This document shows, piece by piece, positions 1 through 64,000 of a DNA stretch of 64,000 nt. The notes below the pieces were generated by a model. That model worked only from the letters and a program-made list of their open reading frames with translations, did not search any database and was not told the origin of the DNA. This DNA comes from Schmidtea polychroa (lineage: Eukaryota), in NCBI GenBank assembly GCA_044892525.1, contig CM097885.1:23500001-23564000 (forward strand), in the 5' to 3' direction. The position numbers and the translations under genes are program-made. Numbering within the stretch: the stretch's first letter is position 1; every line of letters begins with the position of its first letter.

Positions 1-1672
1 AAAAAACAAAAATAAATAAATGCATCACTGATCAAAAGTAGATTGGCTGTATATATAATTGGAAATGTCAACAACGGGCTTTCTGGTTTAGATTTTAGAT
101 GAGAGCTCATTTATTTGGTGACATTAGGATTTTGTTGAATATTTTATTACATAAATTATCTAACCTTTGAGAATGTAGGGAAAGGAAAGTTTGACCTTGG
201 TAGATCTACCCAAAGATCCTTTCAATTGAAATTTATATTAAAATCAGTTTTAACTTTGTTCAGATATTTTTTTATCCCAGCATTCTTCAATCCATCTACT
301 ATGCACTAAAAATGTACGAAGAATACTGCCATTTTAGGGTTATGGAAAATTTTTAAAGGGAAAAATTTAACCAAAAAACTTTAGGTAATTAAAATTTTAA
401 AATGATAACATTGCCCAGGAATATTTTTGTCATACAATGTTTTATTAACAACAGTTTGAGATAGTCAATTTAATTTAATAATAATTTAATTATAATCATC
501 TTCCATAAAGTTCAAATGGGAAAGATGAAAAGTTCAGTTTGAATGTAATTAGTTATATTTTAAATTTAAAAAGTATAGTTTGTTTAGATGGTAATGAGTA
601 GGAGAATAAAAAACAATATAATATTAATTAAAAATAATTAATTAAAATTAAATTAAGTATTTTATCATAAAAAATTAATTAGTAGGATTTTATAAATCAA
701 TTTTTATTTCGTATTTGTGTTTCATTTTTATCAGTGAAATTTTTTATAATTCTTATCACCCTTGATCTGTCTTCTTTTTTTTCATTTTGACAAAAAATCA
801 AAAACTTAATTCTACACAGCACAAATTTTCTAATTTAATGTAAAAGCAATATTAAGGCTGTAAGATTTGAGGGAAAATTCGATTTTCTATAATTGTGTAG
901 AAAGAAAATAAAGATTAACTTCAAAATTTCACAAAACCAATAAATATTAAAAGTAATAGAAAATTTAAAAAAAAAACAGAAAAATCGTTCATAAAAAAAC
1001 AAAATTCTCTTATTCCATCCAGCGACCAGCCAAATAGATATGTAATATATGTGATCAGTGAGGGTTAGAATAGTCGAATATGGAAGCCAATAAAATCGTC
1101 GCCAAAGAAAAAAAGCTTTAATTGGTTAAAATCGTCGCCAATGTTGAAACCCGAAAAAATCGTCGAAAATGTAGTAAAAAAAATAGCCGACAATATTAAA
1201 TCCTAAAAAAATAGTTTTTCCTATGTGTTCCCGATGGAATTTTAAATTGAAACTTTGCAGAGAAGTAGTTCGTCACTTTTTCACTTAGATTCCGTTGAAA
1301 AATTTACGAAAAAATATATAGTTGCGGAGAATTCACTTAAAATTATCAAACAATATTGTTAATGAATATAATCTGATTTTATTTGACGTGTTGATGCGAT
1401 GACCTAAGCTATTCGCTGTAAAGTAATAAAAACATGCAAATATTATTTCAATTTGATGCGAAATAAATCGTTATAACTATATGTATATAGAATACAATAC
1501 CACCCGAGCAGAATTATTGAAGTATTTACAGGGGGTGTAAATTTAGCTTTTACCTGGGCGTCAAATAACCTACAGTTAAAGAAAATTCTTTTTCTACATC
1601 TTTTCGTTCCTGTTAAATAATCAATTGTGTAATAAAATTATAATTCTTTTTAACCATTTTGAATAGATAATG

Positions 1673-1780
<108 letters not shown>

Positions 1781-2248
1781 TATCATATATGATGCTATGA
1801 TAATTTTCAACATCATGCATTCCTTAATTCGTCTTTCGTTTTTACATCCGAATACGAAAGCGCGCAGGCTAGGATTCGTCAATAGTTATGTAAAAATCAA
1901 GAAGTGCTTGATTTTGATTGGTCGATTATTGTTTTGAACGGAATTTGATTTCCTGATATCTTGAATGTTTGAAATTTTTAAATTGTAAACAAATAAATTT
2001 ATTTTAAGGTTTTTATTTTGCAAAATATTTTAAATTGAAAATAAAACTGTAAAAATATAAATAATCAATGATTAATTAATTAATAATTTTCACATTTATG
2101 AGAATTTAAATTTCTTTTTAATTTTCTATGATTCATTTTTTCACAATTGATTTTTTTTGATTTTCATTAAAATATATAATTAAAAAATAATCATTTAATT
2201 TGCAATTTTTTAAAAATTAATTGTAATAATAAAATTATGTAGACAAAC

Positions 2249-2717
2249 CTTTTCTAAGAGATAATTATTCATGATACCACCTACTGGGTCACCTTTGAAA
2301 TCAAATTGTATATCCATATATTTTCCAAATCGACTCGAATTGTCGTTGCGATTTGTTTTCGCATTACCAAAACATTCCAAAATGCAATTCGATTTCAAGA
2401 GAAGATTTTTCACTCGTTCGATTTCATCCTGTCCACTAACATTAGTAACTTGAGCAATGTAACGTAAAATGATTTTTGACGCTTCAGTTTTTCCGGATCC
2501 AGATTCTCCAGAAATTACGATACATGTGTCTTGGTTTTGACGTTTGATAATTTTATGAGCTGCATCAGCGATTGCAAATATATGTGGTGGGCTCTCATAT
2601 AATTCTCTGCCTCTATACTCATTTACTTCTTTATTACTATAAATGTTCAGATCTTTATAAGGATTAACAGCGACCAATACCTCTCCGATATATGTGTAAA
2701 TTCGATTTTTGTTGAAT
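2249..2717 (-). CDS. MYO1D: Class I myosin motor domain, coding exon 2 (gene continues left, probably beyond the window)
   Basis: [16 protein letters not shown]-loop GESGSGKTE, switch [16 protein letters not shown], then NYLLEK followed by donor AAG|GTTTGT. No downstream myosin exon (SRV...) was recognised in 1-2248. Confidence 0.93.
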
Positions 2718-2766
2718 CTTAATCGTATTTAAATTAATTTTACCATTTAATATTAAAAACAATTAC

Positions 2767-2864
2767 CGTTGTTCTAAGTTATGAACAAATGATTTAAGAT
2801 CAATATTATCAACTAATATGAAATCTGGAATTCCATATTCTGGTCCTTCGTGAAAAAAAGCCAT
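2767..2864 (-). CDS. MYO1D: Class I myosin (MYO1D/Myo31DF-like), coding exon 1
   Basis: ATG at 2864 reads MAFFHEGPEYGIPDFILVDNIDLKSFVHNLEQR, resembling the myosin-ID N-terminus. Donor CG|GTAATT at 2766; a 49-nt intron (2718-2766) joins in frame to the next exon. Confidence 0.85.
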
Positions 2865-4789
2865 TCTTAAAAAGTGATAAAGAATTTAAAATAGCTGATA
2901 TTAATTGTAACTTGGTATAGAGTTCATGAAATTCATTCATTAAAAGAAATTTGTTTTTAACTTAATATGAAAATTTTTAATTTTAGGTAATCTTTGAAAT
3001 TTTTTGATTCATTTGAAATTATTATAGCAAATGAGTTTTGCAAATATTTGATTTGTAAACAAATAAAATTATCTAACTTAACTAACATAAAATCAAATTT
3101 CTAGATTTTTTGAAAACTTATAATTTTCATATTATTTATTTTTCATTATATAGAAGTGAGCGAGACCTTAACCTAAACTTTTTTCAAACATCTTTGGACT
3201 AAAGAGTTTGTAACTGCAATGAAATCTATTGAAATTAAAATGTACACAAGTAAATTAATTTACTCCCATAAAATATCTTAAGCTCAAACAAGAACTTTCT
3301 ATTTTTGGCCAAAAGTAACTTATATTGAATTTAATTTTACAATAAGTACTGAAATATATTACGTTGTCTAAATCGTTATTTTAAAATCTAGATGATTACT
3401 TCTTTAGGTTCTCAGAAATAACTTTAATCAATAACTTCCTTTTCAAAAAACATTTAAAAAATATACTATTCTAGTTTAATAAACATACTTTGAAATAATA
3501 TTTGTTTGTTACATAATTTTTAAATAAATAAATTGTTTTTCCTCAACTGTTTTTCAACCAATCTTACAATTTACGTCCCCTACTAGTATTTTTATTATGG
3601 AATCAAATTTTCAGTTAATACATAATTTTAACATTAAATTTGTGGATTCAAAATTATGATTTTCTAACTTTTAACACTTTCGACCACAGTCTAGGTTAGA
3701 ATGAGATTTATTGTAGATATGTGACGCACAGTATCAAACTTATTAAGCTTGAAAATAAAACTTAACCAAAAATGTTTTTTCTAAATCAAGGTTCTCAAAC
3801 CTGGGTTCCTTAAAACTTTTAAAGAGTTCTCAGAACATTTTATGCATCCATGACTACATTCAATAAAAATTAAATTTTGAAAATTTGGTTTTAATGAAAC
3901 TTCATATTATCCTAATTAAGTCAAAAGTGGACTCTGTTTGAAATTCCATTGAAAACGGATGCCTAAACTTGTTTCATTAGGAAAATAAAGCTCTTTTAAA
4001 AAATTAGAGTTCCGTTTTATAGATTATAAATTAGATTATTAAAACTAAAACGTTTCTGTAAAATGTATTGTTTCAGTTTTAAATTTGATTTGTAAATATT
4101 TATTTTGCTTCTGAACTGCAAATTTGAAATTCTTTGATTTATTTGAAATTATTATAGCAAATGAAATGAAAAAATTGTTATTTGATTTGTTCTGATTGGC
4201 TGTTTAATTAACCAATGAAGTTAAGATATTGTTCGCGGAAAAAAGTTGTTACCATGGCAAACTGATTTATTTTGAGATATTTGTTTTGAAAATTACAACA
4301 AAGTAAATATGATTAAAAAAGTTATAATGTAAAATATGCTTGATAAAGATATTCCTTACAACACGCTTTAAACTCAAAACTTCCAAATTTAGTACCATGA
4401 AGTGCAAAACATATCCAGCATGTAAGAATTATGTATGCCAAACATCACATCTGGTTGTTAATTTACTTAACCTAATTTACGGAAGATCTTAGTTAATGAA
4501 TTTAATTATCACCATGAACGTCTGTCTGTCTAGAACTGACACTTCGCAATTAGAAATATAGTAAGAACGTTTTTAATCGCTAACAGAAAAAATTCCTATT
4601 GAAGGGTGATATTATGTTTCGAAATCAATGTATGTCTTACTCTTTTGAGCCGATAAAACAATTAAATACCAACCTAATATTTACAGTAATAATTCAATAA
4701 TTGGTTGATACTGCTAAAAGCAACAATTGTCGCCTTTCGGATTCTTTTGGTTTAGGGTTAGGAAACAATTTTCTCCATCAATTTTTGAG

Positions 4790-5121
4790 GAGATTTTTGT
4801 AAGTTAAAAGGTCATTATCTTTTTCAACGATAAAGAGGCAGGCACTGTCTAGTCTCTTCTGACTCATTGTTGATCTTATATGCATCTTCAAATGTCAAAG
4901 CACCAAAAAATTAACGTTTTGATGAAGAATTGATTACGGGAAAAATGAGTGCGAGTTTCATAATCTTTCATAAGCATTGAAATCCACATTTTATCGGGTT
5001 TATGAGTTTTAAGATGTTTTAAGACGTCTTTTTAAGTGCCAAAATTTCAAATGAGAGAGAGGATAGGTTAATGGCATATGACTCGGCGAAGGAATTTAGA
5101 TATTGCTCATTTAAGAAGCAG
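4790..5121 (-). pseudogene. hAT transposase C-terminal (dimerisation domain) fragment, ZMYM1-like hAT type
   Basis: Manual translation gives KLALIFPVINSSSKR*FFGAL / LKMHIRSTMSQKRLDSACLFIVEKD, resembling the hATC consensus LTLPVTSASxERSFS...LRSTMSQxRL, with a stop and a frameshift. Confidence 0.7.
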
Positions 5122-5458
5122 TGTTAGGTTCTGATCAGGTGGATTGATTATTCCTAACACAGATTATATCTGACTACAAAGATATAAATATATATGATTT
5201 AATCAAGACATGAATATGAAAAGCTTTATTAAATATGCACAGATAAAGTATACAAATGCAATAATTGTGTTTCACAAAAAATACCGCTACTTACTATGAA
5301 GGAGAGAATATCGGTTGTTCAAACCGTCCTCAGATATAAGAACCAGATGCTGGATCTAATTGCTCACAGCACTGTATTTAAAGTTAAGGATAAGATAGAG
5401 GGATTACCCGAATTTTACGCGATCGTCTAGATCAAGATTGATTTAGCGTTTCCTAACA
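5122..5458 (-). mobile_element. Probable LTR (TG..CA) with adjacent polypurine tract, inserted into the hAT remnant
   Basis: Starts TGTTAGG (5122) and ends CCTAACA (5458). On the minus strand it is immediately preceded by AAGAGGGACAAT (PPT-like). No TSD found. Confidence 0.5.
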
Positions 5459-6201
5459 ATTGTCCCTCTTAATAAGTTCAAATCCAACGAGGAAGTCAGC
5501 AGAAATGCTACAGATTTTTATAATTTAATAAAATAAATATTCAATTAACCTTTTAGCTAAGAATATTATTTTCTCTTCAGAAGTACTGTAAGCTTATATA
5601 TCTTTTATAGTTCTTTTCTGGAATCTAAAAATTTTCTCTAAGCTAGAATTGCTTGAGCAAAATTGTCTGATTTAATGACTTTCTGTCTTTGCTTAAATAT
5701 CCAATTTTCTGGTGACAGCTGTTCTAAATCTCTTGAACTCTTTTATTGTAATCTTAGCTCGACAGCTGTTTTTTATTCCTATCCCACACTAGAATTGGTT
5801 AATCGATTTTTTTTCTGACAAACTGCTATTTTAATCACTATTGATTCAGCTCAGAACAAATTTATCTTTCCTATGCTATTAATCTAAATTGATTTTTAGC
5901 TGAAGATTATTTTTGCTACTCATTCACAAAAACTTAACCCTATTTATATAAATTTAAATAACTATAAATAATAATTATGGTAATTATATATATATATACT
6001 TATTATAGTATTTATCTAAATATAGTAGTTTGATGATACTATTTTTATTTATAATTTATTTTAAGTTACAAACTATTACTATTATTATATGTATTCTATT
6101 TTTAACAATTATTATTTATCTACTTATTATTTTATTGTTCCTATCGTCCTAGCCTCTATATTGCTAATAAAATTGCTTTTTAAACGAGCCCAACCCCAAC
6201 A

Positions 6202-6560
6202 CATGATAGGATTATTGTCTTCATTAAAGCGGCTTCGCAGTTCCCCTTGTATACGGTCAAGAACTGGATTAAATGCGTGATATTTGTAGCAATCTTTTGG
6301 TTTCATTTAATTATCTACTCTACTATCTGTAGTTAACTTCATGGTGGATCCTTGTAGTTCATATGCAGCCTTCGCTTTTTGTTTATTGGTGTGTGGAACA
6401 TGTTCTGAATCATCAAACACAATGTTCTTAGCTCTCTGGAAAGTTTCCTGGAATTGGCTGTCATTCTTCTGACGTTCTTCTGGTTATATTGGTCAATCCT
6501 GACGTTAATTCGCGCCTGTTTGCGCGTTGGATTCGGAGATGGTGTTTGTGTTTTTATGCG
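6202..6560 (-). pseudogene. hAT transposase middle fragment (same decayed element as 4790-5121)
   Basis: Translation YKYHAFNPVLDRIQGELRSRFNEDNNPIMC resembles the hAT motif YxPxxDxxxxELxxRF. ORF 6339..6563 continues it upstream. Confidence 0.6.
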
Positions 6561-6727
6561 CACACAGACGCGATCAGTGTAATTTTTGTCGAGTTATATC
6601 GAATTTTTAATTTTGTGAGTCAGTTTTTTAATATTTTTAGCTGAAATTTTATGTGAATTTGTCAAGTTTGTTTAAAAGATTGGGAGTTTCTGGAAATTTT
6701 GAAAATAAATTTTTGTAAATTTGTTTA

Positions 6728-7280
6728 ATGGCTATGATTAATACAGATAATTACTATTATCATAAATGCAACAGGGACGTTCACATATCCCAGGATGGTA
6801 AATGTGTGACGTGCAATGATGGATTTATTGAAAGAATTGAATCTGATAACTCAATGGAAAGTGATGATGAAGCCTCATATTCCTGGTGGAAGTACTACAA
6901 ACGAAACTGATGGTTCCTTTTTTATTACTCCAAGAGATCCTGATAACAGAAATAGTGTTTTTGGCCAACTAATATCAAATTTATTTGCTGGATTGCTACC
7001 TCTAGATTTTAAATCAGATTCGTCAGATTACATATTTTCAGATCAAAGTTTCGACAATTTTGTAACGAGAATTATGAATCAATTTGACCAGGATGGTCCT
7101 CCACCAGCAAACGAGGCAGATATTGAGAAATTACAAGTCAAGAAAATCACCGAAGCTAATGATACAGGTTCCATATGTCTGTCAGATTATGAGGTGGCCG
7201 ATGAAGTGTACGAGTTGCCCTGTCAGCATAGATACCATGTTCAGTGTCTAAAAACGTGGTTAATTCAACATATATATTGA
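6728..7280 (+). pseudogene. Intronless RNF115/RNF126-like RING-H2 E3 ubiquitin ligase copy, frameshifted and 3'-truncated
   Basis: N-terminal Zn ribbon (YYYHKCNRDV..CVTCNDGFIERIE) in one frame. DYIFSDQSFDNFVTRIMNQFDQDGPPPA plus RING-H2 (SICLSDY...LPCQHRYHVQCLKTWL) in another. The final CPxC pair is missing and two Zn-ligand cysteines appear substituted. Confidence 0.8.
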
Positions 7281-7751
7281 CATTGTCTTTTACTAAGCCG
7301 ATTGCAGCAAGACCTTTGAATTACATCACCTTTGACAAAGAAAAGGTGACACTTAAAATTTCACGAAAAAAGCACAAATAAGACACATTTATAAACTGTA
7401 TCCCCTCTTTTTGATACCCCACACTAGATAAGATATTTAACAAAGTAGACAATCAAGCCAATCAAAAATATTTTGTGTCCTTACCGTGATCACTTTAATT
7501 GTGCTTACAAAAATTGTTTAATTGCTGTGTTAGATTATTTAAAAAATTAATAAAGTTTTTGATTAAAAATTATATTATTATTAATTTTGTTATTACTCAT
7601 ATGCATTAAGATTGCAGATTGTTCTCTTAGTTTGCGTGAAATTTTTATTTTGTAATGTGTGTAAGTTTTGCTTCCCAGTGTGTGAAAAGTATTTCACAGT
7701 GCGTGTAAATTATATTTCACAATATGCGTGTACATGTAATACTCTCAATTT

Positions 7752-7819
7752 CTATTGGGCGAATACATATTACGCAATTTACAATATATAAAGCAATGTT
7801 TAAAAATATTTCATCACTT
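7752..7819 (+). promoter_or_regulatory. Putative Pol II core promoter (inverted CCAAT, TATA, Inr) upstream of the pPolB leader exons
   Basis: ATTGG at about 7754, TATATAAAG at 7785-7793, and TCACTT at 7814-7819, about 30 nt downstream of the TATA. GCGTG/GTGTG repeats lie upstream. Confidence 0.45.
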
Positions 7820-7948
7820 TTATTATATACCTAAATTTTTAAACTCAACAAAATACCAAGAAATATTCAAGTAAACCAAAACGGAAACGGTGTCAAGAAT
7901 GGTAAGATTTATTTATTTATTTGTCATTATTATTGATATAATTTACAG

Positions 7949-8208
7949 GACTTAATCGAAATTTCAACAAAAGCTCTAACAATAACATTGGAAACATGAC
8001 AAATGGTATTTCATTATTATTATTAAATTTATATTAATTTATTCTTTTTTAGATTTTATTATAAACAACATGAATGGATGCAGCATAAATGGAAGAAACA
8101 TGAACGAAACAATTACAAATAATAATAATAATGATGGTAACAATTTGATTGGGCACAGTAATGCATATGGAAAAAATGATTGCAAAATATCAAAAAGAAA
8201 AGTTAAAT
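7949..8208 (+). CDS. Putative spliced Asn/Gly-rich leader exons (7949-8005, 8053-8208) of the pPolB gene
   Basis: GT-AG introns 7902-7948 and 8006-8052 (47 nt each) and 8209-8952 are all phase 1. The joined exons stay open (MTNDFIINNMNGCSINGRNMNETIT...KISKRKVK-Y-SGDEVMPL) and run into ORF 8970. Confidence 0.5.
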
Positions 8209-8598
8209 GTAAGATTTTATTTTCATTTAAAATTTTTTAATGATTTTATAAGTTTTTATTAAAGGATTTATTAATGTTTTTATTTTAATATTTAATAATC
8301 AATACTTTAAATAAAATAACTGTGATATATTACTTTGAATAATAATAATAATGAACTATTAATAGGTTTAACTATTATGTAACAGGTTAAATTTATTTTT
8401 ATCAATAATTTATTTTGATTTTGTATTAAGTATGTTTAAACTATTATGTAATAGGTTAAATATATTTACAATCAATTTACCTTTTTGATAAAAATATATT
8501 TATATTGTTATTTATTGAAGTAATAATAATAATAATAATAATATTAATAATATCAAAATTATTGTAATAGTTCTTTACATGATGATTGCGATTTCATA

Positions 8599-8827
8599 AT
8601 GGAAAAATATTACAAGCATAGCCATAATCATACCATCTTTTTTATTTGCCCCGTTTGTATGACCCCCGAAATTGTAACATACATCGAGTTTTATCATCAA
8701 CATAGGGATCATTTAACTCAGTATAATTTAAAGAAAAGAGACCTTATTATTTTATTAAAAAATAATATTCCCAATACCTATAATCCCACTATAAATCATA
8801 ATAATGCTACTACAAGTACTAATAATC

Positions 8828-8866
<39 letters not shown>

Positions 8867-8892
8867 TATCTAATGTAAATAATAAAAGATAA
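8599..8892 (+). CDS. Small ORF with CxxC..H..H (zinc-finger-like) motif and Asn-rich tail, inside the predicted pPolB intron
   Basis: FICPVCMTPEIVTYIEFYHQHRDHL; the 3' half is an AAT repeat. Confidence 0.35.
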
Positions 8893-8952
8893 ATTAATTT
8901 ACCTAATCTAAAACCCTTTAAATTTGTTAAAAAGATCTTATTGTTATTTCAG

Positions 8953-11900
8953 ACTCTGGTGATGAGGTCATGCCTTTGATAGTTTACTCTTATTCACTTT
9001 TTTATAATAATAATAATACTTCTATTACATCAACTTCTACAGAAGTCATTATCAATCAACAAGGTGGTTCACTTGAACCTGAAACCATATTCGATTTAAA
9101 TAAAACACATGCTGAAGTTAAAATGGATGTTTCATCCTTAAATTTAAAAACAGTTTCGATCCCAACTCAGTTAATAAATGAATTAAATAAAGTTTCATCT
9201 GAGATGGGTTCAATAAAAATTCAATTTTGTTTGAAAGTGGAATTTGAAAAAGATGAAGAATTTTAATCATTCGTTATTTCAAATTCTGCTAGACCCATGA
9301 GTGATACCTTCTTAGAAGATGGTATTGATTTATTAAATGAAAAAATAATTAAAGTTAATGAAAAAGGAAGCAACTGGGTTATACATAAAATTGAATATAT
9401 TAGTTTTATAATAACAAAATATTCGCAAATACCCAGATTAACTGGCTGTGGATATATTGCTATACCAGAAACATTATTAAATAAAACATGTACTGTTAAT
9501 GTTAAAAATACAAATGATGAATGCTTCCTATATAGTATTTTATCTATTTTGAAATATAATAGTATTAGTACCAATAGATCTAAGCCATATAATTATAATA
9601 CTTCGAAATTAAAATTCGATCCTGCAGATCTCCCTATGCACCTTTGTAATATATCTAAATTTGAATCCCAGAACCCCGGTTTATCGATAAAGGTTTTAAC
9701 TTATAACGAAAATATATTAAATGATGTTAAGAATACTGAAGAAGTTATGAAACATCCTTATGTTGACATAATTTATCGATCTAAAGTTATTAGAGGATAT
9801 CAATTAACTTAATTTTGTTAGAAGATTCTGACACATATCATTACATAGGTGTTACTAATCTTGATAGACTTTTGAATTTTAAAAATTCTAGTGTAACTGC
9901 TGTTACGATTTGTAGTAAATGGTGTCCCAGATGCTTAAATGGTTTTCGAAATCCTAATTCTTTCATGAGACACAAGGGTTTGTGTGATAAAAATCAGTTA
10001 GGGACTACTCTCTTTACATTACCTGAAGATAAATATCTTAGTTTTACAAATTGGTCAAAGATTGTCACTCCTCCATTTGTTATTTATGCCAACTTTGAGG
10101 CAATTTTACCTAAAGATAATAAATACAATCAAAAACATTTACCAATCTCAGCAGGTTTTGTTTTTATAAATAATTTTACAGAGGATAAATTTTATAAAAG
10201 TTTTATAGGATTGGATTGTGTTGAACAGTTTCTTCATGAACTTGAAGAAATTGGGAAGCAAATAGTGGCTCCATATTTTGAAACACGATATAAGAAAATG
10301 ATGTTTTTAATAGTATTGACAAAATAAACTTTTCTTCGGCTGTAAATTGTCATTTGTGTAAGAAAACTTTAGTAAATCCAGTAAGAGATCATGGCCATTT
10401 TTCGGGTAAATATTTAGGTGCAGCATGCTTAACTTGTAATGTTTCTCGAAGAATTAGACCGGTTTTACCATTTATTTTTCATAATTTGAGAGGATATGAT
10501 CTCCATCATATTCTCAAATTTGGCTTAGGTAAATATAAATCATGGAATATTAATTGTATTCCTATAACTAGTGAAAAGTTTTTAAGTTTATATGCAAGAA
10601 TTGACGGATTAACTATAAAATTTATCGATTCTTGTCAATTTATTAACAATTCTTTAAAAAATGCTGTAAAAACATTAACTACATTTCCATTGACTAATTC
10701 TGAATTTAACGGAGTAATTATTAATAGTAAAGGCATATTCCCATATGATTTTGCAACTAGTTTAGAAGTGTTTCAGGCAGCTCCCCAATTACCACTAATT
10801 TGGGATGGTGTTACTGAAGTAGAATATGATATGGTTCAGCGCATTTGGGATGAACATAATTGTAATTCACTTTTGGATTACATGATGATATATTTAAAAT
10901 TAGATGTCTTTTTACTTGCGGATTATTTCCAGCAGTTTAGAGCAAAATCAATAGCTCATAACAGATTGGAACCCTTAAACCTTTTAGGTATTCCCGGTAT
11001 GTCATGGAACTCTGCGCTCATGACTTTAGATCATCCAATTGAGTTGATCCAAGACATGGAGATTTATAATTTCTCTGAGGATGGGATTCGAGGGAAACTA
11101 ACTTTTGTTAATAAACATTACGTAAAATCAGATGAAAACACAGAGTTGCTCTATATAGATATTAACAACCTATATGGTTGGGCACTTAGCCAGAAACTAC
11201 CAGATGGTAACTTTAAGTGGATTAACGATGAAATAAAATTAAATAAAATTTTGGAAGATTGTATGAATTTTGACTTGTAATTACTCACATTCGGTTATAC
11301 TGTTGAAGTGGATTTGGAAATTCCAGAATCAATTCATGATAAGCTTGACGATTTCCCTGTTGCAGCTGAAAAGAGGCGTGCACCAGGATCCAAAGTGGAG
11401 AAGTTGATGCTTACGCACTATCCCAAAAAGAATTATGTAGTTCATTGGAGACTTCTCCAGCTTTATCTAAATATTGGGGTAAAAGTCACTAGGATTCATC
11501 ACGCTGTACAATTTGAACAATCATCAATATTTAAAAACTATATAGATACTGACACACAACTTAAGGCATCATCAACAAAGACACTAGATGAAATTTATTT
11601 TAAACTATTAAACAACAGTCTATACGGTAAGACTGTCGGAAACCTAAAAAAATGAATTAATTTTAGACTTTGCAATTCAGCCCAAAGGATTTTAACATAT
11701 TGTTCTAAACCTAATTTCAAAACAACTACTAAAATCGATGACGACTTAATATCTGTTCTATTAATGAAAGATTTAATATGTTTAAATAGACCAAGTTATA
11801 TTGGTCAATCAGTTTTGGATTTATCAAAACTTCGTATGTACCAACTTCAGTACATTGATTTAAAAAAATATCGCATAGAATAGTTTATGGGGACACAGAT

Positions 11901-12446
11901 TCCTTCTTCTTGGAAATTAAAAATTGCAAATTAAATTCTCTTTTACCAGCAATGAAAAAGGATAATTTATTAGATACCTCTAATTATGAGCCAACACATT
12001 CATTATATTCAAAAAGCAAGAGTCTTGGATATGACGAATTGATATTTTTAAGACCAAAATGTTATAGCATGAAGGGTAGTAAGGGATGTATGAAAGCGAA
12101 GGGGGTCACAATGAAAGATAATGGACTAACTCATCAGTCGTATCTGAATTGTTATAATAATAATGAGATTTATACGGCACCCCAATTTAGGATAACGAGT
12201 AAAAATCATCAACTTTTCAGTATTAAAAATAATAAGAGGGCTTTAACTAATGCTGACGATAAGCGCAATTGGGTACTTAAAAATAAAAGTTATGCGTATG
12301 GTGATTATAGAAGGGGTGGTATGGTTATGGCTGATGATTCTGATGAAAAAATGTTGCTGCCCATAGTTGATCCAGATGAAGATTTGTTATATCATCCTCA
12401 TTTTCAGAATGATGATGGTTGTCAATTAATAAATTTTATGATATAA
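8953..12446 (+). pseudogene. Protein-primed family B DNA polymerase (Polinton/Maverick or adintovirus type), disrupted
   Basis: Motifs in order: YIAIPETL..VNVKNTNDECFLYS; CPRCLNGF..HKGLC Zn finger; PFVIYANFE (Exo I); endonuclease VII-like CHLC..VRDHGHFSGKYLGAACLTCN; FHNLRGYD (Exo II); KGIFPYD; YLKLDV; YIDINNLYG (Pol A); KLLNNSLYGKT (Pol B); YGDTDS at 11886-11903 (Pol C); LRPKCY; KAKGV. In-frame stops at about 9264, 11278 and 11653; frameshifts near 9810, 10330 and 11880. Confidence 0.92.
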
Positions 12447-12597
12447 AAAATTTGTTTTTACTCTATTTTTAAGCGTTACCAAATATTTATTTTGTTAGTG
12501 TTACTTGTGATAGTACACTATTTTTATGTTGTTATAGTATTTTTATTTTACTTGTTATATTCAATCAGTTTTTGGTGAGAAAACTTTTTGTAATTTA

Positions 12598-12963
12598 TTG
12601 AAAGAAACAAGCCCAATTAAGAAAATAACTGAGACGAAGCATATCAAAAATGATGTGAAACCAGTACAAATGTATCATAACCATAAGATATATTTCTTGG
12701 TAGACGAAATTCCATATAAATTCTCAAATGCAGTCAAATTGATCAAGTCACAATATTCAAGTTTCATTGCTCATATAACAAAAGAATATGTTGTTGCAGT
12801 AAATAAAGTGTTGGGGAAAATCAATAAGAGTCTAAGTTGCAATGGAAATATAATCAACAATCGATATTCCCGTTATCATGATGCCTTTGAAGAAATTGAA
12901 TATAAAGATGTCATATCACCCATTTGGAGATTAGATAGTGCTCGAATTTCTCTGCGATTTTAA
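12598..12963 (+). CDS. Hypothetical protein downstream of pPolB, possible accessory gene of the same element
   Basis: 121-aa ORF on the same strand. The stop overlaps AATAAA. No family recognised. Confidence 0.35.
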   Translation: MKETSPIKKITETKHIKNDVKPVQMYHNHKIYFLVDEIPYKFSNAVKLIKSQYSSFIAHITKEYVVAVNKVLGKINKSLSCNGNIINNRYSRYHDAFEEIEYKDVISPIWRLDSARISLRF

Positions 12964-13373
12964 TAAATGTTTAGTTTTTAATCTCTTAATATAATTTTTT
13001 ACTATCAGAATGAGTTTTCTTAAGTATAGATGAATTTGTATTTTTGTATGGCTTTTCATTTCCTAGAATTCGGTCGATTTTTAAAAAATTAAATCATAAC
13101 TTCTCATTCACGCTTTTACAACTAGATAAATATTGATTTTTCACGCAATTATTCAATAATAGAAAATTTATTAGCACTATCATGATACAATATTTTAAGA
13201 CGTTCAATTTACAAATCTAAATAAATACGATCATCAATTCATAAATATATCCTAATAATTTTTCATAATTAGTTTCTTGTTACATTACAATTAAAACGAA
13301 TCCATTATGTACAAAGGCCGTAAGAAGTTTAATTCGATATTTCAAGCAAACAATTGAAACAACAAACCAATGC

Positions 13374-13740
13374 ATAATAATAAAAACTAATTATAATAAA
13401 TAATAATTAATAATAATAATAAATAATAAAAATAAATAATAATAATAAATAATAAAAATAAATAATAATAATAAATAATAATTATAATAAATAAAAATTG
13501 ATAATAAATAAAAAAAAATAATAATTAATAAAATAATTAATAAAAAATAATTATAAATAATAATTATAATAAATAATAATTATAATAAATAATAATTAAT
13601 AATAAATAATAATAATAATAAATAATAAAAATAAATAAAAATTAATAATAATAATTAATAAAATAATTAATAAAAAATAATATTAATAATTAATAATAAT
13701 AATACAAATAAATAATAAAAATAAATAATAAAAATGATAA
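13374..13740. repeat. Degenerate (AAT/AAAT)n low-complexity tract
   Basis: Almost entirely A and T, AAT-based repeat. Confidence 0.95.
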
Positions 13741-13982
13741 CAGAAATCATAAGGATAACAATAATCAATATAAACAAATCAAACAAACGCGATTATACAC
13801 AGATCAGAACAGAACACTTGCTAAACAGCTCACATCACATTTCCAAAATTAATTTATAATTTGGAAAAATCAACAATAGAGATCACAACGAGAAAATTGA
13901 TAATTATTATATATTAATACTGCTGCCAGAGTATATAAATAAATAAATATTGGGCGATTGGTTGATATATCATCTCCTACTG

Positions 13983-15953
13983 TCAATTGGATGAAATATT
14001 TTCGATGCTCGAGAAATCATTGGCTGCTGCTGTTACGTGACGAGTTTCGGTAACGCTTGCTGTCGATATAGGCGGGTTTGTGAACAGCAACAATGATGAA
14101 GATGAGGCTGAGGCTGAGGCTGATGGTAATGAGGTATCTTGACAGCAAGTCCCGATTGGTTCTGATTTCTTCGGATTTGGAATGGTAACTGAATTAGCAG
14201 CAGCATTAGGAAGGATGACAGAAGGATCAGGAGTATCAAGCTTTTGAGTATTGAATGCAGATGTGGCAGTTTGGTCGATGATTATTGGCTGTTGCTGTTG
14301 CTGCTGCTGCAGTTGCTGTTGTTGATCAGATGATGTTCGACAGGAGCTCAAATCGACAACTTCATTCTCGAATCCCGGATTACCAGTGGCTGGAGTTGAA
14401 ACGATTTCCAGAGGTTTTAAAGCGTTGATTTGAGGATATGAAAAATCGAAAGGAATTCTTTTTGGAACGCCTTTTTTCCGTTTGCTTCGATTGACAGAGG
14501 ACAATGAGAAATTGCCAGCAGTTTTCAAATCGCACTTTTCCTGATCGTTATCATTGTCGGAACCGTTTTTATTTAAATGCAAAAGATTCGGTGTAAGCTG
14601 TTGGGGTTGAGAATAATCATTTTTCGACAAATCAGATTGCATAGATGACGAACCGGATGATGAGATCGGTTGCTGGAAGGATTTCGAGATTTTACAGTGA
14701 GTTTTCGACGGTTTAGAGTCTTCGATTAATCCCGTAGAAAGCGAAGAATGAACAAGCTTTTCATCGGGAAAAGAATCAAGAGATGGAACATCAATCGACA
14801 AAAATTCTTCTTTGGAAGTGGAAATATCAGTAATTTTGCTGGTTTCGATGGATTTTTTATTACTACAATGTTGATCTTTATTTTGCTTCATTTTCATTCT
14901 TTCAAGTTTAACGAAACAGTGCTTGGTGTTGTCTTCATCTTCCTCGTCAATCTTGCTGGAATCCGTTGTCAGATGTGTGGACAATACAATCGGATTCGTT
15001 GAGGATTCATTTATGGGATTTTCACTGCTTGTAAATATCCCTTTGATATTTAATCCAGTCAAAATCAATTCCACTTCGGTATTGTTATTGTTAGACGATC
15101 CGGATTCTGTGCATTTATCGATATCTTCTGGAGGTGGTCGTTCGACAATAATTTTGCGACTTCTAGTTCTTGGCCTGGAACTAGAAGCTTCAACAGCACC
15201 GATGTTACTGTTATTTCCCGGTATCCATTCATCTTCTGCCGGACTGATTTCACTAACGGGTTTCAATTCACCCTTTTTCGATGCTACTTTTTTCTTTGTT
15301 TTTCTCGACATTTTTTTATTGGATTTCGTTTTCGATTTTGAGATTTTTTGTTTGGATTTCAATGTTTTTTCTTTAACTGGTTCGATGATTGGTTCGGCAT
15401 TTTTTAGGAGATTTACGAAATCACCGAAATTGATTTCGCTTCCAAGATTCGATTGATCATCGACTGTTTCTTTTACAGAGCTAACAGTTTTTTCTTCAAT
15501 ATCTTTCTCATCTGTCGATGAGGATTTTTCGGTGATTTTCTGTGGATCTTCAATGGGGGTTGGGTCATTTTTGGGGGTTTGCTGAAATTCGTCAACTACA
15601 ATCATCAATTGTGGGGAATTGTCGGATGCCTCTGATGGTAAAGTTGTATTTTCTTTGATCAATTCCACAGATTTAACAATTGGACATTCAGAAGATTCAG
15701 TCAATACGTTTTGTTTTATTATTTTTTTCGGCTGAACAGATTTACGAGGACCGTGCGTTATGGGTTCAGTTAAGTTACGTAATGGTGATTTTGAACCTGA
15801 ATTTTCACAAAGAGGACTTGCACCCCTGCTCGATGGAGAAGATCCTGATACACTTGAGGGCGTAGAACTAAGAGGAAGGTTTTGACTTCTTTCAAATGCA
15901 AATTCAACAAGCTTGTCTATTATTTTTGTTAGTGATTTCATTTTCATGGATAT
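13983..15953 (-). CDS. ASH1L: ASH1/ASH1L, terminal exon (long low-complexity C-terminal tail)
   Basis: Acceptor TTTTTAG|ATA at 15953 is in phase 0 with the donor at 17478 and is open to TGA at 13983. The three exons total 6282 nt (2093 aa). Confidence 0.8.
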   Translation of the reverse strand: MSMKMKSLTKIIDKLVEFAFERSQNLPLSSTPSSVSGSSPSSRGASPLCENSGSKSPLRNLTEPITHGPRKSVQPKKIIKQNVLTESSECPIVKSVELIKENTTLPSEASDNSPQLMIVVDEFQQTPKNDPTPIEDPQKITEKSSSTDEKDIEEKTVSSVKETVDDQSNLGSEINFGDFVNLLKNAEPIIEPVKEKTLKSKQKISKSKTKSNKKMSRKTKKKVASKKGELKPVSEISPAEDEWIPGNNSNIGAVEASSSRPRTRSRKIIVERPPPEDIDKCTESGSSNNNNTEVELILTGLNIKGIFTSSENPINESSTNPIVLSTHLTTDSSKIDEEDEDNTKHCFVKLERMKMKQNKDQHCSNKKSIETSKITDISTSKEEFLSIDVPSLDSFPDEKLVHSSLSTGLIEDSKPSKTHCKISKSFQQPISSSGSSSMQSDLSKNDYSQPQQLTPNLLHLNKNGSDNDNDQEKCDLKTAGNFSLSSVNRSKRKKGVPKRIPFDFSYPQINALKPLEIVSTPATGNPGFENEVVDLSSCRTSSDQQQQLQQQQQQQPIIIDQTATSAFNTQKLDTPDPSVILPNAAANSVTIPNPKKSEPIGTCCQDTSLPSASASASSSSLLLFTNPPISTASVTETRHVTAAANDFSSIENISSN

Positions 15954-16870
15954 CTAAAAATGCGACTCAGAATTGACAAAGTTCAAAGAATATTTAAGAA
16001 AATTATTGTTATAATCAATAATTGACCGTAAAGGTTTCTCAACAAAAAAAACATTATGTCGGGAGCTCGAGTGGAAATGAATCGTAAAGTAATTTTCTAG
16101 ATATATATGAATCTAAAATTAGATGCTACTGAAATTTAGGTAACTTAGGAAGATCCAAGGAGACAGAACTTATGTGATAAAGTTGTCAGTATGAAAAGCT
16201 GATGATAAATATAAAAATATTTTATTAGCACTCATTATAGATCATCTTTATGAGAAAAATATATATTTTCAATTTCGATATTAAATAATCAATATTTATT
16301 AATAATTGATAGTTAAATCATTGTAAGAATATTAGCTTGTTGTTTAAATAGTTGAGATTTTTAGGCGGGTATTTTAAAACAATTTCAAATTTCATTATTT
16401 CTTAATAAATTTTTGGAAATAATATTCCTAAAAAATTGTCGGCTTGTTATTGATTTCCTCAATTTCGGGATACTTCTTATAATTGTTACTCGATCTAAGT
16501 ATTTCTTCTAATATTTACATTTTTCTATTTTCATTAACTTATTCCTCATTTGAATAAAATAGTATTTTTATTATTATTATTGAAATAACGATCTGTTAAA
16601 TCAATTTATTATATCAATATCGAATTAATTTTTTATATATTTATGGAATTATAGTTTTGTCATAATTTAAGTAATGAATTTTAATTTTTGACAATATTTT
16701 GACTGTGTCGAGTCCTCAAGATTAAGAAACACTAGGAAACAGAAATATGACTGACACTAATAACGATTATCATCTATAGCAGTGTTTCTCAACAATTTTT
16801 TGTTTATGACATTCACTATTTTATCAACACTAGATGTTATTCCATCACACTAGAGTCTAATTAATGAATT

Positions 16871-17093
16871 AATAAATTAATGAAAATACTATACATCTGA
16901 ATTCAGTCACATTTTCCCAGGTATATATTAGAAATATTTATATCAATGTAACGCACAGTCCTTTCTATTTAATCGTCTAGTGACTAGACGATTAAATAGA
17001 AAGGACTGTGCGTTACATTGATATAAATATTTCTAATATATACCTGGGAAAATGCGACTGAATTCAGATGTATAGTATTTTCATTAATTTATT
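16871..17093. repeat. Near-perfect 223-bp palindrome (111-bp arms, 1-nt loop) in ASH1L intron
   Basis: Centre ...AATCGTCTAGT G ACTAGACGATT... at 16982. One mismatch seen (GTCAC versus GCGAC). Confidence 0.95.
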
Positions 17094-17478
17094 TCTCATT
17101 TGAATAAAATAGTATTTTTTAATAATATTCAAATATCAATTTATTATATCAATATCAAATTAATTTTTCATATATTTATATTCTGAACAATTATAGATTT
17201 ATGAAATTATAATTTTGTCATTATTTAAGTATAGAATTTTAATTTTGGACTGTCATAGATGAAATTTTGAACAAATTAGTTGAGATATTGACGATCTAAT
17301 CAAAAATTTAGTTATATATTAAAAACAAAATATTAAGTAAAATGAGTTCAAAACAATGGATAATAAATCCTAGGCACGCCCGTTTCGTAGCGATTGAGGT
17401 TAATTTAATACAATTTCTTTACATAATATATAAAAATTAAATTCTGTTAATATTCTAAAAAAACAAATATTTTATTAC

Positions 17479-20400
17479 CTTTTCCTCATTGGATAGTTTC
17501 TGAACACCGTTGTTAGTGATGTTTAGATTATTATTTGCCTCAATAAACGGCAATGATCCTTCATCAATGTTTACAAGATCCTCTGCCAAATATTGCCTGG
17601 TAAATCGTTCACTATTTCCCAATTCGTTGTTGTCATGGAATTTCTCAAAACAATACTGCTTCGTGTTGATTTTCAAATAACCCGGATCTAATTCACTCCA
17701 TTCTCCATTTTGATTGACCATCCAATCACAGACAAATACATCGAGATTGGTATTTTGTGCATTGTTTTGCAACAGAGGCCGTCCTTGTCGAAACGTATAG
17801 CTGTTGAGAACAAAACAGCGCCCCAGGCAAGCATCGAGTGGTAATATTTTCGTGAAATCTGTATAGACGACTTCAAATTGATGCCATTTGTGAACAGTCA
17901 AATCAACAGCAGACAACGAAGATTTCCGTTTATTTGTTCCAGTGAGTTTTGTTGAATCGATATTGGTTAGTAATTTTAATTTGTTATCATATGGCCTCAA
18001 AAACAAGCCTCCTTCCATCCATCTTTGACCATTGGAGTCTTTCCATAAACTGTAGATTCTCATAATCGTTCGACTGGCCAAATCGGTTGGTACCATTATC
18101 GAGGAAGACAAAGGAGAATTTTTCGATGATTTCGGTTTGATATGTGTCGGTTTTGAGTCGGGACTACTGGAAATATACACAAAATCATCGATTTTGAAGA
18201 GATGATCAGATTTTAAAAGTGTCCAAAACAGAGTGTTATCTGAGCCAATCGTTTCGTCGGAAATTACAAAATGGCGAGGAATTTCTCTGATGAGGTTTTC
18301 TGTGGGAATATTAAGACAAATATGACAATAATACGGTTCCATGCGAGTTACGTCGGCTAATTCCGAAGATCTTGCAACGTTCATACAGTAGGCATGTTGC
18401 CACACGAAACAGCGATCACATTGAACCATTACATGACCAGCTTCGATTAAAAATCCACAAATGCATTTAATGACTTCAGCACCTCTTTCTAAACGACCTC
18501 GGGCACCAGTTATAGCACTGATTGCAGTTTGCTTCCGTTTTTTATTTTTATGACTTCCTGCAACATTCGACACGCTAGATTCCAATGTATCGATTTCCGA
18601 TGCCGGCTGATTGTGGGACTTTATTGCAGCCAATGCACTCGTTATCTGCTGTAGGTTATTGGAAATTAATTTCTGTTTATCCTTTTCTTCAAATACTTCA
18701 TCTGTCAGAGCTTCATAGAGAGCGATTGAATTCATTTTCAGTTCTCGATAAATTGGTTTTATTCGTTCAGCACATTGGCCGATATTACTCTGTTTTCCGG
18801 CGTATGATTCGACATTCTGGAGCATTTGTAAGATGTCCTGATCAAATGCCATCATAGTCATATATCCGCCATCCAACAGGCGAGAATACACCTGATTGAG
18901 ACTCGCTACACTGTCACTGCCAATCATTCGATAGAATTCCGGATATTTTTTACGATTCAAGCAATTGATAAATGGAGCGACTAATTGCTGATTCGGATGT
19001 AAAGGATCTTTCTGTTCCAATAGAGTATTGTAAAGATCCTTTAAAACTTGTCCTAATTGGGCAATTCGAGTCAAATTTTCATTGTCTTGTGCATTTTGCA
19101 GTTGTCTTGTTTTAATCGATCTAATAGAATTCAAAGCGGACATTTGAGTAAGGAACTGATTTTTTTTCGCTTTACGACGTTTGATTTCACTTATCGACGA
19201 CGGTAAACGGTTTCCATGGGAAATTTGAGGTTTACGAATTCCCAATCGTTGACATCGTCCCAATTCTCGATTACGAAGAAGAAATACCGAATTTCTAAGG
19301 ATGAATAACTTTTCTCTACCCGACAATAATCTTCCGAAAATATAGAGTAATTTCTTTCGGTCTTTTTGACTTTCTGTTTGTTCTGCTCTCGGTTTACTTC
19401 CGATAAATCCCCGACAACATGCCGATCCACAGAGACAGATCTGTGTGTTTTTCGTATTGAATGAGCAGAAATTGTAATCGTAATACAATTCTGCATCGGC
19501 TGGAATATCTTCAATTGCAAATAGGCACATTCGATATGCACCATTGACCATCCATTTTTGCATTTCACAATTCGGTTGACAACTGTGGTTAACAAATCGA
19601 GCTAGTGAACCACTCCGATAGGCATCGATCAACATTTCTCCGTCGAGATGCAAACAATAGTGATGAGAATCATCCCGATATAGATTCATCATCCGATCTT
19701 GGAATGTGTGTTCATTAATCACTTCACCGACATACTCAACGATAAACGTTCCTTCTCTTATCGATTTAGTAGTTATAACACCTTTACCTTTTCCAGAGAA
19801 ATCTTTCACCTTTAAACCGGGTGCCCATTCACTTTTTCGGATTTTTTGATTGGCACACAACTCCCCACATTGGCAATTTTTTGCCTGGCATTCGGTATAT
19901 GTCAATCGATTCAGACAATTATCCCCACAGTCCCATACAGTTCCCAGTCGTTTTTTTGCCGTTTTGCATTTAATGTTTGGTTTAACATCTTCAACTTTGT
20001 CTAGGACATTTCGTAATTTGCTGGATTTACAACCGCATTTTTCAATTTCTTCGTACCAATGAAGCGGTTTAGAATCGATATATGTGTTTGTGCGTATTTT
20101 TCTATATTTTATATTTTCCTGGTTCCCACTGTCATTTGATATAATCGTTTCGTTGGGAGATGACGGATTTTCTTCCTGGCTTACTTTCTCTTTAGATTTC
20201 TTGAGTTTTGGTTTCTCCAGCTCATCACTCGTCTCCAATTCTTTCAATTTTTTGGTGATTTTTAAATTGTCTACTGGAACATTTTCAATTTCTTTAGATT
20301 TTCTTGAAACTGTTGATTTTTCGATTTTATTTGTTTCGGTTTCTCTTGATTTTCTACCAAGTTTTGGTTTGTCTAATTCTATTGGTTCAATTTGTTTGGG

Positions 20401-20966
20401 TTTAGTTTCAACCGAATCTGTGCTATCTAAGCTGTTATCTGGGGATTTAGCGCGTTTCATTTTACTTTTTGGTCCTGCTGTCTCAACAGTTTTCGATTTT
20501 CTTGGTCGTTTAAATATTTTCCCTAGTGAAGTTTCTGATGATGTATCGTTAGAGTCGGGTCTACTAGAACTGGATTTTTTCAATGATGTATTTTGTTTGG
20601 ATTCAATTGAATTGTCTTGAGACTGTGAACTACTACTGTTATTTAAAGACATTGCCACCATATTAGCAAATCCTCTGGCTGCTGCTTCTCGTTTAGATCT
20701 CTTAAGAGACTCTAGCTTCGTGGGAAATTCAATTTTACTCCTGTCACATATTTTTGCTACATGTTCTTCTACTTGTGGTTTCGGTAATTCTTCACATTCC
20801 ATCGGCTCAAAAGAAGCCGGTGCCATTTCATCTACAATAGGCACAATTGGTTTCTTATCTACTGGTAATTTTATCGATGATATGGTTTTCTTTTTACGTT
20901 TAGATCGTGATCGAGAAATAGGTGCCTTTGCAAGTGCTTTTTCGTCCATTTTCAATTCAATCTCAT
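17479..20966 (-). CDS. ASH1L: ASH1/ASH1L, main exon: AWS-SET-postSET, bromodomain, PHD, BAH
   Basis: AWS CGDNCLNR..C..C.CGELCANQ; SET GKGKGV..EYVGEV..ARFVNHSCQPNC..ELYYDY; post-SET CLCGSACCRG; bromo-like PFINCLNRKKYPEFY; PHD CICG..MVQCDRCFVWQHAYC..YYCHIC; BAH DDFVY..IMRIYSLWKD..WMEGGLFLRP. Acceptor TTCAG|AT, donor AAG|GTAATA. Confidence 0.95.
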
Positions 20967-21988
20967 CTGAATTTTAAGCATTTAAGTGAGAAAGATATAA
21001 TTGCAATCGATCAAAACTTAAATAGCACGCAATTAACTTAAAGCAATGATAATATAATTTTTCGAGAATTCAATGAAGATCAATAAAGAATTGGACATGA
21101 AACAACAAAATGTTGAAGCCGAAATTGTTTTATTATTTTACAATAACATTTAATTTTAATCGACAGCATAATATTTTTATTTCAATATTATTAAAAAATC
21201 AATTCTATCGATAAAATAATACAATTAATTCAATTTTAGAAATATGAATAATTTAGAATAACTTTTAATTTTAATCGACAGCATGACATTTTTATTTCGA
21301 TGTTATAAGAAAATCGGCTTTCTCTATTGCGTGATGCGTAATCAATTTAATCAAGTATTTCTCTTTAAAATCATAAGCTATGTTAAATATTAAACTTATT
21401 TTAAATAACCTTAAATCAGTGATTTGAACCGTTTCACAATAGTCACTGTAAGAGTGTATATCAGCAGAATTTTATCCCAATTTTAGTCACAAAAAAATCT
21501 CAATTTGATAAAAATTTCAGGAGTAATTGACCTTTTAAAGATTATTCAATTATTTTCAATTAGTTTTCGGTTAGGGATCAATGTCTTATATTTAGCACAA
21601 ATTTCCGGTAACTTTTACAGGAAAGAGTGTCGAATAATATTAATATAAACCTTGACCTATAATATCAAACTAAATCGAAACGTAAATGAAAACAGATGAA
21701 AGATGAAGATAAAAGAAATAAATTTATTGATAGTCAAATTTTACAATATATATATATAAATATATATTGTTTGCTAATTGACATTTTATATCATCCGTTA
21801 AGTTTGAATTTGTTAATATTTATTAGAAAATTATTAGCTTCACTATCGGTTGTGTAGCATCAATAATCAGTGTACTTGATTAAATCAATGTATAATGACT
21901 TACAATCAAACAATAATTTAAAATAATAGGTTTTCATTTTTGAAAGATCAATGCATTTACCGATGTTTGAAAAGTTGATGATATATGA

Positions 21989-22699
21989 CAAGGGTGGGCA
22001 CGCATGGGTTCAATAAGAGCCATTTTCCGAAAATTTATTTTTTACAGAGCCACCATAGTAAAGTACATATTTTTTTTTATTTCATTAATTTGATTAAAGA
22101 GACTTAAACGCTATTAAAAAAAACAAAATAATTATTTCAAACATTAAGTAACAAACATAAAAATCCATTAATAAAAAGTAATAAAATTTCTTGAATTAAC
22201 GAAGACTTTTGGTCAAATCTTTGAAATTTGGTGTATACTTTGTTAAAGCTGTTCGCAGCAATTCTGTAAGATGCTGATTGGTCAACTGTGAACGATATTT
22301 CGACTTTACGAACTTCATTGTGGAGTACAAAGATTCACAACAATATGTTGTACCAAAAATTGAAATTAGACGGAAAGCAGCTTGTTTTAAGTGTGGATAT
22401 TTTGCCTCTGGTACGAGTTTCCAAAATTCAACTATAGAAGTATATTTATGGTGCATTTGCAAAGCCTGGTCCTCTTTCATATCTAATAACTCCAATTCCT
22501 CAACCGCTTTTTTAACAAGTATTACTTCAGAAATTGGAAATCCATCTTCAATAATATCACAAATAAATGGGTTCACAAAAAATGCAAATGTAGATTTATA
22601 AAATCGAATTCGATTATCAAGAATTCAATTATCAATGAGCCGCAGTTTACTCAACGAAGAGCCGCATGCGGCTCTAAGAGCCGTATTTGCCCACCGTTG
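21989..22699 (-). mobile_element. Internally deleted hAT element (GTF2IRD2/Buster-like transposase C-terminus) in ASH1L intron
   Basis: TIRs CAAGGGTGGGCA / TGCCCACCGTTG and a perfect 8-bp TSD ATATATGA (21981-21988, 22700-22707). ORF 22196..22576 has EFWKLVPEAKYPHL..SIFGTTYCCESLYSTMKFVKSKYRSQLT (hATC domain). Confidence 0.93.
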
Positions 22700-24514
22700 A
22701 TATATGATATTATTTGACTGCTTTATTTGTAATTTAAAGAGTAAAATTCCCAACTTTTATCGAAAAAATGGCATAAATTGACAAGAGAACTACCAAGATG
22801 TATATATTTCTTATTTAACAGTTAACTTTTAATATTATCCTCATTTTAGTAATGGACTTTATAAATTAGATATTATTTTGACTATTTCTCCTAAACAATT
22901 TATGTGTTGATGAAATTACATTTATTTTCATTCTACTAATAGATAAAAAATGAATTCTATATTTATTAAAAAATTGAGTATTAATCAGTAAAGTTATCGA
23001 TGTTTTTTGATATTCACGAATTTTTTAATGATTTTGATCTAAATTTTAGATTTTTAATTTTCTGATTTATTATTTGGATTTACAATTATTACGTTGGGGA
23101 GTTTCAGCACGAATATAGGTTTTGTAAAGCACAGTAATACCTTGAAAATCTTATGATGAAAACATGTAGTTAATGCTTATATATATTATTGATTGTGTAT
23201 GTCAGTGTATATCAGTTCAATAATTCCCAAATTTAATATTTTTCCAACTATTTTCTTTAGTTTTGAATCTATTTCCATCCGAAATTAAATAATTACTAGA
23301 GATATTGTAAATTTTGCAAGAATTCTAAATTTTAATCAACAACATTTCTATTGCATTGTTATCCGAAAAATTGTCTTCCCAATATCGAATGATGTATAAT
23401 TTGTTCAGCATTTATTTTAAAACTGTTAAATTAGTCCAGGAAAAAAAAGAAATAAAATCTGAAACATTTCCCCCCTAATAATTTTTTACAAAAGTTTGAT
23501 TTATTACCACAACAATAATTAATATGGATCTATTAATTATTAATATTTATTCAATAAAATCATAAATAGCTTATCAATATATAGAAATAATCAAAAAAAT
23601 AATTGATTTATAAAATGCAATATTAAAATATTAATTGAATATGGATTTTTCGTTCCCCTTCTCCAATTTATGAACTAATAGATTATTTAGGTATTTTTAA
23701 GATAAATTTTACAGATTTCTTTCTCGCTCTTAAAAACTTTTGATTGTGCCTGAAAAAAATGTGGGTCAACGACATTCTCGGGCTATAAAAAGGAAATTTT
23801 ATTAGAAAATATAACTTATATTGACTGTTTCATTAAAATTCTTGGTGTAAGAGCGTTGATGTTGATGAGGACATAGAAGAAACATATTATTGGATGAGGT
23901 GTGGATGAGTGGTCCCAAGCAAGGTTATAATTTGAGATGTGTCTATTTTCCTATTATTTTTATATTTGAGGCTATATTTAGCACACTACGTCCAATATTC
24001 ACTTATTCAATAGTGACATCTTATTATTATTGACAGGCAAATAGTTCATTTTAAATAAAATATATTAAATAACTTACCTTGAATAAAAATTTAAATTTTA
24101 AATATTATAAGGATATTATTTAAACAAACATAAATTCATTGAAAATCAAAATAACCAATTGCAATGTATTATATTATTAACTTTTTTCCTTTTTACAATT
24201 GATCTATTTTTATTATCAATTTCCTTTATCTTCCATTTTAAGGCTATAAATCAATATTTTGTTTTATTTGAGAGTAATTTATGACTTCCAATTGCGGTTG
24301 GTGATCAAAGATGGAGTAAAAGAAAGGAACATCGGAGTCAGATTGAGCTTAAATGGTTATTCAAATGTAATGGCAAAAGGAAAACGAAAATGAGTATTTA
24401 AGAATCGTAAATAAGCTAGAAGATATATGTAAAGGATTCTAAGAGATTTTAGGAAGAAAAAATGAAGTATTGAAAAAGAATTGAGAACTAATGCTGAAAT
24501 ATTGTTTGGTAAAA

Positions 24515-24680
24515 TAATATATTAATATTAATAAATCAATAATATTAATAAATAAATAATATTAATAAATCAATAATATAATAATATTAATAAATCAATA
24601 ATATATTAATAAATCAATAATATTAATAAATCAATAATATATTAATAAATCAATATTTATTAATATTAATAAATCGATAT
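24515..24680. repeat. AT-rich minisatellite, unit about AATATTAATAAATCAAT
   Basis: Several tandem imperfect copies. Confidence 0.8.
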
Positions 24681-24903
24681 ATTAAAATCTTTTATTTTTT
24701 CACCATTAATATATTTTTTTATTATCGATTTATTTTATCTTCATTGTGTTTCTGCCTAGAAATCAATAACTTTTTATTTAATATGAATTTTTAACACAAC
24801 TTTTTAAACTGAAAAGAAATGAAAATATAAACGAGATTAAAATGAAAATAATAAATAAATTAGCAATACGAAATATTAATTAATGGTAAAATATTTCACT
24901 TAC

Positions 24904-25726
24904 TTAAAATATCGGAATGTTGTTCGTTGCCTGGCAATTCAGTTTCCTGAGGAGTGTCTAAGACTGGTATATCTTTCGGTGAGCCTGGTTTGTTTGTCTC
25001 GAGTGCCATTAATCGTTTGTAGCGTTTTCGAGGAGGTAACATGCTCGTGTCAACAGAATTGGTTATGGATTTCGATAATATCTCCAAATCATTAGCTTGA
25101 TCAGGTGAACTCTTGAGTTCCTGCGGTAGTAGCTCTCTGCTGGAATTGTTGGCAATATTTGCCAGTTCAATATTTTCAACGAGATTGGTAATTATCGACT
25201 CGATAGATTCATTGATCTCTGGTTCCAGATTTGGAGCTTCCATGCATTCTGAATCATTTTCTTTCACATTCTGTGATGATTCGCTGTTCCCAGCTATTAT
25301 GGATTTGGGCTTTTTCGCTGCTACTTTTGGAGGTTTCTTTTTACCCGGCTTTCTACCGCGTTTGTTTTTCAATGGCAATACAGAAGAATTTAAAACCGGA
25401 GGATTTTCGGAAATATTTTCAATCGGTTCCGAAAACTGTTCTTCTTTCTGAGATTGGTCCAATCGCGGTTCAGATATCGAGAGATTTTCCATGACCGATT
25501 GAAGAGGACTAGCAGGAGAAATCGGTTCGATAATAGCCCCATCTAGATATAAATGGGTTGAATAGGCTACTTTTTCGTCGGTTTCATTGGTTTCAATACG
25601 TTCGACTGCTTCCGGCTGTACATTCTCTAAACCGCTATCGAAATTTGACTTCAATTGAGTAATTTGTTCGGCTTCTTCGTTGTCATTTGTACATTTAGAA
25701 TCACATTTTGTAAATTTAATGGTCAT
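24904..25726 (-). CDS. ASH1L: ASH1/ASH1L histone methyltransferase, first visible coding exon
   Basis: Candidate ATG at 25726 just after an acceptor-like CTTTTACTGTCAG. AT-hook-like KRGRKPGKK. Donor A|GTAAGT at 24903 (phase 1) matches the phase-1 acceptor at 20966. An upstream coding exon cannot be excluded. Confidence 0.75.
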
Positions 25727-26009
25727 ATTGTTTTCTGACAGTAAAAGATTACATATACAACTTTTGCACAAAAATTCAAGTTATATTTCTTTATAATGTG
25801 TCCTATTCATTTCATATAATAAATTATCACTTCGAATCAGTTGCAGCAAGCGTGGGCAATATAGCTAATAGAGTTTAAGGGAAGAGGTTTAATTTTATCT
25901 GTCGCTAAAAAGATGTAGGTGGCGTCACCATCTATATTTTAGTGAAATAATATTTTGAAAATCTCAAACTCCCGCGTTACAGTGAGATAAAACGAAAAAG
26001 TAAAAATTC

Positions 26010-26150
26010 ACTTTTAAATCAATATTCGCACTTTTTAATCAATATTTGCACTCTTTAATGACTATCTGCACTTTTTAATCAATAATTGCACATTTAAATC
26101 AATACTTGAATTTCTATTTCGCAAATTTTGCACTTTAAAATCAATAATCG
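26010..26150. repeat. Tandem ~20-bp repeat (CACTTTTTAATCAATATTTG-like)
   Basis: About six imperfect copies. Confidence 0.75.
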
Positions 26151-27238
26151 TGAAAATCGATAATTACGACTTGACCTTGAAAAAAATGAGGGTTGGTAGG
26201 GGGCGGTAACTAATGGTGGCGTCAGAGGCTCACATCTACCTACTGCTACATCACCCGCATCACAAAGCTAACGAATAAGAACGTGTAAAAGCAATTATCA
26301 AGAGTTCATTTTGAAAGAATCCCCCCGTTCGCGACATACAAAATATCTAATCATCAAAGTCTAAAAAAGAAATAAAAAAAAGAGAAATTGAAAAAAAGAT
26401 TTTACAGATTAAAAAAATGTTCAAATTTAATTTTTATTTATAGGAAAGTTTGTCATGTAAAAGAAAGATAAGTAAATTTAAATTATAATATCGTGTCTTA
26501 TTCAATGTATTGGTAAAGCTTTGTTGAAATTCTGTGAAAACTTGTGTTGTTTTTAAATGTATTAAATTATTAAGTTAAATAATTATTGTATATAAATATT
26601 GAAAATAATCTAAATTAAAAAATAATTGATTATTTAAAATTAATAAAAAGATGTATAATGGAAGTGCATATTTGTGTTAATGAAGTTTATGTGAGATAAG
26701 AAAAGTTGTAGAGACTATAAATATGTATTTATTTATTAAGGAAAATTCCTATCGCAAAAGACAACTTAATTTCAATGTAGAAAATATGCAAAAAACAATT
26801 TACTATTACGTGGAAAAGCTTAAAAGTTGTCTTGTTAAGAGTGCAAAAAATTGTTTTAAACAAGTTAATGATAATATAAGCCTTTTACTGCAAAGTATAT
26901 ATTGAATAAAATGAAATAATTATCAATTAATATCAATTTATCCTAATAATAGATAATTCTGTTATTATAAAGAACTATATTTAAAACTAGAATGACTGAC
27001 TCATTGTTTTTCAGTCTGGACACATTATTCTCTCGGCTTAATAACACTTGTATTTATAATCATACTTTCGTCAAATAATCAGTCAAAATTAGAATTTCCA
27101 AAATATGTTATTACAATTGCATTATTAATTAAGATTTCATAGTATAAAATTTATGTAAAATATTGGTTGAATATTTGAATTATAAGTAATCCATACTAAG
27201 AAATCCATAATAAATATTACATAGGTTGTGGTTTAATT

Positions 27239-27840
27239 ATTATTGACAATGTTTACTACTTATAAATGTCAGTAGCATATCTTTGTTAAAATTTATTTCG
27301 AAAGATTACATTTTATATAGTAATATGTATATTTAGGTGGTGGAATTTTATGAAATTTATCCTACTTACAATAGTCAGTAATATATAATTTTATTATTGC
27401 AAAATATAATTAAAATATCAAAACAAATTATTTTACACAAATAATAAATTGATTTTAGGTTTAAAAATTATTGACAATGTTACTACTTATAAATGTCAGT
27501 AGCATATCTTTGTTAAAATTTATTTCGAAAAATTTACATTTCCAAATATCATAGAATTTTATATACATTTGATACCTAAAGATTTTATAAAATTTATCCT
27601 ACTTACAATAGTCAGTAATATATAATTATATTACAAAATATAACGACAAAACTATCAAAACAAATTATTTTTCAGATAATTAATTGGTTTGAGATTTAAA
27701 AATTATTGGTGATGTTACTACTTATAAATGTCAGTAGCATATCTTTGTTAAAACTTATTTCGGAGGATTACATTTATGATTTTTATATATATTGCCAAAA
27801 AACAAATTTAAAATATATTCTACTTACAATAGTAAGCAAA
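27239..27840. repeat. Three tandem copies (third partial) of a ~230-bp unit
   Basis: TTACTACTTATAAATGTCAGTAGCATATCTTTGTTAAAA recurs near 27254, 27480 and 27715. CTACTTACAATAGT recurs once per unit. Confidence 0.9.
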
Positions 27841-28349
27841 TTTTAATTTAATTATTTTAAATTATATTGTTAATACCGTCCGCTATCCTTTGGATATGTG
27901 CAACACCCGTGACTTGTTATACTGTTACCAGCTTGTATAATTACATAATTACGGTCCATAATTACTGTTACGATTTTCAGCAGTAGAGCGTATAGAAGAT
28001 AAATCAAGAATAAGTGTAATGGCATTTGATAGTACAACGGTGACCTGCAAGCTGGGTAGCGTAATATTATTGACATCATACATAACCAGAGGGATTAATG
28101 TGGACATAGGGAGCATTTATTCACCCAGAGCTTCGCCAAAAGGAAGATAACAGTATAGATATTAACTGGGTAGGAAAAACGGGTAACCAGCAATATATTC
28201 ATTACGGTGAAATCTGCAAAATTATAACATATCTTTCAGAAAATGATAAAATAAAAATGAGCTCGAATTAAACTTAAATCTTTATATTAAAAAATATATT
28301 TAATATTTATTTAATTGAATAATGCTAAAAACAAAATTATAAAATCTAC

Positions 28350-28974
28350 CATCTTTAGATCGAGAGCATGTAAAATCCACGCTTGCGGTTCCAGGATCTG
28401 GTATTTCATTTTCATCCAAATTCCGAGTTAAATTTGGAATTGACTGACTTCTGTGCTTATTTTTACACCAATTATTATAATTATCACGCAATAAACTCTA
28501 AACATCATTATTTTACAAACAAACCAATAATCTACATCCACACTTTCATTTTTTCTAAATCTAAATTTAGTTTATTTGTCCACTGAACTTTTTTTTCGGA
28601 ATTACAAAATTTATTGTCATCAAATGTTGATGGAAGAAATAAATTCGGTAATGAGGCATGGACTCGAGATTTTTTACGAATTGAATGGCCTTTAGTTGGT
28701 GGTGGCTTAGGAATTTTAGTTTTTTCTATACAACATCATAGTTTTACACATAGTATTCTCAAATTTTTACCAAATCTTTTAACTAGATTATTTAGTGATT
28801 CACTTAGAAGCGGTGTAAGATTATATATTACAGTTTCACTTTTATTTCCTAGAAAACTTGTAATAATAAATTTAGAACAATTAATTAACCTTTTAAATCT
28901 TTGACATCTGATATAGATGAATCAGTAATGAAATTAAGATTAGAAGTGTCTAAATTTTCGCCGACAACTTCCAT
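28350..28974 (-). CDS. Putative multi-exon orphan gene (four short exons, 3' end unresolved)
   Basis: ATG at 28974. Three ~40-46 nt GT-AG introns keep the frame open: MEVVGENLDTSNLNFITDSSISDVKDLK-GNKSETV..KRF-EKTKIPKPPPTKGHSIRKKSRVHASLPNL..EKMK-SLLRDNYNNWCKNKHRSQSIPNL..RSKD. One donor (GTGTGG) is weak. Confidence 0.45.
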
Positions 28975-29457
28975 TTAAAATAATTATTCCTTAAAATCAC
29001 CTTTACTTCTAAAGTGTTAAAAATTAAATTTTTTTTAAAAAAAGTTTAAATATTAAAATAAACATAATTTAAAAATGGTGTCTTGAAATAACAAACAACA
29101 TTATACAAACAAAATCTTTTTAAACTACAAATTTCGAGAATTAAAAAAGGTTGCAAAATATATGTTTCCAAAAAAAACTTTTTAAGTATAATAAAATATT
29201 ACAATTAAGTAGAACGTTATAATTATGTTAAGTTATGGATCATTTAAAATGATTGAACATAATATTTAATAGCATTAGTGTTTATTATATTTTTGTTAAA
29301 CACATAATTTTTGGGTGAATAAAATTTTTACATATATTTTCTTTTTTTAAAAATTGAGTTTTATTGAAAGTGTGTTACATTTGTTTTTGGTTGTGTATAT
29401 AATGATAAAAATATAATTTATTTAACCAAATTAAATTATCTAACTGAGTCCTTAAAC

Positions 29458-31096
29458 CAGTGGTTTCCAACCCGGGAGGCGCTAAAACTTTTAGGTAAAA
29501 AACTTATTTTCATACTTTAATATCTAAAAATAAATAAAACTTGTTATTGTAACGAAACTGTAAAAATTCAGAAAATAAATTCTTAATTCTATTTCTATTA
29601 AATTTCTATACATCTATATATCTACTAAATTTCTATACATACATATATAAAAATTATAAAAATTATAAAAATTATCCGAAGAGGAAGATTTTACAATTGG
29701 CGCCTTTGCAACGCTCTGCTTCGGTAATGCATAAAACGTCCGCTAGTTGCACGAAACAATAACCTCAAATTTATACGTCACTCGTCGCAAAAGTGTCAAC
29801 TGAAGCGAATTTCGTGATTTCTTTCTCAAAATAATCGTTAGTATATTTTCATATTTATATTTAATTATTATTTTTTTTAAATTATATCAATAAAATATTT
29901 TTAGACAAATGGATAAAGTTTTGAGTGAGTACAAGAAAAAAGTTGACAATAATAAAGATAATGATGCTGATATAAGTGGGAATAATATGAGAAAATAAGG
30001 AGGTAAAACTCACAAGAAAAGACAATACTGTGCATCATATATATCGTTAGGATTTACAAGTGTTGTCATAGATGGCTCGGAAAAATCAATGCGTTTGTTG
30101 TGTTTGAAAGTCTTGGCTTCAGATTGTATGAGACCAGTAAAATTAAAACGGCACCATGAAAATATACACCCCGAATATGTTAACAAGCCTATAGAATTTT
30201 TTCAAAAAGATAAATTTTCAAAAAGAAACGTTCAAAAAAATAGTTTTAATCACACCAAACGCATTATTGGCTTCGTACCATGTCTCATACCGAATTGCGA
30301 AATGTAAGAAACCACATACAATAGGAGAAACCCTAATTTTAGCAACAGCTGTTGATGTGGCTCGAATAATGTTCGGCAAATCGTATGCAAAACAGTTGCA
30401 ACAAATTCCACTAGATGATAATACAGTTGGGAGAAGAATCAATGATATTTCTGAAGATATCAGCGATCAATTAGTTACTCGGCTGCATACTTCGATATTC
30501 GCAATTCAAGTAGACGAGGAAACTGATATAACTAGAAGATGCCCATTTGATTGCATATGCTCGATATGTTTCGGAGAATGATGTATTAGAAGATATATTA
30601 TTTTGCCAACCCATTCCTGGAAAGACCACATCCATTGAAATTTTTAATATAATAGACGGTTTTATTGAAGAAAACGACATATTGTGGAATAATTGTATTG
30701 GACTGTGTACTGACGGAGCTCACTGAATGTCCGGACACAAAACAAGTCTTCAAGCATTGGTGAAAAAAGCACCACATGCTATCTGGACGCACTGTTTGCT
30801 TCACAGAGCAACTCTAGTGTAAAAAAATATGAGCGAGGAACTGAAGAACATTTTCTCAAAAGTTATAAAAATTATAAACTAACAGTCCCTTGAAATTTAG
30901 GCTGTTTGCAAAACTGTGTGATATGGAAGCTAATTATATTTCACTTCTGTATTATTGTGAAGTTCGCTGGCTATCTCGTGCAAAAGTCATTCAAAAGGTG
31001 TTTGAACTCAAAGAAGAAATAGCAATCTTTCTCGAAGAAAACCACCTTGAAAAGGCACATTTGTAGACGAACGATAACTTTATTGTGAAACTTGCC
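29458..31096 (+). mobile_element. hAT Buster/Charlie (SCAND3/ZBED5-like) transposon, 5' part with decayed transposase
   Basis: Left TIR CAGTGGTTTCCAACC at 29458. Translated pieces RQYCASYISLGF, CLKVLASDCMRPVKLKRH, SYRIAKCKKPHTIGETLI, FAIQVDEETD, CTDGA, WTHCLLHR and EVRWLSR, with many stops and frameshifts. Truncated at about 31097. Confidence 0.92.
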
Positions 31097-32017
31097 TATG
31101 GTGGGTTATTGGTGGTCAAATATTTATTCTTTAGTGCTGTTACCAGCGTAACCCAAAAATACAACGTTGTTTTACAGCTTGATACCCGTTGAGTGATCAA
31201 CGTTGCTACGTATCAAGTGGGTGAGTACTCGCAAAAAGTGAGCGCACCAACGACACTATAATTGTCGGGTACTCTATGGGTCCACGGACTACCGTTAGAA
31301 GGCATGTGTCCGATTTACTCAGGTCCCTTACCGAAATTGTTTTATAATAATTTATTCAACTAGCCCAAAACATAATAAAGGAATAATGAAGGATAACAAA
31401 ATTAATAAAGAATAACAAAGGACTAGGCATAATCAAGGAAAATCAATTAAGGTAAAAGTGTGGATGAAAATTTACGTTAGTCTATAGGGGATTCTTCCGA
31501 GGCCTCCCTCGCTTCCGTGGGGGCGCATCTTCGCTCTCGATCTCCTCCAGCGGGATCCCCTTTCCTCTGCCCGAAGATGGGCTTCGATCCGTCTCAGCCA
31601 GAGTTAGGCGGCCTCCAACTCCATCATCGCTCTGTCGCGGGCCTCCTCCAACAGATTGTTCTTGGGTTCCGTTTAAAACCATGTTGGGGCTTCGGGCTCG
31701 GGACCACTCCGTATGACTGGGCCGTAGTTGTCCAGGTCTAGACCCCGGTTCCAATCGTGTATTGAGTACCAGATATATCTGGACCGGAGTCGAGTGATTA
31801 ATCGACTGTTTGCCTTTTCGTCGTCGTAGATACCGGTTTGGAACATTTCTATAATTATTTCAGATATAGTTCTGTCGGTCATCATATGAAAGCAAAATTT
31901 AGATTCTATACTTAAGATCGATTTTCAACCCGTTCCCATTGCCAATGCTAGACCCTATGCTTAAAAGAAAAATAAGCAAAAGTCATGTTGTTACCACCGA
32001 CCTATCAACCCACCGCA
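31097..32017 (-). mobile_element. GC-richer insertion with short imperfect TIRs; possible internally deleted Ginger/Gypsy-integrase-type element with AT-hook ORF
   Basis: Ends TATGGTGGGTT..GGTGGT and ACCACC..AACCCACCGCA. Minus-strand ORFs MMTDRTISEIIIEMFQTGIYDDEKANSRLITRLRSRYIW and ...PPRKRGRPRKNPL. No TSD found. Confidence 0.4.
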
Positions 32018-32495
32018 TTTTTTGACATGAGTGCATAATTCTAATTTACTTAAATTTTTTAATTTATAATATTCCTCGACTAATAAAGTTAATTTTTCCC
32101 CCTATGCTTAAATTCATTGTATTAGATTACAACAAAAAAATTTAGTAGCTAAAGTTTAATTAAAGTAAAGGAAATATATATATATATATATATCCTAATT
32201 TTAGTATGTGTGCGTCCATTGATTCAGTAAAATAAATTTGAATTATTTTAATTCTACTTAATTTTGGATTTCAATTTATTTTCAGTTTTGGCGGCGATTT
32301 ATCGTAAATTATTATTTATTTTAATTTCTAATTTTTCTATTTTATTTGTTTTTAATTAATTTTGCCGCTATGATGGATATGGGCGTTTTCTAGAATATTT
32401 TGTTTTTTAGGGATTTTAATATATGATTCTCATTTATTTTTGTTTTTATAAACAATAAAGTGATAATTTAAGCCTTTTGCTGCGAATAATGTATT

Positions 32496-33355
32496 GGGAG
32501 GCTATTACTGTGGTCATAATTATACTAAGTCTGGGCTTAAATTTTACATGGCCTTAATTAAAATATTATTAGGTGATGAATGTTATTACTGTGGCCCTTA
32601 AATTAAAAAAAAACTTGGCCATTAAATAAATAGAAAAATGGTCTTCAATATTTTTACTTCGGTCATTAAATGATTAAGGTATTGATAAAAAATATATAAA
32701 TAGAGGAAGCCGCTTAATGTAATCACAGTGAGAAGGGGGTCAACTGGTCGAAACTCGATAGATAAAAAAATGGATCTTGTGTTAACTGGTCAAAACATTG
32801 ATCAAAAATATAAAATTAAAAGTCAAACTGGTCAAATAGCTGTAGCCAGTCTAAAAAATTTAGACTGTCTACAGGAAGAATTTCAACCAGTTGCACAAAA
32901 ATGTAATAGTTAACCAAGTTCTATTTCTTCGTGTTTTCTTTGATTGGGATCCTGTTTCCACCAATGATGATTCATCGTCGGAATGGAAATCTTCCAACTG
33001 CTTATAATCACCGCTGTTGTTCATTTCTTGTATTTTTTTCTGAATCAACTATAAATGGTAGAGAAACAAATTGTATGCACTTATTAAAACAAACGTTGAT
33101 ACTAGTGCAATTTAATAATTTAATATTTTTACAAATAAATTTCATAAACATTTTAATTAAATTAATTAATTAATTAAATTACGTGGTAGTATGCTGAGTA
33201 ATTTAATTAATTCCCCAAAGTAATATTATTAATAACTAGTACGTGGTAGTATGCTGAGTAATTTAATTAATGTCCTCTGTAATTAATTTAAAGGCCAAAG
33301 TTAGTAAAATGAATTCCAAAATTTAATTTAAATATGGCCAAACTAATATTACCCC
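32496..33355. mobile_element. Non-autonomous Mutator-like (long-TSD) element
   Basis: 10-bp direct duplication ATAATGTATT (32486-32495, 33356-33365), GGG...CCC termini with imperfect TIRs, TATTACTGTGG subterminal repeats, and an internal 60-bp-period duplication near 33180-33270. Confidence 0.7.
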
Positions 33356-33737
33356 ATAATGTATTTAATGAAAAAGGCTTAAATTATCACTTTATTATTT
33401 TAAATAATAAATGCTGCTATCAAGAAATCATCACTTTATATTTTTGTTTTTTGTTAATTTAATTATCACTGTTTATTTTTATTTTTATTTATTTTAAATT
33501 ATTTGGAGGCCATGATAGATTTTGTTATTTTTACCGAATATTTTAGTTTTTCTATTTATTCCTCTTGTAATTTCTATCTCTAATTTATTTTTTGATGTTA
33601 TTTTGTGGAAATCTTTCTAATTTCCATTCCTACCTCTCCTTATCGCCATTGATTCAAATTTTCTTCTGTTATGAATCTATATTGTGTTTGAGTTTGTTTC
33701 GTGTATTACTTATTGCTTTTGTTATATTTTTCTTTAA

Positions 33738-33977
33738 CCCTTTCCAGCCCAGTGATTCCAAATGGAATCATTAGTTAAAAACTCAGTTTTTTCTCTCTAC
33801 TACCAAAACGGTTGGCAGTAACTAGTGAGAACTATAGTAAGATATGTTTTTAACAGTTGGCACAGGGGGCAACAAAAAAATTGAAGTTAAATATTTTTAT
33901 GGTAAAATAAGTAGTTTTGGTACCTACTTACTGCATATATTTTTTTTTTGTTTTGAAAAAATTTGGGCTGGAAAGGG
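33738..33977. mobile_element. piggyBac-type MITE
   Basis: TTAA on both sides; perfect 14-bp TIR CCCTTTCCAGCCCA / TGGGCTGGAAAGGG. Confidence 0.92.
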
Positions 33978-36162
33978 TTAAACTTGCGTTTATTACCTTA
34001 TTTGTTAAGTGGGTTCTATTAGTTATGTTTATTTGGTGTTTTGATGTTTTTCTAATTTAACTCGACTTACTGTTATGTTTGCGTGTTATATTCTGACGCA
34101 TTTTGTCACATTACTTATATACGGGCTTAGAATTAGTTTTTGCCCAACAAAGATTTTATAATAAGAAATGTAGTTGATGAAATTCAACATTTAACCGAAG
34201 ATGACAAGTCTACCATTAGTGAGCATTCTCAATCCAACACCCAACATGACTCTGTTAAATTCGAATAATTTAATAAATGTGGTGATGAGGATTGTGAATG
34301 TAGTAATACATTTAAATTGATTAGCGGTTCAAATAATCCATTTCCGGTTAAATCTTTATGATCATATATTTATATATAAATCCTCATAGACACAAATAAT
34401 TCCAACAAACTCACTATCCAATGCCCCTCTATGGTTCTGTGTTGCCCGGTCGATTTATATTTATTAATTTTCAAAAATTATTATACATCTTTTACTCACT
34501 ATTATCAGCAGTTAATTACAATTATGTCTCAAAAACAATAGAAATTTCTCAACACTTTAATTAAAAAAATGAATACATTTTCTAAAATGGCAATTAAAAC
34601 CTTCAAATTAACAGAAAGATTCCTGATTCTAAATATCTGAGATTTAAGAAATATTAAACTCCCTTGGGTGCAATGTAAATTTAGAAAGATAATTAAAGTG
34701 TGAAATTAACGGATGAAGTAGCAAACTATTAACTTACATTATTAAAATTCTCATTTTATTAGATCAAACTGCCGATTTCATTGAGTAGCTTAACAGAAAA
34801 TGATAGAAAATTCAAATTAACGGCAATAACATTGTCAAAGATATTCAATAAAATAGCTGATTTAAACATTTGAAAATAATTTTCTTTTAATTTACATTAA
34901 TGTTGATGATAAATTATTATTATTATCTGTAATTTTCAATGTAATTCTATACTGTTAATATTAATAATAATATGGTTTCACTCTTTAAATATCGTGAATA
35001 TAAATGACTGACAATATTAATGATGATATTCATTGATGAGATTAAATCAGGAGAAATATTTAATTTCAGATTATGTTTTTGATGATCTAACAAGATAAGA
35101 GGATTATACAAATGATATACAAATATCTTTTTAAGCGATAATTATACTCTTTACAATGATATTTGTAACATTTATATTCAATTATTGTTGAGTTAACTAA
35201 ACAACCTCAATGTAATAAAAATATAAAATTATTTAAATTCTTATTTTTATTCATAATAATGACTTTCAAATATTTAAAAGATTTTCTTAAAATTTATTAT
35301 TAAAACAAACTTGGATAATAAAACTTGGAGAATTCAATAAAGTATTATCATATTATAAGAGGTATCGACATGCTGCAATCATACACTTACTATTAAAAAT
35401 ACATTTTTTAGCTGACTCCAAAAGAAAACGATAATTAATCGTCTAGATGCGAGTGAGTAGTCTAAAATTTAATGATAAATAAATATTTTAAGAACTTTTT
35501 TTCCAATTTCACCACTGATTATTTTATCATTGAATTTATTAAAAAGAGCTTCAAGACTATGAATCAGTAATATATCGATGTTTTTGATATTCACGAATTT
35601 TCAGCAGTGCCTTTTCAAGTGAACAAATATTTAAAAATAGTAATATTTAATTATTATTTATATTTATAATTTTATATGCCTAATTCGCATTATGCGAACC
35701 CCCTTCTCAACATCTCCGATCTCAACAAATCGATGTCAAAATAAAATCGTAAAAATATTAAAAATAAAAAAAATATTGCTACAATAGCAATTTAAAAATG
35801 TAATCTTTTTTAAAATTAATAAGAATTTACTGTAATGGACATTGAATATTTGTAATAGAAATTGCCAACAATTCAGATGCAATAAATTGCATCTCTTTAA
35901 TTCTTATTATAAATTTTTATTTTATTAAAATAACGAAACTTGTTGAATAATTCATTAACAAATAGCTGAAATGTAGTAGAATAAATATAATTTATTAATA
36001 TTATAAGAACTTTTTTCAATTTTCACAACTGATTTCTTTTCGATTAACATTGTATTTATTAAATCTGGATAACTTCAAATATTTTTATTTAACATTTCAC
36101 TAAATTAATTAAATTTTGTTGTAATTTGCGTTTTTTAATTAAAAAATATAATATCAAATCGT

Positions 36163-39100
36163 TTAGGATGACATTTTTATAATTTTGTGAACTAAAAAAT
36201 GGTTATTGTTTATATTGACAAATTTCAAGGTGAGGGCAGAATTCAAAAATTTTTCAGATATCTGTGATAATAGAATAAAAGCTATTAATTCACCTTTGGC
36301 ATGTACTATTACTATAGATAAGAGGTTCGCAACTATTTTTGTTTCGTGGATCACTTGCCATGTTTTTCGGTTTTGGGTAAACAAAATAACTCCTTACCTG
36401 ATATTGAGATTTTGGAAATTCATCAATTTCAAATGTATTTTTGAATGCTGGTATAATGTTTGAGTGCCACTTCGATTTGTCGTCAACTAAATAATTTATT
36501 TGTCACAAGATATTTTAAATCGGGTTAACTATATTAATTTATTTCGCGGTTAATTAAAAATCATTTCAAATAAACCGCGAAATTATTGTAGGTTTTACCG
36601 CATCTCTTTTTCTTGATTTTGTTCTGTACAATGCGTTTTGTTTTTGTTTCGGTTACCTAAATATATCACCGAAAACGAAAAGAACGAAAAAAGCCATGAA
36701 CATATAAAATGCGATAAATTTCGGGCTATAGCATCAGGAAATAAAAAACATTTAGAAGCAGCACGGAGCAATATGAAATACAGTTTTATAAATAAAATTC
36801 ACATTGTCTTTACAAAATATCTTCCTGTTTTTTAAGAAACAAATCAGTTTGTATGTTATTTATTTGTAATAATAAAAACTTATTTTCGTGTTCCATAAAA
36901 ATTTTTTTAATCAAATGACCGGGTCAAAAATTTTATAAAAAAGTTGCAACATTTTATGTGAATCATATTTTTGACAAAAAAATAAGAAAAATATTCGGTT
37001 CTATAATTTTATATAATTATGATAAATGATCACTAAATTTTTAGCTAATTTAGCTTTAGTGTATTTTCTTTACGATAAAATTGTTAATTGAATGTGAGGT
37101 ACAAATTGTCGTATTAAAGTAAATTACATTTAGAAATGGAGTAGGCCAGAGTATCTCAAACTTATTTGGCTTACTGGCCCTTTTCATAAATATATGATAA
37201 AAGTCCCCTGGAAATCTATATTATTTAAGCAAACAAACAGTGGAATTTTTATGTATTTACACACTAAAGAAAGATGTTATAAGACGCCTTGAAGCTTAAA
37301 TTATAAAAGTATTTATTAAAATCAAAAAGATTCATCTTTAAAGCATAGAAAATTAACATTAGTAATAATTCTAGTGAGAAGGATGAACTTGGTGCACTGC
37401 TATCATTTTATTTATGTTCAACTCTACTTTTGTTAACAGCATTCTGTTGGGTTTTCAATTAAGTAAATATTTCAGTCGGTGTTCATTAGAAAGCAATTAT
37501 TCAATCAATACCCAACGTATATTTTATTCAAAATTTGATAGTACAATCTACAAATTACAAAACTTGAAAGATTTATTCCGACTATCCAATAGGTCTCGCT
37601 GCCTGACCGTTTTGTTCTGCATGTTCTACAATAATAATCACCTCTTCTTTAATCCTGTGACTTAACTTGATTTTTTTTTCTCTTCCGTTAGTACTATCTT
37701 CTGATTTTAATTTCCCCTTAAACCATACTGTCAAATTGTTCGTCTCTACCTGAGACAAAATGCCAATTGTTTCTAAGTTTGAGTTGATAAAACAGTCGCA
37801 TTGATTAATAGTGTTTTAACTAAATCACCTCTATTTTACAATTTTTACTGCGTGGCCTTTTTCATTTTTTTGCCGTTAAAGAAAATAGTTAATTGTACCA
37901 CCGTGCGTTTCCCTTGTTATAATCCTTTTCCCGCTTTCCCATTAATCACACTGTCATAATAATGGTTTTCCAACATCAACTTTGTTTACTTCTCTTTCTG
38001 TTTACTTAACTTGAGTTTTCCTTAATTAATTAATTAAAAATTTTCTGTTTTTGTACTTTTTCTTGTATTTCGACTCTTTCTGAACTTATTCTTATGAATC
38101 CATTCTCACAATGATCTCTCTCATCATCTCATCTGCATCTGACCCATTTTTCAAATTTTAATCTAATGATTTATTGATCGCTTATGATTTTGAATTTTCC
38201 ACAATCCTTTTTAATTATATAATAATTTTAAATTTAACAACCCTAACAATTCTTAAATCACCACGAATAGTTATTTACAGCAGGTTTCTCTTTTTAGTCA
38301 GCAATTTACAATAGCTGCCAATAGCTCACAATTCAGGATAAAGTGTAGACATCTACTTTTGTAGCCAGAATTGTTGGTATCCGACTTTGAGTTTTATGAG
38401 TTCTTCTCGTAATTTTAGAGAGTCTTCTGTGTTTGTACTTAAAACAGGGTCCAAAACCCAGTCGGATATTTTCAATTTAATAATATCTTCAAATCGTTTA
38501 TTGAAGTCAGGATAGAGGGCCTCCAAGTGCTGAAAATAGGCAAGCAAGTCGTCATTATATCTTTTTAGTGTTGTTAAATTTGTGAACTTGCGTAATTCTT
38601 CTCGTCTAAATTTCGTTTGTACAGAAGAACGTTTGCTATAAACACATAAATAACAGTTTTGTTTTAATTCAATTCATCTCATCATATTGTATCTGTAAAT
38701 TTGATTTATTAAATTTATGAAACAAGTCTGCCAAATAAAGTACGTCATTTTTTGAATCAATTAAGTTGTGTCATGAAACCTATTTTGTTTTCTAGTAACT
38801 CTAGCACTGACTCAAAGAGTTTATAGAACCGATTCAAACAGTCACCTTTTGACGGTCAACGAACTTCTATATTGAATTCTTTATCTTTTTCAACACAAGG
38901 TTGTCTAAACAATCTTTCATTTAATGAACTGTTTCTGATTTTCTTACTTGATGTAATGACATAATGTAATGATCCATGCCATCATTCAGCATTGGAAACT
39001 AAATGTCGACGAAAATTAAGCACATTGTTAATGTATTGTCTGTAGGAGACTGAATAAAGCCATAAGTTCAAGTTTTTAACGATTTCAAAATTTTGGGGCA

Positions 39101-39573
39101 CACAAAGAAAAAGATAAGTTTAAAAATTATTTACTTACTTATAACACACTGCTTAAAATAGTTTATGATAAAAATTTTAAATGTGCGAAATAAAATAATG
39201 TGTACTAAAAAATAACAAAACGTTTATTAATTAACTTTTACTAAGTTAAGGATTAATTACAAGTTAATAATAAGAATACTTTTAATGCGCAATTTGAGCT
39301 TGATGTAGCAAGCGGTATCATCAAATTTTGGAAACACTGATGTAGATTTTATATTTATTCAGTCTTGTGTTACGGTTAACGAATTAAAGCAGGTAGTTGA
39401 ATATTTTGTAGTATTTGTAATACTCCTAGTTTAATGCATAAAATAATTATTAAAATCAAAACAATACAATTTGTTTACAATATTCAAACCAATAGCCACA
39501 AGGATGTTTATTCAAAGTAGAATAAATAAGGAATAAGCATAAAGAATTTGCTTACCACATCAATCCACAACAT
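36163..39573 (-). CDS. Possible small spliced orphan gene (exons 39556-39573, 36599-36656, 36398-36486, 36163-36261)
   Basis: Canonical donors (GTAAGC, GTAAAA, GTAAGG) and acceptors with compatible phases give MLWIDV-VTETKTKRIVQNKIKKKRC-VDDKSKWHSNIIPAFKNTFEIDEFPKSQYQ-ISEKFL..MSS*. No recognisable domain. Confidence 0.3.
37147..39030 (-). mobile_element. Decayed hAT (Buster/SCAND3-like) transposon, 3' half, split by a nested insertion
   Basis: TIR-like CAGAGTATCTCAAAC at 37147. C-terminus LLTKVELNINKMIAVHQVHPSH* near 37370-37440. Upstream pieces LYLADLF, YFQHLEALYPDFNKRFED..WVLDP and LTKKRN..RGDLR lie at 38253-39000. Confidence 0.8.
37445..38248. mobile_element. TG..CA-bounded insertion with 4-bp TSD (solo LTR or Ginger-type deletion derivative)
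   Basis: ATTC duplicated at 37441-37444 and 38249-38252; ends TGTTGGGTT / AACCCTAACA. Removing it restores the hAT frame GDLRMLLTKV. Confidence 0.8.
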
Positions 39574-41400
39574 ACATTTATTTAAGGGTGGCTTTTAAGG
39601 ATTGTCTAAAAATTCTAAGTTGTTGCTCTTAAATAAATAAAAGTAAGCTATAAAATATATTAAACAATTAATTTAGGATTAAGATTAATAATTTTAAGAT
39701 TCCATTTAATTTATTAAAGCTTTCAATTATCTATTTTAGGATCTCATATAATTACAATTATAGCTCATTTTAAACAACAGCTCTATTAAAATAATCATGT
39801 GATCTTTTAAATCCTTTTAGGGCACAACTAATATTACCCTTAATTTAATTGTTATTTATTTAAATTAATTTAATCACATTCCACAAGTGATAAATTATAT
39901 TTGCTAATTTACCATGTATTTATTAAGTTAAATTTTATTATTTCCAGAAATATCAGTGTTATTCCTAACTGATGAAAACCTACAAAATCAAATGAAAGAT
40001 GCATCCGTTTTCATTTATGAGTATTTAATTTTTTCATTCATTACAAAAAAAACTAATTCTTTTGATAACCAAAAAAGTTTCCTTGAAAACTTTTAAATAC
40101 ATGCAAATGTTTTTTTTTATTAAAACATTTTACAGCAGATTAATAATTAATTTTCATTGAAATTATTTTCAAAACATAAAATAAAAATTTCATATTAATA
40201 ATAATAACTTTTAAATTTAATAAATTAAAGCAAATTTTTCAATTTAGAAATATTTTCAATGAGATGACATTTATTAAAAATTACTGAAAATTGTAATTTA
40301 TACACGTTTACGCCGGCGTAGATCATCGGTGGCCCGCACTAACTTGTCCCATCGGGCGGTGCGTTCCTCAAGTGGGACGTATTTGATTTTATTATCAGAC
40401 ATATATTAGACGTATTATTAGAAAATTTAACGTATATTCATCAAAAACATTTACTTTTAATTACAATTATAATTAATAACGTATTATAAATATAACTTTT
40501 GTTCAATAACATAAACTGCGCCGCAGATATAATGCAAAACCTTGGAAATCCAATGTGAAATAGAACCGGCAAGTGTTGTCTAATTCGCCTAGCCAAATAC
40601 ATTTGAAACGTGGATTTAGCTACTAAATTATTTTGATGAAAGCATAATTAGTTAAAAGAAATTCATAATTTTTGAAGAATATCTTTACATTTTCTATGGG
40701 ATTCAAGAGGATTTAATCAACTGAATTTATATATTAAAGAAGTGTATATGATCTCTATTGATGGAATTTCAGAAATCTTTAGGAAAATTAGGGGATATAG
40801 TCGATTGGAATTTGATGTTTAAAGGGACAGTATTATGGTCATTTTTGTGAGGGATTTCACCGGTTGGATATTAAAGTGAGAATATATGTTTTCTAAAGGG
40901 GATTTAGTTAATTGAATATCTATGTTTAAAAGGGTTAGTGACCAATTCTATGATAATTTACTTGATTGTATATGTGTTATAGTAAATTATTTATGATATA
41001 TAGATAATAGGAATTAGTATCAAAGTTAAAGTGGGTAGAACTGAAAGATATGGCTATAAAGATATGAATATAAAGAAATGAATGTTAGTATTAGAGAGTG
41101 AATATATGATCTTTTATGGGTAGATCGTTAAAATAGCAATGTTTAAAGATGAAATTATAATATTTTAACGAAATTTGATGTTTTTAGATCATTTTAGAGG
41201 AGAATCTATCATTCACTTGGATATTGATAACAAATGGTAAAATATTGTCATTAAAATGAATTCACAGGATTATTTGACGATTTAATGTAATAATTAGATG
41301 GCTTATATCGGTCTTCTTATAATAATAATAATTAATCAAAGAAAGAAGGCAAAGTTTTAATAATTGGAAATCGACAACTAAGCATATTAAAATATAACAT

Positions 41401-41440
41401 TGCTATATATTTAGACGGTTTAACAGTCTTCTTCAGGATA
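41401..41440 (-). ncRNA. Degenerate minimal hammerhead ribozyme 3' of the Penelope fragment
   Basis: Minus strand reads CTGAAGA-A-GACTG-TTAAA-CCGTC-TAAA-TATATA. G12 is mutated and stem II has one mismatch. Confidence 0.55.
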
Positions 41441-41739
41441 GAAATCATATTAATAACAACTAACAAATAATAATCGAAATCAAATTGTATCAAACTAAAA
41501 AATATTTAAATAAAATTTTTCTTCTTTTTGAAAATAAAAAAACTTTTTTAATTATATAAAAATTATTTTAATTTTTCAAAAAACGCACAAAATTGTTAAC
41601 ATTCTCACACGAAATTTTTTTTAAATTAATATAAAAAATAAATTTAATTTAAATGTAAAAATTAAAAATTGTTTTCATACAACAAATTTAACAAAAAATT
41701 CCAAATAATAAATATAAAAGTTAAATTATTTAAATACAT

Positions 41740-42485
41740 TCAAAATCCCTGTAGACTAAGAATTTTGAATATTAATTATAGGATTTAAAAATCTAATTAA
41801 CCACGCCTCGCACGCTACTCGTTCCCAGTAATTACTCAAGCTCTTCGACAAGATCTTAAAATCAGAAATTATATTTTTACTGGTACGCTTCCTAAAATGA
41901 TCACTAATGTGGGTCAATCCATTCCGTCGGCAATGCTCAAGAACTCGAAAGTGAGGTGACGGGCAGTCTCTCCAATGTATGTTGCATTACACCCATTACA
42001 TAAAAATTGATACACGAGTTCTGAGCATAGACTTACTGGAGTTGAAGATTTATTAGTGAACATGCTACCAACCTTGCAAGACGTTGAAACAATTCTAATA
42101 TGTTTATCTATATGTTTAAGTGTCTTATGCATGAATTCTCTGAAGCCTCCAGAATAAGGTAATACCAACATGTATTTTTTATCTGTATGCTTAAATCGAA
42201 TTTTTTACCTTCCAAACTTGAAAACATATTGACTTCAACATCAATGGGATAATTATCTTAAGATAAACTTGTGCAAGGATCATGAGTATTCAACATCCAT
42301 TTATCAACGATATCTTTTGTCATCCACTTAAGAAAAGATTTAGAATATCCATTTTTAAGAAGCAACACAGCGAGAGAATCAATACTTTTCACTGAATTGC
42401 TAAACTTAGATGATAAAGACAATGCACAAACAACTAATCTTGTCACCATGGTTCGCTTGTATTTATATTCACAAAAGCTCTTAGG
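41740..42485 (-). pseudogene. Penelope-like retroelement 3' fragment (RT thumb/linker plus GIY-YIG endonuclease)
   Basis: LLKNGYSKSF, VLPY, LVYQFLCNGCNATYIGETARHL, and downstream ERVACEAWLIRFLNPIINIQ, with frameshifts. Confidence 0.88.
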
Positions 42486-43252
42486 AGTAGTAGAAAGATC
42501 ATTATCATTTGCTTTTCAGAATAAGCAAATCCAAAAACACAACATGAGGAAAAAGACCATCAGACTGAAAGATACAGAAAAGCGACTGATACTGGTCTTT
42601 ATATAACTCGAAATTAATTTTATACAAATTAATAAATTTTTGTGAATAATAATAATAGTAATAATTCAACCAACAACCAACAATCAAATACCAATAACCA
42701 GGTACTAACCACTAAGTACTTGCAAACAAATACCAAATACCATATATTTACGACCAGGTACTAACAACCGTCCAAATGCAGATATTACCAATTGCAGCAG
42801 TACAATATCAAACTATGTTCAAAATCTAGTGTTGGAGCATGGTATGTTTAATTATGAGCCTAGACGGTCGGTGGCCTCGTCCATCAAAACATAACGCTCA
42901 CTAAACACTATTTTGATATATACTAAAACCTTTCAATTTTAAGAGTTATCCTATGTGTTATGAAGGTACGATTTGAATTTAATCAATGACAAAGTAAAAT
43001 ATCTTTAGATCAAATAAATAAATAGATAACTATATATCACTGGGGTATCTCAAAAGTAAAATAATTAAGGTAAAATAAAATGGTTATCTATTGGGGATAA
43101 TAAAGATTTGAAAAAGACTGATATATTCATCACATCAGTTAGGGACGCTATTGGTGGCAAAAGATGACATAAAATCACGAAAAACTCATTTGTCTATGAC
43201 CAAATACAAGTTTCAATCACATTAAATGATTTGTTATTATTTACCATTGAAA

Positions 43253-43290
43253 ATAATAATAATAATATTAATAACAACAACAACAACAAC

Positions 43291-43370
<80 letters not shown>

Positions 43371-43384
43371 TAATAATAATAATA

Positions 43385-43459
<75 letters not shown>
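43253..43459. repeat. (AAT)n followed directly by its complement (ATT)n
   Basis: Strand switch near 43386. Confidence 0.97.
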
Positions 43460-44269
43460 AGAATTTCTTTTGATTTTCACCTCAGATTTTTTGTCTTTTT
43501 CTTTTGACAATATATTTATTAAAATATTGACTATAAATCATTAAAGATATCGATGTTTTTTTGATATTCACGAAATTTTGGTACAAACTTTTTCAAGTGA
43601 TTTTGATCATTATCAGTTGATTTTAGACAAAATAGGGAAAAAATAAATTTATTGTCAATTTTTTAATAAATACAATGTCAATAATAATTTTGGTACATAA
43701 TGTTTGTATTAACTCATGAAATTTAATATTGTTTTGTCGGAAATTATTTTTTCAACGTTCCCATTAATAATATTAAATTTCTTTAACATTCATAGCAAGG
43801 TACATCTGTCAAATTCTAGTGGCGCCTTTTATTTAAGTTTGAAGGCTTTTATGCAAAATCAATGAAATCATGAAGAGAGTTTTTATTTTTTTATCGCAAT
43901 AATAAAAATGCGTTTCTTAAACTTAAATATAGTTTGATTTATTTGCATATACTCAATTTTCTTCTTCGTTAATTCTTTGAAATTAAATGTTTTCTATATT
44001 AGAAGTCATCAAAATGAACATATATTTGTTATTTGGAAATATTTCCGAAAAATTATTCTCATACTATGAAAATGAAATAATTTTTTATTAGTAATTAAAT
44101 AAATCTTGAAAATCCAATCAAAATCTGCAGCATGGTAATGGCGTGACGAGAACACGAATACGTAGAAGAATGGATGCGTGTATAACTTTTCAATTATCCT
44201 TCCATTATTAGAAAAAAGAGCAAGGCAACATATAAAATGAAGAACAAATTAAATCTACAATCTATAAAT

Positions 44270-44456
<187 letters not shown>

Positions 44457-44505
44457 TTAACAGTCACTAAATAATGTGATCGATTAATATATAAGTAAAA
44501 ACGCC

Positions 44506-44511
<6 letters not shown>

Positions 44512-44565
<54 letters not shown>
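44512..44565. repeat. (TA)n microsatellite
   Basis: Pure run directly 3' (minus-strand sense) of the hammerhead motif. Confidence 0.98.
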
Positions 44566-44569
<4 letters not shown>

Positions 44570-44610
44570 CTACTATATATTTCGACAGACTTACTGTCAT
44601 CATCAGGTAG
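44570..44610 (-). ncRNA. Minimal type I hammerhead ribozyme, intact core
   Basis: Minus strand reads CUAC-CUGAUGA-U-GACAG-UAAGU-CUGUC-GAAA-UAUAUA-GUAG. Stem I is CUAC/GUAG, stem II is GACAG/CUGUC, and the stem III region is palindromic AUAUAU with an AUA cleavage triplet. Confidence 0.85.
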
Positions 44611-44697
44611 AATTGAAATTCAAAATATATCAATCTAAATTGCTATTTTTCAAACAATCTAACTAATTAATTTTTTAAAATTCTATTTTGCTAAAAA

Positions 44698-44753
<56 letters not shown>

Positions 44754-45960
44754 CATCATTATTTTACTGCTGGCTTTTAATAATGCATTATATCCAAGGT
44801 TTTGCTTTAATTAAGTTATCAAAATCCTTTGTAGGGTGGACCGTGAACGTACGTCTGTCCTTTAAAGATCTAACCTAATATTTCTATGATGTACATAACA
44901 GTTTAAAACAACTAATAATTTTGTACATGAATTATACTTATTGCTACCAACAGAATGTAAAATTCTCGGCTCAGCGAGGTTCAACTAGGATAATTTATAC
45001 TTGTAATTGGTTTCTTTTATAAAATATTCAAGTTTGACCGGCAGTATTACCGGGAGGCAACCTCATTCAATCTTGAACAATTATTAAGATCGCTTATGAA
45101 TGAAGTTGACATGCACTAGTTTGATCACTATGATGGTCACTATGGAAAGTCAAAATAGATATGACAGTTTAATTTGATTTACCAAATAAAGGTTCCTAAA
45201 ACTAATAGAAATTTATTTTGTACATTCACATTTTTATCAATATATGACTCAAGACAATTTCTTGAACAACTTTACTTGAACAAGTCTCATATTTTTCTGT
45301 TATCAATGATTAAGATTATTTTTTGAACAAAAACATTTTTATATTAACTTTTAAACAATTTACAAAATTTAAATCAAGAATAAATAAGTCAGATGATGAT
45401 AGAAAAATAAGAATATTTTGCCAAGAAAGCAACAAGGTGAAATGACACTCTGAATGCCGACCTAAACCTACGAGGCCTAACAATAAATCCAATAAGCCTC
45501 AATTCATTCAATTACATATGTTTATGTATTTTCCCCACTCCGACTTCATAGATTCAAACATTTTAGGTAAAGGTTTTCTTGAACCAAACTGATATAATTG
45601 CCTCCGAAGGCACAGAAAAAAGTTATGTGATTGCCAACTATTTGCATTGCAATGAAATAAAAATTTTTCCTGATATAAATTATAGCGATATAAATAAAAA
45701 TATCTCAAAACTAATTACAACTTTATAGTAATGTCAGAAAAAAAACGATTTGATTTTCCAAATAAATTCTAAATTTCATCCAGCCACTTGAGATATAAAT
45801 TCTCATCACTAAAAGCTTATTAAATTTCTGCTCTTGAGTAAAGTGATTTTTCGATATACCTTTCGACCTCCAGAACTTTAAATCAATTGAAGAAAATTTT
45901 CATTTTCAATTAATTCAATTTATTTTCCCCCTGATTCAAATTATTTTTCAAAAAATACAC

Positions 45961-46259
<299 letters not shown>

Positions 46260-46837
46260 TGTAATAAAAGTGATATTTATACTAATATTAATGCAAATAT
46301 AAAAGTATATTAAAGGCAAAATAATTATGATAATTATGCTAATATAAATTTCAACTGCCCACAGTGAATTTCTGATCTCTTTCAATTCTTTCTGTCACTA
46401 ATAATTTAATATTTAAATGAATTTTGTTAGTAAGCTTTTTGTAGCTATTTAAAATTTTTTATCTCCCATATATATATAAACGGAATGTCGTTTTTAACAA
46501 ATTTGATAATAGGCTAAATTATTAAGAATATCCTTAAAATTTTACTTTGGCTCGAAGATAAAATTGACTGCTATTCTCCATAAAAAATAAAAATACAATG
46601 CAAATTAATCTGGAATTAAAAATCTACATAATAGGTATCATAAATTAATTAAAAATTAATTAAAAAGTAATTAATTAAATTGTAATTAAAAATATAAAAG
46701 CAAAGCAAAATAATTTAAAATTGAAAATCAGGTACATGTATAAAAATAACATAATTAATTATTAGATCTGTAAAAAATTCTTTGTCAAAATAATAAATTT
46801 CGAATAAGCAATTTAAAATCTGTATGTTTATGTTTTT

Positions 46838-46875
46838 ATCCGATGATAAGAGTGAACCTGTCGAAATATAATATG
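46838..46875 (+). ncRNA. Degenerate hammerhead remnant of the same family
   Basis: CCGATGA-T-AAGAG-TGAAC-CTGTC-GAAA-TATA has the same spacing as the 44570 and 56103 copies, but the core U and stem II are mutated. Confidence 0.45.
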
Positions 46876-47897
46876 AATGATGCTCGAGTGACATAAAAAA
46901 TAAGTTTCTTTAATTAAATTTGTATTTTGTTTAAATAGCGTACATTCATTAATGAGAGATTAAATAGTATTAATATAATTATTTCCCGCCTTATAAGGAA
47001 AATTGTAGAAATGAAGATTTCATAATAGGGATTGAAACAGGCAATAAGTATATAATTAAACATATATAATTAAATAATTTGTGTCTGATAACTCATTACA
47101 TATTATTAAAATCTCTTTTAAACAAACTATAAATTTTATAAAAAATACGAGAAAAGATTTTTAAAACAAAATTTAAGTAGCAGTTTCTGTAGAAATGTAT
47201 TAAAAATACTCCAGTCAAATATAGACAATTTTAATTTTATATTTTACTAAATTATAAATTTTATCAATGAAAATTGTTATATAATTGTTTTTATATTATG
47301 ATTAAATTATTTTGACACAGTTTTAAAGGGGAATTATAAATGATGCTTATTAGCATATCTGAAATTGTGGACTTTTCAATGAAAACTGGAGCTCGGAAAT
47401 TAATATTAAAATACAGAGGGCGGCAGTCATGATTGCAACTCCTGGAAATACTAATATTAAATTTTTATTATTTTCCAGATTCATTGTCATAAATTTATCA
47501 TTAGTTATTGAAATTTTTGATATTAAATTCGTGTTACTTTCCTTGGCAAAGAGATTATTTTCGGAAGCTGTTTGCAAGGGAAAAAATAGCAAAAAGAAGC
47601 CTATTACTCTAATCCTATTAACCGGATCATTGATAAATTTTGTTGAGAATCCCAAAGAAAATCATTTATTAGATTGTTTTTTTTAAATTCATAATAAATT
47701 CGTATTTTTGCTTAATTTAATTGAAGAAATAAAATCGTCTAATTAAATAATTTTGTTTTTAAGAATAAAGCTTTATATATTATAAGAACTTTTTTCAAAT
47801 TTCACCGCTTTTTCTTTTCCATTGTATTTATTAAAAAGTAAATATATCGATGTTTTTGATGTATTTACTGATTCATAGTCTTCAAGCTTTTTAATAA

Positions 47898-48085
<188 letters not shown>

Positions 48086-49399
48086 TTTGAATTATTATAT
48101 GATTTCTTAAATTTTAAATTAAATAAACAACTTTTTAGACTACTATATTTAAAAATTGTATTAAAAGATTTAACAAAATATTATAAATTACTTAACTAGC
48201 TCATTTTTAATAGTAATAGAAAGATTTCTATCATTTGTTGTCCCGAAATATCAGAAAATATTTTGTCGCTTCTTTCCACTCGTCAGTTTTGATGGGCCTA
48301 CCTCTTAGTACATATGTATAAAAATATAACAAACATTCTTTCATTTGTAACCTTACATTCTTAAGAAAGGAAAGTTTTGTGACATTGTTATATTTGCATT
48401 TTAACATAAATTATTCTACGGTATTGAAATGAAGTTCTCATACATTAACAGCGTTTGTTTAAATATGTAAAAATTAGTAGCAAATACGGGAAAATTGTAC
48501 ATGAACATTGAAACTGAAAAATGTAAAATTTAGTTTGCTTAACAAATTCACATCATTTTTTGTTCTTGTATTCAATTTTGTATAATTAGCTAAATTTTCT
48601 ATGTTATATTAATTAGTGTTTTTATCATTTTCTATTAAATTTCTTTTCACGAATTCTTTATTTTTCATTATATTGGAAATGTTTGCAAAAATTTGGTATA
48701 TTATATTGAATTTCAACATTGTATATATTACATAAAATATACATATAAAACTTTACAAAAATAATCACTTTCCAGTAAAATATAATTATATAAAACCTGA
48801 GTGGGCCTCTTCAATTTTAAATGTCATCAAAAAAGTTCTAGTTCTAATTTGAAGTTTTCCAGGAACAATTGTTATATAGGATAAATGGCGCGCGTAAAAT
48901 ATAATAACAGAATATCCTGGATTGACACACCAAACAATAAAGTTTTCTTGCTTGACCGTCCTTTAGTATTATCTCCTAATAATAATATTAATAATAATAA
49001 ATAAAATAAAACTTTTTTACTTTCTTCTCTCCTTGAAATCTTCTTGTTATCATGAGCAGCAGCATCGATATTGGTTGTGGTAATATTATTCTTAATGAAA
49101 ATAATGAATTACAAGTAAAATGAAGAAAGTGATATATTATCAATGATATTATCATTTTATCATTTTATATTATCATTTTTTACGTTGCAATATTTTAAAA
49201 TAATGAGTTTAGTATTTAATATGAGATGTTCAAATATATGTGTATATGCAAATATATCAAGTATACAGTTTTGTTTTAATTTTCTTTCTTTTATCTTCAA
49301 ATTAATTAATTTATTCATTAGTAAATCCTCAATTTTCTAAATTATTCTTTGAGTAGTAATTTGATATCCACAAATTAATATCTTTTCAAATATCCAATT

Positions 49400-51600
49400 A
49401 TTAACTAATTGATAACATTCATAACTTTAAGTAAACTTATATTTTTTCACCTCGAATTAAACAGCCTTCATAATACTTCATGTAAATAACTTAGAAAATA
49501 CAATAAAGACATTGCAGTATATATACAGGTTTAACAAATACGTAGATAATATTTACTAACATAAAATTATATTAATTAAGATTTCAAAGTTTATTATATA
49601 ATAATGTCTTTAAAAGACATGGAGGTTTGATTTTATATTTATTGTATGAATTAACCATTTAAATTAAGGTTACAGAATTATGCTTTCAATGGGACCAGAC
49701 CTTTTCAATAAATGATGGACTATTGACATCAACGTTTGATCATATGTTTCTAACCAAATTAGATAAACCATTTAAACATGTCTCTTCTTAACATGAGTAT
49801 TTTTTTAATTTTGGGAAGTTTTGATTTGGGGAATTTTGTGGAAATTAATTGTGGGAATTTTTAAAGTTTGGGAAATTTTATTTTAATTTTGGCATGGTTT
49901 GCATTTACATGTAATAAATAATTTTTATATTAAATTTGTCTGTGTTTTTATTTTATTAAGGATGCTATTCACTGTCTTGACTGTGTGTTAATTTTACAAA
50001 TTTTTTCTACAATATTAGAGTGGTCTTAGTTTCATAATATATGAAAATGATATATTATGGCGTAACCTAGATTTAGTTTTGAAACTTTAGAGCTCATTTC
50101 CATTGCAACCATGCATTTTTTGTCAAATGGGACATAGTTTAGAATGGTTTACTGTAGGTCAAGCTCAAGATCAAACATCATATCTCAAACATCGCTTTAT
50201 GCAGCTTCGGTTTACACAAATTGACTGGGATCTCATCTTTCAATTAAATCGAGGATTGAGTGTATACATAATATCCAGGAAGTACATAATATCTATAGGA
50301 AGCTCATTTAATAAAATCTGTATTGTAAATATAAAAATACACAATAAATGCATATCTTATTAAAACAAACAAAGATTTGAAACAACAAAAACATGACAAT
50401 ATACATTATTCAACGAATCCCTAGTAAGATGGGAGTTGAATACTTCCCAAACGTATGGGATTCTAACTGCTGCGTTCATTGATAATTTGGCTCATATCTA
50501 CAAATTTAATGAACAATGTATTTTCTGATTATTTTTACCCATTCTTATTTTCAAAACAATAGAGGAATAAACAATGCCATGGGGCTTTGGTAGAGAACAA
50601 TTGGTATAATGTTCTACAATTTCTACATTTTACTTTTAGAATATTCTAGATGAAATCTTTGTTTGAAAGATTATTTTAAGGAAAGGATTAGGAAACTATT
50701 AATGTTAATAAAGCATTTAGCAATAGATTAGGTGACTGCTTTCCTGACAGTAACATATGAGAGTGAAAATCTTTTTGGGGGATACAAAAAATGATAAAAC
50801 AAAACATTAAACCCTCTTTTCAATCATTTAAACAACAACCAATTTATATTAACTCTTATCAATTGTTTTTATGTCACACTAAAAAGAAGCGCTTTAATTG
50901 TGAAGAGACATCCCTATAGAACTGTAAGTAAGTACGTAAAGCACACTAGAGATAAAAAGTTAATGGGACATAATTCCCAATTCTTGCAATAGTTTTATTT
51001 CTTTCCTAATCATTCTTCAAATGTTAACTATATTTTATTTTTATGTGAAAATTTTAAAATAAAGTTCATGAAGCCGCCCAAAGAAAGAGAGATAAATAAA
51101 ATAAATTGTTGATTTCAAAGATTTCTCCACCACCGTATTTTCAATTCAAATAACAAAGCAACCTTGCAAGATCATGAACTTTATCACCAAAAACGAATCA
51201 TGCTTTCAAGGTTTCTAGTACCTATTACACCCATGGTTACAATTATATTGCCATTTGGCTAGGTCCTAACCTTATCCAAATGAAAATTATTTTATGTTAA
51301 ACGAATACGATGCCCTTATGTATTTTTGTTATTTTCTTTCTAATATTCTTGTTGGAAATTTACGTTATAACGGTTTGATTTATGGGTGTACTCAGTTCTC
51401 ACGTAATGTTTGGCATTCAATGTATCAAGATAAAGAAAATTGATCTGGGAAATTTTCCAAAATTAAATCTAACTCAGAGAAATCTACGAATGCGGAAATC
51501 AGTATAAAGCATAATCCCAACATCGGTGAGAAATATATTTTCCAGAAATAAACTGAAATTGTGGGGAAAATATCATTAGGATATTACAGAAAATAACCCG
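49400..51600 (-). pseudogene. Possible highly decayed CACTA/EnSpm-type transposase
   Basis: Only short motif-like remnants on the minus strand (QYNCNHGCNR near 51230, PM/HCLFL near 50570, RLGSIQLPS near 50440), with many stops. Confidence 0.25.
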
Positions 51601-52509
51601 TTTATTGTTTATAGTAAATTCTTGACAGGCATAAAATTAAATCACCTATAAAAATCATATTTTACTGCGCGATTTTCTGCCGGTTTACCGAAAAAATTAT
51701 AATCGGCCGGTCGCACGCCGAATTAAGAAATGGAAATCCTAGAAAGAGGAATCATTTATTATTTTCTCTCGAATCTATAAAGCTCTACTAGAAACACTTA
51801 AATTCAAAATAAATTTTATTATTTCCCACAATAATTGGAGACTTTTAAAAAAATTAAAATATATTTCCAGGAAATTCAAAATTAATAAAATTAAATTTGC
51901 CACATTTGATTTTTCAAATAGGGATAATTTGTTCCACATTTTGATTACTGATTGTTTTCTAACTTTACATTTACTACTGTTCACTAATGTACAATTTGTT
52001 TGAAACATATTGAAAATGCTATACTTTTGGTATACATTTACCTCTATAATAGGGTTGCTAGATTTTTACCACACCGAATCGGAGCATAAATAAACAACTA
52101 CAAATCTTATAATAAAATTGAAAAAACATGAACATTTATTATAAAAAAAATTGACAATTCTTTTAGGTTGAAATATCAACCTCATCTCGGTTGAAATTCA
52201 ACAATGTAAAACCAACGATCAAAAAAAGTAAAATTGTAAAAGAAAAGATCAAAAAATGAAACGCTTATTACACATTCAAACACTTTAAACCGGGACATTT
52301 GGTAACACTATTTATAATAAAATTTAGCATTACATCATAACATTTACAACTTAGTTTAAAGTAACGATAAAATTATTTAATCATTATTTAATATAGACAT
52401 AATGTTAACTAATGTAATGTTAGTTAATGTAAATAAGTTTGTTTAAATACTTTGAATATCACCAAAACCAGAATATTTAAATTAGTGAATAAAATAATGT
52501 TATTTACTT

Positions 52510-52909
52510 CAGAGCTCCGCAACCTTTTCTCACCCGCGGCACACCTAAAGACTTAAAAAAATTTCGCGGCACACCACAAACAGAAATTTTTAAAAATTTA
52601 CGTGATAAGAAATGCACAAACAGAAAATGTATTTTAAATTTATTGTTCTTAAAAATAAATTTCTCTAAAATTTCTTGTATTTATTGTTCAGGCTGGTAAA
52701 ACTTGGTAGCACAATATAAGACAATAAATTTAAATGTGAACAACCTGAAATGTAATTTTTTTAAACCATGTTTATTGACCGAATATTTTGTCAACAACGC
52801 AATTATTTGTAAACAAGATAGATATAAGCATAACGCACGTGTCCGTCATAAACCCTATATTTTTTCTCGGTTAGGCATTGCGCCGCGGCACACCGGTTTC
52901 GGAGCTCTG
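52510..52909. mobile_element. hAT (Charlie-type) MITE
   Basis: TIR CAGAGCTCCGCAACC / GGTTTCGGAGCTCTG, perfect 8-bp TSD ATTTACTT, and three CGCGGCACACC subterminal repeats. Confidence 0.93.
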
Positions 52910-53329
52910 ATTTACTTGTTAATTAATTCTGGTTCGTTTATATTATATATATTTGAACTAGATATAATATAACTCAGGTTCCCAACCTATGGAGTAATTT
53001 AATATTAATACTATAAAATTAAAATAAGTGTCGATTAGTAAACTTACAGACTCACAGATGTCGCATTTTACAAGATGCACCGAGGTCTGAGCCGATCCCA
53101 CCATGCAACGCAGGCTAATCAACAAGGCAATCAGTATTGGTTTGAAAAAAACAAATTTTTATTTACTTTGATATTATCTCAGATATGAAATAGCTAAAAT
53201 ACTACAAATTTCAAACTTAAAACTTCTACAGTACTAAGTACTCACTATCTCTTAACTCTGGTCATTACAAGTCCATTCAGTATTGGTTTGTTGTTTAGAA
53301 AATTCGGTTGCTGTGTACGTTTGCGGTTG

Positions 53330-53880
53330 AGAATTGAAGTGGAAATATGTCTCTGAAGTTTGTATAGATGGTGCACCATCAATGCTTGGGTCAAAATCGG
53401 GTTTTCAGAAAAAAGTGAAAGAACTAGCTCCCTAAGCAAGGGGAATCCACTGTATGATTCACCGGTATGCCCTTACCAGCAAGACTCTCAACTCGACTAC
53501 AAGAGGTCCGTGATTCGCTGATTTAAAAGAGGAGATTTAAAATTTAAAATTTTTAAAATTAAAAATTTAAAAGAGGAGATTATCGGGCATCTCGAATCCC
53601 TCGAAAACGAACTCCAGCGTTACTTCCATCAGCTGAAAGAAAAAGAAACCACACTGACATGAAATCCATCCTCTGCTTCCCTTGATGTGTCCAGCATTCC
53701 TGATGAATTACAAAATACATTCTTAGATTTGCGGAATGATTCCTCGGCATAACAACTTGTTTAGTGAAAAATCGCTCACACAATTCTGGTGTGTTATGTA
53801 TCATTCATACCCAAATGTGGCAATACTTGCCTTTCGACTTTCAGTTCCATTTGTTTCTACTTATCTCTGCGAAAGTGGAT
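53330..53880 (+). pseudogene. hAT Buster/Charlie transposase fragments
   Basis: CIDGAPSMLGSKSGF..GIHCMIHRYALTSKTL; HLESLENELQRYF; SLTQFWCVMYHSYPNVA..PFVSTYLCESGF. Confidence 0.85.
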
Positions 53881-55189
53881 TTATTTGATTTTTCTCATTT
53901 TTATTTTTCCGACGTCCCCCATGGTCTGTCTGTTATCTCGGCCCAGCTGCCGAGACAAGATAATTCCATTTTCCAATTGGTTTTTTGTTTTTTTTCGTTT
54001 TTCAATTTGTATGTTAACTAAGAGCGGCCATGTCGTGTTTCAGTGTTTAACTTTTTCGATTTTTTTATTTTCAATTTCTTTCTATCACACTTGTTTCACA
54101 GAACTCTGAAACGATACATTCTCATTTAATACATTTCCCTCGATCATTTTAATCACTTTAATAATTATTTAATTTTATTGTTTAGATATCCTCAACACAA
54201 TTGAGATAAGGCAGTAGCTAAACTTGTCGAAATTTACAGATCAGTTTTCAGCATGATTTAATTTCAGTATTTCTGCTTGTTTTATAGATTGAAAGGTACG
54301 ATGTTCTTGATCTGGACTCTGAAATATTCGTTTACTTTAGCTTCTACGTTCACCATAACAAAGGACGCGTGATTAATACTTGTATGACTCTTAATGCATA
54401 AATACATAAAATTGAAAACAGAAGTTAACGTATTTCCTGGGAAGGAGATGAAAACAAATGGGCATCAATTAAATAAATTAATAAGTCTGTGGTTGACGCA
54501 GTGGCAAGGGGTTTCCCTAGAAGATATAAATAAAAAAATTTAGAAAATTAACTAAAAGTCATTAAAAGCAGTCAAAAGTCAATGAAATAATAAATATTTT
54601 GATCAACGTCAAAATTTTAAATTAAACAATTTTTAAAATGTCACGATGAAATAATAAATTATCTGAAATAAGTGGGGATATTTTTTCTAGATAAAAGAGA
54701 TTCAACAATCACAAAAGTCCATTCTTAGTGAATAAAAACAAGATTGAGTAATCATTAAAACAAAATATCATTCACCAAGCATTTTCAATTAAAGATATCC
54801 ATTTTTTGTAAAGAGTTATCAAGTAAATTTTGTGTTGTAAATAAAATTTCAATATTGCTGGACCTAAGTCATTGACTATCAAACATAAGATTTACTACAT
54901 TTCATCCTACCAAAACATTTATAAAACCAAAGTTGGTCACCAAATCGCTGTAAACCAAATTAAAGTTTATAATGAAATCTAATAAATGTAAGTTGAAATT
55001 AAATAAAATGGGTCTATCAATATTTATAATATCTTGACACGAGGGGTTCAATTAAAACAAATGGAAATAATAATATTATTTAATTTTAGCAAACTTGTCT
55101 TTAGTAGTGATAACATTCAAAATTTAATATAATTCAAAATATATTAAACATTTAAACAAATTATAGTGTGAGGAAGGATGATGAGCCTA

Positions 55190-55620
55190 AATTTGGGTTA
55201 GTATTTTCGTACTCAGAAGGTTTTAAGAATTATAAAGTGAATAAGAAAGCAGTTAGGGAATTTAAACTATAGGATAGTGTCAACTTCATGGAAAGTACGC
55301 AATATGTTCATTAATAAGTCTAAAACTCCGGTTGAATTGTGTTCCGATCTCGTTTATCAGTTTACATGTAATGGGTGTAATGCCACATACATTGGAGAGG
55401 CTTCCTGTCATCTCTGTATTCGAGCTTGAGAATATTGTAGACCGAAGGCTTTGACACATATTGGTGAGCACAATAAGGTCTGTAAGATTAAAAAAGGTAT
55501 GTTTGATTTTAAAATTTTATTAAAAAATTTCGATAATTATTGGGAAAGTGTGATTTGTGAGGCGTTGTTGATAAAATCATTGAATCCGAAAATTAATGTG
55601 TAGAATGCAGTGAATACTTG
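55190..55620 (+). pseudogene. Penelope-like GIY-YIG endonuclease fragment
   Basis: RIVSTSWKVRNMFINKSKTPVELCSDLVYQFTCNGCNATYIGEASCHL..HIGEH..FKIL..WESVICEALLIKSLNPKINV; clearly related to the 41740-42485 copy. Confidence 0.88.
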
Positions 55621-55800
55621 TATTTTAAATGTTTTTAAATAATTTTTTTCTTGTATATTGTATGTATTGATTGTTGTCTTAAATTAAATAATTAATAAAA
55701 TTTTTTTTAAATAATTAAATTAAATTCTGAATGCTAAAATTTTAAAAATAATATATTAATTTAATTATAATTTTTAAAAATAATTAAATGTTTTTATTAA

Positions 55801-56036
55801 CCCTTTCCTGGCTGAATTAAGAGTTGAAAATGGCGTCCTAAAATCACTTGTTGCTTCTTTCAAATGACAAAAACAATAAAATATTTGTTAAAACGTGGGA
55901 TTAAATGATTTTACATTAAAAGTATAGATTTTCTTTATCGACCATAAATAAAAATATTATACCTACCAGTCCATAGATGTCTATATCTGTATGAAATAAA
56001 TCACGATTTCATATGGCATCATTAGCCAGGAAACAG
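55801..56036. mobile_element. Degenerate piggyBac-type MITE in the Penelope 3' region
   Basis: TTAA-CCCTTTCCTGGCT at the left; AGCCAGGAAACAG-CTAA at the right. Confidence 0.6.
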
Positions 56037-56102
56037 CTAAATAAAAAAGTGTTTATATAATTAATAAATTTGTTTAAAATCCTTAATTTACATAATTATT
56101 AT

Positions 56103-56150
56103 ATCCCATCTGATGATGACAGGAAAAACTGTCGAAATATATCGTGAATA
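56103..56150 (+). ncRNA. Minimal type I hammerhead ribozyme 3' of the Penelope fragment
   Basis: CAU-CUGAUGA-U-GACAG-GAAAAA-CUGUC-GAAA-UAUAUC-GUG. Core and stem II are intact; stem I is weak (3 bp). Confidence 0.78.
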
Positions 56151-56739
56151 GAATGTTTAATTGTCGTTATCTTATAATAAAATTATATTATCTACATATT
56201 TTTAAATCACAATTTAAAATTTATTAATATTAGGTGGTGGATTTAAAAGTATTTTTTTTTATTTTTATTTTAAAAATAGTTTACATAAATTCAAATAAAA
56301 TATCTAGACGGCAGTTCCATCCAATTTTTTCCATATTTATATTTTATTTTTGAAATGTTTTTTGTCATAATTAGTTTCCTGATATTTTCTCATGATGCTG
56401 TAATGCATTTTCGATTTTTTATTCATAAATAAAAAAGAAAAAAACTATGACATTAAAACACATGGTTTCTCATAGGAAATCTCACAGTTGAAGATATTTT
56501 TCAAACTGCAGAGAAGAGAACTAGTTTTTACAATAATACTCTTTAGATGTTTTATTTTTCATATATACATAAAAATTTGTAAATAATAAATATATTTGAA
56601 AAAATCAAACAAAAATAGTTCATTAGTTATTTTCATTTAAATCCAAGGTGTTCATGAAAATATAAAAAATTTTCAAATACCTTCATCAGTAGTATAAAAT
56701 CTATCAATTCAAACAATATTAAAATACTTTATAAATATA

Positions 56740-58376
56740 CCGTATATTTCGGCGTATAAGGCGACCGTCAGATAAGACGAGGTACAAAATTAGAGCAAAT
56801 TTTTATGATTTATCATATATCGGTTGTATAAGACGACTGCTAAATAACGAAGAGATTGCAACACCCGGTATCTTATGAAATATTGGTTATGTAAAGATGA
56901 TTTATTAGTATAGATTCAGTATCGATTGGTATAGATTGTGGTCATTTTATTATTAAACCCATATCAGGAATGGAACCGCCAACAAAAAGAAGAAAATATG
57001 AGGCAAGTTTCAAGTTGAAAGTCGTAGACGTAGCCAAGGTTTCGAAGAACTGCGCTGCTGCAAGACAATTTGATGTTACTGAAAAGATGGTACGAGAATG
57101 GAGAAAGAAGGAGGATGATATAAGACAAATGCCCAAAAACAAATGTGCAATGCGGCGAGGAATCACATGTTGGTCAAAATTGGAAGACAACGTTGCAGAA
57201 TGGGTACTCCAGCAGAGACAAGATGGCTACATTGTGACCAGAAATAAAATAAGATCTTATGCTTTGAAATGGGCCAAGGCAAACAAAGAAGAAAGTAAAG
57301 ACTTCAAAGCTACAGTGGGATGGTGCAGTAGGTTTATGAACAGAAGAAATTTAGTAATAAGAGAAAAAACAAAAATCGCTGAGAAACTACCAAAAGATCT
57401 CGAGCACAAAATAACAAACTTCCACCATTTCATAATTCAGCTAAGGAAAAGGCATAAATTTCCATTATCCCATATCGGAAATATGGATGAAACTCCAATG
57501 AATTTTGACATGCTTGGTAATAAAACAGTGAAAAGTACAGGACACGAGAAGACAAGATTTACAGTGGTATTAGGGTGCATGGCAGATGGTACTAAATTGA
57601 AACCAATGGTTATCTTTAAACGTAAAACAAAACCTAAAATAACTTTTCCTCCTGGTGTTTTGGTTCACTTCCACGAGAAAGGGTGGATGGACGAGAATGG
57701 TGTAAAGTTATGGATTGAAAATATTTGGAACAGACGGCCAGGTGGTATGCGAAAGGAACGCAGTTTGTTGGTCTGGGATATGTTTCGGAGCCATATAACG
57801 GCTAATTCTAAAACTCGTTTAGCGCGGTTATCCCAGGTGGTTTAACTTCTGTACTTTAGCCGCTTGACGTAAGCTTAAATTAGCCATTCAAGGATAATGC
57901 TAGAGCACAATGGAATGAGTGGATGATGAATGGTGAAAAGTCATTTACAAAAAACGGAGCTATGCGTGATGCCTCACTTGATGTTCTTTGCGAGTTTGTT
58001 ATAAAAGCATGGGATAATGTTAAGGTAGAAAGTGTCATAAAATCCTTTAAAAAATGTGGAATATCTAATGCCATGGATGGTAGTGAGGATGATTTATTGT
58101 ATGAAGATGAAGCCCAAGTCGACTTGCCAGAACCAGAATGGAATCCCTACAATGATGACATCTGTGATGAATCTCGTGATGTATTCGAAAAAATTTTCGA
58201 AACAGACGGTGATGATGGTGATGAATTTGATGGGTTTTAGATATGCATAAAAGTAGTATAAATACAACTTACCTGTACTTTAATACTTTCTTTTATATTG
58301 GTTGTATAAGACGACCCACAATTTTCAAGGGTGATTTTTTGACTTTAAGGGTCGTCTTATACGCCGAAATATACGG
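56740..58376 (+). mobile_element. pogo-family (Tc1/mariner superfamily) DNA transposon, near full length
   Basis: TA TSD and TIR CCGTATATTTCGGCGTATAAG(G/A)CGACC at both ends. Internal TATAAGACGAC subterminal repeats. Confidence 0.96.
56970..58240 (+). pseudogene. pogo transposase (Brinker-type HTH, CENP-B HTH, DDE_1), disrupted near the catalytic region
   Basis: YEASFKLKVV..AARQF..VREWRK; FKATVGWCSRFMNR; NMDETP; LVWDMFRSH; a frameshift at IPGGLTSVL*PLDV; KAWD..KSFKKCGI; acidic tail. Confidence 0.93.
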
Positions 58377-58833
58377 TATATGTTTATGTAAATAATGGTT
58401 CTTTCATGTTTAGACTCAGCATAAATATGAATCAGAATCATTTCATCAGTTAAATCTTGTACACTTGTTTGCATGGAATAAAAGCATCTATAATACAGGT
58501 TGGTGTGTACACTATTTATAGATGAATCACCATTTGTGATGAAATGGAGTTAATTTATTAGTTTATTAATTTTAGCCATTAAAATTTTAAGTAAATTTTG
58601 ATTTTATATAATTATGAGATCATATTCAAGTTCTTAAATATTTCTTTTAGTCAACATTTGTATTATAATTTATTTTTAATTATTATTTAGCTATTTTTAG
58701 GAATTATAGAAATGAAATTTATTTTAGAAATATATTGGAATTATCTCGATATAATTTACGATCAATTTTAAATTATAATTTAATAAAGAAACTAACAAAA
58801 AGAAACTAATCAAAAACATTAAATTTTTTAATA

Positions 58834-59325
58834 GACCTAAACCTCGATTTGCGTCGTTAATTGGAACCTTGGAAAGACGATGCAAATCGAAATTATTTAT
58901 CGTATGTGCTTATACCAGTTTTTCATTAATCGGTATCTTGTAGTAAATTTCATGAAAAAAACCAAATTTTATTAATAAAAACATTTTTTTATATCATAAG
59001 TGTATTATCAACAAAAATTTTAATTCATTATAAATTAAAACTTGACATTAATAAAGAACTTAAAAAATTAATAAATTAAAACCAAAGTTCGATAAATTCA
59101 TAAAAATTATAATTTTTACATCTTATAATTTTTTAAATTCTTCAATTCATTTTAAACTTTTAAATTTATTTCAAAATAAATTTATTTGCGTTCCTGGAAA
59201 TTTTACATCTTAAAAAATTATTAAAATTTAACAATGCAAATTGAATTTTTAATGATGCCACTTTGAAATGACGAAAATTAATTTACGACGCAACTTCGAA
59301 AACGACGCAAATCAAGGTTTAGGTG
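58834..59325. mobile_element. Tc1/mariner-type MITE
   Basis: TA flanks; 25-bp TIR (G/C)ACCTAAACCT(C/T)GATTTGCGTCGTT at both ends. Confidence 0.85.
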
Positions 59326-59327
59326 TA

Positions 59328-59535
59328 CATTTATTTTCCTGTTCTTCTGAAATAATTTATTTGTTGCCATTTCTTTTTCCTTTGAAAATTTCTTCACATT
59401 TTTTTGGATCTTTAAATTATAGTTCCAAGCGATTTTTTGATGATTTCCAGTAATCATCCAAATTCATAGCAATCTTCGCCATTTTCGAAAGCATCAAATA
59501 ATCGAATTTTGTCATGTTTTGATTTTATCAAAATA
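59328..59535 (-). pseudogene. Possible IS630/Tc1-like transposase N-terminal HTH fragment
   Basis: SKHDKIRLFDAFENGEDCYEFG*LLEIIKKSLGTII*R..KGKRNG resembles the paired-like HTH start of Tc1-type transposases; contains stops. Confidence 0.35.
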
Positions 59536-62500
59536 TTATTTTGTTAAAATAAAGTTATTAAAATTTACAATTTTTTTCTCGAAATCCAAAAAGATATTTG
59601 GTTGAATATTTGAAATTTTACGTTCACAGAAAGGCATAGTTTTAACAAAAATATCTGACATTTTATAGAAATATTAAATTTATAATATAATTTTTTAAAT
59701 GAATATTACGATGTTTTTCGTCATTTTCTATGCAACTCAAAGTAGAGTTATCCGATTCTAGCTCATAAAATTTCCAATAAATTTTAAATTTCAATTAATC
59801 TCATCGATTTAATTTATTTTTGCTATTATTTTCACAAATTTTCACATTTTTCTAAGAAAATAAATTCAATTCAATCAAATATTCCTCTTTTTCTTTCAAT
59901 GTCGAGATGATTAATAAAGTAAATTATTTTTTAATTAATTAATTAAATTCTTTACATTTAAATGTTCTAGAGAAATATATTGAAATATATCAGCAATAAA
60001 AAGTTATTTGACATATATTTGATTTAATTTTGACTTTCTCTTTCTACTCCTTCAAAAAATCCGTTAATTTTTACTTGAAATCCAATTAATTAATTTGTAA
60101 TTAATTTATACAATTATATCTACTATTAAATACTGTTAATAAATTAAAATACATATATAAATTTTTTTTCTGAGATTAATATTTATTTGCAAAGAAAATA
60201 ATCAGACAAGAATAATACAATTAATGAATCTAATTACAAATGAAAAATTAATTATAAAATAAATTACGAATCGAGGTTGAGATACAAATAGGAGTCATTG
60301 AAAATATGTATTTTATGAAATGAATAGTCAGACTGTTTTATGAGATTTTATAGTTTTCAATATCAAACTGAGCTTTATTTATATTAATATATTTACGAAT
60401 ATATTTATTTTTATACATGATTCGTATTTTGTTTTAATTCACGTTATTTACTCATTATCAGAATTTTGCCCAAGAAATTATATTTATAAATTAATTAAAT
60501 TGTTTAAACAAACAACTCAAGAATTGACTTAAGCTTTAATTGCAAGGAATAAAAAATGAAAATACAGTGACAGTTGTATGAAGTCTAGAGGGCAAGACCC
60601 ACGACTCAACAGTCTGACTTCGGTGTTCGTTAATATCTTGGTTGCTCTATAACAGGCGAGATTTTCGTAAATAGTAAAATCAAGCGAGTTTAAATTCAAA
60701 GCTATAGATTACGAAAAAGTGATTTTTAATGAAAAGAGCATAAAAATACTTTTAGAAATATTTCGAAATACAATTTTTTACATTTTGTTGAATTTTTAAT
60801 AGAAATTATTAATAATTTCCCTTGAAATCTGACTCTATTCAAATGAAAACTTCTAAAAATAGTCATTTATTACAACAGTTTACAAAATTTGTTCGGGTCG
60901 TTTGTAAAGAGTTTATAGACAAAAATTAATATACTAAAAGTTCTAGACGCGTTTCTGAAAATTGAGCGTAATAGGAAACAACGCTATAGGAGGCGAGAAA
61001 TATATTGAAATTTACGGGTTATGTTACTTTTGAACTAAATAAATACAAATTTTTTCAATAATTATTTTTCGATTAAAAGGTCTTCGTAGCTAAAAACGAT
61101 GTTGTTGTTTGCACAGATTTTATAATTTTTTCAGAGTTTTGCATTATCTTTCTAACAGTTGATCCGAGCAAATTCAATTCACGACATTCACAAAATTCAT
61201 AACTTGACGTTATCCGTTTTCCATTTTTCTAATTAATTTCAATTTTATATCCACAAATGAACTCCTTCGTGAATATTTTGACAAATCTTTTAAAAAATAT
61301 TATTTTAATTATTTTTTTAATTATTTAACATAACTATTATTCAATATACATCAACATACAAAAACTTAATTAAAAACATTCAAATCACACGAATTCACTG
61401 CATTCTGCACATTGATTTTAGGATTAAAAGTTCTTATCAATAATGCTTCACATATCATACGCTCAAAACAATTATCAAAATTTTTTGATAAGATTTTAAA
61501 ATCAGACATTCCTAATTCTCTCGTACAGACTTTAATTTTTATATTTTTAAATAAATAATATAATTTTTAAAAATGTTCAATAATTTTCATATTAATATTT
61601 ATAGGACTATAGATCAAAACAATATATTAAAAAAAAGATCAAAAATGAAACAAAAAGATAAATATGATAATTAAAAATATAACTGTAGTGCCTGCACATT
61701 ACAAAATATTTAATAAAATAATTAATTAAATATGTTAAAAGAAAAAATGAGACTACACCAATTCTATAAGACTAATATACTTTATAAAGTGAACTCCTCT
61801 TATATACAACCTCAAAGCGGTTCGTGTGAAATATTATTACCAATTATCCTGTCGGTTTTGTATGATATTTACTAAATTCCCCATCTTTAATATTTTTTCC
61901 CCACTATTCATCATTCAATTCAATTGCCTTTGTTTATGCAATCTCTTTTGTGTCCCATTCTAATCTTTCCTATAATCCCGGAATACAGTTCATCAAAATT
62001 TTTCAAAAATTATTTCAATTTATTTTTCGTAAAACACTCTCAACTTTTGCAATATGATAATTTCTTTATTTGAATGTTATCAGTTTAAACAATTTAATTT
62101 TATACAATGGAACATGTTTAGCAATTCTAGATAGGCATAATGTCACGGGCTACCGTAGGACAAGACGTAACTCTTTTACGTTTGTTATTCATAGAAAAAG
62201 AAAAGCAAAAATGTCGAATGGAGAAATTTTTATACTTTTAGTGAATAAAGATAAACAAGTTTTTTCTTAGCAAAGTTAGAATTTAGAGACAAATTACAGT
62301 TTTTGTTTATAATTTGCAATGTCTAAAACAAAGAAAGAATTTCAATGGTATATCCTAAGAAATCCTTGCAGATTATTAAAAAGCGATGAAGGATAAATGA
62401 ATAAATGACGTATGATTCTAGGGTGATTGCATAAATATTCTAATATTACTATTCAGGCCACTTAGTGGTTATTTTATTCTATTAAGCTCGTGGTAGTAAT

Positions 62501-63593
62501 TTCATGGTATACAATTCGATCAATAATCGAAACATTAAATATATTTATAATATTCATGGGTTGGGATAGGGTAACATGCAGAAGGACATATATAACAGTT
62601 CACATCCGATAATAGTTAAAGTGGCAATGGACGTGGATAACTATGACATTCTGAAAGAATAGTTTCTATGCATATATTGTGGTCACGTAAGGGTCAGTTT
62701 AGCAACTAAACATACAGAGATTATTTCTTACACGATGCTTTATAATTATTACATAACACTAGAAGAGTATTAGCAAAGTACCGTGACACGTCTAACTAAT
62801 TATCGTCTCTCCCAATCATCCTTATGCTGAGTTGTCAAAGTACACTAATTCAGTGATTTCAAACTTCCAGTACTTTCTTCAACATTTTCATAACATATTG
62901 TTGCGCCATATTTAAATTGATAAATATCGTTCTTATAAACTAATTTATTTAAAAGACTACAAAATACATATCTTATTTTGTACAAATGACGACTTTTCTT
63001 TCAAAAAAAACTTCGTTGAATCCTTCTTTCGGGACTGATTTGACTTTTAATTTGTTTGTATTCAAGAACAATAATTTGATGTAAGCTGCGCTTCCCTTAG
63101 GCAAAATGAAAATGTTTCCATCTAATTGACAATATGGTGTATACAAGACACTATCAAATTATATAACAAATAGGGATACCTGAAAAGGATACCCATAAAG
63201 GACTAAATTTATTGCATATATAAATCCCTATATGATAGTCATCTGTAATAAAATTTTAAAATAATTTTTGTTTTAATTTTCCTAGTTTATCGAAGTGGGA
63301 AGCGTTCGAAATACATAGGAGTGATTCACAAATCTAGAGACATAAGAAGTTGGGAGACTTTTTGATATTTCCTTTGAACAATATTTTTGAAGATTTTGTG
63401 TTGATGGGATTTGTTTGAATTTCAATAGATTTTGCTATTACTAAAACTTTTGAAATATTTTTCATTATTTTTATTTGAGTTTTTTTTCATTTTGAAGTTA
63501 TTATTATGATTTATGAAAATCTATTTATGTTATAGCTGTATGAGAAATATGGCAGAGTCCAGCCGAGTCACTTGTAAAAAGTAGTATCAAGAC

Positions 63594-63842
63594 CAGCCAT
63601 GGCCAACCGGTGGCCCGCGAAGCGTTTTGATGTGGCCGGGACACAATTTTAAACATCAAATCAATAATTGTCCTTTTTAGAATTCATATTCGAATTAAGC
63701 ATGTTTTTAATTTAAAAAATTGATTCTAAGTTTACTTGAATCGTAAAAACGAGTTATATTTATTTAAATGAATTTATTGTGGCCCGTGATAGTATTTTTC
63801 CGAAAATTTGGCCCTTCGATTGATTTTGGTTGGCCACCACTG
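63594..63842. mobile_element. hAT MITE
   Basis: TIR CAGCCATGGCCAACC / GGTTGGCCACCACTG, 8-bp TSD ATCAAGAC / ATCAAGAT (7 of 8 match), and TGGCCC subterminal motifs. Confidence 0.85.
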
Positions 63843-64000
63843 ATCAAGATAATCTAGGAGCTCTCTATATCAGGGGGTCTATGAAATTATTTATGCAATT
63901 TTATAAATAAAAGAAATTGCTTACTACAAGTGTTGAGGTCTCAAAAGGTTGTATTATTGTATATTATAACATTGTTAATTTTAATTAGCTTATTATAATA

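What the first reader, a model, noticed from the sequence alone, without database searches (positions are those of the whole stretch)
6570..13000. Virus-like gene block: RING E3 ligase, zinc-finger ORF, pPolB and orphan ORF on one strand
Seen: an intronless RNF115/RNF126-like copy, about 270 nt of further decayed coding-like sequence ending at AATAAA (about 7550), the pPolB unit, and a 121-aa orphan ORF. All are on the + strand and tightly packed, and they begin where a hAT remnant is cut off at about 6560. Inference: a fragment of an endogenous Polinton-like virus that captured a host ubiquitin ligase, a common anti-host module in DNA viruses. Caveat: no integrase, capsid, ATPase, protease or TIR is visible here, so membership of the RING gene in the element is unproven.
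Basis: partly seen in the sequence, partly recalled or inferred. Interest (0 to 1): 0.7.

Follow-up and report, generated by a model that had tools for sequence, protein, structure and literature searches.

The report
Broken Polinton patchwork beside amplified RNF126
This is a broken piece of a virus-like Polinton transposon lying next to a dead copy of the host ubiquitin-ligase gene RNF126, and the two were likely joined by local rearrangement rather than travelling as one element, although the ligase copy appears to belong to an unexpectedly amplified family.

Summary
All listed pieces exist and all are broken. The RING copy (6728-7271) is 91-92% identical to a flatworm-type RNF115/126 protein but is frameshifted, lacks two zinc cysteines and is cut short. 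The 'zinc-finger ORF' is the N-terminus of pPolB. The 'orphan' resembles an accessory gene of a related Polinton (L008).

Contigs of four public runs suggest a patchwork. Another RING copy continues normally at 7271, a sister Polinton contig has other sequence upstream of 7467, and the RING-side junction is held by only two contigs per DNA run, at flank-like depth. The AATAAA at 7549 lies in the Polinton piece. No TIR, TSD, integrase, capsid or ATPase was found, and 0 of 86 related pPolB loci carry a RING (weak test).

Best reading (0.55): a separately amplified RNF126 copy was joined to a Polinton fragment here. True Polinton cargo stays open (about 0.38). The surprise is that RNF126-like DNA appears to have at least about 40 genomic copies, with an unknown carrier.

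The parts
6090..6554 (-). Remnant of another repeat, hAT-like by a recalled motif only; homology to other copies appears to end near 6554
   Evidence: no Pfam hit
6555..6727 (+). T/G-rich leader-like linker in front of the RING ATG, repeated at modest depth; no TIR
6728..7271 (+). Intron-free RNF115/RNF126/Iruka-type pseudogene (zinc ribbon plus RING-H2): frameshift near 6875, two zinc-ligand Cys lost, truncated at 7271; member of an apparently high-copy family
7272..7466 (.). 195-nt stretch of unknown origin joining the RING copy to the Polinton piece; the RING-side junction is held by two contigs per DNA run
   Evidence: tables 3, 8; no Pfam hit in the four frames tested, no Rfam hit
7467..7795 (+). 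Left end of the Polinton-derived piece: AATAAA at 7549 (likely the poly(A) signal of a lost upstream element gene), then a promoter-like stretch with TATATAAA near 7785
   Evidence: (X7 record 17 bridges 7467-8068)
7796..8208 (+). Probable spliced leader of pPolB: GT-AG introns 7902-7948 and 8006-8052 (47 nt each), exons of 57 and 156 nt open only in the phase-1 frame, third donor at 8209; the link to the main exon cannot be assigned
   Evidence: no RNA proof
8551..8889 (+). C2H2-like zinc-binding N-terminal domain of pPolB (the 'zinc-finger ORF')
   Evidence: matches P0030 aa 99-171 (E 0.007) and the first domain of pPolB loci L001 and L012; 29 of 69 long relatives have a C2H2-like pattern in the first 250 aa
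8931..12446 (+). Decayed protein-primed DNA polymerase B with an endonuclease-VII-like insert near 10340-10445; several stops and frameshifts
12670..12963 (+). 97-codon gene weakly homologous, end to end, to a 116-aa accessory gene next to the TBP-like gene of Polinton locus L008; probably joined to the pPolB piece near 12555-12568
12964..13048 (.). Right end of repeated DNA; unique flank from about 13049; no TIR or TSD
   Evidence: (X5 record 16, last bin)

Best explanation
The block is an inactive stretch holding a broken Polinton-type polymerase gene and a broken RNF126 copy, which were likely brought together at this one locus by insertion and deletion rather than moving as one element. 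SHOWN: 7467-12555 is a repeated, decayed pPolB unit whose N-terminus is the zinc-finger ORF. The RING copy is a non-functional, intron-free derivative of a flatworm-type RNF126. Other copies of the RING, Polinton and orphan pieces continue into different sequence at 7271, 7467 and 12555/12568. INFERRED: the mini-exons at 7796-8208 were the spliced pPolB leader. The orphan is an accessory gene of the same or a more abundant Polinton family. RNF126-like DNA was amplified to at least about 40 copies by a separate carrier, most likely RNA-based capture into a retroelement. A break-repair event cut the RING copy at 7271 and joined it through 195 nt of filler to the Polinton fragment. All pieces have since decayed by about 3-4%.
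For:: (1) At 7283 only two contigs lie in X1 (together 354; flank contigs 181-209) and two in X5 (together 77; flank contigs 31-37). One X5 contig reaches 64 letters either side, so it bridges 7271. (2) An X8 contig leaves the window at 7271 and goes on for 225 letters that begin as the C-terminus of P0001. (3) X7 record 17 matches 7467-8068 and then runs on for 379 unlike letters, and it is not among the contigs over 7175. Contigs over 7493 reach only 27 letters in X1, X7 and X8, which fits an edge at 7467. (4) X7 record 24 has 156 unlike letters before 12568, and four X1 loose ends after 12555 carry AATAAA and an A run. (5) None of the 27 joint rows shown (15 in table 5, 12 in table 5c; 243 and 89 more not shown) links 6728-7271 to the Polinton body. 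The RING copy differs from P0001 at 16 of 181 residues, as expected from 3.5-4% neutral DNA decay, so its source was nearly identical to P0001. In L008 the orphan's relative lies 7 kb from pPolB on the other strand. No RING in 0 of 86 related loci.
Against: One replacement event in a RING-carrying Polinton explains the same junction with fewer steps, and internal deletions with filler are common among sister copies (8 of 12 rows table 5c lie within the Polinton body). RING and Polinton pieces show similar decay (8 of 10 listed X7/X8 pieces 2.7-3.9%, two 5.3-5.9%). All pieces share one strand. The RING's 5' linker has contig depths of the same order as the Polinton's non-coding parts (6624: X1 3161, X5 723; 7720: X1 17080, X5 1691). 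The orphan, a probable Polinton gene, is about as deep as the RING, so higher depth does not exclude Polinton membership. The 0-of-86 test has little power: those loci are only about 30-60% alike in protein, only 17 of 86 reach far enough upstream, and none of the 17 is among the twelve closest. Contig depth is not a copy number, and the carrier of the RING family was not seen.
Confidence: 0.55

Rival explanations
1. One reading: this Polinton subfamily carries a recently captured RNF126 upstream of pPolB, and this copy lost the RING C-terminus and the following 280 or more bases in one deletion filled by 195 nt of foreign DNA. The ligase would serve to redirect host ubiquitination.
For: Same strand and similar decay. 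Linker depth is of the same order as Polinton non-coding DNA. Deletions with filler are frequent in sister copies (table 5c). Host-control genes typically lie upstream of PolB in adintoviruses (PMC8502044 section 3.2).
Against: The junction is held at flank-like depth only. A sister contig's 379 upstream letters do not reach the RING domain, and no shown joint links RING to the body. RING contigs are much deeper than this subfamily's in X7 (44.5 against 4.75-15.2). 0 of 86 related loci carry a RING (weak).
Confidence: 0.25
2. RING and orphan both belong to a second, more abundant Polinton family, and the block is a recombinant between two Polinton families.
For: RING and orphan bins have similar summed depth in X1 (382-387k against 205-367k) and X5 (66-72k against 32-55k). 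The orphan resembles a Polinton gene.
Against: L008, which holds the orphan's relative with TBP, ATPase and integrase genes, has no RING in 12.9 kb. RING exceeds orphan about 15-fold in X8 (X8 may be RNA). Near identity to the host-type protein argues for a recent capture, not an old shared module.
Confidence: 0.13
3. The RING copy is a one-off processed pseudogene of a single host gene that landed beside a Polinton relic.
For: Intron-free and near-identical to P0001. S. mediterranea lists one RNF126 transcript (PMC8807557 supplement).
Against: No poly(A) tail or TSD. The AATAAA belongs to the Polinton piece. 27 contigs averaging about 3,500 depth cover 7175 in X5 against 31-37 for unique flanks, which points to many genomic copies.
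Confidence: 0.05
4. The junctions are assembly chimeras.
For: Repeat-rich region; no laid piece spans the whole stretch.
Against: The RING-side junction is bridged by an X5 contig (study P2) and covered in X1 (study P1). X1 contigs are identical to the window at 3800-5149 and 6093-6501.
Confidence: 0.02

Closest known systems
Polintons/Mavericks of animals (adintoviruses; Starrett et al. 2021, PMC8502044, sections 3.1-3.2 read; Arkhipova and Yushenova 2019, PMC6431247, passages read)
   Same: Protein-primed PolB (PF03175). The closest long relative, L008, has rve integrase, A32-type ATPase and TBP-like genes by Pfam, plus capsid-like and protease-like ORFs (labels recalled, no Pfam hit for the capsid-like ones). 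It shares the accessory ORF.
   Different: Only a 5.6-kb broken fragment here, with no integrase, ATPase, protease, capsid, TIR or TSD. A probable spliced leader precedes pPolB. The accessory gene lies behind pPolB on the same strand. 'RING' does not occur in the main text of PMC8502044 (supplements not read).
pPolB with inserted HNH-type nuclease (nematode and oomycete pPolB2; Jeong et al., bioRxiv 10.1101/2023.08.22.554363, passages read; Krupovic et al. 2024, PMC11161782, one passage read)
   Same: An endonuclease-VII/HNH-like insert in pPolB: weak in the window (PF02945 E 0.028), present in 8 of 9 long relatives scanned.
   Different: Whether it is the same insert at the same site was not tested. 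The host here is probably a flatworm.
RNF115/RNF126/Iruka E3 ubiquitin ligases
   Same: N-terminal zinc ribbon plus C-terminal RING-H2. The best named relatives of P0001 are trematode proteins.
   Different: This copy is frameshifted, lacks two zinc ligands and the last Cys pair, and appears to be one of many genomic copies.
Mobile elements that carry host genes: Maverick cargo in nematodes (Widen et al., bioRxiv 10.1101/2022.07.12.499685, search listing and start of abstract only), planarian Burro retroelements (PMC6431247 passages), LTR-mediated mRNA capture (recalled)
   Same: An intron-free host gene copy in repeated DNA.
   Different: The carrier is not identified here, and linkage to the Polinton is seen only through a near-private junction.

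Membership tests
Polinton/Maverick (complete element) | Protein-primed DNA polymerase B | tested here: met
   PF03175 E 6.2e-26; 7810 relatives at E<=0.001, best 47-57% identical; the gene is broken
Polinton/Maverick (complete element) | rve integrase | tested here: not met
   L008 integrase finds nothing in the 64-kb window (tblastn)
Polinton/Maverick (complete element) | Packaging ATPase, cysteine protease, major and minor capsid genes | tested here: not met
   None of 2084 ORFs from 86 related loci hits the window outside 8550-12450 at E<=1e-3; the only ATPase match is the myosin P-loop (E 0.16)
Polinton/Maverick (complete element) | Terminal inverted repeats and 6-bp target-site duplication | tested here: not met
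   Longest inverted or direct match between the block's edges is 8-9 nt of AT-rich sequence; no AGTAGT-type end (motif recalled) at the edges. Filed as a fragment derived from such an element, not as an element.
Adintovirus PolB (Alpha or Beta class) | N-terminal OTU-like domain; PF03175-type (Alpha) or divergent (Beta) | tested here: inconclusive
   9267-9809 matches 67 of 150 relatives but no OTU Pfam model. The window piece hits PF03175 while 0 of 9 long relatives and L008 do.
RNF115/RNF126/Iruka family | N-terminal zinc ribbon plus C-terminal RING-H2 | tested here: met
RNF115/RNF126/Iruka family | Intact frame and complete zinc ligands (functional ligase) | tested here: not met
   Frameshift near 6875; 2 of 10 covered ligands lost; cut before the last Cys pair
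Processed pseudogene | Loss of the parent's introns | tested here: inconclusive
   No introns over residues 1-189, but the parent's gene structure is unknown because no genome is held
Processed pseudogene | Poly(A) tail and target-site duplication | tested here: not met
   Longest A run 6 nt; best flank repeat is a 10-nt AT-rich match inside the linker; the 3' end is cut off
Polinton cargo gene | Recurs inside the element's ends in independent copies | not testable with these tools
   No genome held. Contigs show a near-private junction. 0 of 86 distant loci carry it (low power).

The most novel reading that the evidence does not exclude
A planarian Polinton lineage recently captured a full-length, intron-free copy of the host ligase RNF126 and spread it to dozens or hundreds of genomic sites, in an element whose polymerase also carries host-style spliceosomal introns. 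This would be a virus-like transposon caught while acquiring a host ubiquitin ligase, and this locus a deleted copy of it.
Probability: 0.36. Interest if true: 0.6.

Novelty: new member of a known kind. Interest (0 to 1): 0.32.

Why it matters
As a locus it is dead DNA, and decayed Polintons are common. Two things have wider value. First, RNF126-like DNA seems to be present in at least about 40 copies. Whatever carries it, this would confound RNAi, qPCR and read mapping of the planarian rnf126 gene, and it marks a recent, dateable capture of a whole host ubiquitin ligase by a mobile element. I found no paper on it (0 papers held at least 4 of planarian, RNF115, RNF126, RING, transposon; RNF126 is absent from the main text of the planarian RING screen). 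Second, the locus adds another Polinton family with a probable spliced pPolB leader. If the carrier proves to be the Polinton, it would give a direct case for studying how integrating DNA viruses acquire anti-host genes.

Tried and rejected

RNA and cover. No RNA holder was listed. X8 is RNA only by a guess, and its pieces over the leader are unspliced, so it says nothing on expression or splicing. X7 has no cover at 7309-7466; this is recorded here only. Ratios of X1 to X5 depth were considered as a family fingerprint and dropped, because unitig fragmentation differs between runs.

RING searches. Scans for relatives found nothing in metagenome contigs. The alignment A1 was too loose to scan with. 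No RING match or pattern in 150 pPolB relatives.

Orphan searches. No homologue among 2 candidates, in viral contigs, in Pfam or in the Atlas (best 0.89; the L008 relative 0.86 with a poor model). tblastn missed the L008 match at E 0.05; it shows (E 4e-6 pairwise, 0.0043 among 2084 ORFs, 1 of 5000 shuffles), so it is a weak homology that I first noticed by eye.

pPolB searches. The single-sequence scan of viral contigs and the PDB search were empty.

Other tests. A crude intron-motif count was not significant (986 of 3000 shuffles reach it). The chain test written afterwards gave 0 of 5000, and 3 of 254 window tiles, two of them inside the pPolB ORF. An early idea that 7272-7300 is an intron remnant of the RING gene was dropped, because another copy continues without a gap. 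Rfam gave two chance-level hits. Sequence look-ups in earlier findings were empty, as were. No LTR, Helitron or Burro signature was recognised at the edges by eye. No fold or complex job was run.

Full report
SETTING. The window is AT-rich animal DNA. The block lies between a myosin gene that starts near 2865 on the minus strand (first intron 49 nt) and an ASH1L-like region (SET, AWS, bromo, PHD, BAH). A planarian host is inferred from the trematode relatives of the RING protein and from earlier unchecked notes on this genome; no call names the species. No genome is held, so linkage was tested with contigs of four public runs and with related loci.

RING COPY. 6728-7271 aligns without introns to residues 1-189 of P0001, a 220-aa protein with zinc ribbon and RING-H2 (45/49 and 120/132 identities; Pfam). 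P0001 belongs with RNF115/RNF126/Iruka; its best named relatives among 23 hits are trematode proteins (40 and 43% over alignment A1). Whether P0001 is the host gene or an intact family member is unknown. S. mediterranea lists one RNF126 transcript (PMC8807557, supplement rows seen). The window copy is dead: about 23 nt are deleted with a frameshift, 2 of 10 covered zinc ligands are lost, and it stops before the last Cys pair. Its 16 differences in 181 residues fit 3.5-4% neutral DNA decay. No poly(A) tail or TSD was found.

POLYMERASE. 8551-12446 is one broken pPolB (PF03175 E 6.2e-26; collinear with full-length relatives). The zinc-finger ORF matches the first domain of relatives (P0030, E 0.007; L012 and L001, E 5e-4 and 0.004). 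In L001, L002, L004 and L007 a similar Cys/His-rich region opens the pPolB frame itself (seen by eye). A C2H2-like pattern occurs in the first 250 residues of 29 of 69 long relatives, a few of which are probably false matches. Upstream lie a TATA-like box near 7785, two 47-nt GT-AG introns and a third donor. Both inner exons are multiples of three and open only in the phase-1 frame. A test written after seeing this pattern gave 0 of 5000 resamples and 3 of 254 window tiles; a cruder test was not significant. One sister contig bridges 7467-8068, so the leader belongs to the Polinton piece. Splicing is inferred, not shown. Earlier notes describe such leaders in other Polinton families of this genome.

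ORPHAN. From the ATG at 12670 it aligns end to end, start methionine included, with a 116-aa ORF of L008 (23% identity, E 4e-6; best of 2084 ORFs, 1 of 5000 shuffles). L008 is a 12.9-kb Polinton relative with pPolB, rve integrase, A32-type ATPase and TBP-like genes. There the ORF lies beside TBP, 7 kb from pPolB and on the other strand. Its function stays unassigned.

LINKAGE. X1 is identical to the window at 3800-5149 and 6093-6501, with contig depth 181-209; X5 flank contigs have 31-37. From about 6350 to 13050 the summed depth rises by orders of magnitude, and it falls to 163 in X1 after 13051. So the block is made of repeats and ends near 13048 without a TIR. Three inner edges appear. At 7271 an X8 contig goes on as the P0001 C-terminus, while the window turns to other sequence; at 7283 only two contigs lie in X1 (354 together) and two in X5 (77), as expected for two alleles of one locus, and one X5 contig bridges the edge. 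At 7467 a 1002-nt X7 contig leaves the window with 379 unlike letters and does not cover 7175. At 12555-12568 four X1 loose ends carry a poly(A) signal, and an X7 contig has 156 unlike letters before the orphan. None of the 27 joint rows shown links RING to the Polinton body, but 243 and 89 rows are hidden.

COPY NUMBER. The tool warns that summed contig depth is no copy number, so this is a bound of my own. A base lies in at most 31 words, so copies are at least sum/(31 x unit depth). At 7175 this gives 84 in X1 and 87 in X5, or about 40 if the unit depth is that of one allele. In X5 the 27 contigs there average about 3,500, against 31-37 for flanks. In X7 single contigs give 44.5 for RING, 18 for the orphan and 4.75-15.2 for this Polinton subfamily. 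RNF126-like DNA thus appears amplified, and more so than this subfamily. This assumes X1 and X5 are DNA runs, which their even flank cover suggests but their records do not state.

WEIGHING. For a patchwork (0.55): three inner edges, a near-private RING junction, deeper RING contigs, near identity to the host-type protein, and a different position of the orphan's relative in L008. For cargo in this subfamily (0.25) or in a second Polinton family (0.13): one strand, equal decay, linker depth of the same order as Polinton non-coding DNA, frequent deletions with filler in sister copies, and the known habit of adintoviruses to keep host-control genes upstream of PolB (PMC8502044 section 3.2). The absence of RING from 0 of 86 related loci weighs little, because only 17 reach far enough upstream and they are distant. 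Under the best reading the carrier of the RING family is most likely RNA-based; unchecked notes on BEL/Pao LTRs with host mRNA pieces in this genome offer a candidate that I could not test.

COMPARISON AND VERDICT. It works like any decayed Polinton relic, that is, not at all. It fails the tests for a complete Polinton (no integrase, ATPase, protease, capsid, TIR or TSD) and is filed as a fragment derived from one. Papers seen: PMC8502044 (passages, sections 3.1 and 3.2; supplements not read, and their gene maps may bear on RING cargo), PMC6431247, PMC8532177, PMC11161782, PMC11410931 and bioRxiv 10.1101/2023.08.22.554363 (passages; its supplements are closed), PMC8807557 (passages and a supplement search), bioRxiv 10.1101/2022.07.12.499685 (listing only). 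New member of a known kind, interest 0.32. The lead worth following is the carrier of the amplified RNF126.

Noticed in passing
L008:371-12938: A 12.9-kb metagenome Polinton relative with pPolB facing protease-like, capsid-like (labels recalled), rve integrase, A32-type ATPase and TBP-like (PF00352, E 2.3e-17) genes. So TBP-bearing Polintons also occur outside this genome.
   Followed up: partly
L010:105-822 and L012:399-952: The Cys/His-rich first domain lies in a separate ORF 200-300 nt upstream of the main pPolB frame, whereas it is in frame in L001, L002, L004 and L007; this may be an intron in close relatives.
   Followed up: no
P0029-P0052 (pPolB relatives): An endonuclease-VII-like insert (PF02945) in 8 of 9 long relatives and in L008; an HNH insert was described as unique to nematode and oomycete pPolB2, so it may be more widespread.
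   Followed up: partly
window:13983-25780 (-): ASH1L-like gene with a single 1172-codon open stretch (SET, AWS, bromo, PHD, BAH), plus 656- and 294-codon stretches without Pfam hits (the 294-codon one was not scanned).
   Followed up: no
window:22196-22624 (-) and 56901-58240 (+): A hAT dimerisation-domain remnant (E 2.9e-9) and a broken pogo/Tigger-type transposase (BrkDBD, HTH_Tnp_Tc5, DDE_1).
   Followed up: no
window:8380-8510: An imperfect inverted self-match (72% over 136 nt) in the stretch behind the third splice donor; other copies show a 46-nt tandem repeat there.
   Followed up: no
window:5076-6032: Further repeated DNA left of the block (raised depth) with no Pfam hit in the two frames tested.
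   Followed up: partly
window:27226-27775: Tandem repeat of 235-nt units, 2.4 copies, 83% alike.
   Followed up: no

Follow-up and report, generated by a model that had tools for sequence, protein, structure and literature searches.

Polinton/Maverick elements range from 15 to 25 kb in size. The core genes of vertebrate Mavericks have been described as intronless (PMC8097293), and the introns of a nematode Maverick were reported in cargo genes only (10.1101/2022.07.12.499685), as far as the available parts of these two sources go. The Alpha-type PolB of adintoviruses combines an N-terminal OTU domain with PF03175 (Starrett et al. 2021, PMC8502044, available part), and a pPolB polyprotein with the order TP-vOTU-EXO-PALM has been described (Krupovic et al., 10.1101/2024.03.18.585575); a term search in the available text of the latter returned no 'splic', 'intron' or 'zinc'. 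In dinoflagellates, maverick-polinton-like elements carry introners, transposon-derived repeats that, in the available part of the report, were mostly inserted after integration (PMC11957031). Within the main texts of the mostly non-subscription literature that we covered, inherited spliceosomal introns in a Polinton polymerase are undescribed.

The polymerase of human adenovirus has a tiny exon that holds its start codon. The adenovirus E2B polymerase and pTP are made from spliced mRNAs with upstream exons, pTP from two exons, and the distant leader exons are common to two genes across kilobases (PMC11304566, available part). In this study, we describe a Polinton polymerase gene that resembles E2B in being protein-primed and having upstream exons, the splicing here being read from DNA. 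Unlike adenovirus, it would have a dedicated adjacent promoter, introns of 45-54 nt, a leader for one polyprotein, and a last intron that cuts a conserved Cys codon. Like the dinoflagellate case, it places intron-like sequences within a Polinton-type element; unlike introners, these introns have passed by inheritance to every copy of families that spread recently, and they are mutually dissimilar within a family. We consider it probable that the pPolB genes of three such families, A, B and C, are transcribed by Pol II and carry a host-spliced, Asn-rich leader, and that the founding intron was gained in a Cys codon.

The window, which is the whole stretch of 64,000 nucleotides of Schmidtea polychroa DNA that was analysed, holds at 7467-13045 on the plus strand a 5.6-kb decayed right-hand fragment of a Polinton/Maverick from the young multi-copy family A; all element features given below lie on this strand. 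Similarity to the sisters begins at 7467 and stops at 13045 in 20 of 20 long sister loci, and the sisters extend beyond on both sides. The window copy has lost the left two thirds and both termini, and its integrase has gone with the truncation. The pPolB remainder (8953..12446), with TP-like, vOTU-like, exonuclease and palm regions, shares 96% identity with a young copy across the columns that align and matches PF03175 on two fragments (E 2.5e-16 and 3.9e-8). The frame is not open in this copy: four stops interrupt it (at 8890, 9264, 11278 and 11653), and it is broken by gaps near 8932, 9791, 10303 and 11879. The window copy is a dead fragment from which no polymerase is possible. Within the fragment, pPolB is flanked by the 3' end of a small upstream gene (7467..7550; no Pfam match), which we presume to deserve a PW-like label, and by the remnant of a small unnamed gene (12568..12963), which in young copies is contained in each of the two long terminal inverted repeats. 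An antisense frame in the long intron of family C resembled this terminal-repeat gene by eye, a likeness that tblastn did not confirm.

The sister copies are like animal Polintons/Mavericks (adintoviruses), which are about 15 kb long with terminal inverted repeats as well as target duplications of 6 bp. Matching ends and 6-bp duplications were found in four of the four family-A sisters examined, and end coordinates gave a length of about 15.0 kb for three sisters and about 11 kb for a fourth. The gene content is also alike, with an rve integrase, an A32-type ATPase, an adenain-like protease, a candidate double jelly-roll-like capsid and a PF03175 polymerase. A family-A integrase matched rve (E 1.3e-10) and Chromo, that of a family-B copy lying below the curated cut-off; family-A sisters matched Pox_A32 (E 3.5e-6) and Peptidase_C5 (E 1.4e-4), and the core of a young-copy pPolB matched PF03175 (E 3.8e-30), a family not returned when the three full-length pPolB frames were searched against Pfam. 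The double jelly-roll capsid candidate of family B gave no match in a Pfam search; it had a feature-search score of 0.97 with a recognition value below the tool threshold, and the clusters it matched contained PF21738 in 65% and 15% of their members. Families B and C, from the same genome, share about 70% DNA identity with A and repeat its layout with leaders that cannot be aligned; 14 of 41 matches at 80% identity in this genome were taken in, L018-L030, which duplicate 13 of L031-L050, were counted once, and L058, which has no leader, was excluded. A scan of other genomes found no look-alike stretches.

The promoter and the leader exons can be followed across the family. A reverse CCAAT box-like motif (ATTGG, 7754..7758) stands 31-42 nt before the TATA box in families A, B and C. 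The TATA box-like motif (TATATAA, 7785..7791) is present in 36 of 37 copies, and 29 nt past it is an Initiator-like motif (TCACTTT, 7814..7820), which is likely the transcription start. This spacing is 29, 28 and 29 nt in families A, B and C, respectively. The promoter-like arrangement noticed initially is present, and its TATA-Initiator distance is conserved in the sisters. The coding part of leader exon 1 (7853..7901, 49 nt) is followed by intron 1 (7902..7948, 47 nt; GT in 35 and AG in 37 of 37 copies), leader exon 2 (7949..8005, 57 nt), intron 2 (8006..8052, 47 nt; GT and AG each in 37/37) and leader exon 3 (8053..8208), which has 156 nt here and 153 nt in most sisters. Both introns are phase 1. 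Leader exons of 49, 57 and 153 nt, free of stops, were found in 20 of 20 young family-A copies. The exon-1 start codon occurs in 34 of 36 sister copies and is absent from the window copy, in which a stop ends the frame of the ATG at 7796 ahead of the Asn-rich part of exon 1 and an ATG at 7899 is out of phase. Of the Asn/Gly-rich open frame originally proposed, the Asn part stands (30% in one young copy), the Gly part does not (8%), and the window frame has no start codon.

Because the young family-A copies are 98-99.9% alike, their agreement amounts to about one observation. Compared with a young copy, the window copy has an exon indel of 3 nt and short-intron indels of 4 and 1 nt, and it differs at 25 of 259 positions in the leader exons versus 4 of 93 in the short introns. 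Since the exons diverge more than the short introns, the leader residues carry no sign of constraint. The leader is of low complexity and has 55-127 residues across the families; in all three, its frame runs free of stops into a phase-1 donor. The 47-nt introns of family A are near host size, as was first remarked, when judged from the one host intron considered, a myosin intron of 49 nt (2766-2718).

The last intron required the main revision. The initial annotation drew three phase-1 GT-AG segments, 7902-7948, 8006-8052 and 8209-8952 (47, 47 and 744 nt), after which the frame meets pPolB at 8953. All three can be read in the window, and introns 1 and 2 and the last donor are kept in at least 35 of 37 copies. 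The conserved last acceptor, however, lies about 400 nt upstream of 8952, with a coding motif between, so that an intron reaching 8952 swallows a Cys/His motif. We place intron 3, also phase 1, at 8209..8549; its donor is intact (GT in 36/37 copies) and the conserved acceptor has been lost near 8549 in the window copy. This acceptor is present in 31 of 37 family-A copies, four being unmappable and two, the window copy included, having lost it. Exact motif searches in this genome gave 53 matches for the donor and 44 for the acceptor. The start of the last exon (8553..8952), broken in the window copy, encodes the Cys/His motif, a predicted zinc-binding motif, and a linker. At least 1321 codons are open behind the acceptor in 17 of 20 young copies. 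We give very little credence to removal of intron 3 up to 8952 with the motif skipped. That acceptor (8948..8952) is in frame in 33 of 37 family-A copies (the other four are unmappable) and is the sole in-frame acceptor identified in the window copy, but in young copies it falls 381 nt inside an open, conserved coding stretch behind the conserved acceptor, and families B and C lack an AG of matching phase at the equivalent place. It might serve at most as an alternative site yielding a minor isoform in family A.

The same junction recurs in families B and C. In all three families the last intron splits the first Cys codon of an N-terminal motif, C-x5/6-C...H...C / CPxC...H...H, all coding-region introns are phase 1, and the stretch behind the conserved acceptor is kept as protein. 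Family B has four such introns (45, 45, 52-54 and 826-888 nt) in 10 of 11 copies; AAG stands at acceptor 3 in 4 of 10 copies, GAG at acceptor 2 in 1 of 10, and two copies have a stop within a leader exon. In family C, the coding region holds a single intron, about 1090 nt long, whose last acceptor is kept by 3 of 3 copies. Between A and B, the last introns resemble each other in their 5' part (0/300 shuffles). No pair of short leader introns within a family scored above shuffles in similarity, and growth of the leader by duplication of exon-intron units is therefore unsupported. The protease gene contains a GT-AG segment of 47, 47 and 51 nt at the same place in the three families and probably carries a spliceosomal-type intron. 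In contrast to the core genes described for vertebrate and nematode Mavericks, pPolB and probably the protease of these families would thus have spliceosomal-type introns, as deduced from genomic sequence. The integrase, ATPase and capsid genes of young copies are single open frames.

Relatives without the intron indicate how it may have come about. When residues 1-330 of the long frame served as the query, no homologue was returned at E <= 0.001, and a small motif profile found the motif among relatives retrieved with the polymerase core; none was found in viral_contigs. Six of 80 metagenomic loci, from two metagenome sets, matched the motif, and all six show a TATA box, a short UTR, an ATG and the Cys 1-6 residues later, with no intron there. 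Three further relative proteins begin likewise, which brings to nine the relatives with an ATG 1-6 residues before the Cys. In a tree of 62 sequences (54 of 120 proteins, four metagenomic loci and four from this genome), with two named insect proteins only as the outgroup and node supports of 0.88-1.0, A, B and C formed one clade (support 1.0) nested among motif-bearing relatives. This nesting among intron-free relatives points to a gain of the founding intron, the direction being one of parsimony because the six loci come from two sets and five of the nearest relatives are called from the inner Met.

One might ask whether non-coding, AT-rich DNA could yield such a GT-AG chain by chance. The region has 19% GC, and the window copy alone, which has no short-intron chain that opens with an ATG, was matched by 4 of 500 shuffles. 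In each of the three families, nevertheless, a chain from ATG to last donor with an equal number of short introns was found in 0 of 500 dinucleotide shuffles, under rules that were set after the sites had been seen, and one Cys-splitting junction recurs in three families and matches a Cys in relatives. Such a coincidence is scarcely credible to us. Sisters, two further families and intron-free relatives all speak for the initial proposal of a Polinton/adintovirus-type pPolB with a TATA promoter and a spliced, low-complexity N-terminal leader.

Among the sequencing-run alignments listed, a run X1 contig with a depth of 9.3 lacks intron 2 precisely from end to end; it was aligned to a sister copy with one base different, and X1 is only guessed to be RNA. 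The same contig retains intron 1 and includes about 250 nt of sequence upstream of the TATA box; among the other contigs of X1, some retain the protease segment and reach into intron 3. Since the haplotype of the contig is absent from all 37 family-A copies, the skip could possibly be a DNA deletion in another individual; motif searches of this genome gave no match for a copy without intron 2 or for one with the variant base of X1 before donor 2. Five runs share at least half of the young-copy words, their kind being unrecorded or guessed RNA and none on record as RNA; on the sister copy, X6 and X7 aligned in just 2 and 5 short pieces.

An unspliced message could also be considered, one whose translation starts from the inner Met (for family B, alternatively from an ATG in the long intron), with the upstream exons forming a separate small gene or a UTR. 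All three families conserve the inner Met, which follows the first half of the motif and is a possible start. In family B, 10 of 10 copies have an in-frame ATG upstream in the unspliced frame, close to where the long intron ends; the X1 contigs listed are mostly unspliced, and the leader residues are unconserved. But the half motif before the inner Met is kept as protein, and the intron-free relatives translate it from an ATG close by. The unspliced frame of A and of C lacks a start and has a stop directly upstream, and the leader frame ends in a phase-1 donor, free of stops, in three families. This makes an unspliced start very unlikely, and expression of pPolB through splicing is what we infer.

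The model of the pre-catalytic region (pLDDT 87) had its best match in an adintovirus protein (E 2.4e-18), with fold matches to adintovirus, bidnavirus-like and plant-virus replicase entries. Y-family polymerases were matched weakly (E about 0.006), and no direct OTU match was found in the PDB at E <= 0.001. One Cys and one His were invariant in 32 of 32 sequences. The weak match to Y-family polymerases agrees with what the TP-vOTU-EXO-PALM description states for the TP fold (Krupovic et al., 10.1101/2024.03.18.585575); unlike that polyprotein, the present one has an extra N-terminal Cys/His motif and a putatively spliced, low-complexity leader before the TP-like region.

We propose that pPolB is likely transcribed from the TATA promoter by host RNA polymerase II, and that the host spliceosome likely joins the leader exons, which are short and rich in Asn, to a single long exon at the end. 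The founding intron probably arose inside the first Cys codon of the motif, either in the ancestor that A, B and C share or earlier, and splicing would then have become required for completeness of this motif, which is predicted to bind metal. Later gains of short phase-1 introns and of low-complexity leader sequence would have taken place in each family separately. We regard the leader as probably a disordered and near-neutral extension at the terminal-protein end of the polyprotein; selection would preserve the splice sites, the reading frame and the start codon, and not the leader residues. Because the short exons are separated by host-style intron signals, the complete enzyme likely depends on the host splicing machinery.

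The introns may instead be adaptive, by mimicry of host genes that allows escape from silencing of intronless DNA or better export of the message, or, for the last intron, as a gate on polymerase production. Families A, B and C each came by several short introns of near-host size independently, and the protease has one as well; in human cells HUSH silences intronless mobile elements (PMC8770142, available part). On the other hand, related elements persist without such introns, and in young copies the integrase, ATPase and capsid genes are single open frames. We regard an adaptive role as unlikely. Equally doubtful is the broader scenario in which an actively spreading Polinton lineage became spliceosome-dependent through an intron in a metal-ligand codon and continues to acquire short, host-style introns in its core genes, whether as camouflage from the silencing of intronless DNA or as a replication switch.

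If splicing occurs as we propose, the annotated N-termini of polymerases of the A/B/C lineage, and their status as 'intact' in ORF scans, would be wrong, because Polinton core genes are annotated as single open frames. Dependence on splicing would put transcription of the replicase in the nucleus with the host machinery, and this bears on whether the elements replicate autonomously in the manner of adenoviruses. With the codon known, relatives that are free of the intron, and further gains later within single families, this intron gain would be a compact case of a process that is rarely caught. Should the camouflage or switch reading be true, these elements would be a tractable natural system for the study of intron gain and its selective value, because dozens of near-identical copies exist alongside intron-free sister lineages.

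The window copy is the decayed right-hand part of an element from a young Polinton/Maverick family, here called family A, because its sisters continue on both sides of it and carry Polinton genes, termini and target duplications. Twenty long sister loci, mutually 98-99.9% alike, resemble the window over 7467-13045 and reach beyond it at both ends; their genes include an rve+chromo integrase, an A32-type ATPase, an adenain-like protease and a TBP-like gene. All four sisters examined show inverted termini with 6-bp target duplications, and their sizes are about 15 kb in three and about 11 kb in one. In the species' own genome, which gave 14221 candidates for the protein-primed DNA polymerase gene (pPolB) at first look, the leader region had at least 40 matches (40 among 88 candidates scored) and, of the 104 polymerase candidates scored, 63 were 97-100% and 41 were 80% identical. 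The TBP-like protein (about 155 aa; PF00352, E 2e-15 and 6e-15; 35 TBP sequences in the PDB) is encoded on the minus strand in families A (L066:5243-5710) and B (L069:6369-6830), and a figure legend in PMC8502044 labels a gene TBP. Both long terminal inverted repeats of family A contain an unnamed gene of about 158 codons (window 12568-12963; L066:3946-4419, minus strand), and one family-B frame is similar to clusters of double jelly-roll capsid proteins, which is a lead only.

In at least eight family-A loci of the genome, two polymerase ends face each other head-to-head as an inverted pair, for example at C2:78456520-78464301, C1:236290001-236297782, C4:28872320-28883957 and C3:16616648-16627539. 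Two such loci seem to have their fold-back point within intron 3 and to lack the leader, because they share an identical 626-nt spacing between last acceptors and exact motif searches matched no last donor in them.

The initial annotation had read positions 7752-12446 of the window as a Polinton-type polymerase behind a promoter and a three-intron leader, and the frame fragments do match PF03175. Its three GT-AG segments (7902-7948, 8006-8052, 8209-8952), the 57- and 156-nt exons and the phase-1 fit to the polymerase frame were all found, as were a reverse CCAAT (7754), TATATAA (7785) and an initiator-like TCACTTT (7814); the host myosin intron is indeed 49 nt, one host intron having been checked. 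A leader joined to pPolB recurs as a layout in the sisters and in two further families. The window copy itself is broken: no ATG opens its three-exon frame, and the polymerase is interrupted by stops at 8890, 9264, 11278 and 11653 and by gaps near 8932, 9791, 10303 and 11879. The fragment is flanked by a RING-finger open frame (6810-7280, plus strand), possibly a processed pseudogene, which has no apparent introns and breaks off before its last ligands, and, about 1 kb beyond it, by a host SET/AWS/bromo/PHD/BAH gene (13983-20973, minus strand) that is presumably ASH1-like. The window also holds a Tc5/pogo-type DDE transposase with a break (56901-58240, plus strand) and a hAT dimerisation fragment (22196-22624, minus strand).

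Across 37 distinct family-A copies, the window copy included, GT stands at donors 1, 2 and 3 in 35, 37 and 36 copies, and every copy ends both short introns in AG; 34 of 36 sisters have the exon-1 start codon, which the window copy lacks. These sites stand, but the last intron was mis-drawn. The long frame of young copies is already open well within it, and the conserved last acceptor lies 381 nt upstream of the one at 8952, in 31 of 37 copies (four could not be mapped and two, including the window copy, have lost it). Behind this acceptor the frame is open for at least 1321 codons in 17 of 20 young copies, and exact motifs matched 53 last donors and 44 conserved last acceptors genome-wide. 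The acceptor at 8952 is in frame but falls where the protein sequence is conserved between families, and it has no same-phase counterpart in families B and C.

The polymerases of B and C are about 69% and 73% identical to that of family A in DNA, and their leaders gave no blastn alignment with it. Both keep the promoter spacing of family A, with 28-29 nt from TATA to the initiator-like motif. Family B has four phase-1 introns (45, 45, 52-54 and 826-888 nt) in 10 of 11 fetched copies; in family C a single coding intron of about 1090 nt is accompanied by a short upstream segment, which we interpret as an intron of the 5' UTR. The last intron of each of the three families cuts a codon after its first base, and only the spliced codon encodes Cys, the residue that begins a C-x5/6-C...H...C / CPxC...H...H motif. 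None of 500 dinucleotide shuffles per family produced a comparable intron chain; the rules were drawn up once the sites had been seen. Where the protease gene begins, a GT-AG segment also occupies a conserved position in A, B and C (L032:1090-1136, 47 nt; L051:2260-2306, 47 nt; L057:2821-2871, 51 nt), and its short upstream exon has no clear start codon in B and C. Inside family C's long pPolB intron lie antisense open stretches of 41-93 codons (L057:3929-4460, minus strand), apparently parted by a short GT-AG segment and without a Pfam match. An 11-residue, Cys-containing unit is repeated in tandem in the family-B pPolB linker (L051:4700-4950), with frame lengths differing among copies.

Some results speak against splicing or constraint on the leader. 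In the unspliced frame of family B, all 10 copies contain an in-frame ATG, and one acceptor reads AAG in 4 of 10. The leader residues look unconstrained, because the window copy and a young copy differ at 25 of 259 positions in the leader exons and at 4 of 93 in the short introns; leader Asn content is 30, 17 and 47% among the families. One contig (depth 9.3) of sequencing run X1, which is only guessed to be RNA, omits intron 2 at its exact ends on a sister copy, with one base different. It retains intron 1 and reaches upstream of the TATA box, and other contigs of the run are unspliced. The marker bases of the contig that omits intron 2 fit none of the 37 copies, and motif searches of the genome found neither a copy without intron 2 nor the variant base. 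We take it as a weak hint of splicing, not proof.

The nearest database proteins are metagenomic and 50-60% identical. The motif was matched at 6 of 80 metagenomic loci, derived from two metagenome sets, and each of the six has TATA, then a short untranslated stretch, ATG and a Cys 1-6 residues on, with no intron; three additional proteins start likewise. In the tree, A, B and C form a single clade (support 1.0) nested among relatives with the ATG-Cys start, with intervening nodes at 0.88-1.0. Five close relatives are annotated from an inner Met, after the first half of the motif, which limits how firmly the direction of change can be read. A further, more distant pPolB is represented by pieces just beyond the left end of a family-A copy (L066:600-3003, minus strand) and near that of a family-B copy (L069:76-2685, plus strand), the latter grouping with the intron-free relatives. 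The parsimonious reading is that the common ancestor of A, B and C, or an earlier one, gained an intron within the Cys codon, and that family-specific gains came later.

From the motifs, phases, conservation and intron-free relatives, we infer that host RNA polymerase II would start about 29 nt after TATA and that the spliceosome would take out the introns. Translation from exon 1 would then give the leader, the Cys/His motif, a TP-like region, a vOTU-like protease and the polymerase. The pre-catalytic region has a confident predicted fold (pLDDT 87), whose best match is an adintovirus protein, with a weak match to Y-family polymerases, and it retains an invariant Cys and His; as modelled, it may fit the TP-vOTU layout outlined in 10.1101/2024.03.18.585575, under whose hypothesis the leader would remain on the cleaved terminal protein. 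A full motif probably requires the last splice, and the leader itself is probably near-neutral.

Vertebrate Maverick genes are reported as intronless in PMC8097293, and a nematode Maverick is described with introns in cargo only and intronless core genes (10.1101/2022.07.12.499685), whereas phase-1 introns would interrupt pPolB here. Dinoflagellate Polinton-like elements contain introners, mostly post-integration (PMC11957031), and adenovirus polymerase and pTP mRNAs are spliced (PMC11304566, PMC7851563). Term searches of the main text of PMC10748475, PMC12220804, PMC8502044 and 10.64898/2026.10.13.758929 returned no spliceosomal intron in a Polinton polymerase; their supplements may bear on the point. 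The spliced leader is highly probable as a real phenomenon, and we consider it likely that these elements express a Polinton pPolB through a host-spliced leader, as a variant on known Polintons.
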